Both the position numbers and the translations under genes were made by a program. The notes beneath the pieces are model-generated. The model saw only the letters and a list, made by a program, of their open reading frames with translations, made no database searches and was not told the origin of the DNA. Source: Candidatus Dormibacteria bacterium (GTDB lineage: Bacteria > Chloroflexota > Dormibacteria > Aeolococcales > Aeolococcaceae). From it: a stretch of 33,793 bases of DNA. The stretch is taken from the NCBI GenBank assembly GCA_046263035.1, contig JBHELP010000127.1, positions 1 to 33,793 on the forward strand, written 5' to 3'. This document shows positions 1 through 33,793 of this stretch, in pieces (positions within the stretch are counted from its first letter, which is position 1; the number at the start of each line of letters is the position of its first letter).

Positions 1-1
1 G

Positions 2-652
2 CGGATCGAGGGGCTGGAGAACCTCACCGAGGCCCTGTCCCGTGGTGGCGGAGCGGTCATGGCGTCCATGCATTTCGGGGCCTGGGAAACCGGTCTGGCA
101 ATGTGGAACGACCGCGGGCATCCCATGGCACTGCTCGCCGAGGAGTTGCGTCCTCGCGCTCTCTTCGACCGGGTGGCGGGCGCCAGGGGCCACCTGGGGG
201 TGCGGGTCATACCCCTCGATGTCACCGCCATCCGAGGCGGCGAAGCCGATGCGGCCCGTCGCGCGGCCATGACCGCCATGCGCGAGGTGTTCCGTCTGCT
301 CCGATCCGGCGTTCCCGTGGCCCTCGCCCTCGACCGGGATCTGGTCGGCGGCGGGACGCCATTGCCCTTCTTCGGCAGGGAGGCTCGCATCCCCCTCGGC
401 GTTGTCGAGGTGGCGATCCGCAGCGGAGCCGCGATCATCCCCACTGCCCTCCTACCCACGGCCACGGGTGTCGAGGCCAGGCTCTATCCCGAGGTGGGCT
501 ACGATGCGGGTGCCCCCCGCGACGCCGAGGTGACCCGGGTCACCAGGGTCGTGCTCGCACTCTGGGAGGGGATCATCCGCGACCATCCCCATCTGTGGCA
601 TGTCCTGGACCCGATCTGGGACCAGCCCGCAGGTCCGAGGCCGGGCGCATGA
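2..652 (+). CDS. Lipid acyltransferase, PatA/LpxL-like (5' partial)
   Basis: Frame open from window start (RIEGLENLTEALSRGGGAVMASMHFGAWE); HxGxWE motif, ALDRD, PFFG and C-terminal HPHLW..LDPIW; sits next to a PimA-like GT4. Confidence 0.8.
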   Translation, partial: RIEGLENLTEALSRGGGAVMASMHFGAWETGLAMWNDRGHPMALLAEELRPRALFDRVAGARGHLGVRVIPLDVTAIRGGEADAARRAAMTAMREVFRLLRSGVPVALALDRDLVGGGTPLPFFGREARIPLGVVEVAIRSGAAIIPTALLPTATGVEARLYPEVGYDAGAPRDAEVTRVTRVVLALWEGIIRDHPHLWHVLDPIWDQPAGPRPGA

Positions 653-1818
653 AGGTCTGCCTCGTCTCGCCCTACGACTTCATGCATCCCGGCGGCGTCA
701 CCGAGCACGTGCGGCACCTCGCCGCCACGCTCCGCCGCCGTGGTCACCAGGTCACCATCCTTGCTCCCTCCAGCATCGTCGGGGACGACCACGGGATCTC
801 CGGCTACATCCGTATCGGGAGAAGCGTGCCGGTCCGCAGCAACGGGTCGGTGGCCCGGATTGCGCTGTCCTTCCACCTCGTACGCCGCGTCCGCTCCCTC
901 CTCAACGAGGAGGACTTCGACATCGTCCACTACCACGAACCACTGGTCCCTGCCCTTCCCATCACGGTGCTGCGGTTCCACCGTGGAGCCAACGTGGCTA
1001 CGTTTCATGCCATGGCGCGGCGCAACCTCGGGTACTACTACGCCCGGCCCTTCCTCCGTCGCTACTTCAGGCGGCTCCACTCCTGCATCGCCGTGAGCAC
1101 TCCGGCACGCGGCTTCATCGGCCGCTACTTTCAGGGCGATTACCGCGTCATCCCAAATGGCATCGATGTCTCCCGGTTCAATCCCAGTCGCCCGCCGATG
1201 GAAGGTCTGAGGACGCCCGGGCGGCAGACCATCCTCCATGTGGGCAGGCTCGAGAAGCGCAAGGGCTTCATGGGTCTTCTCAAGGCCTACGCCGAGTTGC
1301 GGACCCGGCGGTCCGAGCCCCGCCTGGTGGTGGTCGGGGACGGCCCCATGCGTGAGGAGTATGAGGAGTACGTCCGCGATCATCAAATTCCCGACGTCCT
1401 CTTCTGCGGTCATGTCGAGGCCGACCTGCTCCCCCGCTACTACACCGCGGCGGATGTCTTTTGCGCGCCGGCCACAGGAGGCGAGAGCTTTGGCATCGTC
1501 CTGCTCGAAGCCATGGCCAGCGGCGTGCCGGTCGTCGCCTCGGCCATCGCCGGCTTTGGTGAGGTGGTGGCCGCCGGGACGGACGGACTGCTTCTTCCTC
1601 CCCGGCAGCCCCGCGCGTGGTCCGCCGAGTTGGAGAGGCTGCTCGATGACCCGGCCCGCCGTCGCTCTCTCGCAGACGCCGGCCTGCTCAAGGCGCAGGC
1701 GTTCGCATGGGAGAGAGTGGCGGACTCCATTCTCGACGTGTATCGGCAGGCGCGTTCGCGTTCGCGCGACAACCTGGTGGCAGCCGGTGTTCACCAACAA
1801 GTTCCAGGAATGGGTTAG
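649..1818 (+). CDS. Glycosyltransferase family 4, PimA-like phosphatidylinositol mannosyltransferase
   Basis: ATG 649 overlaps the upstream TGA (ATGA); MKVCLVSPYDF..PGGV, HYHEP, VATFH, GRLEKRKG, GGESFGIVLLEAMA (EX7E). Confidence 0.88.
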   Translation: MKVCLVSPYDFMHPGGVTEHVRHLAATLRRRGHQVTILAPSSIVGDDHGISGYIRIGRSVPVRSNGSVARIALSFHLVRRVRSLLNEEDFDIVHYHEPLVPALPITVLRFHRGANVATFHAMARRNLGYYYARPFLRRYFRRLHSCIAVSTPARGFIGRYFQGDYRVIPNGIDVSRFNPSRPPMEGLRTPGRQTILHVGRLEKRKGFMGLLKAYAELRTRRSEPRLVVVGDGPMREEYEEYVRDHQIPDVLFCGHVEADLLPRYYTAADVFCAPATGGESFGIVLLEAMASGVPVVASAIAGFGEVVAAGTDGLLLPPRQPRAWSAELERLLDDPARRRSLADAGLLKAQAFAWERVADSILDVYRQARSRSRDNLVAAGVHQQVPGMG

Positions 1819-2392
1819 GGCCGGGGCGCGCCGCCTCGTTCCGGGGCTGCGCCTTCTCGGCATCACACCGAATGCCCTGACGCTGGTGGGCCTTGCCGTC
1901 ACGGCCCTTTCCGCCGTGCTCATCGGTGCCGGCTTCCTCGCCGCGGGGGGTGTCGTGCTGCTCATCGCCGGGGGGTTCGACATCCTCGACGGCGCCGTCG
2001 CCCGGGTCACTGGCAAGGTGTACCGCTACGGCGCCTTCCTGGATTCGACGTCGGATCGCTACAACGAGGCCTTCACCTACGTGGCCCTCCTCTACTTCTT
2101 TCTGTTTGCCGGCGATCGCCACAATCTGGAGGCCATGCTGATCATCGCGGCCCTGACCGGATCGCTGCTGGTGTCATACGTCCGGGCTCGCGCCCAGTCC
2201 CTGGGCTTTGTCTGCGACGGCGGCATCCTGGCCCGGCCGGAGCGGGTGATCATCACCGTGCTCGGCCTTCTCGTCGCCCCGCTGCTGGTTCCCCTGCTGT
2301 GGGTCCTGGCGGTGTTGACCAATGTCACCGCTCTCCAGCGCATCTATCTGGTCTGGAGGCAGTCACGACCGGTCCCCGCGGGATCGCCATGA
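1787..2392 (+). CDS. CDP-alcohol phosphatidyltransferase (PI/PIP synthase PgsA1-like)
   Basis: GTG 1787; TPNALT and DILDGAVAR..GAFLDSTSDR signature; VSYVRARAQSLG and RPERV typical of the PIP synthase group. Confidence 0.88.
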   Translation: MFTNKFQEWVRAGARRLVPGLRLLGITPNALTLVGLAVTALSAVLIGAGFLAAGGVVLLIAGGFDILDGAVARVTGKVYRYGAFLDSTSDRYNEAFTYVALLYFFLFAGDRHNLEAMLIIAALTGSLLVSYVRARAQSLGFVCDGGILARPERVIITVLGLLVAPLLVPLLWVLAVLTNVTALQRIYLVWRQSRPVPAGSP

Positions 2393-2949
2393 ACCGGGCC
2401 ATGACCTGGGCCAGATGGGAGCTCGGCAGGCGGATCGAGGTCACTCCGGCCATCCGCCTCATAACCGTTGAGCGCTTTGTCAAGGGCGCGGTACTGCTGG
2501 TGGGCGGCCTGGCCCTGCTTGTCGTCAGCAACCACGGCGACACCGTGCCCAGGATCGCCGGAGACTTGCAGAACGAGCTCAACCTGAGCCCCGGCCGCGG
2601 GGTTCTTCGCCAGGTGTACGCGACCACGATCATCAGGTTCGGCAACTACTCACGCCTCCACGAGGACGCGGTCGCCGCCGGCGCCATGCTCTATGGTGCC
2701 CTCGAGGTCTTCGAGGGTGTCGGGCTGTTGCTGCGGCGGCGTTGGGCCGAGTACCTGGTGCTGGTCGCCACGGCCGCATTCCTCCCTCTGGAGATCGGCG
2801 AGCTCCTCCACAGCGCAACACCTCTGAAGGCGGCGGCGCTGATTCTCAACATCGTCATCATCCTCTACCTCGTCTGGCGCAAGCGGCTCTTCCTGGAGCG
2901 TCCCGGTCAGCACGTCGTGGCTGACGACACCGTCCCGGCGCCGGGCTGA
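2389..2949 (+). CDS. DUF2127-like membrane protein
   Basis: ATGA overlap with previous gene; ER.VKG, YGALEVFEGVGL..RRRWAEYL, FLPLEI.EL, NIVIILYL. Confidence 0.75.
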   Translation: MNRAMTWARWELGRRIEVTPAIRLITVERFVKGAVLLVGGLALLVVSNHGDTVPRIAGDLQNELNLSPGRGVLRQVYATTIIRFGNYSRLHEDAVAAGAMLYGALEVFEGVGLLLRRRWAEYLVLVATAAFLPLEIGELLHSATPLKAAALILNIVIILYLVWRKRLFLERPGQHVVADDTVPAPG

Positions 2950-2963
2950 CCACGAATCCACCG

Positions 2964-3716
2964 TCAGCAGGATGGCGCGTTGAGGATGGCGACGACGTTA
3001 TAGGCGTTGAACAGACTGTGCACCACGGCGCTGATCAGCAGCGATCCCGACAGCTCGTAGACGATGGCAAGGACGACGCCCACCCCGAAGAGGGGAAGAA
3101 AGAGGAGCAGATCGGCATGAGCCGCACCGAAGATCGCGGCGCTCACCGCCACTGCCGCGGCCACCGGCAGACGGTTGCGGAGCCAGCCGTAGACAAAGCC
3201 GCGAAAGATGGTCTCCTCGGCCGCAGGGTCGATGATCGACACCAGCACGATGGCGATGCCCAGGGCGTGTCCAAATTCGTGGCGAACGGCAGTGCACTGA
3301 CCGCTGCCGGCACCTGGCAGCAGCCTGGCGCTCAACTCGGCCAGCCACACAGCCGCGATGAGCGTGGCCCCCGACACCGGCAGGGCTATGGCCAGCCAGC
3401 GTCTCCTGACGCGGCGCCAACCCAGGTCTCGGACGCTCGCGTGCCGCCGGATGACGACCAGACCCAGCACCACCGCGACCCACGAGAGGTACACACCGGT
3501 GGCTCCCGCAAACGCCTGAACGGCGGTCCGGGCCTCGCCGCTGACGGCGGCGTCGCCCACATGGGCAAGGCCTCGCAGGAGCAGGGCCCCGATGGGGGCC
3601 ACCACGAAGGCGGTGGTGAGGAAGAGAAGGATGTCCGTCCAGTCCCAGGGGACGCGGCGTCGAGACCCCCGGGCGGGCAGGCCGGCGGCATGTTTCACAT
3701 TCATCGGGGGCGCCAT
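2964..3716 (-). CDS. CPBP (CAAX/Abi) intramembrane metalloprotease
   Basis: EETIFRG, FGAAH and HSLFN motifs; many TM segments; start uncertain. Confidence 0.88.
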   Translation of the reverse strand: MAPPMNVKHAAGLPARGSRRRVPWDWTDILLFLTTAFVVAPIGALLLRGLAHVGDAAVSGEARTAVQAFAGATGVYLSWVAVVLGLVVIRRHASVRDLGWRRVRRRWLAIALPVSGATLIAAVWLAELSARLLPGAGSGQCTAVRHEFGHALGIAIVLVSIIDPAAEETIFRGFVYGWLRNRLPVAAAVAVSAAIFGAAHADLLLFLPLFGVGVVLAIVYELSGSLLISAVVHSLFNAYNVVAILNAPSC

Positions 3717-3787
3717 TCTGCCGAACTACAGGGGTGCGCGCGGTCATACGGGCACATCCCGTCGCCCCCTTCCTACACTTCGTGACC

Positions 3788-4873
3788 ATGCCCGGGGCAC
3801 ACACCATCGGGCACGCTCGCGTGGCTGGACGGTTGGGGGCCGCGGCGCGTGAGGACAACCTCTCCCATGCCCTCCTCATCGCCGGACCCCCCTCGGTCGG
3901 CAAGACCACCGTGGCGCTGGCCCTTGCCAAGCTGCTTCTGGACTGCTCCTCGTGGCCCGGGCCCTGCACCGGCCACCCCGATCTCTGGCTGGAGGACGGC
4001 GACGCCGAACGTATCGGGATCGATCGCCTCAGGTCCGGCGGCGGCGAGCGGCAGGAGCGGACCCTGCAGGACTTTCTCGCCCTGCACAGCTATGTCGGGG
4101 GCGGCAGCCGGGTGGCCATCATCGCTCGCGCGGAACGGTTGACCGTCGAGGCGGCGAACTGCATCCTCCGCACCGTGGAGGAACCGCCTCCGAGGACACA
4201 TATCGTCCTCTGCACGCCCCACCCCGAGCGCCTCCCCGAGACAATTGTCTCCCGCTGCCAGAGCCTGGTCCTGGCACCTGTGGCACGGCCGGAGATCGCC
4301 ACCTGGCTGGTGAGCGGTCACGGCGTGGGCGCCGATCTGGCCGAGACCGCCGCCCTCCTCTCCGGTGGCCGCCCGGGACGGGCGCTCCGCCTGGCAACTC
4401 ACCAGGACATTCTCCAGGAGGAGATGAACGCCCTCAACCGGTTCCTGGCCGTTGCCGGCCAGGGCACCGTGGCGGCGATCCAGGCAGCGGACGGGCTGGC
4501 GCCGCCCACGAGCGCAGAGGGCCGGGAGCGTTCTCTCGTCCAGCTCGCGGTGTGGTCGGAATTCATCCGCGATGCCATCTGCCATGCGGAGGGTACCGAC
4601 GAGCTGAGCACCTGGGCGGCATACCGGCCTGCTGTCGCTGCATGGGCACGACTCCCCGTCTGGCGGCTTGTCGACATGCTGGCCGGCTGTGTGAGGGCCG
4701 CCGACGAGCTCGAGCGCAATGCCAACAGCAGGCTCTGCTACGAGGTGCTCTTCCTGGACATCTTCGGGCCGCCCGGTCCCCAGCCGCCCGCGTTGACCGG
4801 GTGGACGCCGCCGGCGGTTCCCGGCGTGGGCGCATCGGTCCCCCGAGGAGCGCCGCCGCGTAATCCTGAGTAA
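3788..4873 (+). CDS. holB: DNA polymerase III subunit delta'
   Basis: SHALLIAGPPSVGKTT, HPDL, AERLTVEAANCILRTVEEPP, LPETIVSRC, GGRPGRAL. Confidence 0.82.
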   Translation: MPGAHTIGHARVAGRLGAAAREDNLSHALLIAGPPSVGKTTVALALAKLLLDCSSWPGPCTGHPDLWLEDGDAERIGIDRLRSGGGERQERTLQDFLALHSYVGGGSRVAIIARAERLTVEAANCILRTVEEPPPRTHIVLCTPHPERLPETIVSRCQSLVLAPVARPEIATWLVSGHGVGADLAETAALLSGGRPGRALRLATHQDILQEEMNALNRFLAVAGQGTVAAIQAADGLAPPTSAEGRERSLVQLAVWSEFIRDAICHAEGTDELSTWAAYRPAVAAWARLPVWRLVDMLAGCVRAADELERNANSRLCYEVLFLDIFGPPGPQPPALTGWTPPAVPGVGASVPRGAPPRNPE

Positions 4874-4934
4874 GATGATCGATGTTGTCAACAATGGCGG
4901 CCGACGACGCCGTCGAGATGAAAGGGAGGACCCC

Positions 4935-5792
4935 GTGACGGATTACGCCAGCCCTGAGGTTGTCGTCACCACCGAGTGGGTGGCCGAGCACCTCACTGAT
5001 CCCAACGTCCGCATCCTGGAGGTGGATTACGATCCCAGCAGCGCCTACGAGCTGGGCCACATCCCCGGCGCCGCCCTCGTCGACTGGAAGAAGGACATCA
5101 ACGACACCCTTCGCCGCGACATCCTCTCCAAGGCCCAGTTCGAGGAGCTGATGAGTCGAGTCGGCGGCACCGAGGCGACGACCCTCGTCCTCTATGGAGA
5201 CATGCGGAACTGGTTTGCCGCCTTCGCCTTCTGGACCTTCAAGATCTACGGGCACGATGATGTCCGTCTCATGAACGGCGGCCGGCGCAAGTGGATCGAC
5301 GAGTCCCGGGAGCTGACCCAGGAACCCGCCACCTTCACCGCCTCCAGCTACACGGCCAAGGAGCCGGACACCAGCCTTCGCTCCTTCCTTCCGGACGTCA
5401 GCAACGTTCTCAACAACGAGGAGTACCGCCTCGTCGATGTCCGCTCACCGGCGGAGTTCAAGGGTGAGATCAGCGCGCCTCCGGAGTACGCCAACGAGGG
5501 GGCTCAGCGGGCTGGTCACATCCCCGGAGCCAAGAACATTCCCTGGGCACAGGCGATCAAGGACGACGACACCTTCAAGTCCGCCGACGACCTCCGCGAG
5601 CTCTACGCCCAGCAGGGGATAACCGACGACAAGCCGGTGATCACCTACTGCCGGATCGGCGAACGCTCGTCGCACACGTGGTTTGTGCTCAAGTACCTGC
5701 TGGGATTTCCGAAGGTGACGAACTACGACGGCTCATGGAGTGAGTGGGGTAACTCCGTGGGCGTCCCCGTGGAGAGGCCCGCCGCCGGTTAG
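4935..5792 (+). CDS. Two-domain rhodanese / thiosulfate sulfurtransferase (CysA/SseA-like)
   Basis: GGAGG then GTG 4935; two GHIPGA motifs, active-site YCRIGERSS, C-terminal YDGSWSEW. Confidence 0.93.
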   Translation: MTDYASPEVVVTTEWVAEHLTDPNVRILEVDYDPSSAYELGHIPGAALVDWKKDINDTLRRDILSKAQFEELMSRVGGTEATTLVLYGDMRNWFAAFAFWTFKIYGHDDVRLMNGGRRKWIDESRELTQEPATFTASSYTAKEPDTSLRSFLPDVSNVLNNEEYRLVDVRSPAEFKGEISAPPEYANEGAQRAGHIPGAKNIPWAQAIKDDDTFKSADDLRELYAQQGITDDKPVITYCRIGERSSHTWFVLKYLLGFPKVTNYDGSWSEWGNSVGVPVERPAAG

Positions 5793-5802
5793 GCCTAATC
5801 CG

Positions 5803-6036
5803 GTGCGCGTCATCGATCTGACCGATGCCGAGCAGGACTGTGGTGCGCCGGCGCTCGACCGGGTTAGACGGGCCTATGGAGAGCTCGCCGCAGGGGAGGT
5901 AATCGAGGTGACCTCCACCGTGGCCGAGCATGCCTTCGCTGTTCGCGCCTGGCTTGCCAGGGTCGGCGGCAGCATTGTCGAAGACAGCCGGGAGGGGGCT
6001 CGGACGCGGATCCGGCTCCGTTCCGGATCTGGCTGA
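5803..6036 (+). CDS. TusA/SirA-like sulfur carrier protein
   Basis: 77 aa; IDL...DCGAP, L..GEVIEV..T, VRAW pattern of the TusA fold; follows the rhodanese gene. Confidence 0.65.
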   Translation: MRVIDLTDAEQDCGAPALDRVRRAYGELAAGEVIEVTSTVAEHAFAVRAWLARVGGSIVEDSREGARTRIRLRSGSG

Positions 6037-6086
6037 GCGCGGTAGCGGGACAACCGCTGGGGGCGTCGGCTTCGTATGGTGGGGCG

Positions 6087-7442
6087 ATGAGTACCACAGA
6101 GGCCACCGTGGAGAGCGGCCAGGATCGCGGCACGGGGGCGAGGCTGTTTCCGCCAGATTTTCTCCTCGGCTGTGCCAGTGCCGCGCACCAGGTGGAGGGC
6201 GGGATCGACAACGACTGGAGCCGCTGGGAGCGCGAGGACCCGGCGCGGATAAGGGACGGAAACATCTCCGGTTTGGCCTGCGACCATTACCGACGGTACA
6301 GGGAGGATCTGGAGGTGCTGGCCGCACTCCATCAGAACGCCCACCGCTTCTCCGTCGAATGGGCAAGGGTGGAGCCTGAGGAGGGTCGCTTCGACTCGTC
6401 GGCGCTGGATCACTACGCCGACGTTGTGGCCACCTGCCGCCGGCTTGGGATGGAGCCGATCGTCACCCTGCATCACTTCACGCTTCCCCCCTGGCTGGCC
6501 GCCCGTGGCGGCGTGCTGGCGCGCGACGCACCGCGGCTGTTCGCCCGCTTCGCCGCCTCCTGCGTGGAAGCCTTTGGAGCCCAGGTCACCTGGTGGATCA
6601 CCATCAATGAGCCCACCGTCCTCGCGGTGATGGCCTACCTCGAGGGCAAGTGGCCCCCCGGTGAGCGCTCCATGGTGCGGACCCTGCGTGCCCTTGGAAG
6701 CCTTGTCCGGATGCACGCCGCCGCGGCTCGAGCGGTGCGCCGCACCGCCATGAGCAACCACGGCCGGCGGGTGATGATCTCGATCGCACACCATGAGCGG
6801 CGGCTGCGCCCCGGGACAGCGTCACACCTGGAGCGTCTGGTGGCCGTGCCGGCGGACGTCCTTTTCAACAGGTGGTTCCTGCGGATGTGTATGAGTGGGC
6901 GCCTCCTGCCTCCGGTGGGCAGTGGCCGCACGGTCCCCGGGCTGGCCGGCTCGCTGGATTACGTGGGCCTCAACCACTACTGCGACGAGATGACCACCTT
7001 CGACCGCCGGGCATGGGGGACCTTGTTCGCCCGTATCTCGCCGCTCCCCGGCCTCCCCACGTCAACCTATGGGTGGGCCATCGAGCCCGACGGGATGAGG
7101 CGCGCCCTGGAAGCCCTGTGGCAGGAGTTCCACCTTCCCATCATGATCACGGAAAACGGCGTGGCGGATACCGACGACGAGCTCAGGCCCTCGTTCCTGA
7201 TCGGTTATCTCACCGCCGTGCAGGAGGCCATGGAGCGCGGGGTGGAGGTGCGTGGCTACCTGCACTGGACATCCATGGACAATTTCGAGTGGGCGGAGGG
7301 CTACGCGCAGCGGTTCGGCCTCTTCGCGGTCGACAGGGAGACCATGGAGAGGCGCCGGAAGCCCAGCGCCGACCTCTATGCCGAGATCTGCCGCACCCGC
7401 CTCGTTCCCGCCGCCGTACCCGCGAACGCCTCTTCAGTCTGA
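6087..7442 (+). CDS. Glycoside hydrolase family 1 (beta-glucosidase-like)
   Basis: FPPDFLLGCASAAHQVEG, RFSVEWARVEP, TINEP acid/base, ITENG nucleophile, DNFEWAEG. Confidence 0.93.
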   Translation: MSTTEATVESGQDRGTGARLFPPDFLLGCASAAHQVEGGIDNDWSRWEREDPARIRDGNISGLACDHYRRYREDLEVLAALHQNAHRFSVEWARVEPEEGRFDSSALDHYADVVATCRRLGMEPIVTLHHFTLPPWLAARGGVLARDAPRLFARFAASCVEAFGAQVTWWITINEPTVLAVMAYLEGKWPPGERSMVRTLRALGSLVRMHAAAARAVRRTAMSNHGRRVMISIAHHERRLRPGTASHLERLVAVPADVLFNRWFLRMCMSGRLLPPVGSGRTVPGLAGSLDYVGLNHYCDEMTTFDRRAWGTLFARISPLPGLPTSTYGWAIEPDGMRRALEALWQEFHLPIMITENGVADTDDELRPSFLIGYLTAVQEAMERGVEVRGYLHWTSMDNFEWAEGYAQRFGLFAVDRETMERRRKPSADLYAEICRTRLVPAAVPANASSV

Positions 7443-7618
7443 CACCCAACTGGGGCTCTCGGGTCAGGCGCGCCTCGTTGCCGCCGTCGTAGGCGGGTAC
7501 GACGACGCTTCGGTCTGACGGTGAGCTGCTTCTTTCGGGCGCCGAGCACGACGCTGAGGCCAAACCCGAGCGCGAGCGGCGGCAGCCCTGGCACAATGGC
7601 TCGCGAAACAGCCGGAGT

Positions 7619-7635
7619 TTGTGCTGTTTGCCCAT
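7619..7635 (+). promoter_or_regulatory. Putative PucR-type box TTGTG-N7-CCCAT upstream of the GS-alpha/pucR operon
   Basis: TTGTGCTGTTTGCCCAT just upstream of the RBS; an extra CACAA half-site at 7592-7596. Confidence 0.35.
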
Positions 7636-7657
7636 ATGACTGGCGGTGGAGGATCCG

Positions 7658-9007
7658 ATGGCTGGACGGAGCAGGACAGAGGCGGTGACCCCGGATGACC
7701 TGGTGCGGCAGGCGGAGGCGGCGGGGGTCCGCTATGTGGATCTGCAGTTCACCGACGTGGTGGGATCCGTCAAGACTGTGACCATCCCGGCCGCCGAGCT
7801 CGGCGCGGCCGTCGAACACGGCACCTGGTTCGACGGCTCCTCGGTGGAATCGCTGGCACGGACGGCGGAGAGCGACATGTACCTGGTGCCGGACCCGGGG
7901 ACCTTCCAGGTGCTGCCCTGGGCGGCCCCGGCCCGCACCGCCCGACTCGTCTGCCGGGTCACCACACCCGACGGCGAGCCCTACCCCGGCGATCCCCGTG
8001 CCGCCCTCGTTCGTGCGGTGGATGGGGCGGCCAGGCTGGGATTCGACTACCGCTGCGGACCAGAGGTCGAGTTCTTTCTTCTAGAGAGGGGCGAGGGAGG
8101 CGTCGTGGCCCCCCTTCCGCACGACCACGACGGATACTTCGATTTCTCGACGGACCGTAGCGCCCGCGTGCGGCAGGCCATGGTCACCGCCCTGCAGGAT
8201 CTGGGTATCGGCGTCAACACGGTGCACCACGAGATCGCCGCCGGTCAGCATGAGATCGACTTCGCCCACGCCCCGGCGCTCAGGTCCGCCGACGATGTGA
8301 TCACCTTCCGATACACGCTGCGGGCCGTGGCGCAGCAGGCCGGCGTCATCGCCAGCTTCATGCCCAAGCCGTTTCATGGCGTGAGTGGAAGCGGGATGCA
8401 CGTGCATCAGAGCCTGGTTCATCGGGATGGAGGCAATGCCTTCCACAGCGGCGCTGACGAATATGGGCTGAGCGACCTGGCACGTCACTTCATCGCCGGC
8501 CAGCTCCATCACGCTGCGGGCATGTGCCTGGTGCTGGCACCGCTGGTCAACTCGTACAAGCGGCTGGTGCGCGGCTTCGAGGCGCCGGTGTTCGTCTCCT
8601 GGGCCCGGACCAACCGTGGTGCCCTGGTCCGTGTGCCCCATGTGGGCCGGCGCGAGGCCACCCGTGTGGAGCTGCGCAGCCCCGATCCATCATGCAATCC
8701 CTACCTGGCCTTTGCAGTGATGCTGCGCTGCGGCCTTGATGGGATCGAGCGGCGGCTACCCCTCCCCGCGGCGGTGGAGGAATCCCTCTACGGCTTCGAC
8801 GACGTGGAGCTCGAGCGGCGCAATGTTGGCGTGCTTCCCGACAATCTCAAGGACGCCATCGCCGCCTTCCGAGCCGACGAGGTCGTGCGTGACGCCCTCG
8901 GGGACCACCTGGCGGAGCGATTCCTCGAGGCCAAGCTGCTCGAGTGGCGGGATTATCGGGCCCAGGTGACGCCCTGGGAGTTGGAGCAGTATCTGGAGCG
9001 GGCGTGA
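7658..9007 (+). CDS. glnA: Glutamine synthetase family protein, GSI-alpha-like
   Basis: GGAGG 7648-7652 then ATG 7658; FDGSS..ESDM, GPEVEFF, HHEIAAGQHEIDF, FMPKP..GSGMH, NSYKRL.GFEAP, RVELRSPDP; lacks the GSI-beta insertion. Confidence 0.85.
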   Translation: MAGRSRTEAVTPDDLVRQAEAAGVRYVDLQFTDVVGSVKTVTIPAAELGAAVEHGTWFDGSSVESLARTAESDMYLVPDPGTFQVLPWAAPARTARLVCRVTTPDGEPYPGDPRAALVRAVDGAARLGFDYRCGPEVEFFLLERGEGGVVAPLPHDHDGYFDFSTDRSARVRQAMVTALQDLGIGVNTVHHEIAAGQHEIDFAHAPALRSADDVITFRYTLRAVAQQAGVIASFMPKPFHGVSGSGMHVHQSLVHRDGGNAFHSGADEYGLSDLARHFIAGQLHHAAGMCLVLAPLVNSYKRLVRGFEAPVFVSWARTNRGALVRVPHVGRREATRVELRSPDPSCNPYLAFAVMLRCGLDGIERRLPLPAAVEESLYGFDDVELERRNVGVLPDNLKDAIAAFRADEVVRDALGDHLAERFLEAKLLEWRDYRAQVTPWELEQYLERA

Positions 9008-10638
9008 GCACCTCGTTGATCACCGTCAAGGACGTGTGGAGAGGCAGCCTACCCCCGGCCACGGAGCTGCTCGGGGGCGGCGAGGGCCTCGATCGCCGGG
9101 TCGAGTGGGCGACGGCCCTGCGGACACGGCCTCCGGCCTTCGATGCCATCAAGGGCGGTGAGCTGGCCTTCGTCCCGGTCAAGAGCATCCGTCTGCTTGA
9201 TGACCGTCTCGATCTCGCTCAGGTGATGACCAGCCTGGCCGAGAAGGGCGGGGTGGCGGTGGCGGTGGTCGGAGACGTCTCGCCACAGAGCCTCGAGGTC
9301 GCCGAGCGGCTGAGCCTGCCCCTGCTCCGCCTGCCCGCCTCCGTTCACGTCGCCGACGTGCAGCAGACCACCGTCCGCTTCATCCTCGAGCAGAGGACCC
9401 TTTTGCACGAGCGCGAGCAGACCCTGCACCGGCGGCTCATGGAGCTGGCCCTGTCGGGTGCCGGACCGGCGGCCATAGTCGATGAGGTCTCGAGAGCGGT
9501 CGGCGCGGTGGCGGCCTGGCAGGATGAAGATGGCTCGCTACGTCATCTCACCGACGCCGATGAGGTGCTGGGCCGGTGCCTGGCCGCCGACATGACGGAG
9601 GTCCGCGGCTGGAGCAGCCGGGTCGCTCTGACGGCGGCAGACCCCCCGGTGCGTGAATTCTCCCTCCTCCAGCTCTCCGACCGGAAGCGACTGGTGTCGC
9701 CGATCCCGGTCCGCGACGACATCGGCGGTTACCTGAGCATCGTCGGGCCCCAGGCCCATCTCGGTCATCTCGTCCGGCTGGCATGTGCCCGAGCAGCATC
9801 CGCATGTGCCATCGAGCTCGATCGCGAGCGGGCCGTGCTCAAGGCCAGGGATGACCTCGAGGGGGAGTTTCTCGACTCCCTTTTGACCGGGACCTTCTCG
9901 TCGGAGGAGGCGGTGCAGGAACGAGGCCGCCGGCTGGGATTCGATCTCGGGGGGCACGTCACGGTGCTGGCGGCGCGGGACGACAGCGCCATCGGGCAGC
10001 CGTGGGAGGAGGCGGCCCTCCATGCCGCCCGGGGATGGGTCCGCCGCCGAGCCTCGGCGGCCCTGGTGACCCTGCATCAGGGCGCCGTCTGCGCCATCAT
10101 TCCCTCGCCTGCCGATGGTCACGGCATGGTGGGGAGGCTGGCCCACGACCTCCGGTTGGAATGCGCTCAGGCGGCCGGCCGGCCGGGCCTCTCGGTCGGC
10201 GTGGGTCGGCCCAAGCCGGGTGTCACCGGTGTGCGCGCCTCCCATCGCGAGGCTGAGCAGGCGCTGACCCTGGGTCACCGCCTCTTCGGCGGCGGCCGGG
10301 TCCTGGATTTCGCTGATCTCGGTCTGCATCGGCTGCTCTTCGCACTCACCCAGCATGCCGAGCTCCTCGAGTTCCATGGCGACAACGTGGGGGGTCTGGA
10401 GGCCTACGACGAGCGCACAGGAGGGGCGCTGATGAAGACCCTGGACGCCTACTTCGCCTGCCACGGATCGCCCACCGAGATGGCGGAGCGCCTCCATCTG
10501 CACCGCAACACGGTCCTGTACCGGCTGGGACGGATCGAGGAGATCGGCCGTCTCAGCCTCAACGACCCGGCCACCCGACTAAACCTCCACCTCTGTCTGC
10601 GTGTTGGTGAGGTGATCCAGGCCGCCGGCCGCCCCTGA
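9004..10638 (+). CDS. PucR/CdaR-family transcriptional regulator
   Basis: GTGA overlap with the GS stop; N-terminal PucR domain (LLGGGEGLDRRVEW, GGEL), central GAF-like and GGDEF-like regions, C-terminal HTH AERLHLHRNTVLYRL. Confidence 0.92.
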   Translation: MSTSLITVKDVWRGSLPPATELLGGGEGLDRRVEWATALRTRPPAFDAIKGGELAFVPVKSIRLLDDRLDLAQVMTSLAEKGGVAVAVVGDVSPQSLEVAERLSLPLLRLPASVHVADVQQTTVRFILEQRTLLHEREQTLHRRLMELALSGAGPAAIVDEVSRAVGAVAAWQDEDGSLRHLTDADEVLGRCLAADMTEVRGWSSRVALTAADPPVREFSLLQLSDRKRLVSPIPVRDDIGGYLSIVGPQAHLGHLVRLACARAASACAIELDRERAVLKARDDLEGEFLDSLLTGTFSSEEAVQERGRRLGFDLGGHVTVLAARDDSAIGQPWEEAALHAARGWVRRRASAALVTLHQGAVCAIIPSPADGHGMVGRLAHDLRLECAQAAGRPGLSVGVGRPKPGVTGVRASHREAEQALTLGHRLFGGGRVLDFADLGLHRLLFALTQHAELLEFHGDNVGGLEAYDERTGGALMKTLDAYFACHGSPTEMAERLHLHRNTVLYRLGRIEEIGRLSLNDPATRLNLHLCLRVGEVIQAAGRP

Positions 10639-10661
10639 TCCGGGAGCGTCACCGCTGGTAC

Positions 10662-10740
10662 TTGGACTCGGCGCACAAGCTATGCGTTTGGGCTTTCGTG
10701 CGGAGCTGATCTGGCGGCCCTATCCATGCACCGCTACGCT
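10662..10740 (+). promoter_or_regulatory. Putative amtB-glnK promoter: box TTGGA-N7-CACAA (10662-10678), TCGTG half-site (10696), -10 TACGCT (10735-10740)
   Basis: 17-bp imperfect inverted repeat resembling PucR-family operators; same geometry as the glnA upstream region. Confidence 0.5.
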
Positions 10741-10794
10741 TGCCGCAGCCGGTGTTCCGCCGGCATCCACGTCTCGACCTTGAGGAGGAGCTCG

Positions 10795-12264
10795 GTGCAT
10801 CGAACAACCCGAATCAGGCTGGCACTGCTGCTGCCGGCCATGGCAGCCGTCCTACCCGTGACCGCCCTGGCCGCCGACGACAAGACCGCGAGCCAGGCCG
10901 CCGGTATTGCCGCCGACACGGTGTGGGTGGTCGTCGCCGGGCTCCTGGTCCTTTTCATGCAGGCCTGATTCGCCATGCTCGAGGTGGGTTTCACCCGCAT
11001 GAAGAACGTGGGCACGGTGGTGGCCAAGATCGTGGTCAACCTGAGCGTGGCCTCGGTCGTGTACTGGGCCGTGGGCTTCGGCATAGCCTTCGGCGCCGCC
11101 GACGCCAGCCTCTTTCACTTCATCGGCTGGAGCGGCTTCGCGCCCAGCTTCAGCCCCGGCTCCGCGCTGGATCTGCCGGCGCTGTCGGCGTCCACCGTCC
11201 CCGCCGCGGCGAAGTTCTTCTTCGAGTTCGTCTTCTGCGCCGTCTCCCTGGCCATTGTCTGGGGAACGATGCTGGAGCGCACCAAGTTCAGCGTCTACAT
11301 CCTCTTCGCGATTCCCTTCTGCGCCTTCATCTACCCGCTGATCAGCCATCAGCTCTTCGGCGGTGGCTGGCTGACATCGGCGGTGCACGCTCAGGACTTC
11401 GCGGGCTCAACGGTCGTCCACCTGACCGGTGCGACGGCCGGATTCGCAGGATTGCTTCTGCTCGGTCCCCGCATCGGCAAGTACGGCGCCGACAAGCGGC
11501 CCAACGCCATTCCAGGGCACAGCATGCCGCTGGCCCAGCTCGGTGTGATCATCCTCTGGTTCGGCTGGTTCGGCTTCAATCCCGGGTCGACCCTCAATGC
11601 CACCAACCTGCACTTCGCCGACGTGGTCGTCACCACCAACCTCGCCGCGGCCGCCGGCGCTCTTGCTGCTATGGGCGCCATCTACATGATGCAGCGCACC
11701 CTGGATGTCGGCATGATCGGCAACGGGGCCATCGCCGCGCTGGTGGCCATAACCGCCCCCTCCGGCTATGTGCAGCCGTGGGCCGCTCTGATAATCGGCG
11801 CGGTCGCCGGGATCATCGTGGTCTTTGGGGTGCTCGCCATCGACAAGTTGATAGACGATCCCATCGGCGCGCTCAGCGCTCACGGCCTGGCGGGGATCTG
11901 GGGCACGCTCTCCTGCGGGCTGTTCACCGACCCCCAATTCGCCACCCTCAACGGCATCGGCGACGGCGGGCTCTTCTACACGGGAAACCTCACCCAGCTC
12001 GGTCGTCAGGCGGTCGCGGTTGGGGCCAGCTTCGTCACCGTCTTCGTGCTCTCATTCCTGCTCTTCTGGGTGATCAAGCGGGTTGTCGGGCTTCGCGTCA
12101 GCCAGCGCGATGAGCTCGAGGGCCTGGACATCAGCGAGCACGGCATGTGGGGCTACCCCGAGCAGTTCATGCCCGTTCCCGGCGGGGCCTACATCCATCC
12201 CGACGCCATTGCCGAACCAGCACGCCGAACGGCCACCGCCGTCACCCCGGAGTACCGGGCATGA
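10795..12264 (+). pseudogene. amtB: Ammonium transporter Amt interrupted by one in-frame TGA at 10966-10968
   Basis: GAGGAGGAG RBS then GTG 10795; reads LVLFMQA*FAMLEVGFTR where the family has FMQAGFAMLE; DFAGSTVVH, WFGWFGFNPGS, DDP..SAHG and GLDISEHG intact. Confidence 0.85.
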
Positions 12265-12629
12265 AGAAGGTGGAGGCGATCATCCGGCCGGAGAGCCTGC
12301 AGGCTGTGCAGGACGCGCTCGACGTCCTCGGAGCTTCGGGGCTGACGGTCACCGAGGTTCACGGTTGCGGCACTCAGCGTGGCTACACCGAGACCTACAG
12401 GGGCGCCCGCGCCAACATCTCGCTCAAGCGCAAGGTCAAGATCGAGGCCGTGGTCGCCGACCCCGCCGTGGAGGGTGTTGTCGAGGCAATCTCCCGGGCG
12501 GCCAAGACGGGTGAGGTGGGCGACGGCAAGATCTTCGTCCTTCCCGTCGACGACGCGGTCCGCATCCGCACTGGGGAGCATGGCGAGGAGGTCGTCCGGC
12601 ACGTCGCCCCGGAGCATTGGGGGCATTAG
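12261..12629 (+). CDS. glnK: P-II family nitrogen regulator (GlnK/GlnB)
   Basis: MKKVEAIIRP, GCGTQRG..YRG, TGEVGDGKIFV, RIRTGE; ATGA overlap with amt. Confidence 0.93.
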   Translation: MKKVEAIIRPESLQAVQDALDVLGASGLTVTEVHGCGTQRGYTETYRGARANISLKRKVKIEAVVADPAVEGVVEAISRAAKTGEVGDGKIFVLPVDDAVRIRTGEHGEEVVRHVAPEHWGH

Positions 12630-12639
12630 CAGGCGGCTC

Positions 12640-12820
12640 ATCCCAGCACCGGCATCCTCCTCTTGGCAGGGGCGGGTCCCAGCGTGGGCCCGCCCCTGGA
12701 CCGGCACCCTCCTCCTGGCAACGGGTAGGGGCGGCCCCATGCGGGGACCGCCCCTGGACCGGCATCCTCCTCCTGGCACGGGCCCCCCGTCCCTGGACCC
12801 GCCCCTACCCGTGCCCTGGC
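12640..12820 (+). ncRNA. Candidate structured sRNA / 3'UTR element with three anti-SD (CCUCCUC) loops
   Basis: CCGG/YTGG stems close CAYCCTCCTC loops using G-U pairs possible only on the + strand; ends are approximate. Confidence 0.5.
12648..12778 (+). repeat. Three 21-nt direct repeats ACCGGCAYCCTCCTCYTGGCA separated by GC-rich hairpins
   Basis: Copies at 12648-12668, 12700-12720, 12758-12778; spacers of 31 and 37 nt both contain GGGGCGG...CCGCCCC stems. Confidence 0.9.
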
Positions 12821-12904
12821 CGGTTGTCCCCCGGCGGATAGATGGCTGCGCCCTGGCATGTGTCGCTCTCTGGTTTCCACGAGCGTTGGTAGACTCGGTG
12901 TGCG

Positions 12905-13207
12905 ATGACCTACACCGTCACCGAACCCTGCATCGACCTCAAGGACAAGTCATGCATCGACGTGTGTCCGGTCGACTGCATTCATGAGGCTGAGGAGGAC
13001 CGTATGGTCTTCATCGATCCAGAGGAGTGCATCGACTGCGGGGCATGTGTCGACCCCTGTCCGGTCGACGCCATCTTCGCCGAGGAGGACGTGCCGGCGG
13101 AGCAGGCACCGTTCGTCGAGATCAACAAGCAGTATTTCACCGACCGTGAGACAGCTCGGGAGAAGGTCATGAGCCTCAAGCCACCACCCGAGGTGCCGGT
13201 CGCCTGA
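12905..13207 (+). CDS. Ferredoxin, 7Fe ([3Fe-4S]+[4Fe-4S]) type
   Basis: [26 protein letters not shown] and [17 protein letters not shown]; extended -10-like TGGTAGACT at 12887-12895. Confidence 0.93.
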
Positions 13208-13217
13208 GCCGTCGCGT

Positions 13218-13297
13218 TTGTGCACCGGGTACAGGACGGCCGGGCGCGCTGTCGTCTCCCGGGCCCATGGAGGGCCGACCGCCGTACGCGCTAACCT
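13218..13297 (+). promoter_or_regulatory. Putative glnA promoter: box TTGTG-N7-TACAG (13218-13234), second box TCGTC-N7-CCCAT (13252-13268), -10 TAACCT (13292-13297)
   Basis: Box1-box2 offset 34 nt and box1 to -10 offset 74 nt, versus 34 and 73 nt upstream of amtB. Confidence 0.5.
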
Positions 13298-13410
13298 ATG
13301 CTGCCTCGGCCTGCTTCCGCAGTGGGCGTCACGTCATCAGCGTGAGCCCACTGTGGTCGAGCCACCCATCCCCCAGTCAGAGGCCGGAACGGCGTCGGTG
13401 AGGAGTACCA

Positions 13411-14904
13411 ATGGCAATCGATGAATCCGTAGCTGCCAAAGGGTCAATCGAGGTATCGACCATGTCACAGTCGACCAGCAAGGCTGCGCCGTCCCCGCGG
13501 GATGTCATCTCCCGGGCGGAGAACCACGGGGTCAAGATGGTCGACTTCCGCTTCACGGACCTGCCCGGCTCGTGGCAGCACTTCAGCATCCCCATAGAGG
13601 AGCTCAAGGAGTCGGTGTTCTCGGAGGGTATCGGTTTCGACGGCTCGAGCATCCGCGGCTTTCAGAAGATCCACGAGAGCGACATGCTTCTCTTCCCCGA
13701 CGCGGCGCGGGCCTTCCTGGATCCCTGCCTGGAGGTGCCCACGCTCGCCATCGTCTGTGACATCAGGGACCCGCTCACCCTCAAGCCCTACAGCCGGGAT
13801 CCCCGCTTCGTGGCCCGCAAGGCGGAGGAGTACCTCCGGTCCACCGGCGTGGCCGACACCTCCTACTGGGGTCCGGAGGTTGAGTTCTACATCTTCAACT
13901 CGATCCGGTTCGACCAGAACAGCCACGAGGGCTACTACTTCATCGACTCCGAGGAGGGCGTCTGGAACAGCGGCCAGAACACCGGTCCCAACCTGGGATT
14001 CCGCCCCCGGCACAAGGAGGGCTACTTTCCCGTCCCCCCCGTCGACAAGCAGCAGGACCTTCGCAGCCGCATCGTCCTCGACCTCATCGCGGCGGGGATC
14101 GACATCGAGGTCCACCACCACGAGGTGGGCACTGCCGGTCAGGCGGAGATCGACATGCGCTTCGACACCATGGTCACCATGGCGGACAAGGTGCTCATGT
14201 ACAAGTACATAGTCCGCAACGTCTGCTATCGCCATGGCTACACGGCGACCTTCATGCCCAAGCCACTCTTCGGTGACAACGGCAGCGGCATGCACACCCA
14301 CCAGTCGCTCTGGAAGGACGGCACCCCCCTCTTCTATGACAAGGAGGGATACGCGCTGCTCAGCGACACGGCTCGCTGGTACATCGGTGGACTCCTCGCC
14401 CATGCCCCGGCGGTGCTGGCCTTCGCTGCGCCCACCACCAACAGCTACCGTCGCCTCGTCCCCGGCTATGAGGCGCCCATAAAGCTTGCCTACAGCGCCC
14501 GGAACCGGAGCGCCTGCGTCCGGATCCCGACCTACAGTAACTCGCCGGCCGCCCGCCGGCTCGAGTTCCGCTCACCGGATCCCATGTGCAACCCCTATTA
14601 CGCCTTCTCGGCCATGTTGATGGCGGGCCTCGATGGTATCGCCAACAAGATCGAGCCGCAGAAGCCCATCGAGGCCGACCTCTACGAGCTTGAGGGCGAC
14701 GAGGCGACCGCCGTGAGGGATCTTCCGGGTTCGCTGCCGGAGGTGCTTGACGCGCTGGAGCGCGATCACGCCTTCCTCCTCCAGGGCGGTGTGTTCACCG
14801 AGGACGTCATCGAGACCTGGATTCAGTACAAGCGCGAGCGAGAGGTCGATCCCATAGCCCTGAGGCCCCACCCTCACGAGTTCCACCTCTACTACGATGC
14901 CTAG
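13411..14904 (+). CDS. glnA: Glutamine synthetase type I (GSI-beta)
   Basis: [17 protein letters not shown], beta insertion ([11 protein letters not shown]), [36 protein letters not shown], adenylylation-type DLYEL; alternative ATG at 13462. Confidence 0.96.
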
Positions 14905-15503
14905 GTGAGGATCAGATAGGTGTTGTGGAGCACGACGTAGGCCATGTAGCCGCTGCATGCCCAGCCGGTCACCAGGGCAACGTGCCGGGGCATGCGGGCC
15001 ACCGCTAGCATCATGACGATGACGGCGGCGACCTTCACCGCCACGAAGCCTGTACCCGGACCCATCAGGGTCATGATCTGGGCGGCCATCCGATTGCCCT
15101 CACGTAGACCGACGGCAGACCCGGTGAGGGTTGTCACCACGTCGAGAAGCTGGAGCACCGCGAAGCTGAGCAGGGCCACCGCCACCGCGCGATCCCGCAT
15201 CGACGCGTCGACACCGCCGGATGGCGGGCGGCCGGCGGCATCTGAGCCGGTCGTCAGCGACCGCCACACCCATTGGGCGACCGCCACAGGCGGCCTGGCC
15301 AGGAGGAGGACGGTGCTGATGCCCACCAGGCAGATGCCGCCCCCCCGAACCAACGGATCCGAGCCGGTGAGACCGAACACCCCGGCCGCGCCGGCGACCG
15401 CGCCGAGGATGAGAAAGCCCATGCCGAAGAGCACGATGACGACGTCAAGAGCGCCCTTGACCAGCTGATCCGTGGGAAGGACGCGCCCGCCGTCGCGGGG
15501 CAT
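14901..15503 (-). CDS. Membrane protein with DUF5658-like C-terminal domain
   Basis: GGAGG 9 nt before ATG 15503 (alternative ATG 15530 overlaps the dxs stop); LLDVVTT..G...EGN, K and HN pattern; about 5 TM helices. Confidence 0.6.
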
Positions 15504-15526
15504 GCCCCTCGTCCTCCCTTCCGCGA

Positions 15527-17431
15527 TCATCGTGCCAGCACCGAATGTCGGGGCACCAGCGACGACGCGACCTCGGCCACGGAGGCAGGGTCCAGTCCCA
15601 GCCGTGCCAGCAGCGCCGCCTGACCGCCATGCTCGATGAAGGCATCGGGAAGACCCAGCCGGCGGACCGGGACAACGATCCCTTCATCGCTCAGTAGCTC
15701 GGTCACCGCGGATCCGAACCCGCCGGTGGCAACACCATCCTCGAGGGTGACGACAGCTCCGTGCCGGGCTGTCACGGATGCCAGCCTCGGATCGAGTGGC
15801 TTGACGAACCGGGCGTCCACCACCGTTGCTCTCATACCTCTCGACGCCAGGAGATTCGCAGCCTCCCGGGCGACCGGCACCATCTTGCCGACCGCCAGGA
15901 GGGCCACCTCGCCGTCGCCCTCCCGCTCAACGTGCATCCGGCCGAGCTGAAGATCTCCGGCATCGCCGCCGCCGTTGTTGACGGCCGCCGGACCCTCTGG
16001 CACCGGAGCTGTCCCACGGGGGAAGCGCAGCGCGAAGGGACCATCGTGATGGAGACCGCAGACAAGCATTCGGCGCATCTCCTCAGGTGAGCTGGGGGCG
16101 CACAGCGTCATGCCCGGAACGCAGCGAAGATAGGCGAGATCGAGGGTGCCATGGTGGGAGGGACCGTCCTCCCCGGTGACGCCGGCCCGGTCGATGACGA
16201 AGACGACCGGCGCTCTGTGCAGGGCGGTGTCGCAGATCACCTGGTCAAAGGCTCGCTGGAGGAAGGTGGAGTAGATGCACACCACCGGCCTGAAACCCTG
16301 CATGGCGAGCGCGGTGGCAAAGGTGACCGCATGCTGCTCGGCGATGCCCACGTCGAAGAAGCGGTTGGGATAGCGTGCGGCGAAGGGAAGGAGACCGGTC
16401 GAGGATGCCATTGCGGCGGTGATGGCGACGATGCGCTCATCGGTGGCCGCGGCCTCCATGAGCGCCTCACCGAAGAGGTCGGTCCAGGATGCCGCCCTGG
16501 CCGTCCCCCTCCCGTTGCTGGGGTCGAAGCTGGCGACTCCGTGGAACCTGTCGATCTCGTCCCCGGTGGCCGGCTCATAGCCGTGGCCCTTGTCGGTGAC
16601 GACATGGACGATCACCGGGCCGCCGCGGTAGCGGGCGGCATCACGCAGGGCCCTCTCCACCGCTGCGACATCATGACCGTCGATGGGTCCCCCGTATTTC
16701 AGCCCCAGAGTCTCGAATATGGATGTGGGCGCCACCAATTGCTTGAGTGAGTTCTTCATCCGACGAGCGGCGTCGTAGGCGGAATCACCAACCATCGGCA
16801 GGCCCCGCAGCACGGATCCGGCAGCGCCCTTGGCCGCCTCGTAGGTGGGCGAAAGGCGGAGTTGGCCCAGATTCTCCGCCATCCCCCCCACCGTGGGGGC
16901 ATAGGATCGGCCGTTGTCGTTGAGCACGATCACCAGGTCGAGATCACTGTCGCCGATGTTGTTGAGAGCCTCGTAGGCGATGCCGCCCGTGAGCGCGCCA
17001 TCGCCGACGACGCAGACCACCTTCCCGCTCTCCCCCCGGATGGCGCGCGCCGTGGCCGTGCCGAGAGCGTGGCTCAGCCCGCCTGACGCGTGCGAGTTCT
17101 CGACCAGATCGTGATCGGACTCTCGCCGCGACGGATATCCGCTCAGGCCACCCTGCTGCCGGAGGCTCTCAAACAGCCCCAGGCGGCCGGTGAGCATCTT
17201 GTGCACGTAGGCCTGATGGCCCGTGTCGAAGATGATGGCATCCGAAGGGCTGTCGAAGACTCGGTGGAGGGCGACCGTCAGCTCGACCACGCCAAGGTTG
17301 GGCCCCAGGTGACCGCCCGTTCGTGACACGGCCGTCACCAGGAAATCGCGAATCTCGGCGCACAATGGTGCCAGCTCCGATTCATCCAGGCCTCGAAGAT
17401 CCGCAGGACTCGCGATAGCGTCGAGGACCAT
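15527..17431 (-). CDS. dxs: 1-deoxy-D-xylulose-5-phosphate synthase
   Basis: GGHLGPNLGVVELT, FDTGHQAYVHK, GDGALTGG..EALNN, DVGIAEQHA, DRAG..GEDGPSHHG. Confidence 0.97.
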   Translation of the reverse strand: MVLDAIASPADLRGLDESELAPLCAEIRDFLVTAVSRTGGHLGPNLGVVELTVALHRVFDSPSDAIIFDTGHQAYVHKMLTGRLGLFESLRQQGGLSGYPSRRESDHDLVENSHASGGLSHALGTATARAIRGESGKVVCVVGDGALTGGIAYEALNNIGDSDLDLVIVLNDNGRSYAPTVGGMAENLGQLRLSPTYEAAKGAAGSVLRGLPMVGDSAYDAARRMKNSLKQLVAPTSIFETLGLKYGGPIDGHDVAAVERALRDAARYRGGPVIVHVVTDKGHGYEPATGDEIDRFHGVASFDPSNGRGTARAASWTDLFGEALMEAAATDERIVAITAAMASSTGLLPFAARYPNRFFDVGIAEQHAVTFATALAMQGFRPVVCIYSTFLQRAFDQVICDTALHRAPVVFVIDRAGVTGEDGPSHHGTLDLAYLRCVPGMTLCAPSSPEEMRRMLVCGLHHDGPFALRFPRGTAPVPEGPAAVNNGGGDAGDLQLGRMHVEREGDGEVALLAVGKMVPVAREAANLLASRGMRATVVDARFVKPLDPRLASVTARHGAVVTLEDGVATGGFGSAVTELLSDEGIVVPVRRLGLPDAFIEHGGQAALLARLGLDPASVAEVASSLVPRHSVLAR

Positions 17432-17445
17432 CGTTCGAGTCTATC

Positions 17446-17823
17446 TCAGCCCAGCCCGATGATCACGGCCAGCAGCCAGACTGCGCCAACCGGGATGAGG
17501 ACGGCAAAGGGCACGACCGCAAAGACCACGAACGAGAAGACCAGCTGCTCATCGGGTACCCGCTCCGGATGCCGCTCCCTGGTCCTCAGGTCGAGGACGT
17601 ACCACAGCAGTCCTCCGGCGATAAACCCGGCGAGCAGTATGAGGATGCCGGCGAGGGCGCCGGCCACGCCGATCCGCTGCGGGCCACGGGTGAGGCGCCA
17701 GCCAGCCCCTGCCGTGAGTGACAGGAGTCCGCAGGAGACGAACCGCAGCAGCACCCCGGTCACCGAGCCCGCCGGTCGGCGTCTCGGGGCGCCGGTCCCC
17801 TTCCGGAATGACCGGTCAGGCAT
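17446..17823 (-). CDS. Hypothetical membrane protein (about 3 TM)
   Basis: TGATG overlap with the upstream ATPase; three hydrophobic stretches; fills the gap to dxs. Confidence 0.6.
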   Translation of the reverse strand: MPDRSFRKGTGAPRRRPAGSVTGVLLRFVSCGLLSLTAGAGWRLTRGPQRIGVAGALAGILILLAGFIAGGLLWYVLDLRTRERHPERVPDEQLVFSFVVFAVVPFAVLIPVGAVWLLAVIIGLG

Positions 17824-20681
17824 CAGCCGTGAGTATGAACGCCAACCTCGACGGGTGCTGCGGATGGATTGCGGGGTGCGCCCTCCAGCCTGGCCACCGA
17901 GCAGCTCTCACCGAGACGCTGCTGCACATGCTCGGCGACCGAGGCGTCACTCGTGGTCATCACCACCTGGTGAGACTCGGAAAGGGCCGCGATGAAGTCC
18001 AGGGCATTCCCCGTGCGGCCGCTGTCAGCAGTCAGCAGAGGCTCATCGAGAAGGAGCGGAACGGCCTCCCCGCCGCCCGCGAGCAGCTCGCTGATGCCCA
18101 ACCTCAGTAGCAGCGACACCTGATCCCTGGTGCCCCTGGAAACCAGCTCGAGGGGAACGAGCTCGCACCGCTGGTTGCTGAAGAGTGAGACGGCGAAATG
18201 CTCCGTGTCGACGTTGACCCTTCGGTATCGACCGTCGGTGATGAGGCACAGACGCTGCGCCACCGATTGGGCGAGGCGTGGAGCCAGGTCACGGTGGACG
18301 TACCGGGCGGCCTGCTCGATGAGGGTGATAGCCCGTTCCAGGGCGGCCAGCTGGCTCAGGCCCCGTTCGCGAGCCGCTGCACATGAGGCCCGTTCGTCGG
18401 CAAGGGCCGCGACGTTGGGCAGGGAATCAATGGCACCACCCAGACGAGCCCGGAGCACGGCCGCCTCGCCGGCTGCCGACGCGGCCACCCTGCGGGCATG
18501 CGTGGCCTCCCTCTCCAGCACGTCCAGGCGGGCCCCCTGGAGCGGTACGGCAGCGGCGACAGCCGAGGCATCGACACCGCGCTCGCGCAATTCCTGGGTG
18601 AAACCCTCTGCCCGACGGCCCAGTGACTGCTCATCAGAGCCAATGGCCTCGATGCGGCGTCGCACCTCACTCAGACGGGTCCGTGCCTCGTCGTGACGCC
18701 TGCGCCCCTCGCAGCCGGCGCGGAATGCTGCCAGTGCTTCGCTGCTGCTCATGCCGTCGGGAAGACCGGCGCCGGTGAAGATCCGGCGCAGGCGCTCCTC
18801 GATCTCGTGCACATCTGCGGCCCGCCGAGTGGCCTCCTCCATGATCATGACGGTCGCCGACTCCTCGCGGGTGAGCACCTCATCCTCATGGTTCAGCTGA
18901 TCCCAGCAGAGGCGCCTCTCGACCGCCTCTCGCACGGCCGCCAGCGAGGCCCGAGCTCGGTTCGTGTACTCCTCCACACTTCTCGGCTCCCCGGCAGCCT
19001 GGTTCCATGGCGGAGCGTTGATTCCCAGCTTCTCGACGACCTCCGCGCATGCCAGGGAGAGCTCGGCGGCACGACCTCTGGCGGACTCGATGTCACATCG
19101 GTGGGCTTCCACGAGGATCTCCAGCCGTCGCAGTTCCTCCTGGAGCCGCTGCAGCATGGGCAGCCGGCTGGCGGCAATCTCCAAGCCCTGATCGCTGGCA
19201 TCCAGTCCCGGAAAACGGCGGCCGAGCTCCCGGCGGGCGCGCCTCCCATCAGCCCCGATCAACAGGGCGACGGCGCCGACGACGGCTGCGGCAGCGGTCC
19301 CAACGCTGATCGCGAGCGGGGCGGCCCCGCTATGACCACTCATCTGCACCGCCAGTCCCACGGCGAGCGTCAAGGCCATGACGAGAACGGCCGCGTAGAT
19401 CGAACGGCTACGTCGGCGTGGTGCCATCGCCCGCTGAAAAAGGTGGACGATGGAATCGGTCGAGGCTGCCGGCACGCTGCCGAGACCGGTGGCGGCGACC
19501 TGGCGCCGCAGCTGGTCGCAGCAGGCCTCCGCTCGCTTCATCTCGCCGACGCGGCGCGCGACTGATCCCTCGGCGGCCAAGGCCTTCTCCAGCGAGCGGG
19601 CCTCGTCGAGGGCGGGGGCATCGAGTGAGATGGGCGTCCCCAGCGCCTCGAGCAGGAGAGCCACCTCAGCCCGTCGGGTCCGAGTGCTGTGCAGCGTTGG
19701 GGCGGCGGCGTCGGCTCTGGACCGAGCCTCTCCGGCCACGGCCTCCGCCTGGTGGAGCTCACCCCCCAGAGCGATCACACGATCCTCGTCGTCGAGTGGG
19801 AAGTTGGCGTAGGGCCTAGTACTCTCCATCCTGCTCTCCAGCTCGGTCGACTCCCGGGTGGCCTCCGCCAGGTGGGAACGGTCTACGGCAATCTGGGCCA
19901 GCCTTCCCAGGAGCCAGGCGCGCTCACATTCCAGGCTGTGCTCCGCCGCCTGAGTGGAGGCGCTCTCCAGGTCCACCAGGCGCGCCTCGTCCGACGCAAT
20001 GGCGGCCTCACGCCGCCGGCTCGCCGCGATCTCCAAATCCAGCTGTCGCATCCGGGCGGTCGCCACACCCAGCGGGGTTGCGGAACGGCGCTCCGACCCT
20101 ATCCTCGCCATTGCTTCGCGAAGGCGGCCAACCGCGCCGGCGGCGGTGACCCCGCGTCCGGTATCGGCAAGCCTTTCCAGGGCCTCCTGAAGGCGCGCAG
20201 CCACCAGCCGCCGGCCGGGCGCGTCGGGGGAGGTGGCCAGGAGCCCGTCATCGCCAAGCCATGCCGTGGCGCAGAACACGGCTTCGTCAATGCCCAGGTG
20301 GACCTGACCGGGCGCCACCAAGCGACCGATCCGCATGTCGGCCGTGACATCACGACCTCCGATCTCCTGCACTTGAGCCGTCTGACCGCGTTGATCCAGC
20401 CGGCGGGCGACCCGGAACCGTGATCCGTCGTTCAGGGTATACGACAGCGCCACCCCGTAGGCGCCGGCGGTCCAGGGCATCCACCGATTCCATGGGCTCC
20501 GTTCAACGGCACGCCCCTGCCCTCCCGCGTCGAGCCCGTAGAGGGAGGCGCGAACCGCTCTATGGATGGTGGATTTCCCGGACTCGTTGCCGCCCACGAT
20601 GACCGTGAGACGCGGGGAGAAGTCGATCGCCATCCCGCGCAGCCGGCCGAAGCCGGCGATGTCCAGCCTCTCGAGCCTCAT
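17823..20681 (-). CDS. SMC/Rad50-like ATPase, YhaN (AAA_27) type
   Basis: MRLERLDIAGFG, Walker A GGNESGKST, long coiled coil with two central hydrophobic helices, signature VSRGTRDQ, Walker B LLLDEP. Confidence 0.87.
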   Translation of the reverse strand: MRLERLDIAGFGRLRGMAIDFSPRLTVIVGGNESGKSTIHRAVRASLYGLDAGGQGRAVERSPWNRWMPWTAGAYGVALSYTLNDGSRFRVARRLDQRGQTAQVQEIGGRDVTADMRIGRLVAPGQVHLGIDEAVFCATAWLGDDGLLATSPDAPGRRLVAARLQEALERLADTGRGVTAAGAVGRLREAMARIGSERRSATPLGVATARMRQLDLEIAASRRREAAIASDEARLVDLESASTQAAEHSLECERAWLLGRLAQIAVDRSHLAEATRESTELESRMESTRPYANFPLDDEDRVIALGGELHQAEAVAGEARSRADAAAPTLHSTRTRRAEVALLLEALGTPISLDAPALDEARSLEKALAAEGSVARRVGEMKRAEACCDQLRRQVAATGLGSVPAASTDSIVHLFQRAMAPRRRSRSIYAAVLVMALTLAVGLAVQMSGHSGAAPLAISVGTAAAAVVGAVALLIGADGRRARRELGRRFPGLDASDQGLEIAASRLPMLQRLQEELRRLEILVEAHRCDIESARGRAAELSLACAEVVEKLGINAPPWNQAAGEPRSVEEYTNRARASLAAVREAVERRLCWDQLNHEDEVLTREESATVMIMEEATRRAADVHEIEERLRRIFTGAGLPDGMSSSEALAAFRAGCEGRRRHDEARTRLSEVRRRIEAIGSDEQSLGRRAEGFTQELRERGVDASAVAAAVPLQGARLDVLEREATHARRVAASAAGEAAVLRARLGGAIDSLPNVAALADERASCAAARERGLSQLAALERAITLIEQAARYVHRDLAPRLAQSVAQRLCLITDGRYRRVNVDTEHFAVSLFSNQRCELVPLELVSRGTRDQVSLLLRLGISELLAGGGEAVPLLLDEPLLTADSGRTGNALDFIAALSESHQVVMTTSDASVAEHVQQRLGESCSVARLEGAPRNPSAAPVEVGVHTHG

Positions 20682-21832
20682 CGCAGGCCCACCTCGACGC
20701 CGCTGAGGGCCTGGAGCCCATACCGCAGGGCGTCCTCGAGAACGGCCGCTTCCGCGGCATCCCCCCGGGTCTCGGCGATGGCGGCCAGTGTGTTGCGCGC
20801 GAAGGAACCTCGCGCGGTGCGTTCGGCGGCGGTGGTGGCGACGTCGAGGTCGGTGCGCGTCATATCTCGGACTCGCACGGCGGCCATGGCGGTCGCGTCC
20901 CTCAGGGCGGACTCCAGGCTGTAGACATCTGGCGCCAGGCCGCAGGGGACCTCACCGCTGAGCTCCACTCCGGCGATGGTGCGTTCAGGGTCCATCCCGG
21001 CCGTCCCGGCCAGGGTCGCGGCGATGGCCCGGTCGGCCACCGCGGTGAGCCCGGTGGCACCGCCGAGGTCGCAGTCGATCCTCACCGCCGACCAGGTATT
21101 GAGGCTGAGCGTCTCGAAGTGGATCATCCCTCCAGGGGTGATCTCGACGATCACCGGACCTCGGCCACCACCGTCCTCATAGCTGAGGGGCTCGGGCGTC
21201 CCTGGGTACAGAAGGCCGGTACCCTCGTCGAGGCGACGGCGATGATAGTGACCGCTCAGCGCCGCCGTGAAGCCGCGCTCATGAATATGCTCGGCGCGGA
21301 ACGGCCCGTGCACGGACTTTCCCGCGGGCCGGGATCCCATCTCGGCTCCGTGAAAAAGAGCCAGATGGACACCGCCCGCGGATTGCGGTCCCGGCCCCGC
21401 CAGCGGATCGCCCTGCCAGGACGGCTGCTCATGCCCCAGCCCCCACAGCGTGAGTCCGTCATCCAACTCCAGGGGTGTCAGCGTCGGCGTTTGGAAGACC
21501 CGGACATTGGCGGGCCATTCGGTGCGGGCATACAGGGACTCGGGCAGCATGGGATCGTGATTCCCGGGCGCCAAGGCGACCAGAAGGGGTTGCCAGGCGG
21601 CGAACGTCTCGGCCAGAAAGTTGCCTGTATCCGCCCCAGCACGGTCGTGCTCATAGAGGTCACCCCCCACGGTGACGGCCCCACAGCCTCGTGCTCGGGC
21701 AACATCACCCGCCCTGCGCAGAGCATCACGCAATCCCTGGCGACGCCGTCGCGAGCCCTCGCCGTTGGAACCCATACCGGCGAAAGCCCTCTCGAGGTGC
21801 AGATCGGCGAGATGCAGGATTCGGTAGCTCAC
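20678..21832 (-). CDS. Mre11/SbcD-like metallophosphoesterase nuclease (YhaO type)
   Basis: GTG 21832; HLADLH, GGDLYE, PGNHD, FHG, GHYH, YPGTPE; ATGA overlap with the ATPase. Confidence 0.88.
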   Translation of the reverse strand: MSYRILHLADLHLERAFAGMGSNGEGSRRRRQGLRDALRRAGDVARARGCGAVTVGGDLYEHDRAGADTGNFLAETFAAWQPLLVALAPGNHDPMLPESLYARTEWPANVRVFQTPTLTPLELDDGLTLWGLGHEQPSWQGDPLAGPGPQSAGGVHLALFHGAEMGSRPAGKSVHGPFRAEHIHERGFTAALSGHYHRRRLDEGTGLLYPGTPEPLSYEDGGGRGPVIVEITPGGMIHFETLSLNTWSAVRIDCDLGGATGLTAVADRAIAATLAGTAGMDPERTIAGVELSGEVPCGLAPDVYSLESALRDATAMAAVRVRDMTRTDLDVATTAAERTARGSFARNTLAAIAETRGDAAEAAVLEDALRYGLQALSGVEVGLR

Positions 21833-22058
21833 GGCGGTGACATGTCTGGTAGGGTGGCCTCCGGCGAACGTCAGTTCGCCAGAGGCTATCACATGGCTGT
21901 GGTCCCCGCAAGATCGTGGCCGGGCTGTGTCGTGGTCCCAGCGATCCCGGTGCGGGCTTCCGTCGCCCGGGAAGGGGCCGGAGTCCCGTGGGCTGCCGTC
22001 GCGCGAGGCCGGGGCGCTCACGAACGTCGGACTAAAGGTTGTAGACTCGTACTATTCG

Positions 22059-22571
22059 ATGAACGAACATTTAGTGTCCCGTGCCCCGGGCAAACCTGCC
22101 TCAGCCTCGGCACCTGTCACTTCCGGGCGTGATGCAGGCCTCCGCTCGGATCAGGTGGACCGCTTCCTGGCCCTCATGCCGCGGTTGAGGCGTCGCTTCG
22201 AGGCGCACCTGCCGCCGGATGTCCGAGCCGAGCTGGCCACCGTGACGCCGCATCAGGTGGAGGCCCTGTGCCACCTGGTCCGCGAGGGGGGCGCGACGAT
22301 GCATGAGCTCGCGCGCTCCCAGGGATGCGGCATGAGCTCGGCGACCTCGCTTGCCGACCGCCTTCACCGCCAGAGCCTCGCCGAGCGAGCACCTGATCCC
22401 GGCGACCGCCGGGTGGTCCGACTGCTGCCCACTCCCCGGGCCGCCGCCCTCATCGACAGCTTCCAGGCCTCACGACGAGAGGCGGCCATCGATGCACTGG
22501 GCGCACTGAGCGACTCGGAGGTCGACCAGCTGATCACGCTGCTCGACATGGTGGCGGGAGAGCCCTCGTGA
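22059..22571 (+). CDS. MarR-family transcriptional regulator
   Basis: TPHQVEAL, TMHELA, SSATSLADRL, DPGDRRVV; start uncertain (ATG 22059 or GTG 22074). Confidence 0.88.
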   Translation: MNEHLVSRAPGKPASASAPVTSGRDAGLRSDQVDRFLALMPRLRRRFEAHLPPDVRAELATVTPHQVEALCHLVREGGATMHELARSQGCGMSSATSLADRLHRQSLAERAPDPGDRRVVRLLPTPRAAALIDSFQASRREAAIDALGALSDSEVDQLITLLDMVAGEPS

Positions 22572-24259
22572 GCGAGCTGATCACCGCCGAGACCGAGACC
22601 ACGGCGGTGGAGTCGCCACCCCAGGAACTGGCCGGAACGGCCCCGGCGCCACCACCCCGGATTGGGCGCTTCGAGTATCGATGGGTGGCGCTCGCGGTGG
22701 TTCTGAGCGGCACGATCATGACGATCCTGGACGCCACCATCGTCAACATCGCCGTACCCACGCTGCAGCATGACTTTCATGCCGGCTCCTACACGGACAT
22801 AGCCTGGGTGGTCACCGGCTACCTTCTCGCCCAGGGTGCGGTGATCCCGGCCACGGGATGGGCCACGGATAGATTCGGGACCAAGCGCCTCTACCTGATC
22901 ACCATGGTCCTCTTCACGCTCGCCTCGGCCGCCTGCGGCCTGGCCCAGACCCTGCCCGAGCTGATCTTCTTTCGCGTGCTTCAGGGAATCGGCGGCGGGA
23001 TGCTGATGCCCATCGGGATGACCATCATCCTCCAGGCTGTCGGACCGGGGAGCATGGGCAAGGTGATGGGCATCTTCGGTGTGCCAATGCTGATTGCACC
23101 GGCCCTGGGCCCGGTCCTCGGCGGCTGGTTCATTCAGGACTTCTCCTGGCGGCTCATCTTCTATGTGAACGTCCCCATCGGGATCATCGGCTTTCTGGCG
23201 GCCTCGCGATTCCTCATCGAGTCCGGGCGATCTCACAAGCTCCGGCTCGACTACATCGGGCTCCTGACAGCCACCCCCGCGGTTCTGGCCCTGATGTATG
23301 CGGTGGACCGGAGCAACGAGCTTGGCTGGGGCTCGCCCCTGGTCGTGGGCCTCATCGCCCTCAGCATCGTTCTCTCCGTCGCGTTCGTCCTCCGGCAGCG
23401 ACGGGCGGAGGAGCCGCTTCTCCACCTGGAGCTCTTCCGGGACAGCACCTTCTCCTGGGCGATGGTCCTCAGCTTCCTCATCGTCACATCGCTCTTCGGC
23501 GCCATGCTCCTGCTTCCCCTCTACCTTCAGCAGGTGCACGGTTACGATGCCATCACCACCGGTCTCCTGCTCCTGCCCCAGGGTGCGACGGCCGCCATAT
23601 CCATGCCGGTGGGCGGCTTCCTGACCGATCGCTATGGACCGAGACCGGTGGTCTCCACCGGTCTCGTGCTTCTGACCATCGCCGGCATCATGCTTGCCCA
23701 GATCCACACGGATTCCTCGATGACCTTCATCGTCGGGGCTCTGGCATTGCGCGGCTTCGCCATGGGCTTCGCCATGATGCCCACGATGTCGGCGGCTCTG
23801 GCACGCGTCCCACGACAGTTCACCTCCCGCGCCTCGAGCATCACCAACACTCTGCAACGGGTGGGCTCCTCCATCGGCATAGCCATCCTGGTCACGGTCC
23901 TCTCGGCTCAATTCTCGACGGCGGCGACCCAGACACCCTGCTCTCCATCCGAGGAGGTGCTCCGCAGCGCACCCGCATACGCGGCCTCAGGCACGCCGCG
24001 GGGAGAGGGCCCCGTATCCGCCGGGGCGCTCTGCGCCGCTCTGGAGAGGCGCATGGCCTCCCGGCCTGATCAGCGCTCTGCCGAGTCCTCCCAGTCCAGC
24101 GGTGACAGGACCTTCGACAGCTTCGCGGGTGAGCTGGGACGTTCGACCACGACGCGGTCCTTTGATCGTACCTTCGCCTTCATCGCCATCCTGTCGGCAC
24201 TTGGGCTGGTGCCTGCCTGGTTCCTCCGCAAACCGGAGAGGGCCGCCGCCTCCGGCTGA
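22568..24259 (+). CDS. DHA2 (EmrB/QacA) MFS efflux transporter
   Basis: LDATIVNIAVP, GWATDRFGTKR, RVLQGIGGG, GPVLGG, WRLIFYVNVPIG; GTGA overlap with marR. Confidence 0.93.
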   Translation: MSELITAETETTAVESPPQELAGTAPAPPPRIGRFEYRWVALAVVLSGTIMTILDATIVNIAVPTLQHDFHAGSYTDIAWVVTGYLLAQGAVIPATGWATDRFGTKRLYLITMVLFTLASAACGLAQTLPELIFFRVLQGIGGGMLMPIGMTIILQAVGPGSMGKVMGIFGVPMLIAPALGPVLGGWFIQDFSWRLIFYVNVPIGIIGFLAASRFLIESGRSHKLRLDYIGLLTATPAVLALMYAVDRSNELGWGSPLVVGLIALSIVLSVAFVLRQRRAEEPLLHLELFRDSTFSWAMVLSFLIVTSLFGAMLLLPLYLQQVHGYDAITTGLLLLPQGATAAISMPVGGFLTDRYGPRPVVSTGLVLLTIAGIMLAQIHTDSSMTFIVGALALRGFAMGFAMMPTMSAALARVPRQFTSRASSITNTLQRVGSSIGIAILVTVLSAQFSTAATQTPCSPSEEVLRSAPAYAASGTPRGEGPVSAGALCAALERRMASRPDQRSAESSQSSGDRTFDSFAGELGRSTTTRSFDRTFAFIAILSALGLVPAWFLRKPERAAASG

Positions 24260-24416
24260 CCCCTGACCGGCGATCTGGCCCCGGCGTTCGTTGTGCTCAG
24301 CCTCCCGGGCAACCGGTTGTCGGTGAAGGGGGCAGGAGCCCATCCGTGATCCAGCCTTCGCCTTGCCGGTCTCCCGGGCAATAGTGGGAGCGGGATCCGT
24401 CGGATGCTCCGGTGGC

Positions 24417-25238
24417 TCAGCCTCCCGCCAGCCGGTAGCGGGTCTGGCGCCGGAAGACCAGCTCGTCCACGGGGATTCCAGTGATCTCCCGCAGGTGGCG
24501 CCCAATTGCGCCCCCCAGGGCGCTGACCACCACGCTCGGATATTCATGCGCGCCGGGTGCAGGCTCGGGGATGAGCTCATCGACCAGCCCCAGCTGGTGA
24601 GCGGTTTCGACACCGGGCTTCAGCGCCGCGGCGGCACGGGGCCGCTGACTGGTGTCGTGATAGAGGATCGCCGCACAGGTCTCCGGGGGGGCCACGGTGT
24701 AGATGGCATTCTCCAGGGCCAGAATACGATCGGCGACCGCTAGCGCGAGGGCACCGCCGGAGCCACCCTCGCTGAGCACCACACTGACGATGGGCACACG
24801 GAGCTCGAGCATGGTTATCAGTGAATCGGCGATCGCCCAGGCCTGGCCGCGCTCCTCGGCGGCCACCCCCGCATGGGCCGCCGGCGTGTCGACCAGGCAC
24901 ACCACCGGCATCCCGAACTTCTCGGCCTGGAGCATCAGCCGCTTCGCCTTTCGAAAGCCCTCAGGGTGGGCCATGCCGAAATTGTGGAGGGCCCGTCCCA
25001 TGGCATCACTGCCCTTCTCCTGACCGATCACCATGACCCATCGCTCCCCGATCCGGGCGGGTCCGCCGAGCACTGCCCGGTCGTCGCCGAACAGCCGATC
25101 TCCGTGCAGCTCCGTCCATTCCGAGAAGGCTCCGGCAATGACCTGCCGGGAGCGGGGCCGATCCGGATGGCGGGCCAGCTCCACATGGAGCATGGCTGCC
25201 CGCTCACGATCGGCGGTGCTCGTTGCCGGTGCGGTCAT
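24417..25238 (-). CDS. accA: Acetyl-CoA carboxylase carboxyltransferase alpha subunit
   Basis: ATG 25238 overlaps the accD stop; LARHPDRP, ELHGDRLFGDD, NFGMAHPEGFRKA, EGGSGGALA. Confidence 0.92.
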   Translation of the reverse strand: MTAPATSTADRERAAMLHVELARHPDRPRSRQVIAGAFSEWTELHGDRLFGDDRAVLGGPARIGERWVMVIGQEKGSDAMGRALHNFGMAHPEGFRKAKRLMLQAEKFGMPVVCLVDTPAAHAGVAAEERGQAWAIADSLITMLELRVPIVSVVLSEGGSGGALALAVADRILALENAIYTVAPPETCAAILYHDTSQRPRAAAALKPGVETAHQLGLVDELIPEPAPGAHEYPSVVVSALGGAIGRHLREITGIPVDELVFRRQTRYRLAGG

Positions 25239-26095
25239 GAGGCCGAGCGCCCGGAGATGAAGGCGCCGAGCAGGCGGGTGAGAAGCTCTCGAAGGCCGGA
25301 GCGCTGCACCACCACGTCGATCATCCCATGGCCGAGGAGGAACTCCGAGGTTTGAAATCCCTCCGGCAGCCGGTCCTGGGTGGCAAGCTCGATGACCCTG
25401 CCGCCCGCGAATCCAATGCGCGCTCTGGGCTCGGCCACGATCACATCCGCCTGGACCGCGAAGGAGGCGGTGACGCCCCCGAAGCAGGGATCGGCGAGGA
25501 CACTGATGTAGGGAAGTCCGGCACGGCCGACGGCACTGACGCCCACCGAGCACCGGGCCATCTGCGCCAGCGAGACGATTCCCTCCTGCATGCGTGCGCC
25601 TCCCGAGGTGCACACGGTGATCAGGGGCCGCCGGTCGGCCACGGCCATCTCACAGGCTCGGGCAAAGCTCTCGCCCGCCGCGCTGCCCAGGGAGCCGCCG
25701 AGAAAGCCGAAGTCCATGCAGGCCAGCGCCACGGCCACACCACCGGTGGTGGCACGGGCGATGACGAACGCCTCCTCCAAACCGGTCTTCTCCCTGGCGC
25801 CGGCCACCCTCTCCGGATAGGGGATGCCATCGTTGAAGCCGAGCGGGTCTCGATCTGTCAGGTCGAGCCGGAGCACCTCGAGCGTGCCTGCATCGGCGAG
25901 CTGCCCGGCACGCATGATCGCGGGCAGGGCGGCGTGGTGGCCGCAGGACGGGCAGACACGAAGACTTCGATCGAAGCGCTCGCTGGCAATGCTTCGCGAG
26001 CATTGCTGACAGGTGATGGTCCCCGGGGGCGTCACCGGGCGCGGTCGCGGACCGGGCGGCGGAAGCTCGCGGACCGGTCGCCGCCGGCGGGCCAT
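25235..26095 (-). CDS. accD: Acetyl-CoA carboxylase carboxyltransferase beta subunit
   Basis: ATG 26095 overlaps the fabH stop; C4 zinc finger CQQC..CPSC, MDFGFLGGSLG, SGGARMQEG..SLAQM, GFAGGRVIE. Confidence 0.92.
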   Translation of the reverse strand: MARRRRPVRELPPPGPRPRPVTPPGTITCQQCSRSIASERFDRSLRVCPSCGHHAALPAIMRAGQLADAGTLEVLRLDLTDRDPLGFNDGIPYPERVAGAREKTGLEEAFVIARATTGGVAVALACMDFGFLGGSLGSAAGESFARACEMAVADRRPLITVCTSGGARMQEGIVSLAQMARCSVGVSAVGRAGLPYISVLADPCFGGVTASFAVQADVIVAEPRARIGFAGGRVIELATQDRLPEGFQTSEFLLGHGMIDVVVQRSGLRELLTRLLGAFISGRSAS

Positions 26096-27126
26096 CAGCT
26101 CGACGGAGCTGCCGTCCACTGCAGTGCCGCCCCGCCCCACGTCGTGCCGGCGCCGAAAGCCGCGCAGACGACCCGGGTCCCGGGCTTCAACCGCCCCTCG
26201 GCCTGGGCCTGGGCCAGGGCGATCGGTATGGAGGCGGCGCTGGTGTTGCCCACCGATTCCACGTTGACGACCACGCGGTCCATCGGGATGCCCACGCGTT
26301 TGGCCGCCGCCTCGATGATGCGGAGGTTTGCCTGGTGGGGGACGAAGACATCGACATCGTCCACGCTCCAGCCGGCATCGGAGCAGAGGCCCGCGGTCAT
26401 CTCGCACAGGCGTTCAACCGCCAGTCGGAAGGTGCCGCGACCGGTCATCCTGATGCCGTCTCCCGCCGCGTCGGGACTCTCCGACGGGCCGTAGAAGATG
26501 AGCTCGGCCTGGCCCCCGTCGGCACCCCAGCGGGTCGCCACCACACCGCCCTCGCCCGTCGCGCCAATCACCGTCGCGGCGGCCCCATCGCCAAAGAGGA
26601 CGCAGGTGGCACGGTCACGGTAGTCCACCAGCGAGGTGAGCGACTCGGCCGCCACCAGGAGAACGTGGCGGGCCGTGCCGGTCTCGACCAAGGATCGCGC
26701 CACGGTGAGTCCGTAGATGTAACCACTGCACACCGCGTTGATGTCGAACGCCGGGATGTTACCGGGGAGGCCCAGCCTCCGCTGGATCAGGCAGGCCGCG
26801 GCGGGCACGCTTGTGTCGGGAGTGCAGGTTGCGCAGATGATCGCGTCGATCACCGGGTCGCCCGCCTGCCGGAGCGCCACCCGCGCAGCCGCGGCACCCA
26901 TCTCGGAGGTGGTCTCGCCGCTTCCGGCACGATGGCGTTGCCGTATTCCCGTACGCTCCATGATCCAGGTGTGGGACGTGTCGACCATGGCTTCCAGCTG
27001 GAGATTGGTGAGCACGCCCACCGGGAGGTGGCTGGCAACCGCCAGGACCGTCGCTCGGGGGCCGCCGCCGTCGAGGAGGGGACTCTGGGGGCGCTTCTCG
27101 AGGCGTGTCGAGGACGTGGTGGGCAT
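26095..27126 (-). CDS. fabH: 3-oxoacyl-ACP synthase III
   Basis: DTSHTWIMERTGIR, AVCSG, LFGDGA, PHQANLRII, GNTSAASIP (Cys-His-Asn triad). Confidence 0.95.
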   Translation of the reverse strand: MPTTSSTRLEKRPQSPLLDGGGPRATVLAVASHLPVGVLTNLQLEAMVDTSHTWIMERTGIRQRHRAGSGETTSEMGAAAARVALRQAGDPVIDAIICATCTPDTSVPAAACLIQRRLGLPGNIPAFDINAVCSGYIYGLTVARSLVETGTARHVLLVAAESLTSLVDYRDRATCVLFGDGAAATVIGATGEGGVVATRWGADGGQAELIFYGPSESPDAAGDGIRMTGRGTFRLAVERLCEMTAGLCSDAGWSVDDVDVFVPHQANLRIIEAAAKRVGIPMDRVVVNVESVGNTSAASIPIALAQAQAEGRLKPGTRVVCAAFGAGTTWGGAALQWTAAPSS

Positions 27127-27295
27127 CGCCCGATCCTAAGCGTTGGCGGCCGTGGCCGGTTACGACGGCCATCCGCACAACTTTCCTCACCATGAGGCAG
27201 GACGTGCACCATTCCCGGATGCCATGCATACTGTCCCTGGTGGCAGCTGCTCGGGCGAGTGAAACATTGCGGACCCCTCAGGCGTTGCTCCCTCG

Positions 27296-28783
27296 ATGAC
27301 TCCCCCTCCCACATCCGTGCCCCACCGTCAGCGATCGCTGTGGCCGCCGAGCCGCCACCCCCGGCGCCGCCGGGGAGTACGAATGCTGGCCATCGCCCTG
27401 GGGCTGGCGCTGGCCCTCAGCGTGGGAGCCGGGGCGGTGGTGGCCGCCAGAGGCCAGAGCGCCCTCATGTCGCAGTCGCAGCAGTTCTCTGCTGCTCGGC
27501 ACGCTCTCGATGACGCCCTGGCCCGAGCTCGGGCCGACGGCCTGACCGACGAGCAGCTCGCCGCCATTCGCCGTGATCGGGAGCGCCTCCTCGCCGAGCC
27601 CGCGATCCCCAACACGCTGGGTCTCTTCGATGCCGGGCAGGCGGCTCATCTGGGCCGTCAGGCCGCGGCCCTGCGGGCGCTTGTTCCCCGCATCGACCTG
27701 GTCAGGAACATCACCACCGATCACGACCGGCGTGCGGCGCTGGCGATCGTCGACGACTTCGACGCCGCCATCGCGGCCGCCTCGGAGGCCGGGCTCCCCG
27801 TGGTTGAGGATCAATCCCGCGCCACCATGGCCCGCCGGGCCGTGATGGCGGCCAGATCGCCCGCCGCCCTGTCTCGGGCGACCGCTCATCTGGCCGACCG
27901 GAGCGCCGAGGTGCGCACCGCCACCGATGCCAAGGTGGCGGCAGACACTGCCGCCGCCGAGCTCAGCGCCCGGCGGGATCAGGCCCAGGCGGCCCTGAGC
28001 CGGGCCGCCGATCAGCTGACCCAGGCCTCGGCCATCCCACAGCTCCAGGTGGCCGCCTACAAGTCGTCGCTGGACGAGCTTCAGGCCGCCTTCACCGCAG
28101 CCACGGCCCCGGCCGAGTACCAGTCGGTAGCCGGTCGCGCCAACCAGGTGGGCAGCGCGCTCCGGACGCTCCTCAAGTCCCGGTCCGACGCCTACCAGTC
28201 GCTGTCATCGGCCCGCCAGGTGGTCCAGCAGGCCACGGCCGCCAAGCTCGATGTCGGCTCCATTTCCGCCCAGCTCGACGGCGTCGCCGCCCAGCTCGAC
28301 GCGGTGGGCACGGCCGACCAGTTCCGGGCAATCCTGGCGCAGATCGATGGCCTGGTCAACCCTCTGGCCGAACGCCTTGGAATCGTGGAGCTCGGGGCCG
28401 GGAAGGTCATGGTCATCAGCCTCGAGAAGCAGACCCTCACCGCCTATGAGGACGGCCACATCTTCCTGACGACGCTGGTCACCACGGGTCGCCCCGCCCT
28501 GCCCACCCCCACGGGAGCCACCACGGTGACGAGCAAGAGCCATCCATGGCACATGACCTCGGACTGGCCCAAGGACTCCCCCTACTGGTACCCGCCGTCG
28601 GACGTCAACTACGTCCTCTGGTTCCGCTGCTGTGGATATGGCATCCATGACGCTCCCTGGCGGTCCACCTATGGGCCGGGAACCCAGGCCCAGGGATCCC
28701 ACGGTTGCGTCAATGTCCCGGGCGGCAGGATGCCGGCGCTGTTCAATTGGGCCGAGGTGGGCACCCGGGTCATCGTCCGCTGA
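27296..28783 (+). CDS. Membrane-anchored L,D-transpeptidase (YkuD) with long Ala-rich helical region
   Basis: N-terminal TM/signal after a basic stretch; C-terminal ISLEKQTL, VTTGRP..PTP.G, GYGIHDA, GSHGCVN. Confidence 0.9.
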   Translation: MTPPPTSVPHRQRSLWPPSRHPRRRRGVRMLAIALGLALALSVGAGAVVAARGQSALMSQSQQFSAARHALDDALARARADGLTDEQLAAIRRDRERLLAEPAIPNTLGLFDAGQAAHLGRQAAALRALVPRIDLVRNITTDHDRRAALAIVDDFDAAIAAASEAGLPVVEDQSRATMARRAVMAARSPAALSRATAHLADRSAEVRTATDAKVAADTAAAELSARRDQAQAALSRAADQLTQASAIPQLQVAAYKSSLDELQAAFTAATAPAEYQSVAGRANQVGSALRTLLKSRSDAYQSLSSARQVVQQATAAKLDVGSISAQLDGVAAQLDAVGTADQFRAILAQIDGLVNPLAERLGIVELGAGKVMVISLEKQTLTAYEDGHIFLTTLVTTGRPALPTPTGATTVTSKSHPWHMTSDWPKDSPYWYPPSDVNYVLWFRCCGYGIHDAPWRSTYGPGTQAQGSHGCVNVPGGRMPALFNWAEVGTRVIVR

Positions 28784-28848
28784 CCACGGGTGGCCTGGTG
28801 GGGGAGGCGGCGGGCGGTGGCCGGTAGTTTGTATCCTTGGGGCCGCCG

Positions 28849-29241
28849 ATGAACCTGTTCAAGGGCCTCACCAACCAGCAGATCCTCTCGTTCTTTCTTG
28901 CCTTCGGCCTGTTCAACCTCTTCGTCATCATGGAGGCCGCCGCACTGGCAGCCTTCTACATGGCCAGCAAGCCGCGAGGGGGTCGGGTCCGCACTGCGGC
29001 CGCCTGGCACGTCGGAGCAGCCGTCTGGTTCAACTTCGCCGTGGTAAGCGCGGTCTGGTCGGCCCCGGCCGAGAAGGCGTTCGTCAACGGATCGAAACTG
29101 TTCGACATGGGCTACGAGCGGTTTCAGAAGGTGCTCATCGGCCTGGCCTTCACCGCCATCGGAGTCCTCTTCATGGCGGTCGGTTTCATTCAGGGATCAA
29201 GGCAGAAGCGTGCTCAGCGCGAGGAGGCGCTGGCGGCCTGA
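28849..29241 (+). CDS. Hypothetical 3-TM membrane protein heading the Rieske/cytochrome b cluster
   Basis: ATG 28849; three hydrophobic segments; GC3-rich codon usage. Confidence 0.7.
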   Translation: MNLFKGLTNQQILSFFLAFGLFNLFVIMEAAALAAFYMASKPRGGRVRTAAAWHVGAAVWFNFAVVSAVWSAPAEKAFVNGSKLFDMGYERFQKVLIGLAFTAIGVLFMAVGFIQGSRQKRAQREEALAA

Positions 29242-29251
29242 GGGCGTGAGC

Positions 29252-29389
29252 ATGGTTGAACGTTTTCTTCTCGCGCTGCGCCATGACTTCGGTTGCCTGG
29301 TCATCGCCATCGCCTTCTTCATCATCATGATATCCACCATCGCCTTCGCCAACATCATCACTCCGCCCTCGCAGAACCCCTTCGTATAA
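29252..29389 (+). CDS. 45-aa single-TM microprotein (MVERFLLALRHDFGCLVIAIAFFIIMISTIAFANIITPPSQNPFV)
   Basis: Translated by hand, below the ORF-track cutoff; host-like codons (ATC/TTC/GCC); fills the gap before Rieske. Confidence 0.65.
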   Translation: MVERFLLALRHDFGCLVIAIAFFIIMISTIAFANIITPPSQNPFV

Positions 29390-29426
29390 TGCGGCCCATC
29401 ATCGGTGATCGCCTGGTGACCCACAC

Positions 29427-30065
29427 ATGGCACTGAATCCCTACGACTCACCCCGAGGTCGCCTGCACACTCGCGCCGAGGTGACACGCCGCCAGTTTCT
29501 GGGAATCATGGGCGCGATCGGTGGTGTCGGCGCCCTCGTATTCGGGGGCATTGAGAGCATCAAGTTTCTCTTCCCGGGTGCCACCCTGGAGGATCCTCCC
29601 GAGTTCAAGGTTCAGCAGGAGGCGGCCACGATCATCCCCGGGCAGGTCGTGCAGATCACGGAGAAGCGAATCTCGATCGTGCGCGATGACAAGGGCTTTT
29701 ACTGTGTCTATCTCATCTGCACGCATCTCGGCTGCACGCCGAATTACGTCTCCGACGTGGTATCCGGATCGGGGGTCCCGCCAACTCTTGCGGCCGACAA
29801 GGGCGCGCGTTCCGGCGCGGCCAAGATTCCCAACGGCTGGGCATGTCCCTGTCACGGAAGCCGCTATTACATAGACTCGACGAACTTCTATGGACCGGCG
29901 CCCCGGCCGATGGACTGGGTTCACGTTCAGTTCTCCCCCGACGGTAAGCTGGTCGTGGATCGGAGCAAGCTCGTCGCTTATCGACAGGCAGGCGATCAGA
30001 CCCCGCCGCAGTGGCGTCTCGATCCCGAGACCAAGAAGGACAACGGGATGACCCTGGGGACGTGA
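29427..30065 (+). CDS. Rieske iron-sulfur subunit of a cytochrome bc/b6f-type complex
   Basis: Tat motif TRRQFL plus TM; CTHLGC and CPCHGSRY boxes; GPAPRPM. Confidence 0.95.
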   Translation: MALNPYDSPRGRLHTRAEVTRRQFLGIMGAIGGVGALVFGGIESIKFLFPGATLEDPPEFKVQQEAATIIPGQVVQITEKRISIVRDDKGFYCVYLICTHLGCTPNYVSDVVSGSGVPPTLAADKGARSGAAKIPNGWACPCHGSRYYIDSTNFYGPAPRPMDWVHVQFSPDGKLVVDRSKLVAYRQAGDQTPPQWRLDPETKKDNGMTLGT

Positions 30066-30093
30066 TGACGATCAATGCGGTGAGGATTGGGGG

Positions 30094-30825
30094 ATGAGCT
30101 CCCACAGCGGCGCGGAGAATCCGGTCAAGGCATTTGCCAGGCAATTCTGGGGATCAATTTTCCGCCACGGCCTGCCCACCACGGACAAGGTGGCCGCGCG
30201 AACGGCGCTCACCAACTTCTTTCTGCACATACACCCCGTCCGTGTCAAGAAATCAGCCATCCGAGTGTCATACACGCTGTGCCTGGGCGGCCTGTCCTTC
30301 TTTCTCTTCATCCTGCTGACCATCAGCGGACTTTTCCTCATGTTCTATTACGTCCCATCTGTGGACCAGTCCTATCAGAATCTCAAGGACCTGCAGTTCG
30401 TTGCCACATTCGGTCTGGTCATCCGGAACATGCATCGCTGGGCTGCTCACGGCATGGTGATCACCGTGTGGCTGCACATGGCCCGTGTCTTCTACCAGGG
30501 CGCGTACAAGCCGCCCCGGGAGTTCAACTGGGCGATTGGAACGATGCTTCTCCTGGTCACCCTGCTCCTCTCCTTCTCGGGATACCTTCTGCCCTGGGAT
30601 CAGCTGGCGGTGTGGGCCATCACGGTAGGAACCAACATGGCCAAGTACGCCCCCATAGCCGGGCCCTACACGCGCTACCTGATGATTGGCGGTCGCAATG
30701 TCGGCCAGGGTGCTCTGATCAGGTTCTATGTCCTGCACGTGGTCGCCTTACCCCTCATCGGGTTCATTCTCATGGTTATCCATTTCTGGCGCGTCCGCAA
30801 GGACGGGTTCACGGGAGGCCTGTAG
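30094..30825 (+). CDS. Cytochrome b6-type (short, 4-TM) subunit
   Basis: CLGG heme-ci Cys, NMHRW...LHMARV, GYLLPWDQ, LH-x14-H in helix D. Confidence 0.94.
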   Translation: MSSHSGAENPVKAFARQFWGSIFRHGLPTTDKVAARTALTNFFLHIHPVRVKKSAIRVSYTLCLGGLSFFLFILLTISGLFLMFYYVPSVDQSYQNLKDLQFVATFGLVIRNMHRWAAHGMVITVWLHMARVFYQGAYKPPREFNWAIGTMLLLVTLLLSFSGYLLPWDQLAVWAITVGTNMAKYAPIAGPYTRYLMIGGRNVGQGALIRFYVLHVVALPLIGFILMVIHFWRVRKDGFTGGL

Positions 30826-30827
30826 TC

Positions 30828-31406
30828 ATGGCAACCGTTGTCGGCGGTGGTAGTCAGCGGCGTGATGACGGCGGTCGCGGCGAGACGCCGGCGCCCACGC
30901 GATCGGCGCGCCCTATCCCGGGCCCTGAGCTGGCCGCACCACCTCTTGTGGTGCGGAGGCGGGAGGATGAGGAGACTGTTGTCACGTTCCCAGCACTGGT
31001 GTGGCGGGAGTTCCTTGCCGGGCTTGCCTGCTTCATCTTCTTCCTGGCCGTCTCCATCCAGGTGAACGCGCCACTTCTGCAGCGTGCCAACACCGCGATA
31101 ACCCCCAACCCGGCCAAGGCGCCCTGGTATTTCCTGGGCCTTCAGGAGTTGCTGGAGCGCTTCCCGCCGGTGATGGCCGGAGTGGCCTTCCCCTCGTTTG
31201 TGATCATTGGAATGATCCTCACCCCGTATCTGGACAAGAACCCGAGCCGGCGCCCACAGGATCGTCGTGTGGCCATAGCCCTGTTCAGCCTGTACGTCTG
31301 CCTGTCCGTGGCCTTTGTCATCATCGGCGTCTTCTTTCGCGGCCTGGCGTTTGACTGGGATTGGTTGAAGATCCTGGGCCATCCGGGGGTCAAGCCGGAG
31401 GTATGA
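30828..31406 (+). CDS. Subunit IV-like (cytochrome b C-terminal) protein
   Basis: ATG 30828; FP.LVWRE, NAPL..AN..TPNPAKAPWYFLGLQELL, PYLDKNPSRRP. Confidence 0.88.
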   Translation: MATVVGGGSQRRDDGGRGETPAPTRSARPIPGPELAAPPLVVRRREDEETVVTFPALVWREFLAGLACFIFFLAVSIQVNAPLLQRANTAITPNPAKAPWYFLGLQELLERFPPVMAGVAFPSFVIIGMILTPYLDKNPSRRPQDRRVAIALFSLYVCLSVAFVIIGVFFRGLAFDWDWLKILGHPGVKPEV

Positions 31407-32329
31407 CCAGGCTCTTCGTGGCGCTCAGCGCGCTTCTCCTCATCCTCGTGGGCGTGGCCGCGGCCAAGGACAGTACCGAGCGTGATTACCTGGCCCAGCA
31501 GGACCGCTACCGGAAGGATCACCCTGGCTCGGAGTTCGACATCAAGGCGCAGCAGCTCTTCCCAACCTTCACCCAGGCGAAGAGGGGAGACACCTTCCGG
31601 GTCGAGCGCTGCATCTCGTGCCATGTTCCCGACATCCAGATAATCGGTCCGCAGGAGGCCGCCAAGAACCTGGCCACTGACTTTCTCAAGTACGCCCCCG
31701 ACGAGCGGAAGGTGGCTGAGGCCAACCACCTCACCGGGGTCCATCCCGCCTTCATCGACACCGAGCTCTACGCAAAGTATGGGCCGGACGGATTCATTCC
31801 CTACAGCTTCAGCGACAGTGCCGGTAAGAAGCAGGAGGGCAAGCTACCCGGCTTCCTGCCCAGCTACGTCGACCCTGCCGCCAAGGGCGGCAAGCTGGGC
31901 ATCGATGCCGTGGGGTGCATCACCTGCCACAACGGGGGACGGCTGGCACTGGACGAGATGCACGCGCATCAGAATCTCATCGTGAACCCGGAGTACGGGT
32001 GGTCCCAGGGCGCCTCCCTCTATTACAAATATTGCGCTCAGTGCCACGGGGGTCAGGGGGAGGGCGGTGTCGGGCCACCCTTGAGCAACCAGGACCGCCT
32101 GGGCTTCTTCAATGAGGACTATTACTTTCGCTGCATAGAGTACGGCTTCACCGGCTTCGAGCACCTGGGGAGCATCATGCCGCAGTGGGGTTCCACGGCA
32201 TCCGACTTCACCTACGACTCCAAGCGTGACAAGTCCAAACCACCTGCCAAGCGCGTGTTGACGCCCGACCAGGTCAGCCTTCTGGTGCAATTTGTCAGGC
32301 ACTGGGAGACCTACGAGACCCTCCCGTGA
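31403..32329 (+). CDS. Membrane-anchored triheme c-type cytochrome
   Basis: ATGA overlap; N-terminal hydrophobic anchor; CISCH, CITCH, CAQCH; GPPL and MPQW of a class I domain. Confidence 0.9.
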   Translation: MTRLFVALSALLLILVGVAAAKDSTERDYLAQQDRYRKDHPGSEFDIKAQQLFPTFTQAKRGDTFRVERCISCHVPDIQIIGPQEAAKNLATDFLKYAPDERKVAEANHLTGVHPAFIDTELYAKYGPDGFIPYSFSDSAGKKQEGKLPGFLPSYVDPAAKGGKLGIDAVGCITCHNGGRLALDEMHAHQNLIVNPEYGWSQGASLYYKYCAQCHGGQGEGGVGPPLSNQDRLGFFNEDYYFRCIEYGFTGFEHLGSIMPQWGSTASDFTYDSKRDKSKPPAKRVLTPDQVSLLVQFVRHWETYETLP

Positions 32330-32339
32330 GGAGCAGACC

Positions 32340-32462
32340 ATGAGAAGAAGCACGTTCAAGAGAGACGTCATCGGCACCCTTTTCATCTTTGTCGTGCTCT
32401 CCAGCCTCACCTTCGTGATCATGCTCGGTGAGCATTTCCTCGACAACTTCAAGGCGCACTGA
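32340..32462 (+). CDS. 40-aa single-TM microprotein (MRRSTFKRDVIGTLFIFVVLSSLTFVIMLGEHFLDNFKAH)
   Basis: GAGGAG RBS at 32328-32333; basic N-terminus followed by one TM helix; translated by hand. Confidence 0.72.
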   Translation: MRRSTFKRDVIGTLFIFVVLSSLTFVIMLGEHFLDNFKAH

Positions 32463-32467
32463 GCGGC

Positions 32468-32611
32468 ATGCCGAACATGACAGGTCTGCTCGCTGACCTC
32501 GATCCCGGGGATGCCGGCTGGGGAGACGTGCTCTTCGTCACCCTCTGGGCGGTGGCATCGCTCCTCCTCGCCTCCTATTATTGCTATCGCGCGTTTTTCA
32601 CGGCACGATGA
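32468..32611 (+). CDS. 47-aa single-TM microprotein (MPNMTGLLADLDPGDAGWGDVLFVTLWAVASLLLASYYCYRAFFTAR)
   Basis: Starts 5 nt after the previous stop; acidic N-terminus, TM helix, basic tail; no clear RBS. Confidence 0.55.
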   Translation: MPNMTGLLADLDPGDAGWGDVLFVTLWAVASLLLASYYCYRAFFTAR

Positions 32612-32633
32612 CCCACCCCGTCAGGTGGTAGCC

Positions 32634-33005
32634 ATGGGTATGAGCAGCTCCCCCCCTCATCGCGATTGGCGGATTGCGGCGGGCCTGTCGGTCATACCGG
32701 GGCTCGGCCAGCTATACAACAGCCAGCCGCGCAAGGCTCTGTTCTTCCTGGTCGCCACCACCCTCACGCTGGTACCGGCGGTCACCCTGATCACCCTGGG
32801 CGAGGGAATCGGCCATGCCCTGCTTCAGCACCGGCAGTTCGCCGGCTTCCTGCTCTTCTCCTTCGCGTCCATCCTGGTGTTCCTGGGCCTCGTGGTTCTC
32901 GGGCTCTTCCTCTGGGCGAGCGCGGTCAGCGATGCCCGCCGGACCGCTCAGGATGCCGCCACAGGGAAGCCCACGGCCGGTCGCTGGTGGTTCTTCAAGC
33001 TGTGA
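32634..33005 (+). CDS. Membrane protein with LS.IPGLGQLYN motif (DUF5683/TM2-like)
   Basis: AAGLSVIPGLGQLYNSQPRKA and W..AVSDA; AGGTGG before ATG 32634. Confidence 0.75.
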   Translation: MGMSSSPPHRDWRIAAGLSVIPGLGQLYNSQPRKALFFLVATTLTLVPAVTLITLGEGIGHALLQHRQFAGFLLFSFASILVFLGLVVLGLFLWASAVSDARRTAQDAATGKPTAGRWWFFKL

Positions 33006-33302
33006 GGTCCCTGGTAGAGGTGGTGAGGCGCCTCCGGCCCGGCGCCCGGGGAGAGACTCCGGGTTCCCGGGGGCCGGCCCGGTCGACTGGGCAGGAGCAC
33101 CATCCCGATCCCTCCATGCCGCCTCAGAACCGGGGTGAATGGGGCCGGGCCGCGCTCACCAACGTTGACATCACCGAGGCGGTCAAGAGCCAGATACACA
33201 CCCGGACGAGGCCGTGGGAAAAGTGACGGCCGCCACGTTTGACGCCCGCATGGCGGGGGTGAGATCATCTCGATCCGCCCTGCCCCCATTGAGGACTTCA
33301 CC

Positions 33303-33793
33303 CTGACACACCTGCTCGCCGTTGACACCTCCCCGCTCCACTCGGGCGGTCCTGTCGACGACCACATGCAGTTCGTATTCGGCTGGGTGTTCTGGGCCTC
33401 GATCGCCCTCGGGGTACTGGTGGGCGGTGCACTTCTCTACGCCATGCTGCGGTTCCGCAGGCGGGACGACGAGGAGCCCGTGCAGTTCCACGGAAACACC
33501 AAGCTGGAGCTGACGTGGACGGCCATCCCCTTCATCATCCTCGTCACCCTCTTCGGAATCACCCTGGCCAACATGGGGTTCATCGACAAGGCACCGGACA
33601 AGGCGATGCAGGTTCACGTCACGGGCAAGCAGTTCTCGTGGACGTTCGAATACACCGGCAAGCACGCCCGGACGTCGGGCAAGGATGTCAGAAGCGTCAC
33701 CACATTGAAGATCCCGGCCGACACGCCCGTGGCCCTGGACCTCACGTCACCCGACGTCAACCACAGCTTCTATGTGCCCTCCCTGGCCGGACA
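33303..33793 (+). CDS. coxB: Cytochrome c oxidase subunit II (3' partial)
   Basis: RFRRR..EPVQFHGNTKLELTWTAIP, VTGKQFSWTFEY, LTSPDVNHSFYVP; runs off the window; start is CTG 33303 (RBS GAGGA) or ATG 33366. Confidence 0.9.
   Translation, partial: MTHLLAVDTSPLHSGGPVDDHMQFVFGWVFWASIALGVLVGGALLYAMLRFRRRDDEEPVQFHGNTKLELTWTAIPFIILVTLFGITLANMGFIDKAPDKAMQVHVTGKQFSWTFEYTGKHARTSGKDVRSVTTLKIPADTPVALDLTSPDVNHSFYVPSLAG

Follow-up and report, generated by a model that had tools for sequence, protein, structure and literature searches.

Gene content of the locus

The window analysed here, a stretch of 33,793 nucleotides (positions 1-33,793, forward strand) of contig JBHELP010000127.1 in the assembly GCA_046263035.1 of a Candidatus Dormibacteria bacterium, carries on its forward strand genes for a GSI-alpha glutamine synthetase, a PucR-family transcription factor, an Amt-family transporter (amtB), a PII protein (glnK), a ferredoxin and a second glutamine synthetase (glnA). 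Pfam and NCBIfam searches bore out this layout, which had been proposed in a preliminary description of the same DNA. The GSI-alpha gene (7658-9007; alternative start GTG 7646) encodes Gln-synt_N and Gln-synt_C domains, scores 453.9 bits against TIGR00653 (cut-off, 429) and matches over its full length the solved Gram-positive and archaeal glutamine synthetases (E = 2e-131). By domains, equivalog score and structural likeness, its predicted product qualifies as a type I-alpha enzyme.

The GTG start of the PucR-family gene (9004-10638) overlaps the stop codon of the GSI-alpha gene. The protein comprises a PucR N-terminal domain, a GGDEF-like domain and a C-terminal HTH_30 domain (PF07905, 48.7 bits against a cut-off of 33.5; PF17853, 68.8 against 24.5; PF13556, 79.4 against 27), and its full-length structural look-alikes are PucR-family clusters. 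None of the NCBIfam equivalogs AdeR, CdaR/SdaR, Rv1453 and PmfR was matched above its cut-off (49, 47, 35.5 and 23.2 bits against 700, 612, 600 and 800, respectively), and the only solved relative is Rv2242, aligned to the C-terminal part (E = 5e-6). Orthologues with 53-66% identity were found in 21 of 24 genomes of the same family, and the regulator adjoins the GSI-alpha gene in 80 of 81 loci.

The amtB gene, identified by Pfam, had been described as starting at ATG 10975; we corrected the start to GTG 10795, giving a gene (10795-12264) with an in-frame TGA at 10966-10968. The encoded N-terminal signal peptide and the first helix recur in 13 relatives, in which a glycine occupies the position of the stop codon in the window. 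Downstream lie glnK (12261-12629; Pfam P-II and synteny), the FdxA-like ferredoxin gene (12905-13207), a conserved upstream neighbour of glnA, and glnA itself (13411-14904), which encodes a GSI-beta glutamine synthetase (Pfam; 646.8 bits against TIGR00653).

A palindromic box upstream of amtB, glnA and the GSI-alpha/PucR operon

Three 17-bp boxes, to which no strand is assigned, had been noted in the window, and a direct reading found all of them in place: one 5' of amtB (10662-10678, TTGGACTCGGCGCACAA), one 5' of glnA (13218-13234, TTGTGCACCGGGTACAG) and one before the regulator's own operon (7619-7635, TTGTGCTGTTTGCCCAT). The last, hereafter the proximal box, lies in the predicted 5' leader just upstream of the ribosome-binding site, 23 nt 5' of the likely ATG at 7658 (Shine-Dalgarno sequence GGAGGA at 7648-7653). 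A weaker, distal box of the same operon (7535-7551, TCGGGCGCCGAGCACGA; three mismatches, centre near -61) had been missed. With up to two mismatches, TTGTGCNNNNNGCACAA occurs four times in the window against 0.69 expected, a count reached in one of 100 shuffles; three of the occurrences are the boxes noted before, and the fourth (13999) is inside glnA.

A weight matrix was built from 24 sites of 13 related genomes, leaving out the window's own sites. Only six matches of at least 12 bits were detected in the 1.91-Mb genome to which the window belongs. The amtB box (rank 2, 16.4 bits) and the glnA box (rank 6, 12.4 bits) are the sole ones outside coding sequences, the other four being intragenic. 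All three boxes noted before are weak copies of a strongly conserved palindrome, TTGTGC-N5-GCACAA, and the window's own sites are the weakest of their class; the glnA box has the lowest score (12.4 bits) among 61 orthologous boxes.

The conservation of the boxes was assessed in the window together with 80 related loci from Candidatus Dormibacterota. Scores of at least 12 bits were obtained 5' of glnA in 61/61 cases, in 31/33 upstream regions of amtB and in 51/72 of the GSI-alpha/PucR operon, counts that are partly circular because the 80 loci probably include the 13 genomes used for training the matrix, and that stem from kin and hence are not independent. No control upstream region reached this threshold (0/107; fdx 0/68, GH1 0/35, dxs 0/4), which by the box test places the ferredoxin gene outside the predicted regulon. 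Over the 1.10 Mb scanned there were 196 matches, 167 of them in the glnA, amtB or GSI-alpha promoter classes; of the remaining 29, no fewer than 14 belong to promoters of amtB or glnA that the chosen upstream windows did not cover. The half-sites are invariant and the spacer variable among aligned relatives, with perfect half-sites in 41 of the 61 glnA boxes. The GSI-alpha/PucR operon has two boxes, one near -65 in the relatives and the other in the 5' leader. Their distance is 85 nt in 27 of the 40 loci in which both score at least 7 bits, and the proximal box passes this lower threshold in 57 of 72 relatives.

The palindrome preceding glnA can fold and, in the window, is flanked by GCCGTC/GACGGC arms. 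The preliminary description had cautioned that it might be only an RNA stem, which downstream of the ferredoxin gene would serve as a terminator or attenuator. This reading is barely credible. The arms were not conserved in 11 aligned relatives, whereas the box is conserved; the half-sites show no covariation but are invariant, and a T-run is absent. Together with the invariant half-sites, the variable spacer and the unconserved arms point to a protein site. Moreover, a terminator-like site was predicted at none of the boxes, and the same motif precedes amtB, the GSI-alpha gene and, in other lineages, glnA without fdx.

Promoter geometry

In 87 of 92 promoters (60/61 for glnA and 27/31 for amtB), a putative -10 element of the form TAnnnT lies 72 to 74 nt downstream of the start of the box, a fixed distance that places the box centre near -77. 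In the window, the putative -10 elements are TACGCT for amtB-glnK (10735-10740, +73; aligned with TAnnnT in relatives) and TAACCT for glnA (13292-13297, +74). These are the positions given earlier, and the box centres fall at about -77 and -78, respectively, as had been estimated. The TCGT reported 34 nt past each box start is likewise present, at 10696 and 13252. In amtB it is part of a second conserved, half-site-like element (10695-10702, TTCGTGCG; + strand) 34 nt after the box start, at about -50; GTGC or GTGG appears at +33 to +42 in 25 of 31 amtB promoters. The glnA promoter has conserved elements of its own at 13252-13270 (+ strand; about -52 to -34), namely TCGT and GCCCATGG (13263-13270). 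Of the 61 glnA promoters, 45 contain TCG[GT] and 57 contain CCAT[AG]G. For the GSI-alpha/PucR operon, the putative -10 is CACAAT (7592-7597), which aligns with TAGAAT, TACCAT or TACACT in relatives and, like these, lies some 18-21 nt 5' of the proximal box. We failed to find any sigma-70-like -35/-10 pair between 7400 and 13450 or any conserved -35 consensus in the aligned promoters.

Distribution of the box and of the regulator

The box tends to disappear together with the regulator: eight of nine related genomes without the regulator also lack the box before glnA. In G006, G021, G037 and G029, which retain fdx-glnA and have a single glutamine synthetase match each, no orthologue and no box were found (best scores -1.8, 8.0 inside a CDS, -3.1 and 5.5, respectively), and the box is absent from four of five further same-class genomes without the regulator. 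G104 carries a 12.8-bit site 197 nt 5' of the aligned start of its glnA match; its best regulator homologue is not close (3e-48, 31% identity), and another PucR-family paralogue adjoins its glnA.

In distant lineages of the same phylum, regulator homologues with 35-46% identity carry the box 5' of their own gene in any gene order; for instance, pucR is followed by the GSI-alpha gene in three box-bearing representatives and preceded by nadE in two others. The box marks glnA, amtB, gltB and nadE in these lineages, and moves with the PucR/HTH_30 gene, wherever located, through different gene orders in 11 families. In two genomes it lies before a glnA-GSI-alpha operon far from the regulator (23.5 and 22.7 bits), and in another all three perfect sites of the genome are at gltB, the amtB locus and glnA. 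In one family, a perfect box begins 5-9 nt past the stop codon of the sole HTH_30 protein above the cut-off in the genome, roughly 100 nt 5' of a GSI-alpha gene, and another box lies before amtB. Among 301 genomes of the phylum, the perfect palindrome was found in 98 and a homologue (E of 1e-60 or better) in 73, with no one-to-one match, and a reversed-pattern control also matches many genomes. One family, for example, has the box in 8/12 and the homologue in 0/12 genomes, and another the homologue in 18/18 and the perfect box in 3/18.

The upstream region of gltB had no box in five of five same-family genomes, and the word 'global' is therefore too strong for the window's family. The predicted regulon in this family is small, comprising both glutamine synthetase genes, amtB-glnK and the regulator, plus a second Amt gene and an amino-acid permease gene in some genera. 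In one distant lineage, gltB also belongs to the predicted regulon.

A PucR-type candidate activator of ammonium assimilation

Computation showed the motif and how well it is conserved, its constant spacing and its joint occurrence with the regulator; the identity of the binder, the sign of regulation and the signal are inferred. We consider it probable (roughly 0.8) that the PucR-type protein activates ammonium assimilation and regulates its own operon, as the preliminary description had proposed; footprinting, the genome scan and the phyletic pattern support the proposal, in which binding and activation are deduced, and the two boxes at the regulator's operon fit autoregulation. The protein would use its C-terminal HTH_30 domain to bind TTGTGC-N5-GCACAA in a dimeric or higher oligomeric state. 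The amtB-glnK and glnA promoters each combine a strong palindrome near -77, a weaker half-site-like element near -50 and a putative -10 without recognisable -35. This is an activator-dependent layout, and turning on ammonium uptake and glutamine synthesis is therefore the most likely role of the protein. At the regulator's own operon, the distal site (near -61 to -65) is accompanied by a weaker one in the 5' leader, an arrangement suggesting activation capped by autorepression, with the proximal box as a candidate autorepression site.

Established nitrogen regulators were looked for in relatives, the absence of glnR, ntrC and nrpR being among the checks suggested in the preliminary description. 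Sigma-54 (PF04552) was not detected in 41 relatives, 24 of which are at least 90% complete (the control was positive in four known genomes), and NtrC/sigma-54 control was rejected on this ground. NrpR (PF01995; control positive in two methanogens) and GlnE were not found in the same 41 relatives, and GlnD was found in only one. OmpR-family proteins number three in one genome and 11 in another, all below every NCBIfam equivalog cut-off, with no GlnR-specific model among these, and an OmpR-type GlnR may still be encoded among them.

The palindrome might instead be a genuine operator of another protein, for example a CRP/FNR-like factor, with the PucR-family gene acting as a local regulator or standing as a bystander next to the GSI-alpha gene. 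The TGTG...CACA of the box resembles CRP-type half-sites, and operators of the NtcA/CRP type read GTA-N8-TAC or TGTGA-N6-TCACA; the spacing here, GTG-N7-CAC, is one base shorter. NtcA (TIGR03697) exceeded its cut-off in none of the 41 relatives, and NtcA/CRP-type control was rejected on these two counts. Even weak CRP-family matches were limited to 12 of the 24 genomes of the same family, and five genomes that carry boxes have none. The recognition helix HRNT(V/L)LYRL is identical in box-linked PucR proteins and in paralogues without a nearby box, which means that nothing in the sequence of the protein sets the box specificity apart; this, and the moderate site in G104 without a close orthologue, would suit another binder. 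Against these points, the box follows the PucR/HTH_30 gene across the 11 families and is lost with it in the eight of nine genomes described above, and we judge a different binder to be very unlikely.

It is improbable, too, that the PucR-family protein binds the box and mainly represses or acts dually at amtB and glnA, for instance by looping the -77 site to the -50 element. Such a role would accord with the proximal box of its own operon, which is in a repressor position, and the sign of regulation is not readable from sequence. B. subtilis PucR is described as an activator as well as a repressor in the accessible part of one report (PMC7652997). Nevertheless, the strong site occupies a fixed position, -77, on the upstream side of the core promoter, a -35 consensus is neither conserved nor detected, and characterised relatives with the same layout are activators as far as the available excerpts describe them.

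Comparison with known systems and implications

B. subtilis PutR (PrcR) recognises TTGTGG-N5-CCACAA near -76, and the box reported here shares its 6-N5-6 geometry and nearly its half-site. PutR acts locally, controlling a catabolic operon in response to proline, whereas the putative targets here are glutamine synthetase, Amt and PII. PutR has the same family and domain set and activates putBCP, and its operator is a 17-bp inverted repeat (PMC7652997, accessible part). According to the available portions of two papers (PMC7652997, PMC13599513), most PucR-type regulators are activators whose inverted-repeat sites lie upstream of the -35, with 24 bp for AdeR and two 21-bp repeats for GabR. The two repeats of C. 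glutamicum GabR lie just upstream of -35 and are bound more strongly when both are present, and the published 24-bp site of Rhodococcus IppR contains, in our own reading, the 5-N5-5 palindrome ATGCG-N5-CGCAT. As far as the excerpts go, the sites of these two PucR-type activators fit the strong site and weaker downstream element here. In contrast to the present protein, GabR lacks a GGDEF-like domain, and GabR and IppR each control a single catabolic cluster.

The predicted regulon resembles that of Bacillus GlnR/TnrA (glnRA), in which a regulator and a GSI-alpha gene are co-transcribed from an autoregulated operon with a palindromic operator, and the targets are glutamine synthetase, an ammonium transporter together with PII, and glutamate synthase in some lineages. 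The solved Gram-positive enzymes matched by the GSI-alpha protein are presumably those crystallised with GlnR. GlnR and TnrA are, however, small MerR-type proteins, and their 17-bp box is TGTNA-N7-TNACA (TGT-N11-ACA) against TGT-N9-ACA here; with the gene adjoining the GSI-alpha gene being PucR-type, a MerR-type TnrA/GlnR at this locus was rejected. Control of the regulator by contact with glutamine synthetase, established for GlnR/TnrA, would be a hypothesis here. NtrC/sigma-54, OmpR-type GlnR, AmtR, NtcA and NrpR govern the same core targets (glnA, amtB-glnK and sometimes gltB) with different protein families and operators. No PucR-type control of ammonium assimilation was found in the literature searched; the predicted system, in an uncultured soil bacterium, would be a hitherto undescribed mode of bacterial nitrogen-assimilation control.

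It is speculative, and rather doubtful, to suppose that the PucR-type protein acts as master regulator of nitrogen metabolism throughout a whole deep lineage, the Dormibacteria and several families of the same phylum, and that it is set by direct contact with a co-transcribed glutamine-handling enzyme, either GSI-alpha or, in some lineages, a glutamine-dependent NAD synthetase. If this is the case, the system would amount to a convergent version of the Bacillus GS-TnrA/GlnR circuit that relies on an unrelated regulator family, in hosts without GlnD, GlnE or sigma-54.

Gene organisation of the locus

The window belongs to a 1.91-Mb metagenome-assembled genome (MAG) of 255 contigs, which is 83% complete. 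Gene calls and domain searches placed on the plus strand a GH1 glycosidase gene (6087-7442), GSa encoding a GSI-alpha glutamine synthetase (7658-9007), the gene for a PucR-family regulator carrying PucR, GGDEF-like and HTH_30 domains (9004-10638), the GTG start of which overlaps the GSa stop codon, amtB (10795-12264), glnK (12261-12629), a ferredoxin gene, fdx (12905-13207), and glnA encoding a GSI-beta enzyme (13411-14904). The GSa product matched solved GSI-alpha enzymes of Gram-positive bacteria over its full length (E 2e-131). For the regulator, the only solved relative was the C-terminal part of Rv2242, no named NCBIfam equivalog was reached, and the protein-atlas neighbours indicated family membership and nothing further.

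The nearest public loci were all from MAGs labelled Candidatus Dormibacterota or Dormibacteria, and in some cases Chloroflexi or Chloroflexota. The order GSa-pucR-(amtB-glnK)-fdx-glnA was maintained across 20 fetched same-family loci, and orthologues of the regulator (53-66% identity) were found in 21 of the 24 same-family genomes. GSa lay immediately 5' of the regulator gene in 80 of 81 loci, the one other locus beginning at a contig end, and the GH1 beta-glycosidase gene was a conserved 5' neighbour of the GSa-pucR operon in about half of the 81. Seven unpublished genomes (G002, G027, G032, G036, G077, G207 and G259) entered only the 24-genome orthologue, 301-genome homologue and box, and 41-genome regulator tallies, G002 (as L033) being also included in the same-family locus and footprinting counts; none of these genomes is the sole basis of a claim.

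The amtB of the window is interrupted by an in-frame TGA (10966-10968) at a codon that specifies Gly in all 13 aligned relatives; the surrounding sequence reads LFMQA*FAMLEVGF versus LFMQAGFAMLEVGF in relatives. A frameshift was considered and dropped, as the defect is an in-frame stop. Its origin may lie in a genuine nonsense mutation, in variation within the population or in misassembly. A restart of translation is conceivable at the ATG at 10975 and would cost the protein its signal peptide and first helix. Recoding of TGA in regulator orthologues was also dismissed, as the internal TGA flagged in locus L023, the sole case with a stop in range, is a true stop codon, and L032 had none. On the minus strand at 17823-22021, where an actinobacterial layout might suggest glnE/glnA2, the genes encode a paired Rad50/SbcC-like ATPase (952 aa) and SbcD-like nuclease (447 aa), ruling out that assignment.

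A palindromic box conserved before amtB, glnA and GSa

The preliminary description had proposed operators at 7619 (before GSa), 10662 (amtB) and 13218 (glnA), and direct reading of the sequence reproduced their coordinates, as well as the TCGT at +34 and the TAnnnT at +73/+74 from the box start in the latter two. With up to two mismatches, the palindrome TTGTGC-N5-GCACAA occurred four times in the window versus 0.69 expected, a number reached in one of 100 shuffled windows, and three of the four matches are these boxes. The box before glnA was the dominant conserved block in a MAFFT alignment of 12 fdx-glnA spacers. At the same stringency, the palindrome was present in 14/14 amtB and 12/12 glnA upstream regions of the same family (seven of the latter being perfect), and in none of 18 regions upstream of fdx.

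We then scored 80 named loci and the window with a weight matrix built from 24 amtB and glnA sites of relatives, the window's own sites being excluded, and limited the scoring to upstream regions with detected flanking genes. The box was found at 12 bits or more before glnA in 61/61 regions (20 bits or more in 54), before amtB in 31/33 and before GSa in 51/72, counts that are not independent trials, as the loci come from kin genomes and the training relatives probably recur among the 80. The control regions upstream of fdx (0/68), GH1 (0/35) and dxs (0/4) had no box at this score. Half-sites were perfect in 41 of the 61 glnA boxes and in five of the 31 amtB boxes. Across the 1.10 Mb of loci scanned, 167 of 196 matches fell within the three promoter classes, and at least 14 of the other 29 are amtB or glnA promoters lying outside the region definitions used. 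Extra boxes of 15-23 bits lay ~100 nt 5' of the gene for a second Amt-family transporter (L093:10723, L142:10815) and of an APC-type amino-acid permease gene (L135:11971, L127:12004, L130:12012), and these two genes are likely further members of the predicted regulon in some genera.

A scan of the window's own genome yielded six matches of at least 12 bits, two of which were the amtB (16.4 bits) and glnA (12.4 bits) boxes; the remaining four were in coding sequence, in genes for an E1 beta subunit, an AAA ATPase and an amidase and at the end of an epimerase gene. Within their class, the sites of the window are the weakest.

Promoter architecture

Downstream of the box, a TAnnnT element starts at +72 to +74 in 60/61 glnA and 27/31 amtB promoters. 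With this hexamer taken as -12 to -7, the boxes would be centred at -77 (amtB) and -78 (glnA), in agreement with the original estimate. In B. subtilis, PutR activates from a site, TTGTGG-N5-CCACAA, centred near -76. Between box and hexamer, at +33 to +41, lies a second element, which is TT.GTGCG-like in amtB promoters (GTGC or GTGG in 25/31) and TCG[GT] in 45/61 glnA promoters; the glnA promoters have a further element, GtCCATaG, at +45 to +52 in 57/61. No sigma-70-like -35/-10 pair was found in 7400-13450 (0.5 expected), and no terminator-like site was called at any box.

The two glnA elements make up a glnA-specific conserved block, TCGG-N7-GtCCATaG (13252-13270 in the window, ~-52 to -33), with CCAT[AG]G in 57/61 promoters (loci L066-L145). 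In many genomes the block contains a small dyad, GGACT...AGTCC. The block, which amtB promoters lack, may serve as a second operator or represent an atypical -35 region.

The GSa-pucR operon is preceded by two boxes, located in the window at 7535-7551 (distal, three mismatches) and 7619-7635 (proximal). In 27 of the 40 loci at which each of the pair reaches 7 bits, their spacing is 85 nt; spacings of 64, 84, 86 and 95-97 nt were also observed. The proximal box is a weaker conserved variant, TTGTGCGCnCCGCCCnAG, in the leader directly 5' of the ribosome-binding site. Since relatives carry a -10-like TAGAAT/TACCAT ~18 nt 5' of the proximal box, the distal box would lie near -61 to -65.

The PucR-family protein as the putative binder

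Four lines of comparison, namely co-loss, linkage, remote targets and the family f13, point to the PucR-family protein as the one that binds the box. The regulator orthologue is missing from two same-family genomes, G006 (98% complete) and G021 (92%), and from two sister-family genomes, G037 and G029. All four keep fdx-glnA, with a single glutamine synthetase hit each, and no box was found there, the best scores being -1.8, 8.0 (inside a coding sequence), -3.1 and 5.5, respectively; amtB gave no hit in G006 and G021. Of five more genomes of the same class with no close homologue, four lack the box and G104 has a 12.8-bit site.

In a sister family without the orthologue, a different, shorter PucR-family paralogue is encoded beside glnA (G104:C53:6876-8159, G068:C32:62484-63836) or 2.8 kb from it (G138:C89:175-1428). 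These proteins are 26-32% identical to the window protein and align only from residue 85-123 onward. Because a different paralogue occupies this position, PucR-type control of glnA may exist in more than one form within the class.

Of 301 genomes sampled from the phylum, as delimited by the genome tool, 73 encode a homologue at E 1e-60 or better. The box lies beside the regulator gene in 13 of 20 homologue loci from other families, and the gene order varies: GSa-pucR (L147), pucR-GSa (L156, L164, L165), nadE-pucR with amtB or glnA next (L146, L149), and pucR by itself (L148, L150-153, L155, L157). L154 has a weak box only, and no box was found at the six lowest-scoring homologues (L158-L163), near which there is no nitrogen gene. 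In L146 and L149, from two other families, a glutamine-dependent NAD synthetase gene (CN_hydrolase and NAD_synthase domains; L146:6714-8444, L149:5271-7001) is co-transcribed with the regulator gene in place of GSI-alpha, and the box is directly 5' of it.

The box also marks nitrogen genes in remote genomes. A glnA-GSa operon lies ~100 nt 3' of the top genome-wide match in both G225 (23.5 bits) and G056 (22.7 bits). The complete genome G290 has three perfect sites, each at a nitrogen gene: one 330 nt upstream of gltB, one at the amtB locus, where another site of 19.3 bits lies 180 nt 5' of amtB, and one before glnA. A formamidase gene in G290 has a site of 14 bits upstream.

The family f13, in which 15/15 genomes have a perfect box and none gave a hit to the window protein, appeared to be a counter-example and was ruled out as such by an HTH_30 regulator gene beside the box. 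In all five f13 genomes examined, a single protein passes the HTH_30 cut-off, a regulator of 342-350 residues, the gene of which stops 5-9 nt before the box; the GSI-alpha gene follows ~100 nt past the box, and a second box is located 5' of amtB. No Rfam RNA family was found at the f13 box region. This regulator has only the HTH region in common with the window protein, including HRNTVLYRL, and the HTH_30 domain is therefore the feature shared by all box-bearing loci.

Several observations do not fit a simple pairing of this protein with the box. Its recognition helix is equally conserved in paralogues without the box, and the helix comparison thus gave no specificity signal. Across families in the 301 genomes, perfect palindromes and close homologues do not match one to one: f18 has the box in 8/12 genomes and the homologue in 0/12, and f15 has homologues in 18/18 and a perfect box in 3/18, two f15 loci viewed suggesting that its homologues may be paralogues. 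In the same sample, a reversed-pattern control gave matches in many genomes too. No box was found before gltB in five genomes of the window's family. A wider regulon in this family was also considered: outside the locus, five relatives and G012 have matches with up to one mismatch at sugar transferase, rpoB, AurF-like, RDD and RHS genes or within coding sequence, and we rejected these matches as members because of their unrelated positions and because their counts resemble those of the reversed-pattern control.

G012 is a same-family genome (85% complete) of much lower GC (0.59), with no regulator orthologue and no glnA hit found. It has two perfect palindromes, both at unrelated genes, one forming part of an extended, 31-bp palindrome upstream of an RDD-family gene (G012:C15:13312-13328; L051:3013) and the other near an RHS-repeat gene (G012:C117:452-468; L052).

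Other nitrogen regulators

The search for other nitrogen regulators covered 41 genomes (24 same-family, 16 sister-family and the window's own; completeness 74-98%). Neither a sigma-54 DNA-binding domain nor NrpR was detected in any of the 41. NtcA over the cut-off was likewise found in none, and weak CRP-family hits were absent from several box-bearing genomes. OmpR-family proteins were present, three in G000 and 11 in G011, with scores under every NCBIfam equivalog cut-off, and a GlnR may be among them. GlnE over the cut-off was found in 0/41 and GlnD in 1/41. Although glnK and a GSI-beta gene are present, the lack of detectable sigma-54 and GlnE, and GlnD in a single genome, suggest that PII uridylylation and glutamine synthetase adenylylation in the enterobacterial style do not seem to operate in these genomes.

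Discussion

The interpretation of the PucR-family protein as a putative nitrogen regulator, initially put forward from the window alone, gained support from every comparative test available. On these genomic grounds, the predicted operator is sharply defined and the predicted regulon small. The proposal would give a known family of regulators a new role, as well as a new subfamily, in a lineage not yet cultured.

According to PMC7652997 and PMC13599513, PucR-type regulators are mostly activators, and inverted repeats are bound by PutR (17 bp), AdeR (24 bp), GabR (21 bp) and MabR, GabR doing so as an octamer on two repeats located just upstream of the -35. The IppR site, as quoted there, includes a 5-N5-5 palindrome. 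PMC13198045 names PutR without its site. In the literature searched, no PucR-family regulator was linked to control of glnA or amtB, and none was tied to nitrogen regulation in Dormibacterota or Chloroflexi; the GabR and IppR supplements may hold further site alignments.

No cultured members of Candidatus Dormibacterota and relatives were among the records examined, and to our knowledge nothing is known of regulation in them. These bacteria are abundant in soils and permafrost. The prediction is concrete: a single protein would act through a 17-bp site at three promoters, with transcript starts predicted near 7604, 10747 and 13304 and induction under ammonium limitation, and the regulon would be small. 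It is therefore directly testable with purified protein. In metatranscriptomes of these bacteria, the box motif could serve as a readout of nitrogen status. That the regulator is constantly paired with GSI-alpha, and that GlnE was found in none and GlnD in one of the 41 relatives searched, raises the question of how nitrogen status is sensed there. Control of ammonium assimilation is diverse, being exerted by NtrC, TnrA/GlnR, OmpR-type GlnR, AmtR, NtcA or NrpR, and a PucR-family protein doing the same would be one more solution that evolved independently.

Follow-up and report, generated by a model that had tools for sequence, protein, structure and literature searches.

Three near-identical CU-rich boxes, set between strong GC hairpins, follow the glnK gene of a Candidatus Dormibacteria genome, and they raise the question of whether this spacer acts as an RNA regulator, as a structural 3′ end or as DNA. 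The window analysed here, which is the whole stretch of 33,793 nucleotides, carries GS, a PucR-type regulator gene, amtB, glnK, the element, fdxA and glnA in that order (Pfam and NCBIfam assignments), and the genes that flank the element, from 10795 to 14904, are all on the + strand (Table 1). A preliminary description of the locus had proposed a nitrogen-induced sRNA that presents three anti-Shine-Dalgarno (anti-SD) loops. Its observation is partly confirmed by our analysis and its interpretation is partly supported. Our own reading, held with somewhat less than even confidence, is that the element is a lineage-specific amtB-glnK 3′UTR RNA module acting through anti-SD pairing.

Table 1. Features of the glnK-fdxA spacer and its surroundings, in window coordinates
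Feature	Position	Strand	Basis
GS ribosome-binding site GGAGGAT, before ATG 7658	7648-7654		
PucR-type regulator gene	8944-10638		
amtB translation initiation region: SD GAGGAGGA 10782-10789 (GAGGAGG 10782-10788), GTG start 10795-10797	10782-10797	+	
amtB (ammonium transporter), interrupted by in-frame TGA 10966-10968	10795-12264	+	TIGR00836, 361.5 bits over 10975-12264
glnK (P-II protein, 122 aa), stop TAG 12627-12629	12261-12629	+	Pfam P-II, NCBIfam P-II
CU box, unit 1: ACCGGCATCCTCCTCTTGGCA	12648-12668	+	exact pattern match
Spacer hairpin A: 13-bp stem, one U-G wobble, 6-nt loop	12667-12698	+	inverted repeat; -30.6 kcal/mol, z -4.0
CU box, unit 2: ACCGGCACCCTCCTCCTGGCA	12700-12720	+	exact pattern match
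Long imperfect hairpin, 36 bp, -63.2 kcal/mol, unit 3 at tip	12717-12815	+	MFE, inverted repeat, direct repeat
Spacer hairpin B: 13 bp, one bulged A, 4-nt loop	12726-12756	+	inverted repeat; -27.8 kcal/mol, z -3.0
CU box, unit 3: ACCGGCATCCTCCTCCTGGCA	12758-12778	+	exact pattern match
Small terminal hairpin GCCGG-N7-CCGGC, without U tract	12819-12835	+	fold
TAGACT, -10-like box, 9 nt 5′ of fdxA ATG	12890-12895	+	
fdxA (7Fe-type ferredoxin)	12905-13207	+	Pfam Fer4; NCBIfam FdxA_Actino 110 bits, under cut-off 125
glnA ribosome-binding site GAGGAG, before ATG 13411	13400-13405		

A pattern search of the window with ACCGGCAYCCTCCTCYTGGCA returns three matches, all on the + strand, where 0.01 are expected by chance and none of 100 shuffles contains three or more. 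Nineteen of the 21 positions are invariant across the units and the remaining two are both C/T. The anti-SD core reads CCUCCUC in unit 1 and CCUCCUCC in units 2 and 3, and CCUCCUCCC occurs in none. Unit starts lie 52 and 58 nt apart, and TRF reports the element as an array of 58-nt period with 2.0-2.5 copies. The preliminary description had placed the first unit 19 nt after the glnK stop and had the three units alternating with strong GC hairpins, and both statements stand.

Differences between the repeat copies are concentrated in the hairpin tops, and the boxes are kept. Copies 2 and 3, aligned without gaps, differ at eight positions of the 27-nt hairpin part and at one of the 24 nt formed by linker and unit (Fisher p = 0.026). 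Each of the three boxes is sharply bounded on either side, despite the differing 5′ flank of unit 1. Between hairpins A and B, as read from the sequence, one pair is switched from G-C to C-G and two others change to or from G-U, all with pairing kept. Such pair-preserving changes in the stems, together with the kept boxes, suggest that both the box sequence and the stems have been under selection since the duplication.

Only the hairpins are thermodynamically significant parts of the element. Taken whole, the element folds no more stably than shuffles on the + strand (z -1.6), and the - strand has the slightly better score (z -2.5). In the minimum free energy (MFE) structure of the whole element, unit 3 alone occupies an apical loop (10 nt, 12763-12772, closing stem CCGG/CUGG), and units 1 and 2 are single-stranded linkers; the three loops proposed earlier thus come down to one. 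The proposed unit stem has 4 bp (CCGG/YUGG), with a G-U pair in every copy, and on its own it is no better than shuffles (z +0.5 to +1.4). G-U pairs argue for the + strand as the functional one in these 4-bp stems and at a single wobble of hairpin A, which is slender evidence. Hairpin B is an alternative fold to the long hairpin, whose 3′ arm (12779-12815) resembles a degenerate fourth repeat, and the 5′ arm of the terminal hairpin pairs with 12699-12705 in the full-length MFE structure. Because the unit regions fold worse than shuffles, the CU boxes appear intrinsically open, and they are predicted to be accessible: in the isolated element the mean probability of being unpaired is 0.80 for the CAUCCUCCUC core of unit 1 and 0.86 for units 2 and 3, the unit 1 value dropping to 0.27-0.42 once flanking mRNA is included.

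GlnK is 70-81% identical to 53 family relatives. TA(G/A/C)ACT lies 8-10 nt upstream of the fdxA ATG in 32 of 39 loci, the window counted among them, and the TAGACT box may be an fdxA promoter element. With this conserved -10-like box directly before fdxA, the element falls in the glnK 3′UTR and not in the fdxA leader. The best-scoring FdxA model is the actinobacterial one, and the closest PDB glutamine synthetase entries to the glnA product are mycobacterial. At codon 58 amtB reads TGA, a position that encodes Gly in 29 of 29 relatives, and this in-frame stop may mean that the amtB-glnK operon is decaying in this population or that the assembly is faulty at this codon.

A consensus scan for sigma-70-type promoters finds none in 12200-13500. 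The same region contains no U-tract terminator, hairpins A and B both being followed by UGGACCGG, and an intrinsic terminator was rejected on zero terminator-like sites and no hairpin with a U tract after it. With neither promoter nor terminator, a discrete sRNA gene is not evident. Rfam 15 gives no match at gathering score anywhere in the window. At E values up to 10 over 12560-12960 it gives 18 weak matches, none to alpha-r14/cuckoo or 6C, the best being to a microRNA model (22.9 bits against a cut-off of 72).

The element occurs at one locus of the host genome (1.9 Mb, 83% complete). An 18-mer search of this genome allowing up to two mismatches finds three exact copies at the locus and three unrelated two-mismatch matches elsewhere, and the paired-unit pattern is present in 1 of 374 genomes of the class, namely the host genome. 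The unit is therefore not a dispersed repeat, and a REP, BIME or MITE element is ruled out by copies at one locus only, in keeping with the earlier proposal, which would have been at odds with scattered copies. A CRISPR array was likewise rejected: the spacers are palindromic and mutually similar, and there are only three repeats of 21 nt. The hairpin type GGGGCGG..CCGCCCC occurs seven times in the host genome, and no plasmid or phage match to the element was found.

The conservation behind glnK on which the preliminary description had staked its proposal is absent at every distance covered, from 38 of 38 relatives' glnK-fdxA spacers (all from genera other than that of the host) to 373 of 373 further genomes of the class. 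Absence from other genera is not fatal, since orthologous genes commonly have species-specific 3′UTRs, as described in part of PMC7049690. Relatives' spacers range from 38 to 932 nt and are highly variable in content, and BLAST of the element in 40 relatives yields short fragments only. GC hairpins directly 3′ of the glnK stop are found in relatives too; in genus g10 a hairpin of other sequence follows the stop, at one or two copies per genome, in four of the five genomes searched.

Searches further afield return isolated seeds. The exact 18-mer is present in at least 120 public genome stretches and at least 119 metagenome stretches, with one match each; BLAST of the element against the loci retrieved gives pieces of at most 48 nt around the seed and no second unit, and among the matches listed, printed contexts with further CCTCCTC resembled coding sequence. 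A 21-mer search with up to three mismatches gives, among the matches listed, scattered one- to three-mismatch matches in at least 202 of the 374 class genomes; 42 matches in a single genome (G079) come from a 2-kb tandem array that is unrelated and lies within an ORF of 757 aa. Three CCTCCTC spaced 30-60 nt were matched in 46 of 161 genomes across the order, a reversed control pattern also matched, and six such loci that were inspected proved to be coding or unrelated repeats, none beside glnK. Among 35 relatives' spacers of up to 400 nt, CCTCCTC is on the sense strand of 5 versus 1.75 expected from dinucleotide shuffles (P = 0.02), GAGGAGG is in none and CCTCC is not enriched (15 versus 15.1). 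As a sign of conservation this enrichment is too weak and heterogeneous, the motif lying in a hairpin arm in at least two of the five and in the fdxA leader in one.

The best predicted pairing partner of the CU boxes is the amtB start region. RNAduplex predicts that unit 1 forms 16 bp with it (-28.0 kcal/mol), in a duplex that runs from the SD as far as the second base of the start codon, and the unit is identical to the reverse complement of this region at 14 of 21 positions. The duplex energy falls in the top 4% of 2962 crude SD-bearing start sites, a rank that belongs to one of six sites tested against a noisy and crude background. The ribosome-binding sites of amtB, GS and glnA that had been named as targets are all present. 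By rank only amtB stands out; the complementarity of GS and glnA is generic, no better than for 30% and 53% of the same crude set of start sites. Before candidate starts, GGAGG occurs 1096 times, GAGGAG 386, GGAGGAT 47 and GAGGAGGA 28 times. A GC3-based coding mask meant to list non-coding CCTCCTC flagged 57% of the genome as coding and was uninformative.

In the mechanism that we tentatively prefer, local tandem amplification of a unit of ~55 nt would have produced three near-identical, largely unpaired CU-rich boxes (core CAYCCUCCUC) displayed between strong GC hairpins. Protection of the RNA and the setting of its 3′ ends would fall to the hairpins, and the boxes would serve as redundant anti-SD seeds whose best predicted partner is the start region of amtB, which opens the same operon. 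Whenever the operon is transcribed, its 3′UTR would exert negative feedback on amtB translation, either in cis or in trans via a processed fragment. RNase III, which the host genome encodes, is a possible nuclease for the duplex, and further SD-bearing mRNAs may be targeted. Transcription of the + strand, processing, pairing in vivo and the regulatory effect are what we infer for this module. A more specific version appears distinctly improbable: that a three-seed anti-SD 3′UTR, self-evolved by tandem amplification, is an autoregulatory brake on ammonium uptake, working on the amtB start site by foldback or release, still nascent within a single genus and convergent with NfeR1 and the icaR 3′UTR, in a lineage apparently without Rho and a genome without detected Hfq or RNase E/G.

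The main rival, which we consider unlikely though well within reach, is that a tandemly duplicated hairpin module distal to glnK acts on transcription, by pausing or termination, or else as a barrier to 3′ exonucleases; the CU boxes would then be inert linkers, kept by young duplication or homogenisation. Relatives also carry GC hairpins after the glnK stop (that of g10 differing in sequence), spacer length and content vary as they would in DNA under weak constraint, to TRF the element is a simple tandem array of 58-nt period, and thermodynamic significance is confined to the hairpins. Moreover, the Rho RNA-binding domain PF07497 is found in none of 41 genomes of the order, 24 of them at least 90% complete, by a search whose control was positive in nine reference genomes, and this makes hairpin-based 3′-end formation plausible. 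However, no hairpin is followed by a U tract, and the copy mismatches fall in the hairpin tops and not in the boxes (8 versus 1, p = 0.026). Homogenisation would be expected to extend over the whole unit, pair-preserving stem changes imply some age, and the box boundaries are sharp in all three copies despite the different 5′ flank of unit 1. The lack of PF07497 weighs in the opposite direction on the idea of a rut region, in which Rho would load on single-stranded tracts rich in C and poor in G and so end amtB-glnK transcription. That idea is nearly refuted: C exceeds G on the + strand over 12740-12840 (GC skew -0.23 to -0.36) and no intrinsic terminator was found, but the C>G skew is inconsistent in relatives' spacers (11 of 20, no trend).

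Two further rivals place the function in the DNA or on the other strand. We give little credence to a reading in which the 21-bp direct repeats bind a regulator, either the PucR-type protein or a nitrogen regulator, and thereby control fdxA-glnA or glnK read-through. A protein-binding site would likewise show up as a sharply conserved 21-bp block amid diverged flanks, a regulator gene and two GS genes are nearby, and the repeats lie ~115-245 bp upstream of the fdxA -10-like box. Yet this is far upstream of the fdxA promoter, the 52- and 58-bp spacings put the repeats on different helical faces, and the unit has no dyad symmetry. The regions upstream of amtB, GS and glnA contain no further copy, degenerate ones included (elsewhere in the window the best match reaches 16/21, and the top matches are all outside promoter regions), and we know of no operator consensus that matches the repeat. 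It is very improbable that the - strand is the active one, although it reads UGCCARGAGGAGGRUGCCGGU, giving three strong SD-like motifs each followed by AUG/GUG, as for an antisense RNA, a small ORF or a ribosome decoy. Its slightly better fold (z -2.5) and the ORFs of 80-196 aa that start in or near the units speak for it. Against it, neither repeat period (52 and 58 nt) is divisible by 3, which rules out a repeated peptide encoded by the repeats, the SD-to-start spacing is only ~3 nt, and neither the - strand ORF at 12638-12880 nor the overlapping + strand ORF at 12617-12841 has a Pfam match. In addition, the neighbouring genes are all on the + strand, no - strand promoter was found, and the unit stems pair on the + strand only.

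If the boxes are not functional, the highly variable spacer would simply hold a common kind of lineage-specific tandem repeat, whose main value would be as a warning: where most genes carry GGAGG, complementarity to ribosome-binding sites comes cheaply. If they are functional, it would exemplify the birth of a riboregulator, a 3′UTR hairpin module having multiplied at its own site, its seed preserved while the stems were free to drift, and would provide a link to nitrogen uptake in an uncultured high-GC lineage in which Hfq, Rho and RNase E/G were not found.

GlnZ, which depends on Hfq and RNase E, offers a possible precedent for the position of the element. Like the sRNA candidate that the element would be, it comes from the 3′UTR of a nitrogen-induced mRNA (PMC9731577, 10.1101/2022.04.01.486790). 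By position the element would fit this type, starting 19 nt past the glnK stop and lying upstream of the fdxA -10-like box. In contrast, the host gene is glnK and not glnA, there is no homology, and the element lacks a U-tract terminator hairpin. Searches of the 83%-complete host genome detected neither Hfq nor RNase E/G, and the absence of a detected RNase E/G leaves a GlnZ-type release route unsupported.

NrsZ of Pseudomonas is described in part of PMC4253122 as a set of conserved modules with stem-loop spacers, present in one to six copies depending on the species, adjoining nitrogen regulatory genes and processed into modules. The three 21-nt boxes and two differing hairpins have this type of tandem organization, but the roles are exchanged: the conserved part of the element is the CU-rich linker, and its strong hairpins are the variable spacers. 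NrsZ also has its own RpoN promoter and a conserved stem-loop whose ACAGGCAG loop activates rhlA; the element is not homologous to it, and on reading the element sequence we found no RpoN (sigma-54) promoter TGGCAC-N5-TTGCW with correct spacing.

The predicted pairing itself is closest to that of the icaR 3′UTR of Staphylococcus aureus, where, according to PMC3868564, a C-rich anti-SD motif in a long 3′UTR is complementary to the SD of the same transcript, and pairing blocks initiation and creates an RNase III substrate. The predicted 16-bp amtB duplex has the same relation of 3′UTR to SD, assuming that amtB-glnK forms one transcript. Whereas icaR is monocistronic with one UCCCCUG, the element has three boxes and a predicted partner ~1.85 kb upstream, in the first cistron of an operon. 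In the 6C RNA of high-GC Gram-positives, as an excerpt of PMC6486639 has it, C-rich single-stranded regions pair with G-rich ribosome-binding sites without a chaperone, and the element shares such regions and their complementarity; 6C, however, is a conserved stand-alone gene with C-rich loops, and at E up to 10 Rfam returns no match to it. A host genome in which RNase III is present and Hfq was not found fits both the chaperone-independent, G-C-rich pairing of 6C and the RNase III-aided control of icaR.

The analogy with alpha-r14/cuckoo RNAs drawn in the preliminary description holds for design and not for descent, the element being a member of neither alpha-r14 nor any other Rfam family. 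Alpha-r14 is a stand-alone gene with its own promoter and terminator, neither of which was found for this mRNA 3′UTR in 12200-13500 (promoters by sigma-70 consensus only), it belongs to a different lineage, and the element, a single instance, resembles it neither in sequence nor by covariance model. As set out in part of PMC10746234, its motif is CCUCCUCCC, one in each of three hairpins, whereas that of the element is CAYCCUCCUCY, with one box in a hairpin loop. From the same source, nitrogen stress induces NfeR1 of Sinorhizobium meliloti, which blocks ribosome-binding sites independently of Hfq and carries three identical anti-SD motifs in unpaired regions, with divergent stems. The element matches it in having three CCUCCUC-type motifs in unpaired regions, stems of differing sequence and a link to nitrogen, and, if its boxes are functional, the design of three redundant anti-SD seeds would extend beyond the alpha-proteobacteria.

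The spacer between glnK and fdxA opens with a + strand array in which three copies of a 21-nt unit, ACCGGCAYCCTCCTCYTGGCA, begin 19 nt after the glnK stop codon and alternate with strong hairpins (A and B) that occupy the gaps between them. Nineteen of the 21 unit positions are invariant and both variable ones are C/T. These are the only copies in the window when up to three mismatches are allowed, against a chance expectation of 0.01, and at least three were found in 0 of 100 shuffles. The alternating array reported in the preliminary description is therefore real and far beyond chance. Tandem Repeats Finder describes the region as a 58-nt period array of 2.0-2.5 copies. Each unit contains a CU box, with the core CAYCCUCCUC, that is complementary to Shine-Dalgarno (SD) sequences.

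The surrounding nitrogen gene cluster lies entirely on the + strand. Its amtB-glnK-fdxA block is flanked by two type I glutamine synthetase (GS) genes, with a PucR-family regulator gene between the first GS and amtB. The first GS also matches type III GS and gamma-glutamylputrescine synthetase models, at scores below the cut-offs, and GS and FdxA of this genome look actinobacterial.

Coordinates of the nitrogen gene cluster and of the array in the glnK-fdxA spacer
Feature	Coordinates	Strand	Detail
Type I GS	7658-9007	+	ATG start
PucR-type regulator	8944-10638	+	
amtB	10795-12264	+	GTG start
glnK	12261-12629	+	
glnK-fdxA spacer			275 nt; element at its start
Unit 1	12648-12668	+	
Hairpin A	12667-12698		-30.6 kcal/mol, z -4.0
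Unit 2	12700-12720	+	
36-bp imperfect hairpin	12717-12815		-63.2 kcal/mol
Hairpin B	12726-12756		-27.8 kcal/mol, z -3.0
Unit 3	12758-12778	+	
Degenerate fourth repeat	12779-12815		3' arm complementary to hairpin B 5' arm
TA(G/A/C)ACT box	12890-12895		
fdxA	12905-13207	+	
glnA	13411-14904	+	

In the minimum-free-energy (MFE) fold computed over 12630-12850, hairpin A is free-standing and hairpin B is displaced by the 36-bp hairpin. Unit 3 forms the 10-nt apical loop of the latter, with CCGG/CUGG closing pairs, and units 1 and 2 serve as single-stranded linkers. For the cores of units 1-3 in the isolated element the mean unpaired probability is 0.80, 0.86 and 0.86, and it falls to 0.27-0.42 for unit 1 once flanking mRNA is included. 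The 4-bp unit stems proposed earlier are weak, as the 33-nt unit regions fold worse than their shuffles do (z +0.5 to +1.4). The element as a whole is not significantly stable on the + strand (z -1.6; 13 of 200 shuffles equally good). Given the MFE fold, the unpaired probabilities and these weak stems, the accurate wording is three accessible CU boxes between hairpins; the "three loops" originally described reduce to one, since only unit 3 is an apical loop.

An ungapped alignment of repeat copy 2 (12670-12720) with copy 3 (12728-12778) contains nine mismatches, of which the hairpin part (27 nt) holds eight and the linker with its unit (24 nt) one (Fisher p = 0.026, with loop mismatches somewhat inflated by the ungapped register). 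Hairpins A and B, as read by eye from sequence and folds, stay paired despite one swap of G-C for C-G and two substitutions that gain or lose a G-U pair. The 21-nt block is equally sharp in unit 1, although the sequence 5' of that unit is unrelated. Such a pattern fits selection on box sequence plus stem pairing better than it fits a recent duplication that is simply decaying.

The unit is not scattered like a REP/BIME element. In the genome from which the window comes (an 83% complete assembly of 1.9 Mb in 255 contigs), an 18-nt core with up to two mismatches occurs at the three element sites and at three unrelated two-mismatch places, which excludes a REP-like dispersed repeat. This genome also has three places where three CCTCCTC fall within 160 nt, and the two outside the element resemble coding sequence; hairpins of the type GGGGCGG..CCGCCCC number seven. 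No known RNA family was matched in Rfam at gathering score, and searches at E up to 10 returned only far sub-threshold microRNA-type noise; plasmid and phage sequences likewise gave no match. Neither a sigma-70-type promoter nor a hairpin-plus-U-tract terminator was found in 12200-13500.

Among 116 other genomes of the family 53 carry glnK, and inspection of all 53 loci found fdxA downstream on the same strand in 38, with spacers of 38 to 932 nt. When the window is compared with these 38 (L016-L044, L328-L348), a TA(G/A/C)ACT box lies 8-10 nt upstream of the fdxA ATG in 32 of 39 loci, including the window, and 43-87 nt upstream in the other seven. This placement suggests that the box is fdxA's own, nearly leaderless promoter, and on that reading we assign the element to the glnK 3'UTR. 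The seven loci with a distant box belong mostly to genus g17, where a CU-rich leader follows that looks both structured and conserved within the genus.

The conservation behind glnK that the preliminary description proposed to look for is lacking, as the element was found in none of the relatives examined, all from other genera. In 40 relatives, BLAST with the 201-nt element as query found at best a 30-nt GC-rich fragment distant from glnK. The 21-mer with up to three mismatches has only scattered matches, in 202 of 374 class genomes among the matches listed (228 further matches are unlisted), and the two-unit pattern GCAYCCTCCTC, 30-70 nt, GCAYCCTCCTC occurs in one of 374 genomes, the window's own. 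Forty-two near-matches at ~1650-3760 of one relative's locus (L324, G079:C5) were set aside as an unrelated 2-kb tandem array; it has nested periods of 14, 56, 70 and 126 nt and falls within a minus-strand ORF (757 aa) at the end of a contig. Genus g10 carries a differently sequenced hairpin directly 3' of the glnK stop (for example L017, L018, L020, L028 and L041), with conserved arms GAGGGGGGAA / TTCCCCCCTC, a variable loop and then a C-rich run. Present in only one or two copies per genome in four of five genomes searched, it is a glnK-specific 3' structure unlike that of the window. On the sense strand of 35 relatives' spacers CCTCCTC is weakly over-represented (5 versus 1.75 expected, P = 0.02), GAGGAGG is absent and CCTCC is not enriched; the over-representation was not counted as conservation, since position and structural context vary from case to case. 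Unpublished genomes (G002, G027, G032, G036, G043, G044, G053, G151, G152, G197, G306, G307, G308 and G337) partly underlie the searches for the element (BLAST, family glnK survey, order- and class-wide patterns), the spacer statistics, the fdxA-box count, the amtB comparison and the g10 hairpin count.

The ribosome-binding sites of amtB, GS and glnA quoted as targets are all present. However, SD complementarity is cheap in this genome: upstream of candidate starts of ORFs of at least 80 aa, GGAGG occurs 1096 times, GAGGAG 386, GGAGGAT 47 and GAGGAGGA 28. Measured with RNAduplex against 2962 candidate starts with an SD, a crude background, the proposed complementarity stands out for amtB (-28.0 kcal/mol; 4% of background at least as low) but not for GS (-22.3 kcal/mol; 30%) or glnA (-19.6 kcal/mol; 53%), and the glnK, fdxA and PucR-type regulator starts form weaker duplexes (82-96%). 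The predicted amtB duplex extends from the SD to the GUG with 16 bp and two small bulges, and the unit matches the reverse complement of this region at 14 of 21 positions. Because six sites were tested and the background is noisy, this single hit is suggestive only; amtB, as the operon's first gene, would be the natural candidate partner. The 9-mer CCGGCATCC at 10760-10770, which precedes the amtB SD by 12 nt, repeats the 5' part of units 1 and 3 exactly, probably by chance. Codon 58 of amtB is an in-frame TGA (10966-10968), whereas the Gly of FMQAGFAMLE occupies exactly this position in 29 of 29 relatives; the next in-frame ATG follows at 10975. A nonsense mutation, strain variation and an assembly error are all possible sources of this TGA, which adds doubt about the intactness of the operon.

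A functional reading of the element, based on one locus, is plausible in kind. We tentatively favor an anti-SD module that would act at the RNA level from the amtB-glnK 3'UTR and whose likeliest partner would be amtB's own start region, although we hold this to be somewhat less than an even prospect. A hairpin array with no sequence-specific role, the main rival, is somewhat less likely: hairpins A and B are individually strong, but the unit boxes vary less than the hairpin parts. The pattern within the array is compatible with an RNA seed and a DNA binding site alike and does not discriminate between them; we consider DNA binding sites improbable.

Two further explanations are given very little weight. 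The - strand folds slightly better than the + strand (z -2.5; 3 of 200 shuffles equally good), and a function there is highly improbable in a cluster read from the + strand. Rho loading would accord with the C>G skew at 12740-12840, but this rut-site explanation is nearly removed, as none of 41 genomes from the order (this genome and 40 relatives; 24 at least 90% complete) yielded the Rho RNA-binding domain (PF07497) in a search where control genomes gave matches. Searches of the incomplete (83%) assembly turned up RNase III but neither Hfq nor RNase E/G, a set that, with the Rho result, is unusual for a high-GC lineage with GS and FdxA of actinobacterial appearance. The 16S rRNA is unassembled. 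If the favored anti-SD module works, the element is a further form of an already known type of RNA control; if not, it is an ordinary lineage-specific repeat.

Several such systems offer comparisons, as far as the cited accounts describe them. In alpha-r14/NfeR1, three hairpins with differing stem sequences present an identical unpaired CCUCCUCCC motif, and the RNA is induced by nitrogen stress, independent of Hfq and blocks ribosome-binding sites (PMC10746234). NrsZ is processed and has stem-loop spacers between conserved modules, which number one to six by species (PMC4253122). The UCCCCUG anti-SD of the icaR 3'UTR base-pairs with the SD on the transcript that carries it, creating an RNase III substrate (PMC3868564), and 6C pairs without a chaperone through C-rich loops (PMC6486639). 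Orthologous genes often have species-specific 3'UTRs (PMC7049690). The element belongs to none of these systems, as it matches no covariance model and has a different motif, and it also differs in host gene, in lineage and in that no promoter or terminator of its own was found, but it has design features in common with alpha-r14/NfeR1, NrsZ, the icaR 3'UTR and 6C.
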